A stretch of DNA of 35,626 nt from an uncultured Gammaproteobacteria bacterium (GTDB taxonomy: Bacteria > Patescibacteriota > Microgenomatia > UBA12405). The notes under the pieces were generated by a model. That model was not told where the DNA came from. It was given only the letters and a program-made list of their open reading frames with translations, and did not search any database. Shown here in pieces: positions 1 to 35,626 of this stretch. Location: positions 1 through 35,626 of the forward strand of contig CAYSME010000003.1 in NCBI GenBank assembly GCA_964432085.1, read 5' to 3'. The position numbers were made by a program, and so were the translations under genes. Within the stretch, counting starts at the first letter, position 1, and every line of letters begins with the position of its first letter.

Positions 1-944
1 AGAGTTTAAATAAAAAATACCTTCGTATTATCAGTCTAATTTTAGGAATCGTCTTGGTGGTTTTAATCGGAATATCCAGAATTTACCTTGGAGCCCACTG
101 GCCATCAGACATTCTTGCCAGTTACACCTCAGGCTTAGCTTGGTTATCAATCATTATCACTATCACCCATATCAAAAAAAAATTCCCCAAAAAAATAATT
201 CCACCGCCAAACCTAAAACATCAAACTATTTTAAAAATTACTATTCTATTAGTGATAATTTTTTCCATTTTTGTCTATTCTTTCTATAAAAAACATCCAT
301 TAAATTCTATTTCTAATCTTCAAAATCCCAAAAAAACAATTATCAACGTTGATTTAAAACTCTTCGAAGAACTGCCTAAAATAAGTGAGTCAATAACTGG
401 TGCTCCAGCCGAACCAATAAACATCATCATCATTGCTAATCAAAATATCTTAAATAAAGCCTTCTCTAATTCTGGTTGGTTTTTACTAGATCAAATCAAC
501 GGTAAAACTATTAATAAGATAATTAACAGTTTTCTAAAAAAACAAATTTATCCTCAAACTCCAGGATTACCAGTCTTTTGGAACACCAAAGTCAATGATA
601 TCGGTTTTGGTAAACCAGACTCTAACAAACCAGCTTCCTCTCGCCATCACATTCATCTTTGGGAAACTAATTTTGCCACTTCAGACAACCAAACTATTTG
701 GGTTGGCACAGCTCATTTTGATAAAGAAATAAAAACTAAGGGATTTTTAGTTTTACCAATCCATTCAGTAGATCAATTAGTTGACAACGAAAGAGAATCA
801 ATAAAATTAAATCTGGAAGAAAATGGATTTTTAAAATCATTTGAAAAAATCAGTCTCACCGGCCTTACTTATATTTCCAAAAGCAGTGGTAATATCTTTC
901 TAACCGACGGCCAAGCCTACATTTTATATCTCCAAGATAAATAG
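1..944 (+). CDS. PAP2-family phosphatase C-terminal part fused to an LssY-like C-terminal domain (5' partial, frame open to the window edge)
   Basis: Frame 3 is open from nt 3. SRIYLGAHWPSD matches the PAP2 SRxxxxxHxxxD motif. A TM segment follows, then SSRHHIHLWET...WVGTAHFD, which resembles LssY_C. Confidence 0.6.
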   Translation, partial: SLNKKYLRIISLILGIVLVVLIGISRIYLGAHWPSDILASYTSGLAWLSIIITITHIKKKFPKKIIPPPNLKHQTILKITILLVIIFSIFVYSFYKKHPLNSISNLQNPKKTIINVDLKLFEELPKISESITGAPAEPINIIIIANQNILNKAFSNSGWFLLDQINGKTINKIINSFLKKQIYPQTPGLPVFWNTKVNDIGFGKPDSNKPASSRHHIHLWETNFATSDNQTIWVGTAHFDKEIKTKGFLVLPIHSVDQLVDNERESIKLNLEENGFLKSFEKISLTGLTYISKSSGNIFLTDGQAYILYLQDK

Positions 945-963
945 TTTATGTTAGTATGAGAAT

Positions 964-3096
964 ATGCCAGATCAAGAGCCAAATATTGTTAATATTCAAG
1001 AATCAAAAGCCCAAAAATTAACTCGTGAATACAACCAATTTCTAACCAAAAATGAAAATCTTGAAAATAATCCTACTGTTTCAATTGATGAATATGTAAC
1101 TAACAATGGCAAAAAAATTAAAAGATATAATTTAGCCGGAACCGATTTTGCCTTCTTTTCTCATACTGTCGGAATTGGTATTAATAATAATAATCTAGAA
1201 ATAAGCAATATTATTTCTAAAGAAATTAATCATTGGGACGCGAAAAAAAAAGGTGAAGCTAATAATCAAATCTCTTGTTCACTGATTACACATGATCATA
1301 TTGCTCATGCCGGTTATACCTCCACCACTCAAGTTTTATTGGCATTTAATCAAATAGAAAATGGCAACCTTCTTCTAGCCAGAGCAGGTGATATAGGAAC
1401 GAACGTTGACAAAAACAAAATTATAACCGATATGGATGAAATAAATACTTATCCACCCCAAGATATTCTTAAAACTCAAAATTACGGGTCTATGTACAAT
1501 GAAGTTGTTATTTCCAGATATCAAGGAGAAAAAGCCAGAAAACCTGATTTTATAATCGTTTTTGACGGAAAGATAAATCAGAGAATTGAACAAGCCTTAG
1601 ATTATTTTCAAATTCCTATAATAAACTTCCAAACCAATACCTATGTAGAAAATATTAATCAACAAATAATCCAAACTATCGTCGATACTAAAAAAGCCCA
1701 AACATTAGAAGAACAAAAAAAGATGTTTTCCGAAATTTCCTATTTGTCTTCAAACAAAACCAATTGGATAACTACCAGAAAAGAACTGGTTTATAATGAA
1801 CCCATAGAAAAATATATAAAACAAGAGATATTTGAATTAGAAAAATCAATCGTTAATAAACAACTTAATCAAGATAACCAAACCGCCAAAGAAACCAGTG
1901 AAAAATTTGCAACCCAATCCGATTTAAAATCTCTTCAAGAAATACGCAACCTGATGTATGAATTAGCCCAAAATACTTATTCATCATTACTTGAACAAGC
2001 TCCAGTTAATTTTTTATCAGGAGATTACGAGTTAATAGCCAAATGGCATCGAGGCTCGCATGAAATCTTATCCCAAACCTTAATTGGAAATACTCCAAAC
2101 ATTATTAAAATTTATCGACAACAAACCGATCTTATCATTTCAAAAGTTAATGAAATAACTAGTCAAGAAATTGATGAAAAAATACAAGAATTTTGGGAAT
2201 GTGCAACTGTTTCTAAACATGAAAACACTGGAGAATTTTTATTAAGTAAAGACAATTATTTTAGACATGAGATAGTTTCCGATTCTATGAACACTCAAGT
2301 TGAAAAATTCCAACATCCAGAATTAATAGATCCTTTATTTCAAATATGGTCTGCTCAAGAAAAATTGAAAAACACACTTCTACAATGTAGAGATAAAATT
2401 AAGCAACGAGAAAGACAACAACAAATTGATCAACAAATATCATTACTTGAAACAGCCTCAAATAATACTGAAGAAATGGTCTCTCTTCTTAAAGAGAACC
2501 CTATGATAGAAAATTTTAATTTTAAAGAAATAGTTTTCAAAAAAATAGAAGACCATTTAATGGATCCAAACAGAAAAAACAGTGAAATTTTACAGGATTT
2601 TCGTAATTATGATGTAGTAAGATATAATTTATTTCAAAAATATTTAGACAGTATCAACAACCAATACACACAAAAAATATTTCGGCTACTCATAAATCCA
2701 AATGAAATTACCCAAATACCTCAAAAAATACAGACATCAGATATAATTACTAGTCCAGAACGAGAAGAAGAAAAATTTAAATTTGCTATTTTTACAGACT
2801 CAGACGGCCAACGATCAATTTTTGAGATTAATCAATATTGGCCACAAAAGTTAAACAAATTAGATGATAAATCAGTTGAAATATTAGACAAAATAAATAA
2901 AAAATGGTTTTGGAGATTACGACAAAGATTGTCAAAATTTAATCAATCAGAAACTTATCAATACACCACATACATGGGGGATAAAACATTATTAGCCCAA
3001 TCTAAAAAAGATTGGTATCTAATCAATGAATCATCTGTTCAAAAAATAAATATGGCAAATTTTAATATTGAAACCGGGGAAGAAGTCCAAAGATAA
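964..3096 (+). CDS. Large orphan protein (710 aa): N-terminal globular region plus a long N/Q/K/E-rich helical region, no signal peptide
   Basis: Uninterrupted 2.1-kb ORF in AT-rich DNA. TAGTAT box 6 nt upstream of the ATG. I recognise no family motif. Confidence 0.6.
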   Translation: MPDQEPNIVNIQESKAQKLTREYNQFLTKNENLENNPTVSIDEYVTNNGKKIKRYNLAGTDFAFFSHTVGIGINNNNLEISNIISKEINHWDAKKKGEANNQISCSLITHDHIAHAGYTSTTQVLLAFNQIENGNLLLARAGDIGTNVDKNKIITDMDEINTYPPQDILKTQNYGSMYNEVVISRYQGEKARKPDFIIVFDGKINQRIEQALDYFQIPIINFQTNTYVENINQQIIQTIVDTKKAQTLEEQKKMFSEISYLSSNKTNWITTRKELVYNEPIEKYIKQEIFELEKSIVNKQLNQDNQTAKETSEKFATQSDLKSLQEIRNLMYELAQNTYSSLLEQAPVNFLSGDYELIAKWHRGSHEILSQTLIGNTPNIIKIYRQQTDLIISKVNEITSQEIDEKIQEFWECATVSKHENTGEFLLSKDNYFRHEIVSDSMNTQVEKFQHPELIDPLFQIWSAQEKLKNTLLQCRDKIKQRERQQQIDQQISLLETASNNTEEMVSLLKENPMIENFNFKEIVFKKIEDHLMDPNRKNSEILQDFRNYDVVRYNLFQKYLDSINNQYTQKIFRLLINPNEITQIPQKIQTSDIITSPEREEEKFKFAIFTDSDGQRSIFEINQYWPQKLNKLDDKSVEILDKINKKWFWRLRQRLSKFNQSETYQYTTYMGDKTLLAQSKKDWYLINESSVQKINMANFNIETGEEVQR

Positions 3097-3390
3097 ATGA
3101 ATAAAACTCAACCATCTTTAATCAGTGATCAATTGTTTAAATTTAAAGAAACTTTAGATAAAAGAAAAAAATACGTCAAAAATGAATATCAAGCCTATGG
3201 TCTCGAACTAGCCAAAGAACTAGGTGATTGGAAAAATCGTTCTCTTTATATTCGACTCTCTAAAACTATGGACCGTAAAATTTTGGAACAAGCCAGATAT
3301 TTCGTTAAAGACCAAAATCCTAACTCTATTAAAACTCCATTTAAACTCTTTATGTGGAAGCTTCGTCAAATAAAAGAAAGTAAGTTGTAA
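3097..3390 (+). CDS. Small basic hypothetical protein (97 aa), translationally coupled to the 710-aa ORF
   Basis: The ATG directly abuts the upstream TAA (agaTAAATGaat). No recognisable motif. Confidence 0.5.
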   Translation: MNKTQPSLISDQLFKFKETLDKRKKYVKNEYQAYGLELAKELGDWKNRSLYIRLSKTMDRKILEQARYFVKDQNPNSIKTPFKLFMWKLRQIKESKL

Positions 3391-3412
3391 TTGTAGTATA
3401 ATAATCCGACAT

Positions 3413-4465
3413 ATGTCGTTTTTCAAAAAAAATCTAAAGAAAATAATCATCATTGGGGTAGTTTTAATCGCCATCATTAGCGTTACTATCAAAGTAAAAT
3501 CAACCAGTAATAAAGACCAAACTTTCGATACTAAAAAAGAAACCACCATCACTCCAACAAGACAAAACATTAAAGATGAAATAATCCTAGCTGGCTCTAT
3601 AGACGCCGCTACCAAGGCCACTCTCCAATTTCAAACCAGCGGTCAATTAAATTGGGTTGGAGTCAAAGTCGGAGACAAAGTTAAAAAATACCAAGCCATC
3701 GCCAGTCTTAATAAAGATATTTTAAAAAAACAACTTCAATCTGATTTCAACACTTACCGTTCATCTTTGGCCACCTTTGAAGACACCCAAGACAAATATA
3801 AATCTCAAAAAGAAGATTCTTCTCTCACCGACGACATGAAACGTATTTTAATCAGAAGCCAAAACACTCTGGATAATTCAGTCATAAATTATGAAATTCA
3901 AGATTTAACCATTAAATACGCCACTTTAGTTTCACCTATTGCTGGTGTTGTTGTTGATGTTGAACAACCAAACAATGGTGTTAATATTACACCAAGCAAT
4001 TCCACCTTCACTATTATTGATCCAAATAGCATTTATTTTTCATCCAAAATTGACCAGGAAGACGTTCCAAAGATAAAGGTCGGAAACAAAGCCACTATCA
4101 AATTAGACAGTTTCCCCGATAAAACTTTTGAATCTGAAATTAATTACATCGCTTTTATTCCGGTTGCTGGTGAATCAAATACTGTTTATGAAATTAGATT
4201 TCAACTTCCAAAAGAAAATGATGATCTCCAATATCGCCTTGGAATGGATGGTGATACCGTCATCTCTTTAAAAGAGGTTGACAATGCTTTAACTATTCCA
4301 TCAGAAGCTCTTCATCAAGAAGAAAATCAAACCTACGTTTTAGTCAAAGAAAATAATAGTTCAAATCTAACTAAAAAATATATCAAAATTGGAATTGAAA
4401 CCGATACTTCCGTTGAAATTTTAGAAGGACTCTCTGAAAATGATCAAGTCGTCGTCTCAAAATAA
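3413..4465 (+). CDS. Efflux transporter periplasmic adaptor subunit (HlyD/MacA-like membrane fusion protein)
   Basis: N-terminal TM anchor. Lipoyl-like hairpin motifs (GQLNWVGVKVGDKVKKYQAIASL ... LVSPIAGVVVDV), a coiled-coil stretch and a beta-barrel C-terminus. Followed by an ABC ATPase and an FtsX permease. Confidence 0.75.
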   Translation: MSFFKKNLKKIIIIGVVLIAIISVTIKVKSTSNKDQTFDTKKETTITPTRQNIKDEIILAGSIDAATKATLQFQTSGQLNWVGVKVGDKVKKYQAIASLNKDILKKQLQSDFNTYRSSLATFEDTQDKYKSQKEDSSLTDDMKRILIRSQNTLDNSVINYEIQDLTIKYATLVSPIAGVVVDVEQPNNGVNITPSNSTFTIIDPNSIYFSSKIDQEDVPKIKVGNKATIKLDSFPDKTFESEINYIAFIPVAGESNTVYEIRFQLPKENDDLQYRLGMDGDTVISLKEVDNALTIPSEALHQEENQTYVLVKENNSSNLTKKYIKIGIETDTSVEILEGLSENDQVVVSK

Positions 4466-5135
4466 ATCTAAAACTATTTTGGAATTAAGAAATGTTTCCA
4501 AAAAATATTTATCCAACGATAATACTTTTTATGCTCTCAAAGATGTTTCTTTAAAAATCAACGAAGGTGATTTTGTCTCCATTACTGGTCCATCCGGCAG
4601 TGGTAAATCAACTTTAATGCACATTATTGGCTTATTAGACAATCCTTCTTCGGGCGAAGTTTTATTAAACGGCAAAGACATTTCCAAACTCCCAGAAAAA
4701 CAATTAGCTCAAATCAGAAACGTCACTCTTGGATTTGTTTTTCAACAGTTCAATCTCTTGGTCAAAACTTCATCCCTAGAAAATGTTATCTTGCCCCTGG
4801 TTTATTCCGACATTCCCCAAAAAAATCGAAACCAAATGGGCGTTAAAATGTTAACCAAAGTCGGTCTCCAAGATAAATTAAAAAATACTCCGGCTCAACT
4901 TTCAGGCGGACAGCAACAGCGCGTCGCCATTGCCCGAGCCCTAATTAATAATCCTAAAATAATCTTAGCCGATGAACCCACCGGAAATCTTGACAGCAAA
5001 TCTGGTGTTGCCATTATGGATTTTTTTCATCAATTAAACAAAGAAGGTAGAACCATTGTATTTGTCACTCACGATCAAGATTTAGCCAAGCAAGCCAAAA
5101 AAATTATTATCATTAAAGATGGTCAAATAATTTAA
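4440..5135 (+). CDS. ABC transporter ATP-binding protein (MacB/LolD-type)
   Basis: Walker [10 protein letters not shown], signature [15 protein letters not shown], Walker [13 protein letters not shown]-loop VTHD. Confidence 0.9.
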
Positions 5136-5136
5136 T

Positions 5137-6357
5137 ATGCTCAAACCAAGTTTAAACGAATTATTCCGTTCCAGCATTCGAGCTATTTTAAAAAACAAAA
5201 GTCGAACCATTTTAACTTCCCTTGGAATCATTATTGGTGTTACTTCAGTTATTCTTTTAACCTCAATTGGAAACGGCTTAAAAAATTATATTAATCAACA
5301 ATTTGAAAGTATGGGTTCAAACTTAGTTATGGTTATGCCAGGAAAAATGTTTGACGAAAATGGCGGTTTCAATAAAAGTGAATCTGCTATGTACATTAGC
5401 GTTTCCTTTGATAGCAAAGATATGAAAAACTTAAAAAGAGAATTTAAAAATATGCCTATTCTTCCAATAAGTATCACAACTGCCGAAGTCAAACGAGGAA
5501 CCATTATTAAAAAAAATATTACCATCGTTGGAGCTTCAGAAGACTACGGTAAATATCTTAACACCACTCCCAAACCAGAAAACGGAGCCTGGTTTACCAA
5601 AGAAGATGTCGACAAACAAAGCAGTGTTGTAATTTTAGGCAGTAAAATAGCCGAAGATCTTTTTCCAAATTCTAGTGCTCTAAATAAAAAGATAATCATC
5701 AATTCACGTGATTTTAAAGTTATAGGTATTGCTGATAAAAAAGGCAGTCTTGGTGGGGGAGGAGATGACAACTATATATATGCTCCATCAAAAACAGTTT
5801 CCAGTATGAGTGGTAATGACAATATTCAAGAAATTGTAATCAAAGCCAATAATAAAGATGAAGTCGAAAGTATAAAAAATCGGGCCAAAAAAGTTATGTT
5901 AAAAAGATATAAAGACGACAGTTTTTCTGTTTTTGATTCCAGTCAATTATTAAGCAGTATTAATTCCATTATTGGTATCTTGACTATCGGATTAAGCGGT
6001 ATTGCCGCCATTTCTCTGGTTGTCGGAGGCGTCGGTATTATGAACATAATGCTAGTTTCCGTCACTGAACGAACCAAAGAAATTGGTCTTCGTAAGGCCA
6101 TCGGTGCCTCACCAAATGCTATTTTAATTCAATTTTTAATCGAAGCTGTTATATTATCTTGTCTTGGAGGTTTGGTTGGTATTCTCCTTGGATTTTTGGG
6201 GACTTTAGCAATTAATATTGTTTTCCCGGCAAAATTAACCATTACCTCAGTTATTCTGGCTTTTGGAGTTTCCTCTGCAGTCGGTATCGTATTCGGAGTT
6301 GCCCCTGCTCGTAAAGCATCAAAATTATCTCCCATCGAAGCCCTAAGATATGAGTAA
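5137..6357 (+). CDS. ABC transporter permease, MacB/FtsX family
   Basis: N-terminal TM, a large periplasmic MacB_PCD-like region, and a C-terminal FtsX-type bundle with TERTKEIGLRKAIGA and ARKASKLSPIEALRYE. Confidence 0.85.
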   Translation: MLKPSLNELFRSSIRAILKNKSRTILTSLGIIIGVTSVILLTSIGNGLKNYINQQFESMGSNLVMVMPGKMFDENGGFNKSESAMYISVSFDSKDMKNLKREFKNMPILPISITTAEVKRGTIIKKNITIVGASEDYGKYLNTTPKPENGAWFTKEDVDKQSSVVILGSKIAEDLFPNSSALNKKIIINSRDFKVIGIADKKGSLGGGGDDNYIYAPSKTVSSMSGNDNIQEIVIKANNKDEVESIKNRAKKVMLKRYKDDSFSVFDSSQLLSSINSIIGILTIGLSGIAAISLVVGGVGIMNIMLVSVTERTKEIGLRKAIGASPNAILIQFLIEAVILSCLGGLVGILLGFLGTLAINIVFPAKLTITSVILAFGVSSAVGIVFGVAPARKASKLSPIEALRYE

Positions 6358-6378
6358 TTTTTTGATATCATTAAATAA

Positions 6379-6942
6379 GTGAAACAAAAATTACTCTTTA
6401 ATTTATTACCCACAGTTTCTATTTTTCTCATAGTTTCCATTATTTGGGTTATCTATAGCATCTCAAACATTGGCATAATTTCTCTATTAATTGGATTAAT
6501 TTTAGGACATTTTTTTCTTGATCTTGATCATATTATCTATTGGTTCTGGCGAAAACCACACACCGAAGAAAGTCGAGTTGTAAAATCCACTATTGAACGA
6601 AAAGATTTTAAGTCGTTCTTAAAACTAACCAAAGCCGCCCAAACCAGTCACAATAATCTTATTTTTCATCACTATTTTTTTCAAATCAGTCTTAATTTGA
6701 TTTCCTTTTTTATTTTTATTTCTTCAACAAATATTTTTTGCCTATCATTTCTTTTGTCTATTAACCTACATCTTCTTACCGATGAAATTAGAGACTATAT
6801 ATACCGCCCCAAATTCCTTCAAGATTGGCTTTTTGCCAGAGAAGATAAACAATTATCAATAAAATCCATAAAAAAATACCTAATAACCTTCATTGTTCTT
6901 TTCTTCATCTTCCTTTTTCTTCTTATAAAATCTAATATATAA
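6379..6942 (+). CDS. Integral membrane protein with His/Asp-rich motifs (GHFFLDLDH, HLLTDE), function unknown
   Basis: GTG-initiated ORF with several hydrophobic segments. Its stop lies 2 nt before the next ATG. Confidence 0.5.
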   Translation: MKQKLLFNLLPTVSIFLIVSIIWVIYSISNIGIISLLIGLILGHFFLDLDHIIYWFWRKPHTEESRVVKSTIERKDFKSFLKLTKAAQTSHNNLIFHHYFFQISLNLISFFIFISSTNIFCLSFLLSINLHLLTDEIRDYIYRPKFLQDWLFAREDKQLSIKSIKKYLITFIVLFFIFLFLLIKSNI

Positions 6943-6944
6943 CC

Positions 6945-7448
6945 ATGTCATCCAATCAACTTTTTACTGATGCTAAAAAATTTTTATCCACTCATCAACA
7001 AAATTTAATCTCTGACGTCGAAACCATTCTTCAAAAAGTCACCATAGATGATCACATTCACGATTATTCCTTTTTTGTTGCTCCTATTTCTAAAGCCTAT
7101 GAAGGATTTTTAAAAGACTTCTTTTTAACAATAGGAATAATTTCTGAAAACGATTATCAAAGCGATCGTTTTAGAGTTGGCAAAACCCTAAACCCTTCTC
7201 TTCGCTACAAACGCTTTTCTGTTTTTCAAAAATTATCAGACATCCATAATGACGGTGAAGAATTAGCTGAAAATCTTTGGACGGCTTGGAAATTCGGTCG
7301 AAATGAAATCTTTCATTATTTTCCTAATATCTCCAAGGATTTAACTCGAGAAGATGCCGAAGAAAGAATTAATTTGGTTTTAAAGACCATTATTCAAGCT
7401 GGAGAATTTTTAATTAAAAATAAGGACATTATTACTAAACTTAGCTAA
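6945..7448 (+). CDS. HEPN-like alpha-helical protein (RNxxxH motif)
   Basis: GRNEIFHYF matches the HEPN Rx4-6H signature in its RN...H.Y form, as seen in DUF86/HepT. The size (167 aa) and predicted helical character fit. No nucleotidyltransferase partner is adjacent. Confidence 0.45.
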   Translation: MSSNQLFTDAKKFLSTHQQNLISDVETILQKVTIDDHIHDYSFFVAPISKAYEGFLKDFFLTIGIISENDYQSDRFRVGKTLNPSLRYKRFSVFQKLSDIHNDGEELAENLWTAWKFGRNEIFHYFPNISKDLTREDAEERINLVLKTIIQAGEFLIKNKDIITKLS

Positions 7449-7508
7449 AAATATTTAAATATTAATTTGATATAGAATTTTTCAGTTTAATCTGTTATTT
7501 TAATACAT

Positions 7509-7703
7509 ATGACAAAAATCAATCTTGATCAAAACAAGTGTATTGGTTGCAACACTTGTCCTATGATGGATCCAGATCATTTTGAAATGGATACCACCAC
7601 CTATAAAGCCAAAGTTAAACAACAACCAGAAAAAATTACCGACGCTCTTAAATCCGCCGTCGAAGCTTGCCCGGTCGGTGCCATTACTATCGAAGAAAAT
7701 TAA
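7509..7703 (+). CDS. Small ferredoxin (single 4Fe-4S/3Fe-4S cluster type)
   Basis: CIGCNTCPMMDP ... ACPVGAITIEE cysteine pattern in a 64-aa protein. Confidence 0.7.
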   Translation: MTKINLDQNKCIGCNTCPMMDPDHFEMDTTTYKAKVKQQPEKITDALKSAVEACPVGAITIEEN

Positions 7704-7717
7704 TAATTTAATTTAAT

Positions 7718-8752
7718 ATGGTCAAAAATAAAAAATCAATCAAAAAAGAAATCCCAAAAGCTATAAAGGATGTCAATAAAATTTATATAAAAATTCCTCT
7801 AATTGGAGTCATAGTTTTTTTGTTGCTATTGGCTGCTACCTCTTTCATTTCTTGCTTTATTTTAATAAAAGTTAAAAGTGGCGAAAATACATCCACTGAT
7901 GCTAAATTAACCTCTGGAAATGTTTTTGATGCTGAAAATACTGATAAACCAGAATTGGATTTCTATGTTATGAGTTTTTGTCCATATGGCAACCAAATGG
8001 AAACCACTCTTAGACCTGTCTTTGATCTTCTTGGCGACAAAGTCAATCTCAAACCTCGTTACATTTTCGAAAAAATCAGTGGAGATTTAGCCACTTATTG
8101 TAAAAATAGTAACCCTGATGTTGCCAACTGTCCTACTTACGTCAAAAACAGCAATGGTCAGCTTAAAGATGTGACTGATTGTAAAAATCAAATCGCCGCC
8201 ATGATTAAAAATTGTAATGACGAAAGCAAATACCTTAAAATAGGAAATAATTTATACACTTCCCTTCATGGACGAGTTGAAGCCAATCAGGATGTTAGAG
8301 AAATCTGTGCTTACAACTTAGCCACTGACAAAAAATTATGGTGGGATTTTGTAAAAAATGTTAATGATAATTGTACTGCTCAAAATGCCGACACTTGCTG
8401 GGAAGAACAAGCCACCAAAGCCGGTCTTGATACCAACAAGATTACTGAATGTTTCAATAAAGATGCTGCTTCTTTAATCGAGGCTGAAATTGCTGATACC
8501 ACTAAAAATAGTGTCAGTGGATCTCCAACTTTAATGATTGATGGAAAAATCTTTCCTCCAGAAGTTGCCAGTAATTCCACTGATCAAAACATTAAGATTG
8601 GTAAAGAAGTTTTCAGCTTAAACGCCATTCGTACTCCAAATGTAATTAAAGCCGCCCTCTGTACTGGCTTTAATAAAGCTCCAAAAGAATGTAAAACCAC
8701 CATTGAAAACAATGCTGCAGAAAATAATGCAGCTGCCACCGGCGGTTGTTAA
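7718..8752 (+). CDS. Membrane-anchored thioredoxin-fold / DsbA-like protein with a Cys-rich insert
   Basis: N-terminal TM. FYVMSFCPYGNQ sits at the position of the CxxC motif (here CPYG). C-terminal GSPTLMIDGK is typical of the DsbA/glutaredoxin fold. Many additional Cys residues. Confidence 0.55.
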   Translation: MVKNKKSIKKEIPKAIKDVNKIYIKIPLIGVIVFLLLLAATSFISCFILIKVKSGENTSTDAKLTSGNVFDAENTDKPELDFYVMSFCPYGNQMETTLRPVFDLLGDKVNLKPRYIFEKISGDLATYCKNSNPDVANCPTYVKNSNGQLKDVTDCKNQIAAMIKNCNDESKYLKIGNNLYTSLHGRVEANQDVREICAYNLATDKKLWWDFVKNVNDNCTAQNADTCWEEQATKAGLDTNKITECFNKDAASLIEAEIADTTKNSVSGSPTLMIDGKIFPPEVASNSTDQNIKIGKEVFSLNAIRTPNVIKAALCTGFNKAPKECKTTIENNAAENNAAATGGC

Positions 8753-8770
8753 AAAATATTTAAAATATCT

Positions 8771-8800
8771 ATAGAGACGCATTATATAATGCGTCTCTAT
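8771..8800. terminator. 30-nt perfect palindrome ATAGAGACGC-ATTATATAAT-GCGTCTCTAT followed by TTGTTTTT. It is a REP-like hairpin acting as the terminator of the DsbA-like gene.
   Basis: Palindrome read directly. It shares the TAGAGACGC stem with the hairpins at 22071 and 29613. Confidence 0.6.
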
Positions 8801-8886
8801 TTGTTTTTATTGCTAAAATAAATTAAATAAAGACTTTTCTCCTTGTTAAGGAGAAATTCCGGTTTATCCGGAAAGAGGATTCATTT

Positions 8887-9429
8887 ATGAAACTTAATTC
8901 ACATCAAATCCGAAAATCCAAGGTAGGGGAGTCGGAGAAATTACAAAAAGAAATTAAACGCAATCCAATTATTCTAGTTTTAGATAATGTTTTAGACACA
9001 TACAACATTGGATCTTTCTTTAGATTAGCCGACGCTTTAGCTGTCGAAAAAGTTTGTCTTTGTGGTCCAGTAGTTACTCCACCAAATATAAAAATTCACC
9101 GTGCCTCTATTGGCACCTGGAAATGGGTTCCTTGGGAACAATATAAAAATACCAAAGATTGCATTCAGCAACTCAAAAAAGATGGCTATCAAATAGTAGC
9201 CTGTGAACAAACCAAAAATAGTGTCAACTATTTAAAAGCCAAATATAAATTTCCAATTGCCATAATTGCCGGCAGTGAATCTTTTGGAATTTCCAAAGAA
9301 GTATTAAAAACAGTTGACAAAGTAGTAGAAATACCTATGTTTGGGATAAATATATCTCTAAATGTTCTCGTTGCCACCGCCGTCATTAGTTTCGATGCTG
9401 TATCCAAACTCACAAACAAAAATGCCTAA
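8887..9429 (+). CDS. SpoU/TrmH-family RNA 2'-O-methyltransferase
   Basis: LVLDNVLDTYNIGSFFRLADA ... IIAGSESFGISKEVL ... IPMFGINISLNVLVATAV are the SpoU_methylase motifs. Confidence 0.8.
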   Translation: MKLNSHQIRKSKVGESEKLQKEIKRNPIILVLDNVLDTYNIGSFFRLADALAVEKVCLCGPVVTPPNIKIHRASIGTWKWVPWEQYKNTKDCIQQLKKDGYQIVACEQTKNSVNYLKAKYKFPIAIIAGSESFGISKEVLKTVDKVVEIPMFGINISLNVLVATAVISFDAVSKLTNKNA

Positions 9430-9445
9430 AATAAGGCATTTTTTA
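9421..9445 (+). terminator. Rho-independent terminator of the SpoU gene
   Basis: AATGCCT-aaaata-AGGCATT followed by TTTT. The stop codon lies within the 5' arm. Confidence 0.55.
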
Positions 9446-9552
9446 TATATATAAAAATACCCTAAAGATAGGAATAATTTGCTTATTGTAAAGCTAATTT
9501 TAGTTGGTACAATTAATTATTAAATAAAAGTCTCCTTTTTATCAAAGGGAAA

Positions 9553-9572
9553 CGGTCCGAAATTTCGGACAG
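9553..9572. repeat. Hairpin repeat CGGTCCGAAATTTCGGACAG in the gyrB 5' region
   Basis: 16-nt perfect palindrome. The second copy at 26804..26823 matches at 19 of 20 positions. Confidence 0.6.
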
Positions 9573-9589
9573 AGGGATTAAAAAAAACT

Positions 9590-11533
9590 ATGTCTCCGAC
9601 AAAACAAGAATATAATGCTGACCAAATAGTCGTTTTAGAAGGTTTAGAGCCAGTCCGAAAAAGACCAGCCATGTATATTGGATCCACCGATAGTAGGGGA
9701 TTACACCATTGTTTAACCGAAATTATCGATAATTCCATCGACGAAGCCTTAGCTGGCTTTGCCAAAAATATATGGATTGTCATCCATCAAGACAACTCTG
9801 TTAGTGTGGCCGATGATGGTCGTGGTATCCCCATCGACATCATGCCTAAATACAAAAAACCAGCCGTCGAAGTTATTATGACCACTCTCCATTCTGGTGG
9901 TAAATTTGAAGGTGCCGCCTATAAAGTTTCCGGTGGTCTTCACGGTGTCGGAGCTGCTTGTGTCAGTGCTCTTTCCAAGCTTTATCAAATCGAAATTCGT
10001 CGCGACGATAAAATCAATTATATTGATTTTTCAAAAGGTGCCGTCAAAACTAAACTTACAGAAATACCCGAAACTAAAATTGAAAAACTAAAAAAAATAA
10101 TTCCTAAAAAAATTACTGGCACCACCGTAACCTTCTATCCTGATCCCGAAATTTTCAAAGAAACAACCGAATTTGACGACAAGATAATTATCAAATCAAT
10201 CAAAGATCGTGCCTATCTTACCTCAAAAATATTTTTTCATTTTTATGACGAACGAACCAATACTCAACATCACTACTATTTCGAAGGAGGAATTATATCT
10301 CTCATTCGTGAATTAAATAAAAATAAAAATGTCGCCCATGAGCCTATTTATCTTCAACGAGAAGAAGAAGGAATTAATGTTGAAGTTGCTATTCAATATA
10401 ATGATTCTTTCCAAGAAAACACACCATCATTTGTCAACATCATCAACACTCACGAAGGTGGAACTCATTTAACTGGTTTTAAAACTGCTTTAACTAAAGT
10501 TGTTCGTGACTATGCCACTAAAAAAGAAATGTTAAAAGCCAAAGACGACACTATTACTGGTGATGATGTTAAAGAAGGACTTACTGCCGTTGTTTCCATT
10601 AAAATGGGATCAAAAGATCTCCAATTTGAAGGTCAAACCAAAGGAAAATTAGGTAACAGTGAAGTTCAACCAATTGTTAATAAAATAGTTCGAGAAGAAT
10701 TAGAAATTTATTTTGAAGAACATCCCGATGTTGCTAAAGTTATTGTCGGTAAAGCTTTATTGACTATTCAAATTAGAAAAGCCGCTAAAGCCGCCCGAGA
10801 TGTCATTATGCGCAAAGGTGCTTTTGAATCACTAGGTCTTCCCGGAAAATTAGCCGATTGTCAATCTAAAGATCCAACCGAAAGTGAAATTTATATCGTT
10901 GAGGGAGATTCCGCCGGCGGTTCTGCCAAGCAGGGCAGAGATCGTAAATTCCAAGCCATTCTTCCTCTTTGGGGAAAAGCTCTAAACACCGAAGGTATGA
11001 GGCTTGATAAAGTTGTTGGCTCTGACAAATTAAAAGATTTAATTGTTGCCTTAGGTATGGGAATTGGCGACACTATGAATTTTGACAAACTTCGCTACCA
11101 CCGAATTATTTTAATGTCTGATGCCGACGTCGATGGTGCTCATATCGCCACCCTTTTGTTAACTTTTATGTATCGTCATTTGCCCAATCTTATCGAAAAT
11201 GGTTATGTTTATATTGCCATGCCTCCGCTTTTTAAAACCAAACAAGGCAAAATTGTCCACTACACCTACACCGAAGAAGAACAAGAAAAATATCTTAAAA
11301 CTATTGATACTTCAAAACCTTATGATGTCCAACGTTATAAAGGTTTAGGAGAAATGAATCCTCAACAACTTTGGGAAACCACCATGAATCCTGAAACCCG
11401 TATTCTTAAAAAAGTTACCGTTTCTGACGCTGTCAAAGCCGATGAGGTTTTTAGAATTCTTATGAGTGAAGATGTTCCACCCAGGAAAAAATTTATTCAA
11501 ACCCACGCTCATTTAGCAAGATTAGACATTTAA
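9590..11533 (+). CDS. gyrB: DNA gyrase subunit B
   Basis: Full-length match to GyrB hallmarks: GLEPVRKRPAMYIGS, GGLHGVGA, EGDSAGGSAKQGRDR, DADVDGAHI. Confidence 0.97.
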   Translation: MSPTKQEYNADQIVVLEGLEPVRKRPAMYIGSTDSRGLHHCLTEIIDNSIDEALAGFAKNIWIVIHQDNSVSVADDGRGIPIDIMPKYKKPAVEVIMTTLHSGGKFEGAAYKVSGGLHGVGAACVSALSKLYQIEIRRDDKINYIDFSKGAVKTKLTEIPETKIEKLKKIIPKKITGTTVTFYPDPEIFKETTEFDDKIIIKSIKDRAYLTSKIFFHFYDERTNTQHHYYFEGGIISLIRELNKNKNVAHEPIYLQREEEGINVEVAIQYNDSFQENTPSFVNIINTHEGGTHLTGFKTALTKVVRDYATKKEMLKAKDDTITGDDVKEGLTAVVSIKMGSKDLQFEGQTKGKLGNSEVQPIVNKIVREELEIYFEEHPDVAKVIVGKALLTIQIRKAAKAARDVIMRKGAFESLGLPGKLADCQSKDPTESEIYIVEGDSAGGSAKQGRDRKFQAILPLWGKALNTEGMRLDKVVGSDKLKDLIVALGMGIGDTMNFDKLRYHRIILMSDADVDGAHIATLLLTFMYRHLPNLIENGYVYIAMPPLFKTKQGKIVHYTYTEEEQEKYLKTIDTSKPYDVQRYKGLGEMNPQQLWETTMNPETRILKKVTVSDAVKADEVFRILMSEDVPPRKKFIQTHAHLARLDI

Positions 11534-11539
11534 TTTAAA

Positions 11540-14185
11540 ATGACAGACGATAAAAAAATAATTGATATTCAAAAAAATAATATTGGCAAACTCCTCGAAG
11601 TTGACATAGTTCCCGAAATGGAAACCTCATATCTAGACTATGCCATGTCTGTCATCGTTTCTAGAGCCTTACCCGATGTCAGAGATGGTCTTAAACCAGT
11701 CCATCGCCGAATAATTTATGGCATGGATAAAATGGGCCTTGGAAGTGGTGGAAAAACCTGTAAATCGGCCAAAGTTGTTGGTGACGTTTTAGGTAAATAT
11801 CATCCCCACGGTGACATGTCTGTTTATGGTGCTCTTGTTCGTCTAGCTCAAGATTTTTCTATGCGCTACACCTTGATCAAAGGTCAAGGAAATTTCGGTT
11901 CCATTGATGGCGACCCTCCGGCCGCTATGCGTTACACCGAAGTTAAAATGGACAAAATAACTACTGAAATTATGGCTGATATCAACAAAGAAACTGTTGA
12001 TATGGTTGATAATTTTGATGCCACTGAAAAAGAACCTTCGGTTCTTCCAACCAAAATTCCAACTTTACTATTAAATGGAGCCGATGGTATTGCCGTCGGT
12101 ATGGCCACTCGCATCCCTCCTCATAATTTGAAAGAAATTTGTCAGGCTATTGATTTTATTTTAGATCACAGCCGATTAGAAAAAATAAATTCAGAAGATG
12201 AATTAAATAATCTTTTAGCCGCACCTAAAAATACTCAAGAGATGGTTTTAAGACCAGCTTTTGAATTAGCCAAAGAACATTTTAATTTCGAAACCACTGC
12301 CAACGTTGAAGATTTAATAAAATTTGTTCAAGGACCAGATTTTCCCACTGCTTCAGAAATTTATGGCAAAAGTGGAATTATTGAGATGTACACCACTGGT
12401 CGAGGCAAATTTATCGTTCGAGGTAAAACCAGCATAGAAGAAACTAAGTCTGGAAAAGTCAGAATTATTATTACTGAACTTCCATACCAAGTTAACAAAG
12501 CTGAATTAGTTAAAAAAATTGCCGATTTGGTTCGCGATAAAAAAATTATTGGCATTTCCGATCTGCGTGATGAATCTGATCGTCATGGTATCCGAGTTGT
12601 TGTTGAAATTAAAAAAATTGGCAAACCTAAATCTGTCTTAAATAAACTTTTTAAATACACCGCTCTTCAATCATCATATTCTGCCAATATGTTGGCTTTA
12701 GTTGATAATGTCCCTCAAACTTTAAACTTACGCCAAATGTTGCTTCTTTTCTTGCGCCATCGAGAAAATGTCGTCCGTCGCCGAACTATTTTTGACTTAA
12801 AAGGTGATTTAATGCGAGCTCATATTTTAGAAGGTCTTAAAAAAGCTCTTGATGTTATCGACGAAGTTATTAAAACCATTCGCGGCACCAAGCCAGATGA
12901 AGATCCAAAGCTTAAATTAATGGAAAAATTCGGTTTCACTGATCTTCAAGCTCAAGCCATTTTAGAAATGCAGCTTAAAAAACTTTCCGGATTGGAAAGA
13001 CAAAAGCTTGATGAAGAATATAACGAAATTGAAAAAGCCATTGCTTACTTAACCAGTATTATCACCAAACCAGAAGTTATGGTTCAAGTTCTTAAACAAG
13101 AAAATAAAGAAATTATGGAAAAATACGGTGATGCCCGAAAAACTAAAATTTATGCCCGAGGACTAGAAGAATTTAGCGAAGAAGACCTAATTCCCAACGA
13201 AGAAGTTTTAGTCGCTTTAACCAAAACTGGTTATATTAAAAGAGTTGCTAAAGAAACTTACCACACCCAAAAACGCGGTGGTGTTGGTGTTGTCGGTATG
13301 ACCACCAAAAGTGAAGATGAAATTGAATGTATGCTTTCCGTCGATACTCATGATGATCTTTTATTTTTCACCAACCGTGGTCGAGTGTTCAGAACCAAAG
13401 TTTGGGATGTTCAGGAAGGCAATCGTCAAGCCAAAGGCCAGGCTGTTGTTAATTTAATTAACATTACTCAAGGTGAAATTGTTCAGACAATTTTACCTAT
13501 CAGCAAAAACACTAAAGCTAAATTTATCTTGCTCGCCACCAAAAATGGTGTTGTCAAGAAAACTTCTATCGATAAATTTAAAAATATTCGTCAAACCGGT
13601 CTGGCTTCCATTAAACTTGACCCTAACGATCAGCTTATTTGGGCTAAATTAACTGAAGGTGATAATCAAATATTTTTAGTTACCGCCAATGGTAAATGTA
13701 TTCGCTTTGACGAAAAAGATTGTCGACCCATGGGGCGTCAAACCAGAGGGGTTCGAGGCATTCTTTTAAAAGAAGGCGATGTTTTAGTTGGTATGGATGT
13801 TGTTCCCAGCGGTCTTGATAAAAAAGAAAAAGGCACCTTCAGACATTTTCTAGTAGTTACTGAAAACGGCGTTGGTAAACGAACCGATGTTTATCTATAT
13901 CCTTCTCAAAAAAGAGGCGGTATTGGCATTAAAGTTGCTAACCTTAGTACTAAAACTGGTAAAATTGCTACCGCTCAAGTTGTTTCCGAAATTAATGATC
14001 AAGTTGTGTTAGTTTCTAAAAAAGCTATTACCATTAAACTGCCTTTAAAAAATATCCCAACGTTAAGTCGTAATACCAAAGGTGTAATCCTGATGCGTTT
14101 CAAATCCACTGATGATAAAGTCAACGCCATGACCATTATCGACAAAAATAATTCAATTGAAGAGGAAAAAGACAAAATTAAATAA
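11540..14185 (+). CDS. gyrA: DNA gyrase subunit A
   Basis: [27 protein letters not shown], active-site AAMRYTE, and C-terminal beta-pinwheel repeats. Confidence 0.97.
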
Positions 14186-14200
14186 AATAAATTCGTTTTA

Positions 14201-14232
14201 ATATAAGGGCGAGGCATGCCTCGCCCTTATAT
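14201..14232. terminator. 32-nt perfect palindrome ATATAAGGGCGAGGCA/TGCCTCGCCCTTATAT followed by a T-run. It is a REP-like hairpin acting as the gyrA terminator.
   Basis: Read directly. It starts 16 nt after the gyrA stop. Confidence 0.6.
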
Positions 14233-14437
14233 TTTTCCATTACTATAGGGTGTACATATTGGGTAAGCATAAATTAGCAAAGCAATAATTTGAGTGCTAA
14301 CCTACTACATATTTTTAGTTTTACCGTAAATTAGGGACAAATTCACTAACACTAAAAAATAAATTTAGCAAATCAGTGCAGGGGAGTCATTTTAGGTAAT
14401 TTATCGAAAATATAGGGTATAACTTATTTTTTTATCT

Positions 14438-14462
14438 GTAGGGGCGAGGCATGCCTCGCCCC
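14438..14462 (+). repeat. REP-like hairpin GTAG-GGGCGAGGCATGCCTCGCCCC
   Basis: Its 20-nt core (GGGCGAGGCATGCCTCGCCC) is identical to the core of the hairpin at 14201..14232, here extended to a 22-nt palindrome (14441..14462) and preceded by GTAG. Confidence 0.6.
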
Positions 14463-14599
14463 ATTTGAATTATTAATAATTTAATAAAAACACTTTGTAA
14501 AAATATCCATATATTTTAATAAAAAATCAACAGGGGAGTTTTTCAAACTTTTTTAAATCCATCAAATAAAAACTAAAGTTCCCTGTCAAAGAGTCTTAA

Positions 14600-15535
14600 T
14601 CACTTATTTCCTGAATGAAACTTTTCATGAATCTCTCTAAGTCTGGCATCAGTCACATGAGTATAAATTTGTGTAGTCGCAATATTTTTATGACCTAAAA
14701 GTTCCTGGACCGATCTTAAATCAGCCCCAGACCGCAATAAATCTGTGGCCATTGAATGCCTTAAAGTATGAGGAGTAGCATCCACTGGTAAATTAGCTGT
14801 CTTCACATAATGTTTAACCAATCTTTGCACTGATCTTGCTGTTAATCTAGTTTTTTCATCACTAGACGGAATTTCATTCGGTCTTAAGTCTCGAATAAAC
14901 AGAGGTTTATAATGATCTTCTCGACTCATTAAATATTTTGCGACATGATCAGCCGCTTGCTTGGATATAAAAACCACCCTGGCTCTTCCACCTTTTCCAA
15001 TCACTCCAAACTCCCTGGTTTTTAAATTAATTTGATCACGATTAAGCCTGACCAATTCAGAAACACGCAATCCGGTTGAAAATAAAAGTTCCAAAATTGC
15101 CCGATCCCTAAAACCATTTTTACTAGAGGGGAGTGGTTGCACCAAAAGTCTCTCCATTTGTTGGGTATCCAAAAATTTTAAAGAATGATCCTTGACTTTA
15201 GGCACATCTAATTTTTCCGGTTGTAAAACTTTGTAATCATTCTTAATTAGCCATTTTAAAAACGATCTTAAGGCAATCACATAATACCCTTGTGTTACCA
15301 ATTTCATCTCTCCGGCACTTCCCTTCTGTCTGGCCAAATAAAGTCTAAATCTTCTCACCATATCTGCAGTTATATCTTGAACCGTGCTTCTCTTATTTTT
15401 ATCTCCTTCAGATAAAAATTCTGTCAAAACTTTTAGATAATGTTGATAATTTCTAATTGTTAACCTTGAACAGTTTTTTTCAATCTCTAAATGTTCTAAA
15501 AATCTTTTGATTAAAACACTCAAATCATTTTCCAT
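14600..15535 (-). CDS. Site-specific tyrosine recombinase, XerC/XerD type
   Basis: N-terminal SAM-like core-binding domain (FLEHLEIEKNCSRLTIRNYQHYL). Catalytic motifs GLRVSELVRL, HTLRHSMAT, LLGHKNIATTQIYTH. Confidence 0.9.
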   Translation of the reverse strand: MENDLSVLIKRFLEHLEIEKNCSRLTIRNYQHYLKVLTEFLSEGDKNKRSTVQDITADMVRRFRLYLARQKGSAGEMKLVTQGYYVIALRSFLKWLIKNDYKVLQPEKLDVPKVKDHSLKFLDTQQMERLLVQPLPSSKNGFRDRAILELLFSTGLRVSELVRLNRDQINLKTREFGVIGKGGRARVVFISKQAADHVAKYLMSREDHYKPLFIRDLRPNEIPSSDEKTRLTARSVQRLVKHYVKTANLPVDATPHTLRHSMATDLLRSGADLRSVQELLGHKNIATTQIYTHVTDARLREIHEKFHSGNK

Positions 15536-16430
15536 AAACTATCTTACCACTTTAACCAGTTTTCATCGACATATCCAAATAATTTAATTAATTAACAGGT
15601 AATAATAATCGGAAAAATAATAATCTTCATTTCTAGAGGCTCTAGTGACGTTTTAGGTTCATTTTGCCTAACTTTAGGCATAATTATTAAACTCACCTCC
15701 TTAAAACCAGTACAGGGGAGTCAATCATAAAAATTTCAGGCCAATTAACTTTTAAAAGGCTAATCAACCAAATAGGGAATTAATTAATAAATTAAGTATT
15801 TATTAAAACTAAAAATAGATAAGTTTGAAAATTGAAAATTATAAATTGAAAATTAAATTGACAAAACCGGTACTCCCCCTGCCTAAATCTTTAGATAGAG
15901 TCGCAAAAGATACATTGTGCGACATAGCAAATTTAGTCACCCACTGCTAGGAGATAGGAATTAAAACTCTTCTCTCTTCCTTGGTTATTTTCAACCAATT
16001 ATTAATTCTTATTTATTAATTAACCAATTAATTGCTATTACTCCTCCCTCTTGAGGCCTCCTCTTTGATACATTCGGTAAAAAATGAGTTTTCCACACAG
16101 ACTATATCACACTATATCACCCTCCCCGTGAAAACTATAGGATATTTCGTGAAAATATTATAGGATGTTGTATATTATAGGACTCCCCTCCACCCTGCCC
16201 ACTTAGCTTCAAAAATTAAAAATTATTAAACGTTTTATTAAATTTATTTTATTTTGAACCTAAACCAGTCTTTTTTTTAGAAAATTGGAATTTGAAAATT
16301 GATCATTACTCATAAATATATTTCTTCTATCCTCCCCTGTTTAAAATTTAAAAAAAATAACAATTTTAATGGAAAGATTGGGAATATTTATATATTAAAT
16401 CTCATTCCTGTTTTATTAACTCATTTTTAA

Positions 16431-16436
16431 TATAAT
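16431..16436 (+). promoter_or_regulatory. -10 box TATAAT 6 nt upstream of the pta ATG (probable leaderless transcript)
   Basis: TAATATAATagttccATG with no Shine-Dalgarno. The same architecture recurs at many first genes in this window. Confidence 0.45.
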
Positions 16437-16442
16437 AGTTCC

Positions 16443-17363
16443 ATGAGTCCAATTGTTGAAAATATCTATCGTCAAGCCAAATTAAACCATAAAAAAATAG
16501 TTCTCCCAGAAATCCAAGATTCTAGAGTCAAACAAGCCATTAAAATAATAAAAGATCAAAAAATTGCCGATCTTATAACCGAATTGCCATATTCCCAATA
16601 TCAAAACCAATTTTCTCAAACTCTGTTTGAACTTAGAAAAGACAAAGGTATGACCCTAGATCAGGCCCAAAAACTAATCAAAAATCCACTTTATTTTGGC
16701 ACCATGATGGTTTATTCTGGTCTGGCCGATGGTATGGTTGCCGGTGCCAACAATTCAACTTCCGATACCATCCGCCCTGCTCTTCAAATTATTAAAACTA
16801 AACCATCAGAAAAAATTGCCTCTAGTTTTTTTATTATCGAAGTTCCCGACAAAAATTTTGGTGAAAATGGAACTTTTATTTTTGCCGATTGCGGTCTTAA
16901 CATTGACCCTGACAGTGAAACTTTATCTCAAATTGCTATCCAATCTTCTAGATCATTTAAACAACTCATAGGTGGTACACCTAAAATTGCTATGCTTTCA
17001 TATTCCACTTCTAATAGTGCCTCTGGCCCATCAGTTGAAAAAATCAAAAAAGCCATAGAATTAGTTCACCAACACGACCCAACAATAATTATTGACGGCG
17101 AAATGCAAGCCGATGCCGCTCTGGTCCCTTCAATATCCGAAAACAAATATCCCAAAAATAAAATTCAAGGACAAGCTAATATTTTAATATTTCCTGATCT
17201 TAATTCAGGCAACATCGCCTATAAATTAGTCGAAAGACTGGCTAAAGCTAAAGCTTTCGGACCTCTAATCCAGGGGTTAAACAAACCAATTAATGATCTC
17301 TCTCGAGGCTGTAGTGTTGAAGACATTGTCACCACCGTCGCTATTACTTCAATTCAAAATTAA
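16443..17363 (+). CDS. pta: Phosphate acetyltransferase (short PTA_PTB form)
   Basis: IVLPEIQDSRV ... GMVAGANNSTSDTIRPALQII ... FADCGLN ... GEMQADAAL ... ILIFPDLNSGNIAYKL ... GPLIQGLNKPINDLSRG. Confidence 0.85.
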   Translation: MSPIVENIYRQAKLNHKKIVLPEIQDSRVKQAIKIIKDQKIADLITELPYSQYQNQFSQTLFELRKDKGMTLDQAQKLIKNPLYFGTMMVYSGLADGMVAGANNSTSDTIRPALQIIKTKPSEKIASSFFIIEVPDKNFGENGTFIFADCGLNIDPDSETLSQIAIQSSRSFKQLIGGTPKIAMLSYSTSNSASGPSVEKIKKAIELVHQHDPTIIIDGEMQADAALVPSISENKYPKNKIQGQANILIFPDLNSGNIAYKLVERLAKAKAFGPLIQGLNKPINDLSRGCSVEDIVTTVAITSIQN

Positions 17364-18148
17364 TTTCCAGCCACTCCTGTTAATATCATTCCTAAAACAG
17401 TTGCCACTCCCACCCAAACAAAAACCAGCCAAGTTTTTTTGAATAATCTTTCCCTTAAATCTGCCTGTATCAAACCGCTTATTATATAAACCATCATCAC
17501 CAAATAAATTGACCCTTTAAAAATACCCACCGGTAAAAAACTTATTACCAAAGATATTTCTGAAATTAACAATGCTGGTACCATAACATAAAACCAAACA
17601 TTCTTATCTTTTCCGTCATCCGGTAATTCTATTGTTACACTAAAAAAGATATACATAAAAATTATCATCGATACCACAAAAACTAAAAGCATATTCAACC
17701 AATAAGCTAATTTAAATGAAAATAAACTGTCAAACAAGAAAAAAGAAGTTAATAATAATAAAATCAATCCCACTGTATAAGCAGAACGGTATAATGGTGG
17801 AGTTCTAAAACCAATTGCCACCAAAAAAACATTCTCCACTAAAAACATCGCATAACTGATAATCCCAAAAAACAAACTATATATTAAAGTTAATAAAAAA
17901 TTCTGAGGCAATAAAATCGCAAACAAAGCAAACCCAACAAAGAAAGCCACTGGCATCACCACCGACATTAAGCGAATATAAATACTTTTTTCAAACACAA
18001 TCCCCAACCCAAACCAAAAACAAAAAATCACTAAAACCATTCCCACTAATAATCCATAATAATGGGACTCATAAGGTAAACTCAGAAAAAAATAAAAACC
18101 TACAGCTGCTAATAAAGATGAAATAAAATATTTAAATCTTTTCGACAT
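17360..18148 (-). CDS. Polytopic integral membrane protein, unknown function
   Basis: About 8 hydrophobic segments. The start is placed at the internal ATG (MSKRFKYF), which avoids a 32-nt overlap with yebC. The ORF-track start is 18187. Confidence 0.5.
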   Translation of the reverse strand: MSKRFKYFISSLLAAVGFYFFLSLPYESHYYGLLVGMVLVIFCFWFGLGIVFEKSIYIRLMSVVMPVAFFVGFALFAILLPQNFLLTLIYSLFFGIISYAMFLVENVFLVAIGFRTPPLYRSAYTVGLILLLLTSFFLFDSLFSFKLAYWLNMLLVFVVSMIIFMYIFFSVTIELPDDGKDKNVWFYVMVPALLISEISLVISFLPVGIFKGSIYLVMMVYIISGLIQADLRERLFKKTWLVFVWVGVATVLGMILTGVAGN

Positions 18149-18155
18149 TATCCAA

Positions 18156-18872
18156 TTATACCTTTTTTTTATAATCAAATCCCGCAAAAACGTTCACCAC
18201 ATCGTCATTTTCTTCCAATTCTTCAATCATATCCACCACTTTCCCAACTTCATCTTCAGAATTAAGCATAATTGGATTATCTGCCCTCATCGACAATTCT
18301 GACTTCTCGATTTTTAACCCCATTTCTTCAATTTTATTTTTCAAATTATTTAAATCTTCTGGTTCAGTCAAAATTATATTTTCCTCAAAATCAGTTGCCC
18401 CAAAATCAATTAATTCTAATTGTTTATCTTCAGAAATCTCATTCTCCAACTCTATCTCCCCTACCTTTTTAAATTGAAACATCACCGAATTACTTTCACC
18501 TAAATTTCCACCATAATTTCTAAAAATCAGTTTAATTTCACTTAAAATTCTATTTTTATTATCCGTTTCGGCTTCCACCACCATAGGCACTCCAAAAGGC
18601 CCATACCCTTCCAAGGTCATTGCCACTAAATTTGCCTTTCTTTCCTCAAATCTAGAAATTAACCTATCAATATTTTCTTTAGGCATATTAACAGATTTTG
18701 CCTTATCTATGGCTACTCTCAATGCCATATTACCTTCAATATTAGTATTACCACCACCTACTCTAATGGCTGTCAAAATATCTTTTGAAATTTTAGTAAA
18801 AGCAGTACTTCTTTTTTTATCCTGGGCCCCTTTTCTGTTTTTAATATTTGCCCATTTAGAATGACCTGACAT
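18156..18872 (-). CDS. yebC: YebC/PmpR-family DNA-binding regulator
   Basis: MSGHSKWANIKNRKGAQDKKRS is the diagnostic N-terminus, and the length is that of a full family member. Confidence 0.9.
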   Translation of the reverse strand: MSGHSKWANIKNRKGAQDKKRSTAFTKISKDILTAIRVGGGNTNIEGNMALRVAIDKAKSVNMPKENIDRLISRFEERKANLVAMTLEGYGPFGVPMVVEAETDNKNRILSEIKLIFRNYGGNLGESNSVMFQFKKVGEIELENEISEDKQLELIDFGATDFEENIILTEPEDLNNLKNKIEEMGLKIEKSELSMRADNPIMLNSEDEVGKVVDMIEELEENDDVVNVFAGFDYKKKV

Positions 18873-19719
18873 AAGTACTATATTGTATCATTGATGTAAA
18901 ATCATCTCCAAAATACAACTCTATCTCATTTTCATTTAAAGTCTGATCATATTTTTTATCACAATCAAAAATTTTATTAATCATTTTCCAACCATAATTA
19001 GCCTCAACCTTATCTCCATAAACCATCAAGCATCTATCTATTTTTTCATCACTATTATCAGTTGAAACCACCGAAAAACCCGACCACTCCAGTTTTTCTG
19101 TCATAAAATTAGCCAAACCGCTTTCACTGGTGTTATTAAAAATCGATAGTCTTAATTCTTCGTTATTTAACCTACTTTCCGAAAAATCCCTTACCATAAT
19201 CTCATCTAAAAATAACTTATCTTCTTGTATTGATCCATTTATTTGCTCATTTTTTAAAAACATTTTATCGTAATTTATTTTATATTTAAGCCACTTTCCA
19301 AAACCCAAATTATTAATCAAAATCGAATCTCCTCTCCAATCATCAACCGAATCTAAAAACAAAACTTTATCAACTAAAAAACCGAAATTATACCAAAAAA
19401 TATCATTTGCCAACTCAACTTTTTTTTCCTTGACTAAAATATCTTTAACTTTGGTATGGTTATACCAAGATGTCCCCTGTGGAATCCAAACATCCACCTC
19501 TGTTCCCAAATTTAACACATTAATCATCTTTCTCTCATTTGAAATCGACACCAAAGACAATCCATCATTTGCCACTATCCCCAACTTATAATCTAAATTT
19601 TCGTTTCTATCCTTTTTTTTAAAAAACCCAATCAAAACCAAAACCATTAATCCCAACAATAAAATCATTCCCAAAAAAATTTTAAAATTTATTTTTTTCT
19701 CCTTTTTAATATTCCTCAT
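18856..19719 (-). CDS. Membrane-anchored protein with a LytR_C-like C-terminal domain
   Basis: N-terminal TM. The C-terminal LRLSIFNNTSESGLANFMTEKLEWSGFSVVSTDN pattern is typical of LytR_C. Confidence 0.55.
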   Translation of the reverse strand: MRNIKKEKKINFKIFLGMILLLGLMVLVLIGFFKKKDRNENLDYKLGIVANDGLSLVSISNERKMINVLNLGTEVDVWIPQGTSWYNHTKVKDILVKEKKVELANDIFWYNFGFLVDKVLFLDSVDDWRGDSILINNLGFGKWLKYKINYDKMFLKNEQINGSIQEDKLFLDEIMVRDFSESRLNNEELRLSIFNNTSESGLANFMTEKLEWSGFSVVSTDNSDEKIDRCLMVYGDKVEANYGWKMINKIFDCDKKYDQTLNENEIELYFGDDFTSMIQYSTYVRSF

Positions 19720-20380
19720 ATTTTTCCAAAACCTCTTTTAAATCATCTGGTAAATCTATTTTAAATTCTATTTCATTACCATTAATCGGATGTTTTAAAA
19801 CTATTTCATAAGCGTGCAAAAATGGTCTTTTTAAACCCTCAATCGTTTCTCCTCCATAAACTTTATCGCCCACCAAAGGCCACCTTAAATGATTAAAATG
19901 AACCCTAATTTGATGAGTTCTGCCAGTTTTCAAATCTACCTTTAACAAACTATAGATTTTTCCATCTTTTCTATACTTTTTAATCAGTTTAAATTTTGTC
20001 AAAGCCATTTTCCCTTCTTCATCCACTCCGAACCTGGCAAAAATATATTTTGATCTGGCAATTGGCATATCTATGCTTCCTTCAAAAGAAACATCACCTC
20101 CCACTAAACAATAGTATTTTTTAGTCAATGTTCTTTCTTTAAATTGCCTTTTTAAATCCAATAAAGCCTCTTTTGTTTTAGCCACCACCACTAGTCCCGA
20201 AGTTCCCTTATCCAGCCGGTGAATTATCCCATTTCTTAGTAAATCGTTTGGTTTATTTTTCCGCAAAAAATCCTCCAATGTTCCCTCTTCTCCTTTTCTT
20301 TCTTTGGTTGTTGTCATTAATGGCGGCTTTGACACTACCATCATATATTTATCTTCAAAAATTATTTTGACCTTTTCCAT
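19706..20380 (-). CDS. rluD: RluA-family pseudouridine synthase (RluD-like, lacking an S4 domain)
   Basis: HRLDKGTSGLVVVAKT catalytic motif, GRTHQIRVH, and the conserved lspA-rluD adjacency. Confidence 0.85.
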   Translation of the reverse strand: MEKVKIIFEDKYMMVVSKPPLMTTTKERKGEEGTLEDFLRKNKPNDLLRNGIIHRLDKGTSGLVVVAKTKEALLDLKRQFKERTLTKKYYCLVGGDVSFEGSIDMPIARSKYIFARFGVDEEGKMALTKFKLIKKYRKDGKIYSLLKVDLKTGRTHQIRVHFNHLRWPLVGDKVYGGETIEGLKRPFLHAYEIVLKHPINGNEIEFKIDLPDDLKEVLEKYEEY

Positions 20381-20649
20381 ATTAAATCAATTAAACAAAT
20401 TAAAACTCCAAAACCTATTAACCAATCATTAATATTATTATAAAGCCCAGTTCCCAAAAAATTCCAATAATCATGAACATATCCAAAAATAATCCTCTCT
20501 ATTAAATTTAAAAATCCGCCAATAAAAATTAACCAATAACCCCGCCCTTTTTTAATTGCTAAAACCAAAAACAAAACCACAAAAATCACACCCAAAATCA
20601 CAAAAAATATCCCATTAATTCCAAAACTTATTCCATAGTTTCTAATCAT
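20362..20649 (-). CDS. lspA: Short signal peptidase II-like protein (95 aa)
   Basis: RNYGISFG, GGFLNLIER and NNINDW align with LspA NYGAAF, GGALGNLFDR and FNLAD. The N-terminal ~55 residues are absent. Confidence 0.55.
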   Translation of the reverse strand: MIRNYGISFGINGIFFVILGVIFVVLFLVLAIKKGRGYWLIFIGGFLNLIERIIFGYVHDYWNFLGTGLYNNINDWLIGFGVLICLIDLIWKRSK

Positions 20650-21022
20650 TTTCCCTACTGCACTTAATACAAGTAGTGGCTTCCGGCCTTACTGCCAATC
20701 TATCAGTATCAATCATCTTTCCACACTTTTCACAAATTCCATACTTACCTATCTTCATCCTGGTCAACGCTGTTCTAAATTGAGCAATTTGTTTACTTAA
20801 AAATTTGGTCTTAACTTCATTATCAAAATGTCCAATCTGTTCATCTACATCTTCTTCCAAAGAATTTTCTCTGGTTCTGTTCTCATCCATAAACGGATCC
20901 TCTTTTTTAAGTTGCTTTTTCCTTCTTTTTAAAGTAACCAATTCCCTTTCCAAAAACAATTTAATCGGCAACAACAACCGACTAGGGAAACTTAAGTTTT
21001 CTTTATTTTTTTCTTCCTTCAT
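20642..21022 (-). CDS. DksA/TraR-family C4 zinc-finger protein
   Basis: CEKCGKMIDTDRLAVRPEATTCIKC at the C-terminus, preceded by a coiled-coil region. Confidence 0.7.
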   Translation of the reverse strand: MKEEKNKENLSFPSRLLLPIKLFLERELVTLKRRKKQLKKEDPFMDENRTRENSLEEDVDEQIGHFDNEVKTKFLSKQIAQFRTALTRMKIGKYGICEKCGKMIDTDRLAVRPEATTCIKCSREND

Positions 21023-21656
21023 ATATATCTCCTAAGATACACAATTCTATTATAGAAAGCAAACTAATAACCCAATATAAAATCGAAAAAATTAACCTAA
21101 CTTTAAGATAAAGACCTAAAAAACCAAGCAGTAAAAAAGATAAAAACATTGTAATTAAAAAGGCAAAACCTTTTTTGCCACTTTTATACCAAGTCAAAGA
21201 TCTGTATTTATTTTTTGCCAGTTTAACCAAAAACAACATCAAAACAATAAATAACAAATACATACCAATCTTAAGGTCTAATCTTGTCCTTATAAACTCA
21301 TCCGATAATAAAAAGACCATTAATATTAAGTTGTTAACTAATCCATCTTCTAAAAAAGGAATAATTTTCCAACTATTCATTCTAGAAAAAACTGCACCAA
21401 TTATTAATAAAACCAAAAATCCACCAACATAATCCATTCCTGGTTTATTCCACACCGAAAACCAACTAGTCCAATTATCATTCCAAATGCCAAAATTAAC
21501 CAATCCATAGATTACTCTTCCCCCCACAAAAAAACTCAACAAAGCTAACCAAGAATAAATTACTATTTTATTTTCTTCATAATTTTCCCTCAAATTTCTC
21601 CAAGTCAAATAAACAAAAAATATTATTCCCAAAACTCTAATAATTCCTAGAATCAT
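21003..21656 (-). CDS. Lgt-like (prolipoprotein diacylglyceryl transferase family) membrane protein, divergent
   Basis: FVGGRVIYGL and WNKPGMDYVGGFLVLLIG resemble Lgt GGRLGY and W.GGM..HGG..G. The GRxGNFxNxE signature is not recognisable. Confidence 0.4.
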   Translation of the reverse strand: MILGIIRVLGIIFFVYLTWRNLRENYEENKIVIYSWLALLSFFVGGRVIYGLVNFGIWNDNWTSWFSVWNKPGMDYVGGFLVLLIIGAVFSRMNSWKIIPFLEDGLVNNLILMVFLLSDEFIRTRLDLKIGMYLLFIVLMLFLVKLAKNKYRSLTWYKSGKKGFAFLITMFLSFLLLGFLGLYLKVRLIFSILYWVISLLSIIELCILGDIYEGRKK

Positions 21657-21681
21657 ACCCTATTTTACCATTTTCAAGTTG

Positions 21682-21765
21682 TGCCGAAAGAGGGAATCGA
21701 ACCCCCATGGTGTTGCCACCACACGATTTTGAGTCGTGCGCGTCTGCCAGTTCCGCCATTTCGGC
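21682..21765 (-). tRNA. tRNA-Leu (anticodon CAA), long variable arm, CCA not encoded
   Basis: The reverse complement folds as acceptor GCCGAAA/TTTCGGC, anticodon arm CACGA-CTCAAAA-TCGTG, long extra arm, and T-arm GGGGG-TTCGATT-CCCTC. Confidence 0.85.
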
Positions 21766-21796
21766 TAAAAGTAAACTTATTATCTCACAACCAAAG

Positions 21797-22390
21797 CTAT
21801 TTATAAAACTTATCTTTTCCCCAATTTATAACATTGTTTTGAATATAATTTTTGATTATTAATAATTGTTCTTTATCTTTTATGATTTCATCATGAAAAC
21901 GGGGTTGCCAAGCGAAAAATAAATTATTTTGATTACAAATACGTTTTATTGATGATTTAAATTGATTTATTAATTTGGGAATTTCTTGTTTGGATTTAAT
22001 GTTTATCGTTTTAAAAAAATCTGGATGGTTTTTGTGTAAATGTATAACAACTGATTTTATTTTATTTTCATGTAGAGACGCCCCGCTGGGCGTCTCTACA
22101 GGGGTGCCAAATAATTGAATTAATAAATGTATATGGTTTGGCATTATTACGTATTTATGTAATTTAATATTTTTTCGTATTTCAAATGTTTTTAATAATT
22201 CAGATTTAGTTATTATTCCCATTTTTGATAATTCCATTTTATTATTAATAATTTTTCCAAAGAAATTATTATGGTTATAAGTACAGATGGTAATAAAGTA
22301 ATACCCGGGAGTGGAATAATTCCAATTGGTTAAACGAGGTGAATTGGCGCGATATTTATCAGAAAATTTATTATTAAAAACGTCATCCAC
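21797..22390 (-). CDS. IS200/IS605-superfamily Y1 (HUH) transposase-like protein, RAYT type
   Basis: N-terminal YYFITICTYN, HUH motif MPNHIHLLIQ, C-terminal catalytic-Tyr helix IKNYIQNNVINW. GTG start. Confidence 0.75.
   Translation of the reverse strand: MDDVFNNKFSDKYRANSPRLTNWNYSTPGYYFITICTYNHNNFFGKIINNKMELSKMGIITKSELLKTFEIRKNIKLHKYVIMPNHIHLLIQLFGTPVETPSGASLHENKIKSVVIHLHKNHPDFFKTINIKSKQEIPKLINQFKSSIKRICNQNNLFFAWQPRFHDEIIKDKEQLLIIKNYIQNNVINWGKDKFYK
22071..22100. repeat. REP-like hairpin TGTAGAGACGCCC-cgct-GGGCGTCTCTACA embedded in frame in the RAYT-like ORF
   Basis: 13-bp stem. Its 28-nt core matches the extragenic palindrome at 29613..29640 at 27 of 28 positions. It encodes VETPSGASL. Confidence 0.7.
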
Positions 22391-22420
22391 ATTTTATTGT
22401 AACATTTCAAACAATCAATT

Positions 22421-23731
22421 TTATTGTTTCTTTTCCACATCAAAAAAGCTAACTTGTTTTCCATTGAAATATAAATTAAAACTGCCTGTTGGACCATTTC
22501 TATGTTTCTCCACACTACACGTCACCATTTCTCTAACCTCTTCGTCTTCTCTATATAAAAAGAACACCACATCAGCATCCTGTTCAATACTTCCCGATTC
22601 TCTTAAATCAGACAATCTTGGCCGACCTCCCCTCGCCTCCATAGCCCTGGATAATTGAGCCAATGCTAAAATCGGTACTTTTAATTCTCTGGCTAAATTT
22701 TTTAACCCTTGAGAAATTTCCGACACTTCTTGTACTCGATTATCTCGAGTACTCCCATGCATTAACTGCAAATAATCAACCACAATAAATTTGATTCCCT
22801 TGTCCACCTGAAGTCTTCTGGCTTTAGTTCTTAATTCTGTTACTGTTAATCCTGGAGTATCATCAATATAAAGTGGGGCTTCTGCTAAAACACCCATTGC
22901 TTCAGATAAACTGTCAAAATCATTAACCGACAACTGCCCTGTTTTTAATTTCCATGCATCAATTAATCCCTGTCTTACCAATAAACGATCAACTAACTCT
23001 TCTTTACTCATTTCCAATGAAAAATAACAAACTGGCAATTTCTTTTCTACAGCCACATATCTGGCAATATTCAATCCAAAAGCCGTTTTACCTATACCTG
23101 GTCTTGCTGCCAAAATTAATAAATTACTATCCTGCATTCCAGCCAAAACATTATCCAATCCATTAAAACCACTTGGAACTCCTCTTAATCCTGTTCCCAT
23201 TTTTTGCAGTTCATCTAATCTATCAAAGCTCGCCGTTAACACTTCTTTCAACGAAGTAGGCACTGTTTTTAAATGTTTCTGCGATAAAGAAAAAATTTCT
23301 TGTTCGGCTATATCCAATAATTGATCTGCCGGTAAAGTCGGATCAAAAGCCTTTTCTGTAATTCTTCCAGAAGCCGAGATTAATTCTCTTTTGGCTGATA
23401 ACGATTTAATAATATGTCCATAACTTTCCACGTTTGCTGCCGTCGGCACTTCACTTGCTAATCTGGTCAAAAAACCTTTACCTCCAATTTTTTTTAATAC
23501 ATTCAATTCCTTTAATTTCTCTGCCACGGTCACAATATCAATCGGCATTCTTTCTTCATAAAGCTTCATCATTGCCTCATAAATCTTGCCATAATTTGAA
23601 TTATAAAAATGTTCCGGTCTCAAAAATTCTGACACACTTAAAACCGCATCATTATCAATCAAAACTGATCCCAACACGCAAATTTCCGCTTCTTCCGAAC
23701 TGGGCGGTAATCGAATTGCATCTGTTGCCAT
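22421..23731 (-). CDS. dnaB: Replicative DNA helicase DnaB
   Basis: PPSSEEAEICVLGSVL N-terminal domain, Walker A ARPGIGKTAF, VVDYLQLM, ALAQLSR, RESGSIEQDADVV. Confidence 0.95.
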   Translation of the reverse strand: MATDAIRLPPSSEEAEICVLGSVLIDNDAVLSVSEFLRPEHFYNSNYGKIYEAMMKLYEERMPIDIVTVAEKLKELNVLKKIGGKGFLTRLASEVPTAANVESYGHIIKSLSAKRELISASGRITEKAFDPTLPADQLLDIAEQEIFSLSQKHLKTVPTSLKEVLTASFDRLDELQKMGTGLRGVPSGFNGLDNVLAGMQDSNLLILAARPGIGKTAFGLNIARYVAVEKKLPVCYFSLEMSKEELVDRLLVRQGLIDAWKLKTGQLSVNDFDSLSEAMGVLAEAPLYIDDTPGLTVTELRTKARRLQVDKGIKFIVVDYLQLMHGSTRDNRVQEVSEISQGLKNLARELKVPILALAQLSRAMEARGGRPRLSDLRESGSIEQDADVVFFLYREDEEVREMVTCSVEKHRNGPTGSFNLYFNGKQVSFFDVEKKQ

Positions 23732-23738
23732 AACCGTA

Positions 23739-24320
23739 TTATACCTTCTTTAGTACCTTCAATTCCATTCCATCTGGTAAATCATCTTTATCAACTTTCA
23801 AAGAATCCACTGGTTCCAACCCTTCCTGATCTGCCTGATCTAAAAATTTATCTAAACCAGAATCACCGTTATCATCATAACCTATTGGAATTAAATAATT
23901 CACTCCCCATTTTTTAGCCCAATCTAAAACTAATTTTGCACTTGAACTGTCTTTTATTAAAACTGGAGCCAGCAACACATCAGCCGAATCAATCTTTTCG
24001 ATTCTTTTATCACTCAAAGATTCATCTAAATCTCCTAAAACCACCACTTTAATCCCATCAATATAAATAACATAAAGAGTATTATCTCCACTTGCTGGAT
24101 ATCCATTTATTTCCACCCCTCCAACTTCATATTCACCCGGAGCTCGAATTAAAATTTTATCACCAGAAAAACCCATTCCGTCATATTTTTCTGATGTAAA
24201 CAGAAAAATTCTAGATGGATATTTATTGTCTTCTCGTCTATCTTCATTTGGATTAATCAAAATATTTTCTTTTTTACCTTTTAAATAAACTGAGTTTTTT
24301 TCTAAAAATTTTATTTCCAT
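23739..24320 (-). CDS. MBL-fold-like protein lacking the HxHxDH metal motif
   Basis: MEIKFLEKNSVYLKGKKENILINP resembles the start of UPF0173/Lactamase_B_2 proteins, but no His cluster follows. The start is placed at ATG 24320 (TAGAAT box upstream). The ORF track gives TTG at 24341. Confidence 0.4.
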   Translation of the reverse strand: MEIKFLEKNSVYLKGKKENILINPNEDRREDNKYPSRIFLFTSEKYDGMGFSGDKILIRAPGEYEVGGVEINGYPASGDNTLYVIYIDGIKVVVLGDLDESLSDKRIEKIDSADVLLAPVLIKDSSSAKLVLDWAKKWGVNYLIPIGYDDNGDSGLDKFLDQADQEGLEPVDSLKVDKDDLPDGMELKVLKKV

Positions 24321-24376
24321 ATGGCTTAATTCTATCACCAACTTCTGACTTTTTGTGATATCATCTATATTAATCC

Positions 24377-24823
24377 ATGATAAAAGAGTATCTTCTTACT
24401 ATTGTCCTCGGGACCATTTTTGGACTCGGTGTTACCGGAGCTTATTTTGCTCTTAATAAAAACAATAGTAACAACACTACTAATATTTCTCCAACCCCCA
24501 CTTCCACCGAAATGTCCACTAAAATCTCCATCACTCCAACAGTTTCTGCTACTCAAACATCTATAAAAATTACTTCTCCAGAAAATAACACTGTTATTTC
24601 ATCATCTAAAATCAACATTAAAGGCGATGCTAAACCCAACAGTCTTATTGTTATTTCCACACCATCTAAAACATTTAGCGATAAAAGTAATTTTAATGGC
24701 GTTTTTAATATCAGTGTTGAACTTGATGATGGTTTTAATTTAATAAAAATTAGCAGTATTGACCCGGATGATAATCAAGATCAAGCCGAGTTAGTTCTCA
24801 CTTATTCCACTGCTAAAATTTAA
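24377..24823 (+). CDS. Membrane-anchored surface protein with a Thr/Ser-rich linker and an Ig-like domain
   Basis: N-terminal TM, TTNISPTPTSTEMSTKISITPTVSATQTS linker, beta-rich C-terminal domain. Confidence 0.45.
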   Translation: MIKEYLLTIVLGTIFGLGVTGAYFALNKNNSNNTTNISPTPTSTEMSTKISITPTVSATQTSIKITSPENNTVISSSKINIKGDAKPNSLIVISTPSKTFSDKSNFNGVFNISVELDDGFNLIKISSIDPDDNQDQAELVLTYSTAKI

Positions 24824-24827
24824 TTTT

Positions 24828-25532
24828 ATGTCCTTATTTTTAATACTTTTCCTTTTTCTAATCCGTCCCACTAATTCCTTTGCTCAAAATACTACTGTTA
24901 CTCCAACTATAGATCCTAAAGCAGAAGAAATTAAAAAGATGAATGAAAAAATAGTTCAGGATATGCAAACTGAAACTAATACAGTTTCCACTACCACTCC
25001 AAAATCTGTTGTTGGTACTATCTCTCAAATTAAAGAAGACCAAATAATTGTTGATGATAATAATAAAAATAAAACCATCAACATCACCAGTGACACCGTT
25101 TATGTTGATGCTAAAAAAAATAAGACAAAATTAAGCAATCTTAAATCAGGACAAGTAATTTTATCTATGGGTTACTACAATGAAAGTGGTAATTTCACCG
25201 CCAAAAGAATTGTTGTTACCTCTTTAGAGGCTATTCAAAATAAAAACGAAATTATTTTTGGAACTATTGCTGATATTTCCCAAACTACCAATGTCTTAGT
25301 TTTAATTCCACTAAAAAACAAAAACACTCAATATCAAATTAAAACCGATTCTAAAACTGAAGTAGTTGATAAAAGCGGAAATAATCTAACTGTTAACAAA
25401 CTAAAATCTGGTCAAAAAGTTGTTGTTGTTATTCAACCAGACGCTAAAATTTCCAACACTTTCGACGTTTCTAAAATAATTACCATCGATTCCTCTCCTA
25501 TTTCTCCTACCCCAACTCCAAAAAATAAATAA
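24828..25532 (+). CDS. Secreted protein with two DUF5666-like beta domains
   Basis: Signal peptide ending SFAQN. The pattern G(T)I..I......(V)...T.V.D......L..LKSGQ.V occurs twice. Confidence 0.45.
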   Translation: MSLFLILFLFLIRPTNSFAQNTTVTPTIDPKAEEIKKMNEKIVQDMQTETNTVSTTTPKSVVGTISQIKEDQIIVDDNNKNKTINITSDTVYVDAKKNKTKLSNLKSGQVILSMGYYNESGNFTAKRIVVTSLEAIQNKNEIIFGTIADISQTTNVLVLIPLKNKNTQYQIKTDSKTEVVDKSGNNLTVNKLKSGQKVVVVIQPDAKISNTFDVSKIITIDSSPISPTPTPKNK

Positions 25533-25588
25533 TGTATAATTACAGTGTTTTTCGTCCTTCGCACGTTTAAATCATAATAAAAGAAAGG

Positions 25589-26596
25589 GTGTTTGCGTTG
25601 TTAAAATTTATTAAAAGTTTTTTGGTCCTCGTTCTCGTTTTTAGTTTTTTAATCCCACTTGCTAATGCCGAAGATCCAATCAAACCAACCTTTACTACCA
25701 CCGCTACTCCTTTTGGAAACAGCATCATCGTAAAAATTTCGGGGGCAGACATCGATCATGCTGCCATCATTTCCGATGATCAATCAAAATGGATTGGAAA
25801 TATGATCGGTTATGGTTCAAATTGGACCTATACCATCACCGATCTACAACCAGAAACTGTTTATAATTTTTTTGTAAAAGCCAGTTCAGTTAATAACGGC
25901 TCCAATAACAGTCCATTGGAAAATGTTACTTGGCAAAATGTCACTGTAACTACCCCAAAAATTAAAACCATCACATCTTTACCAAATTCAGGCATGATGT
26001 GCCTAACCTTTGACGATGGTTATGGTACATCTTATATTAAAACCATTCTTGATTGCCTTCGAGAAAATAACGTTCAATGTACTTTTTTTATTATTGGAAG
26101 TCAATTAAAAGCTAACCCTGATCTCTGGCAACAAGCCATTACCGATGGTAATGAAATTTGTTATCACAGCATGCTTCATGAAGATTTAACTTCGTATTCT
26201 AATCAAAAAATTTTAGATGACATCACTAAATGGAACGCTACTGCCAAAAAAGTATTAGGTGACGATTATATTATTCCCCCACTCGCCCGTCTTCCTGGAG
26301 GCAGTGGAAATAATTCTAAAAGAATTTTAGAATTATTCAACAGTATTGGTTATAATGTTATCGGTTGGAACAGTGATACCTATTACGATGTTATTAGAAA
26401 AGACTCCAAAGCCAGTCCACAAAAAATAGCCGATTATGTTATTAAGATGGCTTCTGTTGGTACTATAAGTCTTCAACATTTTAATAAATACGACGCACCA
26501 TCAGTTTCACTCTACATCGCCACTTTAAAAGAAAAATACTCCCTCGGAAAAATTTCTGACGCAATCACATTATCTTTTAACACCCTTCCAAGTTAA
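25589..26596 (+). CDS. Secreted polysaccharide deacetylase (NodB homology domain) with an N-terminal FN3-like domain
   Basis: Signal peptide. NodB motifs CLTFDDGYG and HSMLHEDL, plus LARLPGG. The start is GTG 25589 or TTG 25598, after AAGAAAGGG. Confidence 0.75.
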   Translation: MFALLKFIKSFLVLVLVFSFLIPLANAEDPIKPTFTTTATPFGNSIIVKISGADIDHAAIISDDQSKWIGNMIGYGSNWTYTITDLQPETVYNFFVKASSVNNGSNNSPLENVTWQNVTVTTPKIKTITSLPNSGMMCLTFDDGYGTSYIKTILDCLRENNVQCTFFIIGSQLKANPDLWQQAITDGNEICYHSMLHEDLTSYSNQKILDDITKWNATAKKVLGDDYIIPPLARLPGGSGNNSKRILELFNSIGYNVIGWNSDTYYDVIRKDSKASPQKIADYVIKMASVGTISLQHFNKYDAPSVSLYIATLKEKYSLGKISDAITLSFNTLPS

Positions 26597-26602
26597 AATT
26601 AA

Positions 26603-26658
26603 AAAGCACCGAATATATTGTTGTTTTACAACAGTAGACCTCGGTGCTTTATTTTTTT
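26603..26658 (+). terminator. Long-stem terminator of the deacetylase gene
   Basis: AAAGCACCGA ... TCGGTGCTTT (10 bp) with a small internal hairpin, followed by ATTTTTTT. Confidence 0.55.
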
Positions 26659-26675
26659 AAAAAAATCCCAAAGCT

Positions 26676-26684
26676 TGATATAAT
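26676..26684 (+). promoter_or_regulatory. Extended -10 promoter TGATATAAT for tRNA-His
   Basis: The TGnTATAAT box ends 16 nt upstream of the tRNA 5' end. Confidence 0.5.
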
Positions 26685-26700
26685 AACAAGCAATCAACCT

Positions 26701-26775
26701 GGTGGTATTAGCTCAATTGGTTAGAGCGCAGCTCTGTGAAAGCTGAGGTTGTCGGTTCAAGTCCGATATACCACC
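26701..26775 (+). tRNA. tRNA-His (anticodon GTG) with encoded G-1, CCA not encoded
   Basis: G-1, acceptor GTGGTAT/ATACCAC with C73, D-arm GCTC-AATTGGTTA-GAGC, anticodon arm CAGCT-CTGTGAA-AGCTG, T-arm GTCGG-TTCAAGT-CCGAT. Confidence 0.9.
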
Positions 26776-26784
26776 CTTAAAAAT

Positions 26785-26858
26785 TTAGCTCAATTGGTTA
26801 GAGCGGTCCGAAACTTCGGACAGGTTGAAATTGTTTATTCAAGTCCGATATACCACCC
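26785..26858 (+). pseudogene. Partial tRNA-His duplicate (D-arm and 3' end retained, 5' acceptor absent, anticodon arm replaced, T-stem broken)
   Basis: 26785..26805 is identical to 26708..26728 (21 nt). 26838..26858 is identical to 26756..26776 (21 nt). The middle is replaced by the hairpin GTCCGAAACTTCGGAC. Confidence 0.7.
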
Positions 26859-27564
26859 CAATCATCTGTACCACTTCTTTTTTTTCCTTAGGCCACAACA
26901 TTGATTCTGGACTTCCAAAAAAATTTTCATCCCTTTGCATAATCGGTTCCAAACAAAAATAATTGTTATCAAAAATCTTATTACCCGTTTCCTCCAAAAA
27001 CCCAGTCCACAATTTTGCATAATCAAACCCTATTAATTGCCAATTAATCAAAGGTTTTCCTGAAATATTCAACTTATTTAACGGCCTTAAATTAATAAAA
27101 TCATTTTGTTTTATTCCTAAACTTAAATCAAAATCATTCAACATTGTCCCCTCCCAACCCAAATCACTCGACCAATAATTATGAATTGCCACATTAACTG
27201 GTTTTTCAACCTCACCTTTATTTTCAACCACCACTTTCTGATTGAAATATTCTTCACCGTTAAAAGAAAAAAATTGATGTACATCTAATCCATCTTTCTC
27301 ACACTCTATATCTATTAAATTTTCTGTCTGCTGAACTAATTTCCATGACTCGTTTCTAAAAGGGCCATGAGGTGGCAGATTAAATTCTTTAACCCCTTCC
27401 ATATTAAAATTAGGAACACATATATGAGTATTACCTTTCTTACCGTCAATTCTTTCAAAACTTCCCAATATTAAAACTCCCCTATTTTTTAGACTCACAA
27501 TTCTCCCACCTTCCAAATCCACCTCCAATTCCCAATCTTTAGAATTTAATTGAATCGTACCCAT
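26839..27564 (-). CDS. Aldose 1-epimerase-family (glucose-6-phosphate 1-epimerase-like) protein
   Basis: GGRIVSL ... THICVPNFN ... PPHGPFRNESWKL resembles YeaD-like mutarotases. The last six codons and the TGA stop lie inside the tRNA-His-derived repeat. Confidence 0.5.
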   Translation of the reverse strand: MGTIQLNSKDWELEVDLEGGRIVSLKNRGVLILGSFERIDGKKGNTHICVPNFNMEGVKEFNLPPHGPFRNESWKLVQQTENLIDIECEKDGLDVHQFFSFNGEEYFNQKVVVENKGEVEKPVNVAIHNYWSSDLGWEGTMLNDFDLSLGIKQNDFINLRPLNKLNISGKPLINWQLIGFDYAKLWTGFLEETGNKIFDNNYFCLEPIMQRDENFFGSPESMLWPKEKKEVVQMIGVVYRT

Positions 27565-27588
27565 TAATTAAATTTTACTTTAAAACAA

Positions 27589-27609
27589 CGGTGGTGTAAA
27601 ATACCACTG
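27589..27609 (+). promoter_or_regulatory. Hairpin copying the tRNA-His acceptor stem, immediately 5' of the leader ATG
   Basis: CG-GUGGUGU-AAA-AUACCAC-UG. The inner 7 bp match the tRNA-His acceptor helix GUGGUAU/AUACCAC, with one A-U changed to G-U. A G occupies the -1 position. Confidence 0.5.
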
Positions 27610-27657
27610 ATGACTAAAACACGTTTAAGCAAAAACCATCATCACACTGACTTTTAA
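27610..27657 (+). CDS. Putative 15-aa leader peptide MTKTRLSKNHHHTDF
   Basis: ATG ... CAT CAT CAC ... TAA mini-ORF upstream of hisS. Its stop abuts the antiterminator 5' strand. No strong Shine-Dalgarno. Confidence 0.45.
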   Translation: MTKTRLSKNHHHTDF

Positions 27658-27686
27658 GTTGGTGGTTTTAGCGTGTCAAAATTAAT

Positions 27687-27708
27687 CCCGCCAACGAGCG
27701 GGTTTTTT
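27687..27708 (+). terminator. Intrinsic terminator in the hisS leader (attenuator)
   Basis: CCCGC-caacga-GCGGG followed by TTTTTT, about 50 nt upstream of the hisS ATG. Confidence 0.6.
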
Positions 27709-27757
27709 AGTATCAAATATCAACCCGGTCCTATTTCAATAAGGTCTTTTATTTTAA

Positions 27758-29020
27758 ATGTTAAAATCAACTATGACACAAATTAAACCACAAACTCTAA
27801 AAGGTTTTCGCGATTTTCTTCCCAAAGAAATGACCGTTAGAAACTACGTCAAAAATACTTTAACTCAGCTTTTTGAAAGCTACGGTTTTTTGCCGCTTGA
27901 AACTCCTGCTCTTGAATATGCCTCAGTTTTAAAAGGCAAATATAGCAACGAAACCGATGATAAACTCGGTTATTTTTTCAAAGACAATGGCGATCGAGAC
28001 ATCGGTCTTCGTTATGATTTAACCGTCCCCACTGCTAAAGTATTAGCCATCTATAGTAATAATGAAATTCAACTTCCATTTAAGCGATATCAAATCCAAC
28101 CAGTTTGGCGCGCCGAAAATACTCAGCGTGGTCGTTACCGAGAATTTATCCAGTGTGATATAGATATTTTTGGCAGCACCTCCTCCATCGCTGACGCCGA
28201 AATTATTTCGATAATTTATGCTGGCACCCAAAAATTAAATTTTAAAAATGCCTTAATTAAAATTAATAGCCGATCCATTCTTTTTGATATTTTATCTAAA
28301 AGTAATGTTCAAGATAATCAAAACTTAATACTACAATCTATCGATAAAATGGACAAAATAGGTGAAGATGGAGTAAAAAATGAGCTCAATCAAAAAGGCC
28401 TATCCACTACCCAAATTAATGATATTTTCAAATATATCAAAATAGCACAACCAGATGAAAACCTAAAACAGATTTTTTCTAATTTAAAAGCTCTAAATAT
28501 CCCCGACACCGCTTATATTTTTGACCCTACCCTCGTCCGCGGATGTGACTATTACACCAGCACTATTTTTGAAGTTGCCGTCACTGAGCCAAAAGTTGGT
28601 GCCATTGGCGGTGGTGGTCGTTACGATAATTTAATTAAAACTCTCGGTGGTCCCGATATTCCCGCTGTCGGTTTTTCTTTTGGTTTTGAAAGAGTCGTTG
28701 ATGTTATTCAAGAATTGAATTTACTACCAGAAATTAGTCAGTCAAAAATTAAAATTTTAATTGCCAATTTTGGTGATGAAACTAAATCAGAAATTTTAGA
28801 ATTATTCTCTAAACTGCGACAAAATAGTATTTCATCAATCATTTATCCAGACTCTGATAAACTCGGCAAACAAATAAAATATGCCGATAATTTAGGTATT
28901 CCTTATTTAGCCATCATCGGCACTGACGAAGCTAAAAACAATCAAATAACTCTTAAAAATCTTAAAACTACTGAACAAAAACCCGTTAATTTTGAAGAAT
29001 TAATTAAAATTTTAAAATAA
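27758..29020 (+). CDS. hisS: Histidine--tRNA ligase
   Basis: LKGFRDFLP, RYDLTVP, FKRYQIQPVWRAENTQRGRYREFIQCD, GGGGRYDNL, and a C-terminal anticodon-binding domain. An alternative start is ATG 27773. Confidence 0.93.
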   Translation: MLKSTMTQIKPQTLKGFRDFLPKEMTVRNYVKNTLTQLFESYGFLPLETPALEYASVLKGKYSNETDDKLGYFFKDNGDRDIGLRYDLTVPTAKVLAIYSNNEIQLPFKRYQIQPVWRAENTQRGRYREFIQCDIDIFGSTSSIADAEIISIIYAGTQKLNFKNALIKINSRSILFDILSKSNVQDNQNLILQSIDKMDKIGEDGVKNELNQKGLSTTQINDIFKYIKIAQPDENLKQIFSNLKALNIPDTAYIFDPTLVRGCDYYTSTIFEVAVTEPKVGAIGGGGRYDNLIKTLGGPDIPAVGFSFGFERVVDVIQELNLLPEISQSKIKILIANFGDETKSEILELFSKLRQNSISSIIYPDSDKLGKQIKYADNLGIPYLAIIGTDEAKNNQITLKNLKTTEQKPVNFEELIKILK

Positions 29021-29022
29021 AA

Positions 29023-29616
29023 ATGATAAAAACTATTATTTTTGATGTTGGTGGAGTTTATTTAAAAGGCAGTTTTATCGATTTTGTTAATAAATCAAGA
29101 AAAATTCTAGGCGTAGATGAAAAATTTTATGCTGATAAAGAAGTAACTTTTGATAAAAAATTTAATGAAGGGAAAGTTTCTGCCAAAAAATGTTTTCAAA
29201 AATATTTTTCTGTACCAATTTCTGATTCTCAAATGAAACAAATAATAAAAATTTGGACCTCCACTTGGAAACCAACAAACTCTATGACTAATCTGGTTAC
29301 CAAACTAAGCCAAAATTACCAACTAGCCATTCTTTCTAATTCAGACCCTTTAAATTCACCAAATTATTATAAAAAAGGTTGGTACCAATATTTTGATCCA
29401 ATTGTTTTATCACACGAGGTTGGAATTTTAAAACCAAATAAAAAAATTTATCAAATACTTTTAAGTAAATTAAAGTCAAAACCATCAGAATGTGTTTATA
29501 TAGATGATCAAATAGATTGCCTTAAACCAGCTCAAGAAATGGGTATAAATACTATTTTATTTAAATCCCCCATCCAATTGAAAAAAGATTTAAAAAATCT
29601 TGGAATTTCCCAGTAG
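29023..29616 (+). CDS. HAD-superfamily hydrolase (subfamily IA-like)
   Basis: IIFDVGGV (motif I), ILSNS (motif II), YIDDQ (motif IV). Confidence 0.75.
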   Translation: MIKTIIFDVGGVYLKGSFIDFVNKSRKILGVDEKFYADKEVTFDKKFNEGKVSAKKCFQKYFSVPISDSQMKQIIKIWTSTWKPTNSMTNLVTKLSQNYQLAILSNSDPLNSPNYYKKGWYQYFDPIVLSHEVGILKPNKKIYQILLSKLKSKPSECVYIDDQIDCLKPAQEMGINTILFKSPIQLKKDLKNLGISQ

Positions 29617-29647
29617 AGACGCCCCGCGGGGCGTCTCTACTTTTTTT
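29613..29647. terminator. 28-nt perfect palindrome GTAGAGACGCCCCG/CGGGGCGTCTCTAC plus a T7 run. It is a REP-like hairpin acting as the HAD gene terminator.
   Basis: Read directly. The TAG stop of the HAD gene is the TAG of the GTAG head. Confidence 0.7.
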
Positions 29648-29657
29648 ACAGTTTTTC

Positions 29658-29666
29658 TGATATAAT
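29658..29666 (+). promoter_or_regulatory. Extended -10 promoter TGATATAAT, 7 nt upstream of the rpmE ATG
   Basis: TGATATAATaaccccTATG with no Shine-Dalgarno. Confidence 0.5.
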
Positions 29667-29673
29667 AACCCCT

Positions 29674-29928
29674 ATGAAACAAGGAATCCATCCACAATAT
29701 TACGATAATTGCCAAGTCAATTGTGTTTGCGGCAATAAATTCACCACCGGTTCAACCTTAGAAAAAATCGATGTTGAAGTCTGTTCTAAATGCCATCCTT
29801 TCTTTACTGGTCAACAAAAATTCGTTGACATTAAAGGCCGCATCGACAAATTCAATGAAAAAGTAAATCAAGGTAAAAAATATGCTGCTACTAAAGCTAC
29901 TAAAAAAGAAACTAAAAAATCAAACTAG
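29674..29928 (+). CDS. rpmE: 50S ribosomal protein L31 (Zn-ribbon form)
   Basis: [10 protein letters not shown] start. CxC ... [10 protein letters not shown] motifs. Confidence 0.9.
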
Positions 29929-29944
29929 TTTAACCTAAATTTAT

Positions 29945-29972
29945 GTAAGGGCGGACCGATGTGTCCGCCCTT
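29945..29972 (+). repeat. REP-like hairpin GTAAGGGCGGAC-cgatgt-GTCCGCCCTT after rpmE
   Basis: 10-bp stem starting 17 nt after the rpmE stop, with the same GTA(A/G)GGGCG head as the hairpins at 14438 and 33897. Confidence 0.55.
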
Positions 29973-29989
29973 TAATATATAATCAAACT

Positions 29990-30718
29990 ATGCCAAACAT
30001 TAATCAAAATATCGCCATCATGGAATTTCATCCAGGTCCCGGAGGTCAAGAGGCCACCATTTGGGCCAATGACTTAATGAACATGTATACCCGCTATGCC
30101 AACAAAGTTGGTTGGAAGGTTATTCAACTTGACGAAAATATTATTCAAATTTCTGGTTTTGACGCCTACAACCAATTAAAATACGAAGCCGGCACCCACC
30201 GTGTTCAACGAATTCCAGTCACTGAAAAACGAGGTCGTATTCAAACTTCAACTGCTTCCATTGTTATTATGCCTCAAATCGAATCCAAAGAAATTAATTT
30301 TAGTATGGATGATGTGGTTATTACCGCCAGCAGAGCCGGTGGTAATGGTGGTCAAAACGTTAATAAAGTTTCCACTGCTGTTCATCTAGTCCATAAACCA
30401 ACTGGTTTAATGTTTGACGTCCGAACCGAACGTTATCAACAGCAAAATCGAGAAATCGCCCTCAAACTTCTTCAAAACAAGCTCTATCAAATGGAAGAAG
30501 AAAAAAAACAGGCCGAAATCTCAGCCGGTCGTGCTGGTATTAGTCAATCAGGACGAGCCGATAAAATCCGAACATATAATTACCCCAGAAATCAAGTAAA
30601 AGACCACAGGATAGAAAAATCTTTTAATAACTTAGATTCGATTATGCAAGGCAATTTAGATGATTTATTACTAGAACTCACCACCCTCGACCAACCGATT
30701 GAAGAAAAGAAAGACTAA
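29990..30718 (+). CDS. prfA: Peptide chain release factor 1, lacking N-terminal domain 1 (242 aa)
   Basis: PVT codon-recognition tripeptide ([14 protein letters not shown]), GGQ motif ([13 protein letters not shown]), [15 protein letters not shown]. The alignment starts at about residue 105 of E. coli RF1. Confidence 0.85.
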
Positions 30719-31740
30719 CTCTGTTTCTTTTCCAACATCACCCTCACCTCTTGCTCCACTTTATCTCTCATAATTTTTAAAATCACCGTTTGTCCAATTT
30801 TTTTATTATTAATCATTTTTACTAACGCACCATCATCACTTGTATCTATTTCCTCACCATCAACTTTAATAATAAAATCCCCTATTTTAATATCCGATTT
30901 ACTGGCCGGACTATTTTCCAAAATACTTTGTACCAAAGCCCCTTTTTGACTACCACTCGAAATCATTTTATAACCCACGCCCAAATATGGCCTTTCAAAT
31001 TCGCCAGTTTTTCTAAAATAATCAATGGAATCTTTAACTAAGTTTATTGGCAATGCAAAGCCAATATTTTGACCATTAGCTGAAACCGCCACATTAACCC
31101 CAATCACTTGCCCACTCGAGTTAAACAAAGGACCACCAGAATTACCTGGATTAATTGCCGCATCAGTCTGAATCACATTTTCCAGCTTTTCCGAATATTC
31201 AGCCGATCCTGCTGTAATTCCTCTACCTAATCCAGATACTATTCCTTTCGTTACCGTCGATCTAAATTCTCCCAATGGAGTTCCAATCGCAATTACCGAT
31301 TGTCCCACCTTTAATTTATCAGAATCACCCAATTCCACCGCTATTAAATCCTGAGCCGGCCGAAGGACCTTAAGTATGGCTAAATCATTTAATGGATCCC
31401 TATAAATATTTTTAACCTCCACAACTTCATCTTTTCCAATGACTACCTTATAATTTAAAGTCGTATCTGCCACCACATGTTTATTGGTCACCACTAATCC
31501 ATCACTAGTTACAATAAATCCACTTCCCACATCCCGACTAGTCTCTATATTTGAAGCCGAAATAGTTACCACACTTGGAGTTGCCAACTCAACCACTTTT
31601 GTCACAACCGATTCCTCGTCTACGATTTGAGTCTTAATTATATTTTTCTTTTCTTTCAAAACAAAACTAATCTGATAAACCAACCCCATCACTAACATTC
31701 CTAAAATCAATCCAATTAAAATTCCTTTTTTATTTTTCAT
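30715..31740 (-). CDS. HtrA/DegP-family serine protease with one PDZ domain
   Basis: N-terminal TM. TNKHV (His), DLAILK (Asp), GNSGGPLF (Ser). C-terminal PDZ ([19 protein letters not shown]). Confidence 0.85.
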
Positions 31741-31742
31741 TA

Positions 31743-32960
31743 CTATTTAAATATTTCTTCAATTGCCTTATCCAATTGAACATCAGTTTTATCAGTGTCA
31801 CTGGTTTTCACCTCCACATCCGGCACAATTCCTTCTCCATGTATATTTTTTCCACTTGGCAATAACCATTTTGCAATGGTCACATGTAAACCACTACCAT
31901 CGGCAAAATCTTCTGGCTGTTGCACTGTTCCCTTACCAAAACTTTTTACCCCAACCAATCTTGCCCGATTATATTCCTTAAGTGCTCCTGCTAAAATTTC
32001 TGAAGCTGAGGCTGAACCGCCATTGATCAGTACCACCAATTTTTCATTTAATAAATTTCCATAACCTTTTTCTACATCATATTTTTCTTTTTTACCATCA
32101 TATGACTGTTGAGTCACAATCGTTCCTTCCTTAACAAAATCAGAAGCCACTAAAACACTGGCCTGTAAATATCCACCAGGATTATTTCTTAAATCCAATA
32201 TTATTCCACCCAAATCCTTTTCTGATTTAATTTCACTTACTTTTTCCGGCCAATCTTTAAATAAAGTTTCAGTAAATTGATTAATCGTCACCACAGCAAC
32301 TTTTCTCTTTTCAGTCGTCGAAGCTTTAGTGAAGTCGATCCAATCCAAAGTTATATTTGGCACTGTAATTGTGTCCCTTTTCAAAACCACATCAAAATAA
32401 TCACTCTTGCCCTCACGATACATTTTTAAGGTTACTTCAGTTCCAACTTCTCCTCTAATCAAAGTCAACGCCTCGTTTAAAGAAATGTTTGTCGTATCCT
32501 TATCAACATTATTTTTTTTATCGGTTATATGCAATATTAAATCGCCTGCTTTTACACCTGCTTTATCCGCCGGAGTGCCTTTTAACGGAGCCATTACTGC
32601 CAATATCCCATCTTTATAGCCTAATGAAATTCCCACACCTCCAAATTCACCCGCCAAACTCTCATTAGTGCTCTTATTTTCATCCGGATTTAAAAACACC
32701 GTATACGGATCCCCTAATGCCGCCACCATTCCCTTAACAGCACCATACTCCAAATTTTTATCTACAATTTTGTCTTTTTCTAAAAATAAATTATTCAACT
32801 CATTTTTCACTTTCCACATTAAAGTTAAATTTAATTTATCGCCGGTTTCACTTGTAACCACCCCAGAAGTATCCCTCCCAATCTTAAAACTTACCAAAGA
32901 AACAACGGACAATAAGGCCAAAACTATAAATAAATTCCTAATATCTTTAAATTTCATCAT
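31743..32960 (-). CDS. ctpA: S41-family carboxyl-terminal processing protease
   Basis: PDZ (GTPADKAGVKAGDLIL), LDLRNNPGG, catalytic GGSASASEILAGAL and FGKGTVQ. Confidence 0.85.
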   Translation of the reverse strand: MMKFKDIRNLFIVLALLSVVSLVSFKIGRDTSGVVTSETGDKLNLTLMWKVKNELNNLFLEKDKIVDKNLEYGAVKGMVAALGDPYTVFLNPDENKSTNESLAGEFGGVGISLGYKDGILAVMAPLKGTPADKAGVKAGDLILHITDKKNNVDKDTTNISLNEALTLIRGEVGTEVTLKMYREGKSDYFDVVLKRDTITVPNITLDWIDFTKASTTEKRKVAVVTINQFTETLFKDWPEKVSEIKSEKDLGGIILDLRNNPGGYLQASVLVASDFVKEGTIVTQQSYDGKKEKYDVEKGYGNLLNEKLVVLINGGSASASEILAGALKEYNRARLVGVKSFGKGTVQQPEDFADGSGLHVTIAKWLLPSGKNIHGEGIVPDVEVKTSDTDKTDVQLDKAIEEIFK

Positions 32961-33707
32961 CTATTCTAACACCAATAACAATTTATCCATCCTAGCATTT
33001 ATCAACATCTTTCTTTTTTTGCCCAAATTTTCTTTCATAAAATCATCCCAAATCTCCTTTTCCAACCTTAACACCGGAATATCTATATCCACTTCTTTAA
33101 TCTCATCATTTCCTAAAACCACCACCGCATTGGCTCCAATCACTAAAGCCTTCAACAAAAAAGCCCTATCTAAATTTTCAGTAAATAAAACCGCCTCACC
33201 CATTTCATAATTAAGCATTTTAATATCATTCATAATTTTTATCTCTCCTTCTCCCCAGGTCTTTAATCCATTTAAACCCTGCCCTGGATATTCTTTCGCT
33301 TTAAACTCCAAAACCATTTTTCCATCTTCTATTTTTCCAACCTTAGCATCAACCGGTGAAAAAACTTCCTTTTTCTCGTCTTCAACTCTCTCTATTTTCA
33401 AATTTTTAAATTCATCAAAACCTAAGCAGATACCAGACATAGGAAAACATATATCTTTTTTAAAAGCTCCGGTTTTACAAAAAAGATCACCTTCAGATAC
33501 TGTTTTCTCATTAAAAAAATTATTCAACTCCTCTCTCTTCTCTTCACTCATTTTCGCCAAATTACCACTATAATCAAAAGTTTCCACTAAATGACTGTTA
33601 AAAACGGCTAATTTTTGTCCTTTCTCTACTTTATCTCCAACATCAACTAAAATCTTTGCCTTAATTGGCAGTTTAATTGTCCATGTTCCTTTATCTTTAA
33701 CCTTCAT
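32961..33707 (-). CDS. Hypothetical protein with lipoyl/hybrid-barrel-like segments, first gene of the CtpA-HtrA operon
   Basis: IKAKILVDVGDKVEKGQKLAV and VDAKVGKIEDGKMVLEF resemble barrel-sandwich hybrid motifs. Its stop directly abuts the ctpA ATG. A TATAAT box lies 6 nt upstream of its ATG. Confidence 0.5.
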   Translation of the reverse strand: MKVKDKGTWTIKLPIKAKILVDVGDKVEKGQKLAVFNSHLVETFDYSGNLAKMSEEKREELNNFFNEKTVSEGDLFCKTGAFKKDICFPMSGICLGFDEFKNLKIERVEDEKKEVFSPVDAKVGKIEDGKMVLEFKAKEYPGQGLNGLKTWGEGEIKIMNDIKMLNYEMGEAVLFTENLDRAFLLKALVIGANAVVVLGNDEIKEVDIDIPVLRLEKEIWDDFMKENLGKKRKMLINARMDKLLLVLE

Positions 33708-33732
33708 CTATTTATTATAACCAAAAAATCTC

Positions 33733-34230
33733 TTAAATATTCATCGGGTTCTCTGTAATATATTTTTTGATCATTAAATATTCTTTTTCATTCCTAATGA
33801 TTCGTTCATAATAATTTCGTTGCCATAATTTAAAACCAATTTCCTTTGATGTATTCATTTTCAAATATCCAATAATATTGGATAATAATGATCTATGTAG
33901 GGGCGATTCATGAATCGTCCCATTATTTAAATTAAAATTAATTTTATTAATATTCATTTTGGGCGAATCATGATTCGCCCCTACAATTTTAATGATCATG
34001 TGTAAATGATCTGGCATTATTTGGTAATCATCAATTCTGATTTTAAAACGATTTATTAAATTTAATAACCAAATTTTACATATCAAACCATTTTTGTTTA
34101 AAATCATCTGACTATTTTCAATTTCCCCAAAAACATTTTTACGATTTTGAACACACATTGTCACAAAATAATAACCGTTACCTGAATAATCATAATCGTT
34201 TAAACGAATCGATCTTCTGTGATATTTCAC
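33733..34230 (-). CDS. IS200/IS605-superfamily Y1 (HUH) transposase-like protein, RAYT type
   Basis: YYFVTMCVQNR, HUH motif MPDHLHMIIKI, C-terminal IKKYITENPMN catalytic-Tyr helix. GTG start. Confidence 0.75.
   Translation of the reverse strand: MKYHRRSIRLNDYDYSGNGYYFVTMCVQNRKNVFGEIENSQMILNKNGLICKIWLLNLINRFKIRIDDYQIMPDHLHMIIKIVGANHDSPKMNINKINFNLNNGTIHESPLHRSLLSNIIGYLKMNTSKEIGFKLWQRNYYERIIRNEKEYLMIKKYITENPMNI
33897..33984. repeat. Inverted pair of REP-like hairpins (REPIN-like doublet) embedded in frame in the second RAYT-like ORF
   Basis: GTAGGGGCGATTCATGAATCGTCCC (33897..33921) and GGGCGAATCATGATTCGCCCCTAC (33961..33984), with GTAG heads facing outward. They encode VGANHDSP ... GTIHESPLH. 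Confidence 0.7.
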
Positions 34231-34242
34231 ACGTTAATAATA

Positions 34243-34270
34243 CCAAAAACCCCTCTTTTCAAAGGGGTTT
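34243..34270 (-). terminator. Rho-independent terminator of rpsR
   Basis: On the minus strand: AAACCCCT-ttgaaaag-AGGGGTTT followed by a T-run, 23 nt after the rpsR stop. Confidence 0.65.
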
Positions 34271-34292
34271 AAAATCAATTTAAAAACGAGAT

Positions 34293-34544
34293 TTATTGTG
34301 TTGTAAAAGGCAATAAAGCTAAATGTCTGGCTTGTTTAATCGCCTTAACCAATTTTCTTTGATGTCTGGAACAAGTTCCACTAAATTGAGATCCAATAAT
34401 TCTAGATCTAGCAGATAAATACTCCTTCATTTTTTCATAATCCTGCCAATTAGGATTTGTATCAGTTTTACAAAAAGAACAGCCTTTTTCTCGACCTCTT
34501 CTCTTTGCAGCTAATATATTATCTTTTTTGCTTTTTTTAATCAT
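34293..34544 (-). CDS. rpsR: 30S ribosomal protein S18
   Basis: CSFCK ... YLSARSRIIGSQFSGTCSRHQRKLVKAIKQARHLALLPF. Strong Shine-Dalgarno AAGGAGAGG. Confidence 0.9.
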   Translation of the reverse strand: MIKKSKKDNILAAKRRGREKGCSFCKTDTNPNWQDYEKMKEYLSARSRIIGSQFSGTCSRHQRKLVKAIKQARHLALLPFTTQ

Positions 34545-34553
34545 ATCCTCTCC

Positions 34554-35081
34554 TTAAAAAGGCATTTCTTCAGCCTTCTTTTCTTCAGTAACTTCTTCAG
34601 TGGTAGTTTTTTCTTCCGTAACTGGAATTTCACCCAAATCATCCGGAATCACAATATCTTCCATTGGAGCATCTTGAGTTTCAAGTGGTAAATCTGCCTC
34701 ACCGCCTAAATCACCAGTTACATTATGTTGATCATTACTAACACCTTTATTATCAAGAATCACCATATCATCAATGATAATTTCTGCAATTTGTTTTTTA
34801 TTATTTTCTTGATCGACAAAATCTCTGTATTGAATTCGACCGTCGACATAAACTCTTCGACCTTTTGATAAAAGTTGTGAACAAAGTTCAGCTAATTTAT
34901 TCCAAGCCACAATTCGGTGAAATTGAGCATCTTCTTTTCTCTCACCTTGTTTGGTTACCCAAACTCTATTAGTAGCTAAACCGAAAGAAGCTACTGCCAT
35001 ACCGGCTGGAGTATATCTTAACTCTGGGTCACGAGTTAAATTACCTATTAACATTACCCTATTGAGACATCTACTTGGCAT
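34554..35081 (-). CDS. ssb: Single-stranded DNA-binding protein
   Basis: LNRVMLIGNLTRDPELRYTPAGMAVASFGLATN OB fold and an acidic tail ending EEMPF. The start is placed at ATG 35081. The ORF track gives GTG at 35099. Confidence 0.9.
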   Translation of the reverse strand: MPSRCLNRVMLIGNLTRDPELRYTPAGMAVASFGLATNRVWVTKQGERKEDAQFHRIVAWNKLAELCSQLLSKGRRVYVDGRIQYRDFVDQENNKKQIAEIIIDDMVILDNKGVSNDQHNVTGDLGGEADLPLETQDAPMEDIVIPDDLGEIPVTEEKTTTEEVTEEKKAEEMPF

Positions 35082-35122
35082 AGTTTTATTTACCCCCACA
35101 ACTGCGGGGTCTCCTCATTTCT

Positions 35123-35413
35123 TTAAATTTTTAATATTAAATAACGAATAATATTTGTTTCTCTGTCTAGTAAAAGATTAAAGTCTTTTACTTTTAAACT
35201 TTCTTTAGACTCTACGTCTAAAACCCAAAAATCACCTTTATCATGATCTTGTATTTGATAAGCTAACTCTTTAAGACCCATATGATCTTTATTAGTTATC
35301 TCTGCCTTATTACTTTCTAACCAAGAATAAGCCTTATTCAAAACTTTTTCTTTGTCTTCAGTCTTTGGACTTAAAACTATTATGATTTGATATTGATATT
35401 TACTTCCTTTCAT
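35123..35413 (-). CDS. rpsF: 30S ribosomal protein S6
   Basis: YQIIIVLSP ... DHMGLKELAYQIQDHDKGDFWVL ... NIIRYLILK. Conserved rpsF-ssb-rpsR order. Confidence 0.85.
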   Translation of the reverse strand: MKGSKYQYQIIIVLSPKTEDKEKVLNKAYSWLESNKAEITNKDHMGLKELAYQIQDHDKGDFWVLDVESKESLKVKDFNLLLDRETNIIRYLILKI

Positions 35414-35419
35414 GAACTC

Positions 35420-35425
35420 ATTATA
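35420..35425 (-). promoter_or_regulatory. -10 box TATAAT 6 nt upstream of the rpsF ATG
   Basis: On the minus strand: TAATATAATgagttcATG, nearly identical to the pta upstream sequence. Confidence 0.45.
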
Positions 35426-35451
35426 TTAACATATTAAGCGTAATCTAACAA

Positions 35452-35626
35452 TTACTTTATTTTTTTTATTGTACATTGATTTTCCAAATCTTCAACTAGA
35501 TATCCTTTGTTTTTAATAATTTCCCTTAATCTATCAGATTCAGACCAATTTTTATCATTTCTAGCCACTTTTCTTTCTTCCACCAACTCTAAAATTTCTT
35601 CAGGAATAGTTTCTTCTTTTCTTGAG
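35452..35626 (-). CDS. cysS: Cysteine--tRNA ligase, C-terminal end (3' fragment, continues beyond the window)
   Basis: The minus-strand frame reads ...EEILELVEERKVARNDKNWSESDRLREIIKNKGYLVEDLENQCTIKKIK*. This resembles the CysRS C-terminal tail (R..AR..K.W..SD.IR..L...G..(V/I).D). It is too short to appear in the ORF track. Confidence 0.6.
   Translation of the reverse strand, partial: SRKEETIPEEILELVEERKVARNDKNWSESDRLREIIKNKGYLVEDLENQCTIKKIK

Follow-up and report, generated by a model that had tools for sequence, protein, structure and literature searches.

The RAYT gene at positions 21797 to 22390 of the window (the whole stretch of DNA analysed, 35,626 nucleotides) carries a perfect REP palindrome within its reading frame, and we consider it probable that this is a cognate REP lodged in a permissive loop of the enzyme gene and maintained by copying at the DNA level, not by selection on the protein. 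The in-gene REP of this gene, here called RAYT-1, is a CPR (Shapirobacteria-like) case of a kind published in 2018.

RAYT-1 and the hairpin in its reading frame

The gene and the elements within it are as follows.

21797..22390, minus strand: RAYT-1, an intact gene for a Y1 (HUH/Tyr) enzyme of the TnpA_REP subclass 2.4 type, 197 aa (Pfam, alignment, AF2)
22127..22135, minus strand: codons of the HUH motif H86-I87-H88 (HIHLLI) at the end of strand beta3 (alignment; AF2 strand 86-93)
22071-22100, no strand assigned: in-gene REP-1 hairpin TGTAGAGACGCCC-cgct-GGGCGTCTCTACA (perfect 13-bp stem, 4-nt loop)
21905..21910, minus strand: W161-Q162 of WQPRFHDEIIK, aligned with W94-R104, the segment of E. 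coli TnpA_REP that reads GTAG
21833..21847, minus strand: putatively catalytic Tyr helix, Y182-IQN-N186, with the YIxNN[PV] motif (alignment, profile)

The sequence-only reading had described this ORF as a Y1 transposase of the RAYT kind with HUH and Tyr motifs, and the searches bore this out. In Pfam, the Y1_Tnp domain, which characterises RAYTs in general (Nunvar 2010; Bertels & Rainey 2011), scored 35.4 bits (1.3e-8; cutoff, 23). H86, H88, W161, Q162, Y182, and N186 were invariant in an alignment of 44 homologues; within the HuH context P84-N85-H86-I87-H88, P84 was also invariant and N85 was present in at least 90% of them. The roles of the W94-R104 residues in the E. coli enzyme are taken from PMC6006769. 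The sole PDB match by sequence profile was 4ER8, to whose DYIYINPV the Tyr segment of RAYT-1 aligned, and the AF2 model (pLDDT 81) likewise had 4ER8_A as its best PDB fold match in Foldseek. The best NCBIfam family was REP_Tyr_transpos (E = 3.5e-12), at 46.4 bits, below its cutoff of 80. Judged by motifs, profiles, and predicted fold, the ORF is shown to be an intact RAYT/TnpA_REP of the subclass 2.4 type. It is located in housekeeping synteny, 30 nt from dnaB on one side and 31 nt from a tRNA-Leu gene on the other. An IS200/IS605 insertion sequence was rejected as an identity: the NCBIfam transpos_IS200 score was 13 bits (cutoff, 55), RAYT-1 has NHIH and YIQNNV in place of DH[VI]H and Y[IV]ENQ, and the gene has neither flanking LE/RE hairpins nor identical copies, the two RAYT genes of the window being 33% identical (BLASTP, 8e-26).

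The 13-bp-stem hairpin at 22071..22100 is, as had been read from the letters, perfect in its stem and translated in frame as VETPSGASL (residues 98-106, between H88 and Y182). Its core at 22072-22099, GTAGAGACGCCC-N4-GGGCGTCTCTAC, is a 28-nt "double-foot" REP forming a GTAG...CTAC palindrome. Folding gave -15.9 kcal/mol for the element as ssDNA (z = -7.9) and a z of -4.4 within 100 nt of mRNA context. The segment is a GC island (67% GC versus 23% for the remaining RAYT-1 gene), and all nine of its codons are rare for this genome (fractions 0.04-0.26, product 7e-10). It is not an intrinsic terminator, because no T tract lies 3' of the hairpin, and the terminator scan does not call it. An Rfam scan of the window returned two tRNAs only, with no known RNA family at the hairpin. 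As claimed earlier, neither flank of the gene holds a palindrome; the 1 kb on either side of the ORF is free of GC-rich hairpins, and the nearest copy lies at a distance of 7.2 kb.

The sequence-only reading had also placed the hairpin in a permissive loop, and the AF2 model agrees with this: strand 86-93 is directly followed by a predicted coil (residues 94-118) of low confidence, with a pLDDT of 52-59 that falls below 50 at residues 101-103. The beta3-alphaC region takes up about 40 positions in the RAYT-1 profile versus about 9 in 4ER8, and the 44-homologue alignment is highly gapped there. The REP-1 peptide is shown to be a by-product, a short surface loop that is predicted to be disordered. 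On sequence grounds, the 28-nt palindrome is shown to be a copy of what would be the enzyme's own cognate REP, in DNA coding for the variable beta3-alphaC loop.

REP copies, homologues, and a second RAYT gene

Further REP elements and a second RAYT gene lie elsewhere in the window.

29612..29648, plus strand: REP-1 copy followed by TTTTTTT, with 15-nt arms at 29612-29641; 27 of the 28 positions of its core (29613-29640) are the same as in the in-gene core
8771..8812, plus strand: REP-1 relative with the head ATAG, a different inner stem, and a T-rich tail (palindrome 8771-8800), sharing TAGAGACGC...GCGTCTCTA
33733..34230, minus strand: RAYT-2, a second Y1_Tnp gene, 165 aa, adjoining ssb (Pfam Y1_Tnp, 31 bits; cutoff, 23)
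33897..33984, no strand assigned: two in-frame REP-2 copies in inverted orientation, GTAG-GGGCGAATCATGATTCGCCC and its partner, at a distance of 44 nt, directly after the RAYT-2 HUH strand
14438..14462, plus strand: extragenic REP-2-type copy GTAGGGGCGAGGCATGCCTCGCCCC, terminator-like (sequence, terminator scan)
14200..14233, plus strand: REP-2-type relative with the head ATAA, just after gyrA, terminator-like (sequence, terminator scan)
29945..29972, plus strand: REP-2-type relative GTAAGGGCGGACC...GTCCGCCCTT in the spacer upstream of a release-factor gene (29990..30718) (sequence)

Both distant sites named in the earlier reading, the gene-end hairpin at 29613 and the recurring stem at 8771, were recovered. 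TAG at 29614-29616, within the former, is the stop codon of a HAD-hydrolase gene (29023..29616), and this copy is the best terminator-like site within 20-31 kb; the relative at 8771 lies 19 nt past ORF 7718..8752. The REP-1 type has the pattern GTAGAGACG-N10-CGTCTCTAC and the REP-2 type GTAGGGGCG.... Three REP-1 copies in 35.6 kb are well above chance: the 12-mer GTAGAGACGCCC occurs 4 times (0.36 expected) and AGAGACG 6 times (1.0 expected), counts reached by no shuffle. In metagenomes, the REP-1 28-mer class had at least 121 matches listed, at least 4 of which share a 949-kb contig, and ORFs for AnmK, MutS, IF-2, and Dus contain the same REP in frame. The terminator scan ranked the extragenic copies as its top terminator-like sites. 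Such dispersed REPs, which lie at gene ends with T tracts in an AT-rich genome, probably act as intrinsic terminators.

Across homologues, the palindrome is read in more than one way. Its third reading frame is a TAG stop, and the other two are open. All 120 of the closest RAYT-1 homologues have arm peptides, namely VET..ASL in 75, CRD..VST in 24, and mixed frames, including VET..VST and VET..VRL, in the rest. The VET..ASL peptides recur in Bacteroidota, Gammaproteobacteria, Ignavibacteria, Chloroflexota, and others, in line with the earlier statement that they occur in other phyla. A set of 25 distinct in-gene 28-mers drawn from many phyla shows near-invariance at pairs 1-9 (GTAGAGACG); pairs 10-14 include each of the four Watson-Crick types and hardly any mismatch. 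The inner stem covaries. The outer stem does not vary among five close relatives, whose flanking codons have diverged. Reading frame and copy number vary among homologues that are 50-60% identical, and close homologues range widely in REP copy number (1-4), in distance from HUH (2 to ~25 aa), and in extra half-arms. Close relatives were taken from contigs encoding homologues; among distant relatives in the contig scan (28-43% identity among the matches listed), about one third to one half have no in-gene hairpin. The alignment of homologues that had been suggested as a check indicates conservation at the DNA level, in either open frame and with a covarying inner stem, and on this evidence the palindrome is a feature of the DNA, not of the peptide. 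Of 33 elements, 27 are palindromic across the central 4 nt as well. This symmetry is not explained by hairpin stability or by simple transposition, which counts against the explanation preferred below.

RAYT-2 had been overlooked in the earlier reading. Its pair of REP-2 copies, which occupies the same loop as the REP-1 of RAYT-1, is translated as VGANHDSP...GTIHESPL, and no REPs flank the gene in the window. An in-gene REP was present in at least 97 of 118 RAYT-2 homologues. The REP type tracks the RAYT clade. RAYT-1 homologues carry the GAGACG type only (117/120, versus 0/120 for the GGGGCG type), and RAYT-2 homologues carry the GGGGCG type only (97/118, versus 0/118 for the GAGACG type). 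At locus L211, both types occur within 20 kb, but REP-2 is the only type in and immediately beside the RAYT-2 gene. The proposal that enzyme and hairpin form a cognate pair is supported by this correspondence between sequence types.

Copying between REPs and alternative explanations

To compare in-gene and extragenic elements, we used loci in which the RAYT ORF could be located; a motif-based ORF finder missed it in 13 of 80 loci, and those 13 were excluded from these statistics. In 12 of 15 loci, which are not phylogenetically independent, the in-gene inner stem differed by at most 2 nt from an extragenic copy of the same locus, and in 7 the two were identical; the permuted control had a mean of 1.5 and a maximum of 5. 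At L082, the in-gene segment and the 3' flank share a stretch of more than 50 identical nt, part of which is non-palindromic spacer. The density of REP elements was 0.72/kb inside RAYT genes versus 0.036/kb in the ±10-kb flanks, and for half of the extragenic copies the RAYT gene is no more than 130 bp away. Nine of nine close relatives have an in-gene REP versus about four of nine with flanking copies; L081, L084, and the window keep the in-gene palindrome without a flanking REP, and L082, L083, and L086 have flanking REPs. In the window, the in-gene core differs from the extragenic copy by 1 nt that breaks the central symmetry; therefore, this copy has not been homogenised recently.

We propose that ongoing DNA-level copying among the copies would keep the palindrome perfect and identical to the other REPs of the genome, and that protein selection would not be what maintains it. 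Likely routes would be the cleavage and joining of single strands by RAYT at the GTAG foot, gene conversion, and template switching, alone or in combination; homologous gene conversion would yield the same concerted pattern as RAYT-mediated copying. That the RAYT gene itself is the hottest site would be due to the accumulation of REP copies near it and to the tolerance of the beta3-alphaC loop for insertions. A REP inside a selected frame, with its 28-nt core not a multiple of three, would not be losable by imprecise deletion. Of the three options raised earlier (insertion, cis-regulator, or source copy), the sequence comparisons favour repeated copying into a permissive site.

Other explanations were weighed against this one. 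That the conserved feature is the peptide VETPxGASL, with the palindrome incidental, has a negligible chance of being correct: VET..ASL does occur in 75/120 homologues, but the others read the same DNA as CRD..VST, VET..VST, or VET..VRL, the codons are the rarest of the synonymous choices, the segment is predicted to be disordered (AF2), and identical DNA is found outside genes. Conservation at the peptide level is ruled out by frames, codon usage, and disorder. Very improbable, too, is a single ancient REP insertion, frozen and vertically inherited without exchange, whose palindromy would be due to chance or weak selection. Its constant position, always in the beta3-alphaC loop, the outer 9-bp stem that is identical across phyla, and RNase J-RAYT-ProRS synteny in L082, L083, L086, and L088, which suggests vertical descent, all fit such an insertion. 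However, the inner stems of close relatives differ, each being a perfect palindrome that matches local extragenic copies, and frame and copy number differ between homologues at 50-60% identity. The long identity between the in-gene segment and the flank at L082 also contradicts it, and a neutral 28-nt palindrome would decay like the surrounding loop codons, which are highly diverged.

A selected cis-acting role, as opposed to a tolerated passenger, is the more serious rival, though we regard it as unlikely. The in-gene REP might be a master or "reference" copy, protected in the gene, which links enzyme and substrate genetically and can reseed the REP family; or it might be an autoregulatory hairpin that limits RAYT expression, either as an mRNA structure or as an ssDNA site bound by RAYT. 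Consistent with such a role, the element is kept in 120/120 RAYT-1 and at least 97/118 RAYT-2 homologues, each clade has its own REP type only, the palindrome stays perfect where no flanking REP lies within 10 kb (L081, L084), in-gene copies outlast flanking ones in close relatives, and the hairpin is strongly stable in its mRNA context. On the other hand, the variable copy number, HUH distance, and half-arms look like mutational churn, not a tuned regulator; the missing T tract leaves no intrinsic terminator; roughly a third to a half of the distant relatives do without an in-gene hairpin; unrelated genes tolerate the same REP in frame; and reading-frame trapping accounts for persistence without any function. 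Near-universal presence (120/120), also without a flanking REP, fits passive tolerance only via the "trapped copy" argument, and the same persistence would also be predicted by a selected function. A combined form, in which the in-gene REP is a maintained "reference copy" of the substrate, kept by each RAYT lineage in its own gene, frame-trapped and actively re-symmetrised, that would link enzyme and REP type in their inheritance and might reseed the system or regulate it, is offered tentatively and with more doubt than confidence. Maintenance of a cognate REP by DNA-level copying remains the explanation that we prefer.

Relation to known systems and implications

The sequence-only reading had taken the in-gene palindrome for an undescribed feature, and here it was mistaken. 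Quentin, Siguier, Chandler & Fichant (2018, BMC Genomics 19:475, PMC6006769) reported REPs that lie in frame in the beta3/alphaC loop, between HuH and Y, as the "remarkable and unique feature" of TnpA_REP subclass 2.4, which they equated with RAYT Group 4 of Bertels et al. 2017. Their Table S1 gives GTAGAGACGCACGGCCGTGCGTCTCTAC for Chloroflexus aggregans, with the same outer stem as here (GTAGAGACG). RAYT-1 resembles this subclass in the NH[IFV]H and WQ motifs, in five of six positions of YIxNNP (the last residue is P/V/I in close homologues), in length (197 versus ~194 aa), in the beta3-alphaC insertion of variable length, in the long "double-foot" REP (GT[AG]G...C[TC]AC), and in the in-frame REP inside the tnpA_REP gene between HuH and Y. 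Unlike most members, neither RAYT gene of the window has flanking REPs; since PMC6006769 reports REPs within ±1 kb (±1000 nt) for the "large majority" of subclass 2.4 members, flanking REPs are a typical rather than an obligatory feature. The host here belongs to a lineage not named in PMC6006769, CPR/Patescibacteria (Shapirobacteria-like), and in-gene REPs are near-universal in the present clades, whereas PMC6006769 calls them "predominant". Frame-independence, within-genome concerted evolution, and clade-specific REP types are absent from that paper, which proposes no function. In-gene REPs are not mentioned in Nunvar 2010, Bertels 2017, Bertels & Rainey 2022, or Corneloup 2021. Our literature search found nothing relevant on RAYTs in Patescibacteria, and work after 2018 may have been missed.

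Compared with E. coli TnpA_REP (YafM; 4ER8; REPtron/BIME), RAYT-1 shares the HUH/Tyr fold, the WQPRF...I(R/K) GTAG-reading segment, and a GTAG-headed hairpin as substrate, putative in the case of RAYT-1. The E. coli enzyme, however, is 16% identical to RAYT-1, its beta3-alphaC loop is ~30 aa shorter, and its REPs are single-footed, have a bulge in the stem, and flank the gene without ever lying within it. IS200/IS605 TnpA proteins (IS608, ISDra2) have in common with RAYT-1 the Y1 HUH catalytic domain and ssDNA hairpin recognition, the latter putative in RAYT-1, and they account for fold matches 2-30 of RAYT-1; in contrast, IS608 and ISDra2 are autonomous, multicopy insertion sequences with subterminal LE/RE hairpins and the motifs DH[VI]H and Y[IV]ENQ. 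Di Nocera et al. (2013, BMC Genomics 14:522) described REPs with a GTAG tag in protein-coding genes, among which replication and repair genes are frequent hosts. Those REPs and the Rickettsia palindromic elements resemble the present case as short palindromic repeats in frame that are tolerated in proteins. The difference is that the host gene here is the enzyme presumed to mobilise the repeat and that the same loop is used family-wide. Rickettsia palindromic elements are longer than the REPs described here, and we know of no cognate enzyme for them.

These results confirm a little-known published peculiarity of one RAYT subclass and extend it to CPR bacteria. Whatever its function, the in-gene element allows the REP of a RAYT to be read from the protein, VET..ASL denoting the GAGACG type and VGAIHESPL the GGGGCG type. 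The in-gene hairpin is a built-in label of the enzyme's substrate, and therefore enzyme-REP specificity can be surveyed from protein databases alone; with thousands of uncultured RAYTs, RAYT-REP coevolution becomes testable at scale. For annotation, the finding accounts for the odd low-complexity segments VET..ASL, CRD..VST, and VGAIHESPL in thousands of "transposase" entries. Finally, the identity between in-gene and extragenic copies within genomes provides indirect evidence that REP DNA may still be moved by these "domesticated" transposases or by recombination that they provoke.

The RAYT-1 gene and its in-gene hairpin

Features of the RAYT-1 locus
21797..22390, minus strand: RAYT-1, 197 aa, with a Pfam Y1_Tnp match
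22071-22100: in-gene REP-1 hairpin, TGTAGAGACGCCC-cgct-GGGCGTCTCTACA, with a perfect 13-bp stem
22421-23731: dnaB, adjoining RAYT-1

The RAYT-1 product scored 35.4 bits against Pfam Y1_Tnp (gathering score, 23), and its top NCBIfam family was REP_Tyr_transpos (E = 3.5e-12), with 46 bits, below the equivalog cutoff of 80. Six residues, namely H86 and H88 (HIH), W161, Q162, Y182, and N186, were invariant among 44 aligned homologues. The gene thus has the WQ motif as well as the HUH motif and catalytic-Tyr helix (YIQNNV), in line with the sequence-only reading, which had assigned the gene to the RAYT kind from its HUH motif and C-terminal Tyr helix. That reading was also correct in finding no palindrome in either flank of RAYT-1, which is separated from dnaB by 30 nt and from tRNA-Leu by 31 nt, and in describing a 13-bp-stem hairpin read as VETPSGASL: the stem is perfect and is translated in frame as V98-ETPSGAS-L106. 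The hairpin greatly exceeds shuffled controls in stability, both as single-stranded DNA (−15.9 kcal/mol; z = −7.9) and within 100 nt of mRNA context (z = −4.4). It has no T tract, and a terminator scan of the window did not call it.

In an AlphaFold2 model of RAYT-1 (mean pLDDT 81), the HUH motif lies on strand 86-93 and leads directly into a coil (residues 94-118) whose pLDDT is 52-59 and drops below 50 at residues 101-103. The top structural match was 4ER8, the complex of E. coli TnpA_REP with a REP hairpin, with IS608 and ISDra2 TnpA next; 4ER8 was also the sole PDB match of the RAYT-1 sequence profile. From the HUH strand to the helix that follows, the RAYT-1 profile spans about 40 positions, compared to about 9 residues in 4ER8. 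From the low-pLDDT coil and this longer segment, the in-gene element is predicted to encode a disordered surface loop between beta3 and alphaC, the kind of location for which structure modeling had been proposed as a check.

Conservation as DNA and REP type by clade

All nine codons of the in-gene element are minority codons in this 33% GC genome (0.04 to 0.26 of synonymous usage; product, 7e-10), and the element is 67% GC versus 23% for the remainder of the gene. The sequence-only reading had also called for an alignment of homologues to see whether the palindrome is conserved at the DNA level, and it is: among 120 listed RAYT-1 homologues (45-84% identity; mostly Candidatus Shapirobacteria and other CPR), frames vary and all 120 keep arm-derived peptides after the HUH motif. 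These are VET..ASL in 75, CRD..VST in 24, and mixed in the rest (VET..VST, VET..VRL), all of which come from reading GTAGAGACG...CGTCTCTAC: the 5' arm is used in its two open frames and the 3' arm in every frame, and none of the 120 uses the remaining 5'-arm frame, where a TAG occurs. Across five close relatives, the codons to both sides have diverged around an unchanged outer stem. Furthermore, a comparison of 25 distinct in-gene 28-mers, drawn from many phyla, shows almost no change in base pairs 1-9 (GTAGAGACG), and pairs 10-14 include all four Watson-Crick types with almost no mismatches. The in-gene palindrome is a DNA feature; a peptide feature is ruled out by the varied frames, minority codons, GC contrast, outer-stem invariance, and stem covariation.

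While examining other GC-rich hairpins, we met a second RAYT gene that the sequence-only reading does not mention.

Features of the RAYT-2 clade in the window
33733..34230, minus strand: RAYT-2, second Y1_Tnp gene, 165 aa (31 bits; cutoff, 23)
33897-33921 and 33961-33984: in-gene REP-2 pair of RAYT-2, in frame, inverted, 44 nt apart
14438-14462, 14200-14233, and 29945-29972: extragenic REP-2 relatives (GGGCGAGGCATGCCTCGCCC and a relative)
34554-35099: ssb, adjoining RAYT-2

RAYT-2 is 33% identical to RAYT-1. Its inverted pair of the GTAGGGGCGA... type, GTAG-GGGCGAATCATGATTCGCCC and a partner, directly follows the HUH strand (MPDHLHMIIKI) and is translated as VGANHDSP...GTIHESPL, in a loop corresponding to that of RAYT-1. 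GGGGCG-type (REP-2) peptides, e.g., VGAIHESPL (GTAGGGGCGATTCATGAATCGCCCCTAC), occurred in 97 of 118 RAYT-2 homologues with the HUH motif and GAGACG-type (REP-1) peptides in none; among the 120 listed RAYT-1 homologues, 117 had the GAGACG type and none the GGGGCG type. In a Shapirobacteria MAG (L211), both REP types lie within 20 kb, and the RAYT-2 gene with its immediate flanks contains only REP-2. REP type thus follows the RAYT clade, and these counts are the strongest support for the earlier proposal of a cognate enzyme-hairpin pair, for which they argue.

Both RAYT genes of the window directly adjoin replication genes, dnaB and ssb. RAYT relatives likewise stand in conserved housekeeping synteny, MgsA-RAYT-MGMT (L084/L085) and RNase J-RAYT-ProRS-FtsK (L082/L083/L086/L088), and some adjoin mgsA/rarA-type and ogt-type genes. 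This synteny fits vertical inheritance, and the neighborhood possibly reflects a link to replication-fork single-stranded DNA.

Dispersed copies and concerted evolution

Extragenic REP-1 elements and a nearby gene
29612-29641: extragenic REP-1, 15-nt arms, 28-nt core 27/28 identical to the in-gene core
8771-8800: REP-1 relative with an ATAG head
29990-30718, plus strand: release-factor homologue, 242 aa only

Two further copies had been claimed for the window. The 28-nt palindrome at 29613 is present at a gene end as described; at 8771, where the same stem had been reported, there is a relative, its head being ATAG. Chance does not explain the REP-1 copies, since GTAGAGACGCCC occurs 4 times (0.36 expected) and AGAGACG 6 times (1.0 expected), counts that no shuffle matched. 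When terminator-like sites of the window are ranked, extragenic copies of both REP types come out on top. At 29612-29616, the upstream HAD-hydrolase gene (29023..29616) uses the TAG of the GTAG head as its stop codon, so that the REP overlaps the gene end and gives both a stop and a terminator-like hairpin. The convergent gyrA and Xer-type integrase genes are separated by a gap that contains the hairpins at 14200 and 14438, the best terminator-like sites there. In the release-factor homologue, the PCRF match begins at profile position 99, and the gene seems either to lack the N-terminal region usual in RF1/RF2 or to encode it in another frame.

A metagenome scan for GTAGAGACGCCC-N4-GGGCGTCTCTAC gave at least 121 matches on contigs of 29-73% GC; among those listed, seven lie in RAYT ORFs, two adjoin one, and the rest are elsewhere. 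Contig Ga0172380_10000001, near genome size (949 kb, ~35% GC), carries at least four copies (L117, L124, L131, L168) of the exact 28-mer at window positions 29613-29640. Several share similar flanks (TCGNTTCCAT-REP-AAAATATCCC), which suggests a longer repeated unit. Moreover, GTAGAGACGCCC...GGGCGTCTCTAC REPs are read in frame (VETPxxASL) in unrelated housekeeping ORFs of metagenome contigs, encoding AnmK (L091, two copies), MutS (L107), IF-2 (L139), and Dus (L166); RAYT genes are therefore not alone in tolerating an in-frame REP.

Species-representative genomes contained at least 80 loci of RAYT-1 relatives (28-43% identity), those listed including Chloroflexota, Bacteroidota, Cyanobacteria, Gamma- and Deltaproteobacteria, Ignavibacteria, Cloacimonadota, Thermotogaceae, Leptospira, and several CPR groups. 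The earlier statement that VET..ASL peptides recur in other phyla was sound: many listed relatives show kindred peptides (VETLHATSL, VETQNFASL, VGTTHALSL, RDVACNVST), and arm-type peptides are absent from about a third to half of the relatives in the matches listed. Among these matches, 33 of 77 RAYT genes have at least one TAG[AG]GAC...GTC[CT]CTA element, 27 of 35 such elements are perfect palindromes, element density is 0.72 per kb in RAYT genes versus 0.036 per kb in the ±10-kb flanks, and 130 bp or less separates half of the extragenic copies from a RAYT gene.

Copies within a locus evolve in concert. The in-gene inner stem is within 2 nt of a same-locus extragenic copy in 12 of the 15 loci with both kinds (identical in 7), compared to a mean of 1.5 and a maximum of 5 over 1,000 trials with permuted loci. 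All nine close relatives (L081-L089) have a perfect in-gene palindrome, and their inner stems differ. L086 has the classical REPtron layout, with identical REPs in the gene and both flanks. In L082, the in-gene segment shares more than 50 identical nt with the 3' flank, covering the REP, spacer ATATTCAAA, and one additional 3' arm; in the flank, the identical stretch runs on as a tandem array of the 3' arm.

Repeat array of locus L082
10634-10830 and 10313-10375: full REP, then ~9 tandem units of 21 nt, just downstream of the RAYT gene, and extra half-arm units inside that gene

The array unit is the 3' arm plus spacer (CTACGTCTCTACATATTCAAA), and the L082 RAYT gene itself has one to two extra half-arm units (YVST...YVST...NVST repeats). 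Together, the same-locus matches, the differing stems of L081-L089, and the identities in L086 and L082 indicate that in-gene copies still exchange DNA with extragenic ones. Had the insertion been ancient and frozen, neither same-locus stem matches, varied perfect stems, nor the >50-nt identity in L082 would have arisen.

Origin of the in-gene copy and relation to known systems

Exchange might proceed through RAYT-catalyzed cleavage and joining of single-stranded DNA at the GTAG foot, through gene conversion or template switching, or both. The RAYT gene would be the hottest site because REPs accumulate beside it, its loop is permissive, and only one frame in three is closed; once there, a copy would be trapped in the selected frame, since loss of the 28-nt core would shift it. 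The chief alternative is selection on the in-gene copy itself, which could act as an autoregulator or as a protected reference. That nearly all members of these CPR clades retain it, including those with no REPs in the flanks, lends such a role some weight; however, the copy number and position of the in-gene REP are strongly variable, and we consider selection unlikely.

Of the 49 distinct elements among the matches listed for the window and loci L001-L089, 39 have a length of exactly 28 nt, and the central 4 nt are self-complementary in 27 of the 33 elements whose stems are otherwise perfect, with seven different centers (CATG, TGCA, AATT, CGCG, TTAA, TATA, and ATAT). Because hairpin loop or stability cannot select for central self-complementarity, this pattern suggests symmetric generation, e.g., by template switching or quasi-palindrome correction.

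The sequence-only reading had regarded the in-gene REP as unexplained. It is in fact a hallmark of TnpA_REP subclass 2.4 in the classification of TnpA_Y1 proteins by Quentin, Siguier, Chandler, and Fichant (BMC Genomics 2018; PMC6006769), in which in-frame insertions of variable length and sequence occupy the beta3/alphaC loop, between HuH and Y. Subclass 2.4, equated there with RAYT Group 4 of Bertels et al. 2017, has NH[IFV]H, WQ, and YIxNNP motifs, a mean length of 194 aa, and "long / double foot" REPs; Table S1 of that paper gives GTAGAGACGCACGGCCGTGCGTCTCTAC for Chloroflexus aggregans. RAYT-1 shows all sequence features of the subclass except REPs in the flanks, and the paper does not name CPR, the lineage of the window. 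Still earlier, Di Nocera et al. 2013 described GTAG REPs within genes, frequently ones for replication and repair. The in-gene REP is thus a rediscovery, and the overall reading, a RAYT enzyme with its own REP in a permissive loop, is confirmed as an observation and supported as an interpretation. In the literature covered, we found no report of frame independence, within-genome concerted evolution, clade-specific REP type, or palindromy through the center. The in-gene REP would matter more if it is functional, or if it is used as a built-in label of RAYT specificity.

Follow-up and report, generated by a model that had tools for sequence, protein, structure and literature searches.

The window (the whole 35.6-kb stretch of DNA that was analyzed) contains a short leader element between a tRNA-His gene and hisS. 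The features of the locus are as follows.

26702..26776, + strand: tRNA-His (GUG), with G-1 at 26701 and its own promoter at 26656-26684.
27574..27602, + strand: promoter P1 of the leader, from the promoter scan, with the same geometry in homologous elements.
27589..27609, no strand assigned: inverted repeat CGGTGGTGT-AAA-ATACCACTG, a tRNA-His acceptor-stem look-alike that overlaps two promoters.
27610..27657, + strand: leader ORF MTKTRLSKNHHHTDF, 15 codons plus stop, with ATG at 27610 and TAA at 27655-27657.
27619..27676, + strand: P1 hairpin, segment 1 paired with segment 2 (anti-antiterminator), from the MFE fold (z = -3.24).
27637..27645, + strand: regulatory His codons CAT CAT CAC, codons 10-12 of the leader ORF.
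27658..27665, + strand: segment 2, GUUGGUGG, the antiterminator 5' strand, which starts 1 nt after the stop codon.
27687..27708, + strand: intrinsic terminator, segments 3 and 4, from the terminator scan and the folds.
27759..27767, + strand: promoter P2 of hisS, an extended -10 (TGtTAAAAT) 5 nt before the hisS ATG.
27773..29020, + strand: hisS, histidyl-tRNA synthetase (Pfam tRNA-synt_His and HGTP_anticodon).

The hisS product is 85% identical to the HisRS of Ca. Shapirobacteria, and the gene starts 64 nt downstream of the terminator. The tRNA-His gene, also on the + strand, lies 834 nt before the leader ATG. Fragments of tRNA-His are duplicated elsewhere in the locus (26787-26862; L174).

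The leader mini-ORF contains three consecutive His codons. The terminator that follows consists of CCCGC (27687-91), the loop CAACGA, GCGGG (27698-702), and six T residues (U6 in the RNA; 27703-08). It was among the sites found by the terminator scan, which returned 4 sites in 1.6 kb against 0.8 expected. An earlier note on this DNA had described the mini-ORF, the His codons, the terminator, and two alternative pairings (1:2 and 2:3). We re-read every one of its coordinates, and all were correct. The 35.6-kb window contains a single element that combines a -10 box, an ATG at the 5' end, a short ORF, and a terminator; a search of the whole window for other sORF-plus-terminator devices found none. 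The covariance model of the element family, described below, matches the window only at this leader. The score of 82 bits is mid-range for the family.

Promoter P1 has a -35 box (TTTACT, 27574-79), a 17-nt spacer, and a -10 box (TAAAAT, 27597-602), with the ATG 7 nt later. In the homologous elements the geometry is TTGACx, 17 nt, TAnAAT, 6 to 8 nt, and ATG. The leader transcript is predicted to start at or beside AUG 27610, i.e., to be leaderless. The mini-ORF does lack a good Shine-Dalgarno (SD) sequence, as had been cautioned. This poses no problem for a leaderless ORF whose ATG is 7 nt past a -10 box. Other genes in the window have a similar arrangement. At 19 of the 31 gene starts (about 60%), a -10 hexamer lies 4 to 9 nt upstream, compared with 11.5% of all ATGs, and only 5 of the 31 have an SD-like motif. 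Operon-internal genes in the window likewise have no SD sequence.

The TAAAAT box at 27762, suggested before as a separate promoter for hisS, is real and conserved. The surrounding motif, AAATGTTAAAATCAACTATG, is kept in nearly all relatives, including those with no leader. The hisS mRNA from promoter P2 is also predicted to be leaderless. On a read-through RNA, the hisS AUG would be internal and without an SD sequence, and hisS would have to be translated from there. The conserved P2 limits the share of control that the leader can have over hisS expression. An alternative hisS start at ATG 27758 was rejected. In L006 and L009 this ATG is not in frame, which means that the AAATGTTAAAATCAACTATG motif is not coding.

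The inverted repeat just upstream of the leader ATG had been the headline of the earlier note, which read it as a tRNA-His acceptor-stem mimic and possible HisRS operator. The resemblance stands as sequence. The 21-nt hairpin CGGTGGTGTAAAATACCACTG (27589-27609) matches G-1 and the acceptor stem of the tRNA-His in the window at 15 of 16 bases. It would be stable if it were RNA (-11.8 kcal/mol, z = -4.1), and tRNA-His fragments have been duplicated in this locus. A functional mimic with a regulatory role for the leader or hisS, whether as a HisRS operator or as an aminoacylatable microhelix, is nevertheless scarcely credible. The hairpin carries the leader -10 (27597-27602) and the -35 (27600-27595) of a divergent promoter that serves the minus-strand gene. 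It is upstream of both predicted starts and so would not be in the RNA. Its core, GTAAAATAC, is inherited promoter sequence common to L001 and L018, and none of the 19 homologous promoters forms such a hairpin. At position 73 the repeat would have U, whereas bacterial tRNA-His has C73 paired with G-1. A thrS-type tRNA-mimic operator lies in a transcribed 5' region and is conserved, and the repeat has neither property. We rejected 27589-27609 as an RNA operator on these grounds (upstream of the predicted starts, on overlapping divergent promoters, and absent from relatives).

The unconstrained MFE structure of the leader transcript is a 20-bp hairpin (transcript nt 10-67, 27619-27676) followed by the terminator, at -26.5 kcal/mol. 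It has a z of -3.24, and none of 200 shuffles was equally good. The hairpin pairs 27619-25 with 27670-76, 27632-41 with 27660-69, and 27646-48 with 27657-59. In its central helix, AAAACCAUC(A) at 27632-41 is paired with (U)GGUGGUUUU at 27660-69. The His codons and the stop codon are enclosed within it. A second, incompatible helix is available. The antiterminator (2:3) pairs GUUGGUGG at 27658-65 with CCGCCAAC at 27688-95, a strand that also lies within the terminator region.

In the predicted folds, which helix forms depends on how much of the 5' end is covered. When the first 40 to 46 nt were masked, mimicking a ribosome stalled on the His codons, the 2:3 antiterminator became the MFE. When the mask reached the stop codon plus 12 nt, the terminator alone formed. 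The window and 8 of the 13 relatives tested gave the antiterminator as MFE under the stall mask. In the other five relatives the terminator remained the equilibrium MFE despite the mask, and a kinetic argument would be needed to account for switching there. The window leader thus has the parts of a classical leader-peptide attenuator: a short ORF with cognate regulatory codons, an intrinsic terminator between this ORF and hisS, a 2:3 antiterminator mutually exclusive with the terminator, a 1:2 helix that overlaps the regulatory codons, and a stop codon placed for a terminating ribosome to mask segment 2.

At least 20 homologous elements were found in Shapirobacteria-like genomes and metagenomes, and one diverged element, L045, was found in a more distant genome. 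Fourteen of the 20 come from species-representative genomes and at least six from an unbiased pattern scan of metagenomes. Among the matches listed for that scan, 6 of 120 loci were genuine, and all 6 were followed by tRNA-His. The pattern was too permissive, and chance matches in high-GC contigs dominated those listed, so the scan says little about total abundance.

The 20 elements share a layout. The frame from start to stop is 13 to 16 codons in all of them. The first His is at codon 9 to 11 in all (codon 10 in most). The His run is HHH in 17, HRH in 2, and HH in 1, with the stop 2 to 4 codons on from the last His. In 20 of 20, this stop codon is 0 to 4 nt before UGGYGG. In every element, the G-rich segment 3' of the stop can pair with either the His-codon region or the terminator 5' arm. 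The peptide is conserved only at the His codons; the N-terminal sequence is variable. Relatives thus keep the His triplet and its frame, the place of the stop, and both alternative helices, and the core of what had been proposed, a His-codon attenuator coupled to hisS, is supported on this basis. The kept frame also supports, if only indirectly, translation of the predicted mini-ORF.

The helices are conserved as well. The 2:3 pairing is present in 97.3% of cells over the 20 sequences, compared with 28 to 64% when the strands are slid. The terminator is paired in 92.5% of cells and has a covarying closing pair. Within the close family the core pairs of the antiterminator are invariant, so the covariation test was uninformative there. 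L045 supplies the compensatory antiterminator change. Its HisRS is 44% identical, its leader encodes MKITVIKNNHHNLP followed by a stop, and its four segments have changed coherently (CCUUCC / GGAGGG / CCCUCC / GGAGGG). It is co-directional with hisS and directly before it.

The P1 region is more stable than shuffled sequence (z <= -1.65) in 18 of the 20 elements. RNAalifold on a MAFFT alignment recovered the terminator alone, because the P1 helix is in different registers across subfamilies. We replaced it with per-sequence folds, a pair count by subfamily, and an alignment-free arm-swap test. In this test the N-terminal codons paired with their own 3' arm at a mean of -9.5 kcal/mol and with the arms of other subfamilies at -4.4. 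None of 5,000 derangements was as good, so the outer P1 arms co-evolve. The variable N-terminal codons thus co-evolve with the RNA 3' of segment 2.

All 20 elements are co-directional with, and no more than 160 nt upstream of, either hisS (5 elements) or tRNA-His (15 elements). In the latter 15, tRNA-His and not hisS directly follows the leader. The tRNA starts only 3 to 17 nt after the T-run in L017, L078, L162, L177, L180, and L015. In L017, L078, L162, and L177 there is no room for a promoter of its own, and a search for a promoter-like site between the terminator and the tRNA in L017 and L078 found none. With no promoter in between, the tRNA in these six cases would have to be transcribed by read-through. 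The window differs in that it has the conserved extended -10 promoter between the terminator and hisS.

That promoter raises the possibility that the leader is an independent unit. Its 99-nt RNA, always ending at 27708, or its 15-aa peptide would act in trans, hisS would be expressed from P2 only, and the linkage to histidine genes would reflect shared locus ancestry. The terminator is canonical, hisS has its own conserved extended -10, and several relatives express hisS with no leader. L003, L004, and L016, which are close relatives, have none before hisS and so can do without the element for hisS expression. Action in trans also has a precedent in the trpL attenuator RNAs and leader peptides of Sinorhizobium (PMC7968998, PMC7298713). 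We consider this reading unlikely. Through many rearrangements, all 20 elements have remained next to hisS or tRNA-His and in the same orientation, and six relatives would need read-through. The conserved 2:3 complementarity and stop placement would serve no purpose in a constitutive terminator. A peptide acting in trans also fits poorly with conservation at the His codons only.

The element has often been gained, lost, and moved, and in L003 only decayed traces of promoter and leader are left. The window copy might by the same token be a nonfunctional relic of an element that works before tRNA-His elsewhere and was moved to hisS by rearrangement. Its -35 box, TTTACT rather than TTGACT, would fit such decay. 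It is, however, fully intact from promoter and ATG through the three His codons and the stop to P1, antiterminator, and terminator, and it scores 82 bits. Intact copies directly before hisS have also been kept, independently, in four other genomes and in L045. A relic is quite improbable on these grounds.

Rfam scans at the gathering score and at E <= 10 returned tRNAs only, with no T-box and no His_leader. P9, Trp_leader, and Leu_leader matches were all below their gathering scores, and the P9 and Trp_leader alignments were mainly on the terminator. These results bear on a switch that works independently of the ribosome, in which uncharged tRNA-His, HisRS, or another RNA-binding protein would bind the leader and the ORF would play no part. 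The sequence of segment 2 (UGGUGGUUUUAGC) is similar to the 5' end of tRNA-His and contains UGGN, as in a T-box bulge; the earlier note had seen a loose likeness to the T-box core. Firmicutes hisS is regulated by a T-box (PMC2965389). The likeness did not hold up. There was no match to the T-box leader (RF00230) at E <= 10, no other non-tRNA family reached its gathering score, and the UGGU/UGGC of the leader mismatches the C73 discriminator of tRNA-His, for which UGGG is needed. The acceptor stems differ among relatives (GCGGCAU in L015, GUGGGAU in L013 and L017, and GUGGCUG in L078), yet segment 2 is UGGCGG in all four. All 20 elements and L045 have an ATG at the predicted start, an uninterrupted frame with the His codons in it, and a stop that abuts segment 2. 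Such a switch is highly improbable.

Taken together, 27574-27708 is probably a ribosome-mediated leader-peptide transcription attenuator that senses charged tRNA-His. Transcription would begin from promoter P1 at or beside AUG 27610, and a ribosome would initiate on this 5'-terminal AUG. When His-tRNA(His) is plentiful, the ribosome would reach UAA 27655-57. Its footprint would cover segment 2 (27658-65), or the 1:2 hairpin would re-form after release. Either would leave the terminator free to form, and the transcript would end. When His-tRNA(His) is scarce, the ribosome would stall on codons 10-12 and hold segment 1. The free segment 2 would then pair with the emerging CCGCCAAC, no terminator would form, and the polymerase would continue into hisS. 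The leaderless promoter P2 would give constitutive, basal hisS expression. Since hisS has this promoter of its own, the most likely role of the attenuator is to supplement the basal level with inducible expression. The element most likely raises hisS or tRNA-His expression when charged histidine tRNA is short. In the relatives in which a tRNA gene follows the leader, the attenuator appears to gate the tRNA-His gene itself.

The arrangement had been thought unfamiliar for hisS. It is not unprecedented in kind, since leader-peptide attenuators are described at the aminoacyl-tRNA synthetase genes pheST, trpS2, and leuS (PMC1262725) and histidine leader peptides have been predicted before a hisS paralogue and hisZ in Bacillus by Naville and Gautheret in 2010 (PMC2965389). 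E. coli pheST (with pheM) and the predicted Streptomyces trpS2 and leuS leaders have an ORF with cognate codons, a terminator, and exclusive hairpins before a synthetase gene (PMC1262725). As in those systems, expression of the synthetase would be coupled to charging of its own tRNA. Here, in contrast, the amino acid is His, the ORF is leaderless with no SD sequence, and the host is a member of the CPR/Patescibacteria. The gene has a second, constitutive promoter, and some family members are found before a tRNA gene.

The leader shares with gammaproteobacterial hisL the use of His codons as sensor and the four-segment terminator/antiterminator logic. It has no covariance-model similarity to it, and Rfam His_leader (RF00514) gave no match at the gathering score or at E <= 10. 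hisL has seven consecutive His codons. The window leader has three and the family only two or three, which counts against the attenuator. hisL controls histidine biosynthesis genes, which the host lineage here largely lacks.

The Bacillus leaders before the hisS paralogue and hisZ also consist of a His-codon short ORF and a premature terminator and are likewise known from comparative genomics only (PMC2965389). They belong to another phylum and are predicted to act on a paralogue or a regulatory subunit linked to biosynthesis; the targets here are a bona fide HisRS and tRNA-His. Their ORFs are not described as leaderless. A sequence relation is not expected. The Firmicutes hisS T-box serves the same goal, converting tRNA-His charging into a choice between terminator and antiterminator. 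It senses the tRNA by direct binding, whereas the sensor here is predicted to be a translating ribosome. The leaderless poly-Cys sensory short ORFs of mycobacteria (Canestrari et al., bioRxiv 10.1101/834739) are attenuators too. There, stalling on cognate codons of a leaderless sensor remodels the downstream RNA, as proposed here. That switch frees a ribosome-binding site and acts on translation; the element here would act on transcription through a terminator and respond to His rather than Cys.

Against the prior work compared here (PMC2965389, PMC1262725, and bioRxiv 10.1101/834739), the element would be a new, leaderless form of the classical leader-peptide attenuator, in a CPR bacterium. 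CPR/Patescibacteria have tiny genomes, obtain amino acids from other organisms, and are considered to regulate their genes little. To our knowledge, almost nothing has been described of their cis-regulatory RNAs. A conserved but sequence-diverse family of leader-peptide attenuators would mean that CPR bacteria sense tRNA charging via the ribosome and tune their histidine decoding machinery. The leaderless sensor ORF joins leaderless translation and transcription attenuation, which are usually studied apart. We know of no described tRNA gene under ribosome-mediated attenuation. With the leader placed in front of a tRNA gene, as it is in relatives, attenuation would reach beyond protein-coding operons to the supply of tRNA. 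The element also provides a search model with which intergenic regions that otherwise look empty could be annotated in thousands of metagenome-assembled genomes.

The family may form a histidine "ribulon" in CPR, a proposal we regard as possible and somewhat short of probable. The leaderless His mini-ORFs would be the sensor of a homeostat that gates transcription of the tRNA-His gene, hisS, and downstream peptidase or salvage genes. In type A, read-through of a leader-peptide attenuator that measures charged tRNA-His would be the sole source of tRNA-His transcripts in several genomes. In type B, a second leader begins at the encoded CCA of the tRNA (CCCCAUG), so that 3' processing of the tRNA could create the leaderless mRNA of the next attenuator.

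We consider it likely that hisS in the window is preceded by a leader-peptide attenuator. The genome is low in GC (about 33%), and its HisRS shares 85% identity with the enzyme of Candidatus Shapirobacteria genomes (CPR/Patescibacteria). The features of the locus are as follows.

26839-27564, minus strand: gene 5' of the leader region, weakly aldose-epimerase-like
27610, plus strand: leader ATG (sequence reading)
27637-45, plus strand: His codons CAT CAT CAC (sequence reading)
27655-57, plus strand: leader stop TAA (sequence reading)
27658-65, plus strand: segment 2, GUUGGUGG (sequence reading)
27687-27708, plus strand: terminator, CCCGC, 6-nt loop, GCGGG and U6 (sequence reading and terminator scan)
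27773-29020, plus strand: hisS (Pfam tRNA-synt_His and anticodon-binding domain)

The leader encodes the peptide MTKTRLSKNHHHTDF. Reading of the sequence showed that the earlier note had placed the ATG, His codons, stop, segment 2, and terminator correctly. Because the neighboring gene lies on the opposite strand, the intergenic region 27565-27772 is divergent, and its terminator therefore cannot mark the end of an upstream gene. When unmasked, the 99-nt RNA forms a hairpin of 20 bp (nt 10-67), with the terminator after it (-26.5 kcal/mol; z = -3.24). In this hairpin the Thr4-Arg5 and Lys8-His11 codons are paired with the sequence directly 3' of the stop codon.

Two alternative pairings had been proposed, 1:2 (anti-antiterminator) and 2:3 (antiterminator). 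Both are present. A stalled ribosome was imitated by a mask on the RNA that reached 12 nt beyond the A-site codon. Under this mask the 2:3 antiterminator was the minimum free energy structure for the window element and for 8 of 13 tested relatives. A mask at the stop codon left the terminator alone. At -11 to -18 kcal/mol, the 2:3 duplex is at least as stable as the terminator hairpin (-9 to -15 kcal/mol).

Homologous elements were retrieved from relatives and metagenomes. A one-genome-per-species HisRS scan gave 22 close relatives, and their hisS and tRNA-His upstream regions, read directly and searched by regular expression, contained 14 elements. A DNA-pattern scan of metagenomes, with matches that were mostly noise, added at least 6; every genuine element among the matches listed adjoins tRNA-His. 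The covariance model was built from 20 elements (14 genome and 6 metagenome). In the window it hit a single site (27610-27708; 82 bits). It also detected a diverged copy at relative L045 (43 bits) and matched, weakly, the His leaders of two Levybacteria loci.

The 20 elements keep the His run, the stop position, and the alternative helices, as the earlier note had expected of a real device. The leader ORF has 13 to 16 codons and a variable N-terminus (for example, MLITRLFQNHHHTNF, MSNKTLCLNHHHANL, MISAIVISKHHHTTN, and MINLGKINHHHVN). His stands at about codons 10 to 12, as HHH (17/20), HRH (2/20), or HH (1/20). The last His is 2 to 4 codons from the stop, which lies 0 to 4 nt 5' of UGGYGG. In 18 of 20 elements the 1:2 hairpin region surpasses its dinucleotide shuffles in stability (z as low as -5.4). 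Of the cells for the eight antiterminator pairs, 97.3% are paired, versus 28 to 64% when slid; this shows conservation and not covariation, since the core pairs are invariant. The terminator is paired in 92.5% of cells, and its closing pair covaries. The outer 1:2 helix differs in register among subfamilies, which defeated a single consensus. Within one subfamily it pairs in 84.5% of cells, with three compensatory pairs. In an alignment-free arm-swap test, N-terminal codons gave a mean of -9.5 kcal/mol with their own 3' arm versus -4.4 kcal/mol with arms of other subfamilies; none of 5,000 derangements was as good.

L045 encodes a HisRS only 44% identical, with the leader peptide MKITVIKNNHHNLP directly 5' of hisS. 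Its segments 1 to 4 are CCUUCC, GGAGGG, CCCUCC, and GGAGGG; those of the window are CCAUCA, UGGUGG, CCGCCA, and GCGGG. All four are replaced coherently.

The element lies directly 5' of hisS in five cases (window, L001, L018, L012, and L019) and 5' of tRNA-His in the other 15. The gap from T-run to tRNA is 3 to 6 nt in L017, L078, L162, and L177 and 12 to 17 nt in L180 and L015. Promoter scans of L017 and L078 found no site between terminator and tRNA. With neither promoter nor room there, tRNA-His could be obtained only by terminator read-through, and this placement argues that termination would be regulated, not absolute. The attenuator is evolutionarily labile: at hisS, L003 has only a decayed remnant, and L004 and L016 have none.

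The mini-ORF lacks a good Shine-Dalgarno (SD), a reservation of the earlier note that is true and is accounted for by leaderless initiation. The leader ATG stands 7 nt beyond the end of a promoter-like site (TTTACT, 17 nt, TAAAAT), and the 20 elements repeat the arrangement TTGACx, about 17 nt, TAnAAT, 6 to 8 nt, ATG. A -10-like hexamer lies 4 to 9 nt upstream of 19 of 31 window gene starts (about 61%) versus 11.5% of all ATG triplets; SD-like motifs occur at only 5 of 31 (about 16%). Initiation in this Shapirobacteria genome therefore appears mainly leaderless and SD independent. The mini-ORF conforms to this rule at its predicted transcription start, which would explain the absent SD. Genes inside operons (e.g., 5137, 11540, and 29023) show no SD and are preceded by AT-rich sequence; for this organism an internal hisS AUG on a read-through transcript is therefore nothing unusual. 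Window 27572-27602 holds back-to-back overlapping promoters of two leaderless genes (minus-strand start 27564; leader ORF 27610). Within 45 bp, each promoter's -35 overlaps its partner's -10, which implies RNA polymerase competition between the minus-strand gene and the leader.

The suspected second promoter for a leaderless hisS transcript is supported. It is TGtTAAAAT, 5 nt 5' of the ATG, and the AAATGTTAAAATCAACTATG motif is nearly invariant among relatives, leader-less ones included. The motif is not coding sequence: in L006 and L009 the upstream ATG falls in a different frame. As hisS keeps its own promoter, all that an attenuator 5' of it can contribute is regulated transcription above a basal level.

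The inverted repeat CGGTGGTGTAAAATACCACTG (27589-27609) had been read as a tRNA-His acceptor-stem mimic and possible HisRS operator. The likeness stands: it reproduces G-1 and the acceptor stem, and as RNA it would form a stable hairpin. The RNA operator does not. The loop is the -10 box of the leader promoter, and the 5' arm and loop carry the -35 of the divergent promoter; holding both promoters' boxes, the repeat is flanked by two predicted transcription starts, and RNA polymerase probably never copies it. Its core, GTAAAATAC, is promoter sequence common to L001 and L018, and none of the 19 other elements has a hairpin at this position. We treat the likeness as coincidence. It was perhaps helped by GUGGUG, the His-codon complement, which resembles the tRNA-His 5' strand and so makes segment 2 resemble the tRNA 5' end. 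The loose T-box resemblance was likewise rejected. An Rfam scan gave no T-box match, the C73-CCA end of tRNA-His would find no partner in UGGU or UGGC, and segment 2 does not track acceptor-stem differences among genomes.

The attenuator claim is thus supported by anatomy, alternative folds, family conservation, and the coherent exchange in L045. By its sequence, the element would be mechanistically a classical leader-peptide attenuator, with all the defining features visible at that level. It falls outside the Rfam His_leader and T-box families. Among aminoacyl-tRNA synthetase genes, leader-peptide attenuation is known for pheST and predicted for trpS2 and leuS (PMC1262725), and in bacilli a His leader is predicted 5' of hisZ and of a paralogue of hisS (PMC2965389). 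A mycobacterial study (bioRxiv 10.1101/834739) describes leaderless Cys-sensing sORFs that control translation, not termination, whereas the element here is coupled to an intrinsic terminator. A literature search of limited reach found no Patescibacteria paper on leader-peptide attenuators. New here are the CPR lineage, the leaderless sensor ORF joined to an intrinsic terminator, and the tRNA-His gene as a direct target in relatives.

A second His-codon leader family (type B) is marked by an HxH motif in ORFs of 22 to 26 codons, such as MKNKINFIKNHRHTVGTNTAGFLAA. It was located as follows, and also in L010, L014, L021, L078, L088, and L177.

L007, 863-1000: type B leader
L009, 1162-1290: type B leader
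L013, 2842-2960: type B leader
L017, 1737-1870: type B leader
L002, 2682-2810: type B leader

A CCCCGC...GCGGGG terminator lies 3' of the ORF, and GCGGGG within the ORF complements its 5' arm. Type B leaders follow tRNA-His. The encoded CCA and the leader ATG overlap as CCCCATG in L013, L017, L078, and L088, and a leaderless mRNA could thus arise by 3' processing of the tRNA. The genes 3' of the leaders encode peptidase M20 (L017), an unknown 237-aa protein and nucleoside hydrolase (L009), or HisRS (hisS; L002 and L013). L001, with the main leader type, and L002 have the promoter and first 13 codons in common. Different His-codon leaders with terminators occur a few hundred nucleotides 5' of hisS in Levybacteria L042 (2381-2502) and L024 (2076-2189). 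The L042 leader, MTNVNLIKAKHQHITLAGGVIFCV, precedes a gene that we take by eye to be hisI-like. The L024 leader, MKISGLNHYHYSA, precedes one that is presumably, also by eye, Asp/Glu-racemase-like. With these, His leader attenuation seems widespread in Microgenomates.

A decayed second tRNA-His copy (26787-26862) lies directly 3' of the intact gene (26702-26776). It keeps the D-arm, T-loop, and 3' acceptor strand with CCA, lacks the 5' acceptor strand, and has the hairpin CGGTCCGAAACTTCGGACAG in place of the anticodon arm. It was not called by ARAGORN or Rfam. This copy carries the original 3' junction, CCACCCCAATCAT, which L004 also has; the intact gene has no encoded CCA. The 20-nt hairpin CGGTCCGAAAnTTCGGACAG occurs twice in the window (0.01 expected), 5' of gyrB (9553-9572) and inside the broken copy (26804-26823). 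A similar hairpin (CGTTCGAAAGCTTTCGGAC) lies inside a broken tRNA-His 5' copy in L174. The hairpin may be a small mobile or insertion-prone element.

The window also encodes a peptide chain release factor of only 242 aa (29990-30718; PCRF positions 99-194 and RF-1 domain), so that about 100 N-terminal residues are missing. Its gene follows rpmE (L31; 29674-29928) and has its own -10 box and an upstream hairpin. Its length is conserved in relatives (L009, 4584-5309; L017, 4613-5350).

Follow-up and report, generated by a model that had tools for sequence, protein, structure and literature searches.

An inverted pair of REP-like hairpins in frame within a RAYT-type gene of a Shapirobacteria-like bacterium

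Introduction

Why should a gene of the RAYT type carry REP-like hairpins within its own reading frame, and are they there by more than chance? The question is raised by RAYT-2, one of two RAYT-like genes found in the window, i.e., the whole stretch of 35,626 nucleotides analyzed here, in which two palindromes leave the frame open. It is documented that GTAG REPs occur within ORFs as well as at the 3' ends of genes (Di Nocera et al., PMC3733652). In subclass 2.4 of TnpA-REP, which corresponds to group 4 in the RAYT classification of Bertels et al. (2017), the tnpA-REP gene has itself been described as containing REPs (Quentin, Siguier, Chandler, and Fichant, 2018, PMC6006769). The REPs of this subclass are either long, with G-C pairs at the stem base, or of a "double foot" type, GT[AG]G...C[TC]AC, which, as suggested by the authors, could come from deletion of the centre of an inverted dimer (PMC6006769). 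The subclass is plentiful among Cyanobacteria and Bacteroidetes, and its members are scattered over various phyla (PMC6006769), and group 4 is only weakly associated with abundant extragenic 16-mers (Bertels et al., PMC5581495). Published RAYT biochemistry concerns groups 2 and 3 only (PMC8266576), and nothing relevant on RAYTs in Patescibacteria was found in the literature searched.

The RAYT-2 Gene and Its Product

33733..34230, minus strand: RAYT-2, a 165-aa HUH/Y1 (TnpA-REP-type) gene with a GTG start (ORF, Pfam, AlphaFold2, Foldseek)
34000..34008, minus strand: codons of the HUH motif H75-L76-H77 (translation; H75 and H77 invariant in 32 homologues)
33745..33762, minus strand: catalytic Tyr helix YITENP with Y157, N161, and P162 (translation and alignment)

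The original prediction placed a RAYT-like gene at 33733-34230 on the basis of an HLHMII HUH motif and a YITENP helix, and profile and structure comparisons bear this out. The ORF is open over 165 codons from the GTG, and this start and the 5' end of the gene are kept in its orthologues. The match to Pfam Y1_Tnp (E=3e-7, 31 bits) exceeds the curated cutoff of 23 bits. For both RAYT-1 and RAYT-2, the best-scoring NCBIfam model is REP_Tyr_transpos (NF047646), with scores (46.4 and 58.9 bits, respectively) below the equivalog cutoff of 80 bits, while the NCBIfam IS200 model gives RAYT-2 20 bits only.

Translation yields the order IMPDHLHMIIKI, VGANHDSPKMNINKINFNLNNGTIHESPLH, RSLLSNIIGYLKMN, then LWQRNYYERIIRNE and finally YITENPMNI; the HUH strand, PDHLHMIIKI, runs directly into VGANHDSPKMNINKINFNLNNGTIHESPLH, which is followed by RSLLS. 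The WQ motif reads LWQRNYYER and the tyrosine context is Y-x3-N-P. A WQ motif and Y-x3-N-P rather than Y-x3-Q are the signatures of class 2, i.e., TnpA-REP (PMC6006769). Among the 32 aligned homologues, Y157 is invariant and N161 and P162 are nearly so.

The AlphaFold2 model, built on the 32 homologues, has a mean pLDDT of 83.6 and places the HUH strand at residues 75-82, the hairpin-encoded segment at V83-H112, and the next helix at 115-131. The 30 hairpin-encoded residues include a stretch outside the core, residues 86-108, with pLDDT below 50, which according to the model is probably disordered. The best PDB match found by Foldseek is 4er8_A (E=1.2e-7, TM 0.64), the E. coli REP-associated tyrosine transposase in complex with a REP hairpin, with the IS200/IS608/ISDra2 transposases ranking after it; there are 29 PDB matches at E<=0.001, and the 30 best-ranked are all structures of Y1 transposases or putative transposases. 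In a phmmer alignment with 4ER8, residues W136, Q137, E142, R146, Y157, and N161 correspond to W94, Q95, E100, R104, Y115, and N119. In the E. coli enzyme, W94, Q95, E100, R104, and H101 are involved in the interaction with the GTAG guide, N119 is part of the metal site, and the tyrosine is the catalytic residue (PMC6006769). RAYT-2 has R143 at the position of H101, a change that has been reported for subclasses 2.5 and 2.7 (PMC6006769). RAYT-2 has the HUH/Y1 fold, with the catalytic and GTAG-contacting residues kept. The protein ends 8 residues past Y157, without a C-terminal tail domain, and the model stops in the Tyr helix. Its close homologues, named RayT in their sources, belong to Candidatus Shapirobacteria and other Microgenomates, and the contig is present in anaerobic-digester and bioreactor metagenomes.

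An Inverted Hairpin Doublet in Frame

33961..33984, minus strand: REP 1, GTAGGGGCGAATCATGATTCGCCC; foot on the coding strand, 10-bp perfect stem, read V83-G-A-N-H-D-S-P90
33922..33960, no strand: spacer between REP 1 and REP 2; 39 nt, A/T, read KMNINKINFNLNN
33897..33921, plus strand: REP 2, GTAGGGGCGATTCATGAATCGTCCC; foot on the template strand, coding-strand reading G104-T-I-H-E-S-P-L-H112

Coordinates and sequences agree with the original prediction of two palindromes, at 33897..33921 and 33961..33984, with a 39-nt AT-rich spacer in an ORF that stays open. At 33961..33984 the sequence is GGGCGAATCATGATTCGCCCCTAC, with the GTAG foot on the minus strand, and the spacer contains a single C among A and T. 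The stem of REP 2 has one G-T mispair in the window and is perfect in the orthologue L081. Both REPs are in frame and inverted, with heads outward, and their arms make up a 25-nt inverted repeat that is 88% complementary. Folding of the 103 nt around the doublet gives a single long hairpin, with -27.2 kcal/mol (z=-8.3) as DNA and -41.2 kcal/mol (z=-9.0) as RNA, and none of 200 shuffles folds equally well. The doublet is REPIN-like, as had been proposed, in orientation, arm complementarity, and folding as a single hairpin.

The in-gene REP pair is real and non-random. The 88-nt element is very probably an inverted, heads-outward pair of GTAG-footed REPs of the family of the RAYT-2 clade, set in frame in the variable loop from the HUH strand, beta3, to alphaC of a subclass 2.4 (group 4) protein. 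The GT[AG]G-footed REPs within about 1 kb, as in a REPtron arrangement, are the two inside RAYT-2; no REP flanks the gene within the window, nor is there a second copy of the doublet in its 35.6 kb. The Rfam families matched were limited to two tRNAs.

A sense-strand intrinsic terminator inside RAYT-2 was considered and rejected, no U run being found after either hairpin on the mRNA strand. On the antisense side only, REP 2 is terminator-like.

RAYT-1 and the Hairpins Dispersed in the Window

21797..22390, minus strand: RAYT-1, a 197-aa paralogue 35% identical to RAYT-2, between dnaB and tRNA-Leu (REP_Tyr_transpos E=3.5e-12)
22072..22099, no strand: double-foot class-A REP in frame inside RAYT-1, GTAGAGACGCC...GGCGTCTCTAC, read VETPSGASL
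29613..29640, plus strand: extragenic class-A double-foot REP, 27/28 identical to the RAYT-1 copy, T run next
8771..8800, no strand: extragenic class-A-like palindrome, ATAGAGACGC...GCGTCTCTAT, 19 nt past a thioredoxin-like ORF
14200..14233, no strand: extragenic class-B-like palindrome, TATAAGGGCGAGGCATGCCTCGCCCTTATA, 15 nt past gyrA, T run next
14438..14462, plus strand: extragenic class-B REP, GTAGGGGCGAGGCATGCCTCGCCCC, downstream of a convergent XerC/D-like integrase gene
29945..29972, plus strand: extragenic class-B REP, GTAAGGGCGGACCGATGTGTCCGCCCTT, 17 nt past rpmE
34247..34270, minus strand: rpsR terminator-like hairpin, AAACCCCTTTGAAAAGAGGGGTTT, and T run, 16 nt upstream of the RAYT-2 start; REP of neither class

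RAYT-1 has HIHLLI (NHIH) as HUH motif and YIQNNV around the tyrosine, and carries a single in-frame palindrome, GTAGAGACGCCCAGCGGGGCGTCTCTAC, directly after the HUH strand. It is the paralogue with another hairpin class at the equivalent position that had been predicted in addition to RAYT-2. There are seven perfect GC-rich hairpins in the 35.6 kb, with the imperfect REP 2 as an eighth, and all of them fall into two head classes. Class A, with the head TAGAGACGC, is found at 8771, 22071 (inside RAYT-1), and 29612; class B, with the head TA(A/G)GGGCG, at 14200, 14441, and 29947 and twice inside RAYT-2. By their feet, GTAGAGACGC-footed hairpins are class A (RAYT-1) and GTAGGGGCG-footed ones class B (RAYT-2).

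Dispersed relatives with a GTA(A/G)GGGCG head had been claimed at 14201, 14438, and 29945. The latter two stand, while the copy at 14201, with the head ATAAGGGCG, has ATAA instead of GTAA or GTAG; an identical 20-nt apex is common to the copies at 14201 and 14438. All five extragenic copies of the two classes lie at gene 3' ends, namely those of the thioredoxin-like ORF, gyrA, the XerC/D-like integrase, the HAD hydrolase, and rpmE. The TAG of the REP at 29613..29640 is the stop codon of the HAD hydrolase ORF, and this hairpin tops the list of terminator-like structures with 13 pairs, 8 of them G-C, the most listed. Given this position just past stop codons and the rank of the 29612 hairpin, the extragenic copies in the window probably also act in transcription termination. 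The three extragenic class-B hairpins have only the 9-nt foot in common with the copies inside RAYT-2, their apices being different. Since they share the foot only and lie at 3' ends, the evidence for pairing within the window is weaker for RAYT-2 than for RAYT-1, with its 27/28 copy.

Pairing of Hairpin Class and Paralogue Across Genomes

The pairing of each hairpin class with one paralogue was followed in 164 related loci in all, the set including 80 relatives from GTDB genomes and 80 metagenome loci obtained via RAYT-1 homologues. Specific pairing rather than chance had been proposed, and the cross-genome co-occurrence agrees with it. The feet of hairpins inside RAYT-1-like genes are GTAGAGA in a proportion of 46:1, and those inside RAYT-2-like genes GTAGGGG in a proportion of 69:1. 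The flanks follow the same rule, with 63 class-A and 2 class-B hairpins around RAYT-1-like genes and 120 class-B and 6 class-A hairpins around RAYT-2-like genes. With a match defined within class as 16 nt with at most 2 mismatches, flanking hairpins match the in-gene hairpin of their own locus in 46% of cases vs. 2.4% for other loci; if only the apex is compared, among hairpins with the same foot, the values are 60% and 3.6%. At the protein level, class-B peptides occur in 100/117 top homologues of RAYT-2 and class-A peptides in none, while 68/91 top homologues of RAYT-1 have class-A peptides and none has class-B ones. A Shapirobacteria genome (L083) contains both paralogues, each with its own hairpin class in the gene and flanking it: five identical copies of GTAGGGGCGATTCATGAATCGCCC accompany the RAYT-2-like gene (two upstream, two inside, and one over the stop codon), and class-A hairpins lie inside and adjoining the RAYT-1-like gene. 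The pairing of class and paralogue is specific, on very strong evidence, the effect being far beyond sampling even though the cross-genome counts are not phylogenetically independent.

These counts also bear on whether the extragenic GTA(A/G)GGGCG hairpins of the window are ordinary intrinsic terminators, with a foot due to old descent or convergence, and not RAYT-2 substrates today. All three lie directly past stop codons, two with T runs, their apices (GAGGCATGCCTC and GACCGATGTGTC) differ from the in-gene ones (ATTCATGAAT and AATCATGATT), and in the 20-kb loci of two RAYT-2 orthologues, L081 and L082, class-B copies are nearly confined to the gene. Such a reading is nevertheless doubtful, considering that the GTARGGGCG head occurs four times in the window vs. 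0.09 expected (0/100 shuffles reach four), that the feet of all GC-rich hairpins in the window are of the two RAYT-associated kinds, and that the foot class of flanking hairpins follows the RAYT clade across genomes (120:6 and 63:2). Moreover, REPs are known at gene 3' ends (PMC3733652), so that being a terminator and being a REP are compatible. As there is neither an extragenic hairpin sharing the apex nor a flanking REP in the window, a present action of RAYT-2 on dispersed class-B hairpins is putative.

The In-Gene Hairpin Site in Relatives

Relatives at E ~1e-30 are found in Cyanobacteria, Bacteroidetes, and many other phyla. In 59 of the 80 relatives from GTDB genomes, perfect hairpins with a GT[AG]G foot lie about 243-280 nt into the gene, and these genomes come from Bacteroidota, Chloroflexota, Cyanobacteria, Proteobacteria, Spirochaetes, Nitrospirota, Patescibacteria, and others. 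Overall, the in-gene site of RAYT-2 holds hairpins in roughly three out of four relatives from many phyla. The hairpin density amounts to 1.95/kb in the genes compared with 0.177/kb in 1.7 Mb of flanks. Without pre-selection of hairpins, an 8-nt foot inside the genes leads into a perfect stem of 7 bp or longer in 80-81% of cases vs. 0-1% after shuffling. Just above the foot, 53 and 42 distinct 6-mers are found; structure is thus kept while sequence changes. The foot is constant within a clade, whereas the apex varies with full base-pair compensation, tracking the host's own extragenic REPs.

Heads-outward pairs occur 39 times in relatives and double-foot hairpins 43 times, compared with no heads-inward pair. 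The feet are read mostly with GTA as a codon (96), less often as xGT-AGx (22), and only once (1/119) in the frame that makes TAG a stop; this stop frame is avoided in in-gene hairpins.

In the alignment of 32 homologues, the segment from the HUH strand to the RSLLSKIIGYLKMN helix is hypervariable in length and built from peptides of the VGAxHxSP or RAIRESPL type, in zero to more than five copies. It could be hypothesized that the VGAxHxSP and GxIHESPL peptides form a conserved functional protein motif, with DNA palindromy as a by-product, insofar as the peptide is present in 100/117 close homologues at a fixed place past the HUH strand. This is highly improbable: residues change in the pairs that the palindrome dictates (AIHES, ANHDS, AHHDA, AIRES, AVREP), the number of copies varies between 0 and more than 5, and residues 86-108 of the 83-112 segment are those with pLDDT <50. 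What effectively refutes it is that the same DNA is read in two frames across homologues (VETxxxASL and CRDVxxxVST) and that identical sequences lie outside genes in the same genomes.

Age of the Doublet and Movement of the Gene

Both hairpins and the open frame are kept in the orthologues L081 and L082 (79 and 76% aa identity, respectively). REP 1 is identical in the two, while the spacer measures 39 nt in the window, 57 nt in L081, and 84 nt in L082. The presence or absence of the doublet as an indel had been suggested as a check, with a recent, disruptive insertion as the outcome that would speak against the proposal; at 76-79% identity both hairpins and the frame are retained and only the spacer length differs, so that such an insertion is rejected. 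In the three orthologues, third-codon positions are invariant at 16/16 sites within the hairpins, compared with 85/148 (57%) elsewhere in the gene (p=3e-4), which, for three sequences only, points to constraint on the nucleotide sequence itself.

Whole-gene presence and absence were also found. A contig about 85% identical to the window and from the same sample is without the whole of RAYT-2, a 593-bp segment, with a joint at 33698|34292 and 67 nt between. In the L081 genome, the site between rpsR and a 248-aa gene is empty and the RAYT-2 orthologue lies beside rplL instead, and in two other contigs a different RAYT and a 172-aa ORF occupy the rpsR site, flanked by a duplicated terminator hairpin. 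RAYT-2 is apparently mobile to terminator-adjacent sites. In public metagenomes, no joint inside RAYT-2 was seen among assembled contigs, a type of data that cannot show absence of an excision or indel of the doublet.

Mobility of RAYT-2 as a REP-bounded unit was rejected: homology between the window, L081, and L082 stops within about 20 nt of the ORF, and there are no flanking REPs. An 8-nt sequence, TTTTTGGT, is found at both junctions and may be a target-site duplication or, equally, a repeated -10-like promoter motif.

Comparison With Known Systems

The closest description is that of subclass 2.4; its dimer form is found in RAYT-2 and its double-foot form in RAYT-1. Shared features are the GT[AG]G foot followed by G-C pairs (GTAG plus GGGCG in the RAYT-2 copies), the WQ motif, the Y-x3-NP signature, the absence of a C-terminal tail domain, a size near 165-200 aa, the co-occurrence of distantly related copies in one genome, and a variable-length, in-frame beta3-alphaC insertion made of REP sequences. 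As a difference, RAYT-2 reads DHLH and YITENP instead of NH[IFV]H and YIxNNP, which are MEME consensus motifs and not strict rules (PMC6006769); among the 32 aligned homologues the HUH motif itself varies, with N or D, and I, L, F, V, or M at the middle position. Further differences are the absence of flanking REPs for RAYT-2 in the window and the host, read as a Shapirobacteria-like bacterium of the candidate phyla radiation (CPR) with about 32% GC.

The E. coli TnpA-REP/BIME system, with the structure 4ER8 (Ton-Hoang 2012 and Messing 2012, as cited in PMC8266576 and PMC6006769), provides the best structural match, with the GTAG-contacting W, Q, E, and R conserved, a GTAG tetranucleotide at the hairpin foot, and REPs at gene 3' ends. 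However, the E. coli enzyme belongs to subclass 2.2 and is only 19% identical to RAYT-2, and E. coli REPs, with a bulge in the stem, are located outside of the gene. In the REPIN-RAYT system of Pseudomonas (Bertels and Rainey, 2011, PMC3116915), a pair of REPs, inverted and a short distance apart, likewise forms one long hairpin and each RAYT paralogue is paired with its own REP family, but REPINs are extragenic and present in hundreds of copies, whereas the doublet described here lies inside a coding sequence and is the only one in 35.6 kb. Rickettsia RPEs and ORF REPs (Di Nocera et al., 2013, PMC3733652) are also in-frame palindromes, translated as surface loops that leave the protein intact; their hosts are unrelated genes, often of replication or repair, while here the host gene is that of the presumed acting enzyme. 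With IS200/IS605 TnpA, RAYT-2 shares the HUH/Y1 fold and, presumably, hairpin recognition on single-stranded DNA, but in IS200 the hairpins are subterminal ends of the mobile element and the Tyr motif is Y-x3-Q.

Possible Mechanism and Role of the In-Gene Hairpins

By analogy with the TnpA-REP of E. coli, Stenotrophomonas, and Marinomonas, RAYT-2 would recognize REPs in single-stranded DNA, e.g., at a replication fork, binding the folded hairpin together with its GTAG foot, and would cut and rejoin the DNA next to the bound hairpin. Either this activity or gene conversion could keep the in-gene copies in step with the dispersed population, and the gene would tolerate the hairpins because they sit in a permissive loop where only open frames survive.

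Beyond such tolerance, it may be asked whether the in-gene REPs are kept for a job, either as a founder copy of the enzyme's own substrate, which would make the gene a self-contained unit in any genome it enters, or as a cis brake on expression, acting through binding of the hairpin in the gene or mRNA. This is a tentative possibility. It would account for the frozen synonymous sites (16/16 vs. 57%), for hairpins at the site in the two deep clades and some 75% of relatives, for the strictly heads-outward orientation (39 to 0), and for the high stability of the doublet as an RNA hairpin (z=-9); in addition, RAYT-2 has no flanking REPs, yet relatives differ in its presence, both at the rpsR site and in other contexts. 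Conversely, about a quarter of relatives are without detectable in-gene hairpins, so that these are dispensable, copy number and spacer length are highly variable, the result on synonymous sites comes from three orthologues only, and the match between in-gene and extragenic hairpins is equally expected if extragenic copies overwrite the in-gene one. Taken by themselves, the frozen synonymous sites and strict orientation favour selection on the in-gene copies over mere tolerance. That the pair is a selected cis-element, and the RAYT gene a minimal, self-contained REPtron that founds a matching REP population in a new site or genome and/or throttles its own expression, is a speculative and rather unlikely proposal; under it, RAYT-2 appears here to have landed beside ribosomal-gene terminators.

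Significance

In-gene REPs are already published for subclass 2.4 (PMC6006769) and the present system is not of a new kind; it is a CPR member of a known one. What is extended is the published oddity of a nuclease gene with its own target hairpins, here to a reduced-genome CPR bacterium with two pairs of paralogue and hairpin class in one contig. The counts sharpen the published description, as the foot follows the clade almost perfectly, pairs are heads-outward only, the stop-containing frame is purged, and the synonymous sites in the hairpins are frozen. For annotators, there is now a simple account of VGAIHESPL, VETxxxASL, GRGNRAPT, CRDVxxxVST, and similar recurrent peptides in proteins labelled "hypothetical" or RayT. 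What novelty is left resides in a function that the in-gene location may have and in the gene's apparent movement to sites next to terminators, and why REPs lie inside the gene is now a testable question.

Reading frame of RAYT-2 and REP-derived peptides

The gene call P0001 in the protein collection gives the RAYT-2 ORF a length of 141 aa, with an apparent start at M25 (window 34158-34230). Since a conserved GTG is found at 34230 and the N-terminal MKYHRRSIRL is common to all homologues, the 165-aa reading is the correct one. Over-long ORF calls are also found, in which upstream REPs (the GT[AG]G-footed hairpins associated with RAYT enzymes) are included as N-terminal extensions, e.g., GRFMNRPY (P0018) and RAIHKSPV (P0005). 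Recurrent peptides, namely GRGNRAPT, GRANPAPT, NTRATTRVAPT and CRDVxxxVST, occur in proteins annotated as RayT or "hypothetical" (P0016, P0032, P0058, P0140-P0158). These peptides are the same two palindromes, class A (GTAGAGA-footed, RAYT-1 clade) and class B (GTAGGGG-footed, RAYT-2 clade), translated in the other open frame.

Extragenic hairpins at gene ends

A class-A palindrome (window 29612-29641) contributes the TAG of its GTAG foot as the stop of the HAD-hydrolase ORF (29023..29616) and is followed by a T run, so that this single element provides the stop codon together with the terminator. The 3' REP in L083, a Shapirobacteria locus harboring both RAYT paralogues, is also partly translated (…KCRGDS*). 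The convergent genes for gyrA and the XerC/D-like integrase are separated by a gap of roughly 410 nt, about 205 nt of which is bracketed by two class-B hairpins that share the same 20-nt apex (GGGCGAGGCATGCCTCGCCC; window 14200-14462); no Rfam match was found in this gap.

Gene context of the RAYT genes

In the window, each RAYT gene directly follows replication or single-strand-DNA genes and shares their strand (21681-23731; 33733-35413): RAYT-1 is preceded by dnaB and followed by tRNA-Leu(CAA), while RAYT-2 is directly downstream of rpsF-ssb-rpsR. This placement may be a coincidence. GC skew is negative throughout the window (1-35626) with no change of sign, and the window thus lies within one replichore.

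RAYT-2 orthologues of 57-79% identity are found in different gene neighbourhoods (L081:10001-10544; L082:10001-10574; L083:9877-10556), either convergent with rplL-rplJ (two genomes) or between tsf and frr (one genome). This differs from RAYT groups 2 and 3, for which stable inheritance at a single locus has been described. At each of these three loci the orthologue adjoins a hairpin, which is a class-B REP or else a terminator of the AAACCCC...GGGGTTT type.

Variable occupancy of the rpsR site

Related Shapirobacteria differ in what lies between the rpsR terminator and a 248-aa gene (window 33699-34291; L164:1434-3000; L166:2942-3000). This interval is empty (59 nt) in the related locus L166 and in one contig of the metagenome run X1, is occupied by RAYT-2 in the window, and harbors a different, P0058-like RAYT together with a 172-aa ORF in the loci L164 and L165. 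The RAYT gene call in L165 is 13 residues longer than in L164, where a TAA is found within the conserved N-terminal HRRSIR codons (CACAGATAATCA; L164:1527-1545); the L164 copy may therefore be a pseudogene or use a downstream start. In both L164 and L165, the P0058-like RAYT and the 172-aa ORF are flanked by a terminator hairpin that occurs in duplicate (AACCCCGC-nnnn-GCGGGGTTTTTGGT), and TTTTTGGT is present at both RAYT-2 junctions in the window. Taken with the variable content of the interval, these flanking repeats suggest that the rpsR terminator is a repeated landing place for RAYT genes.
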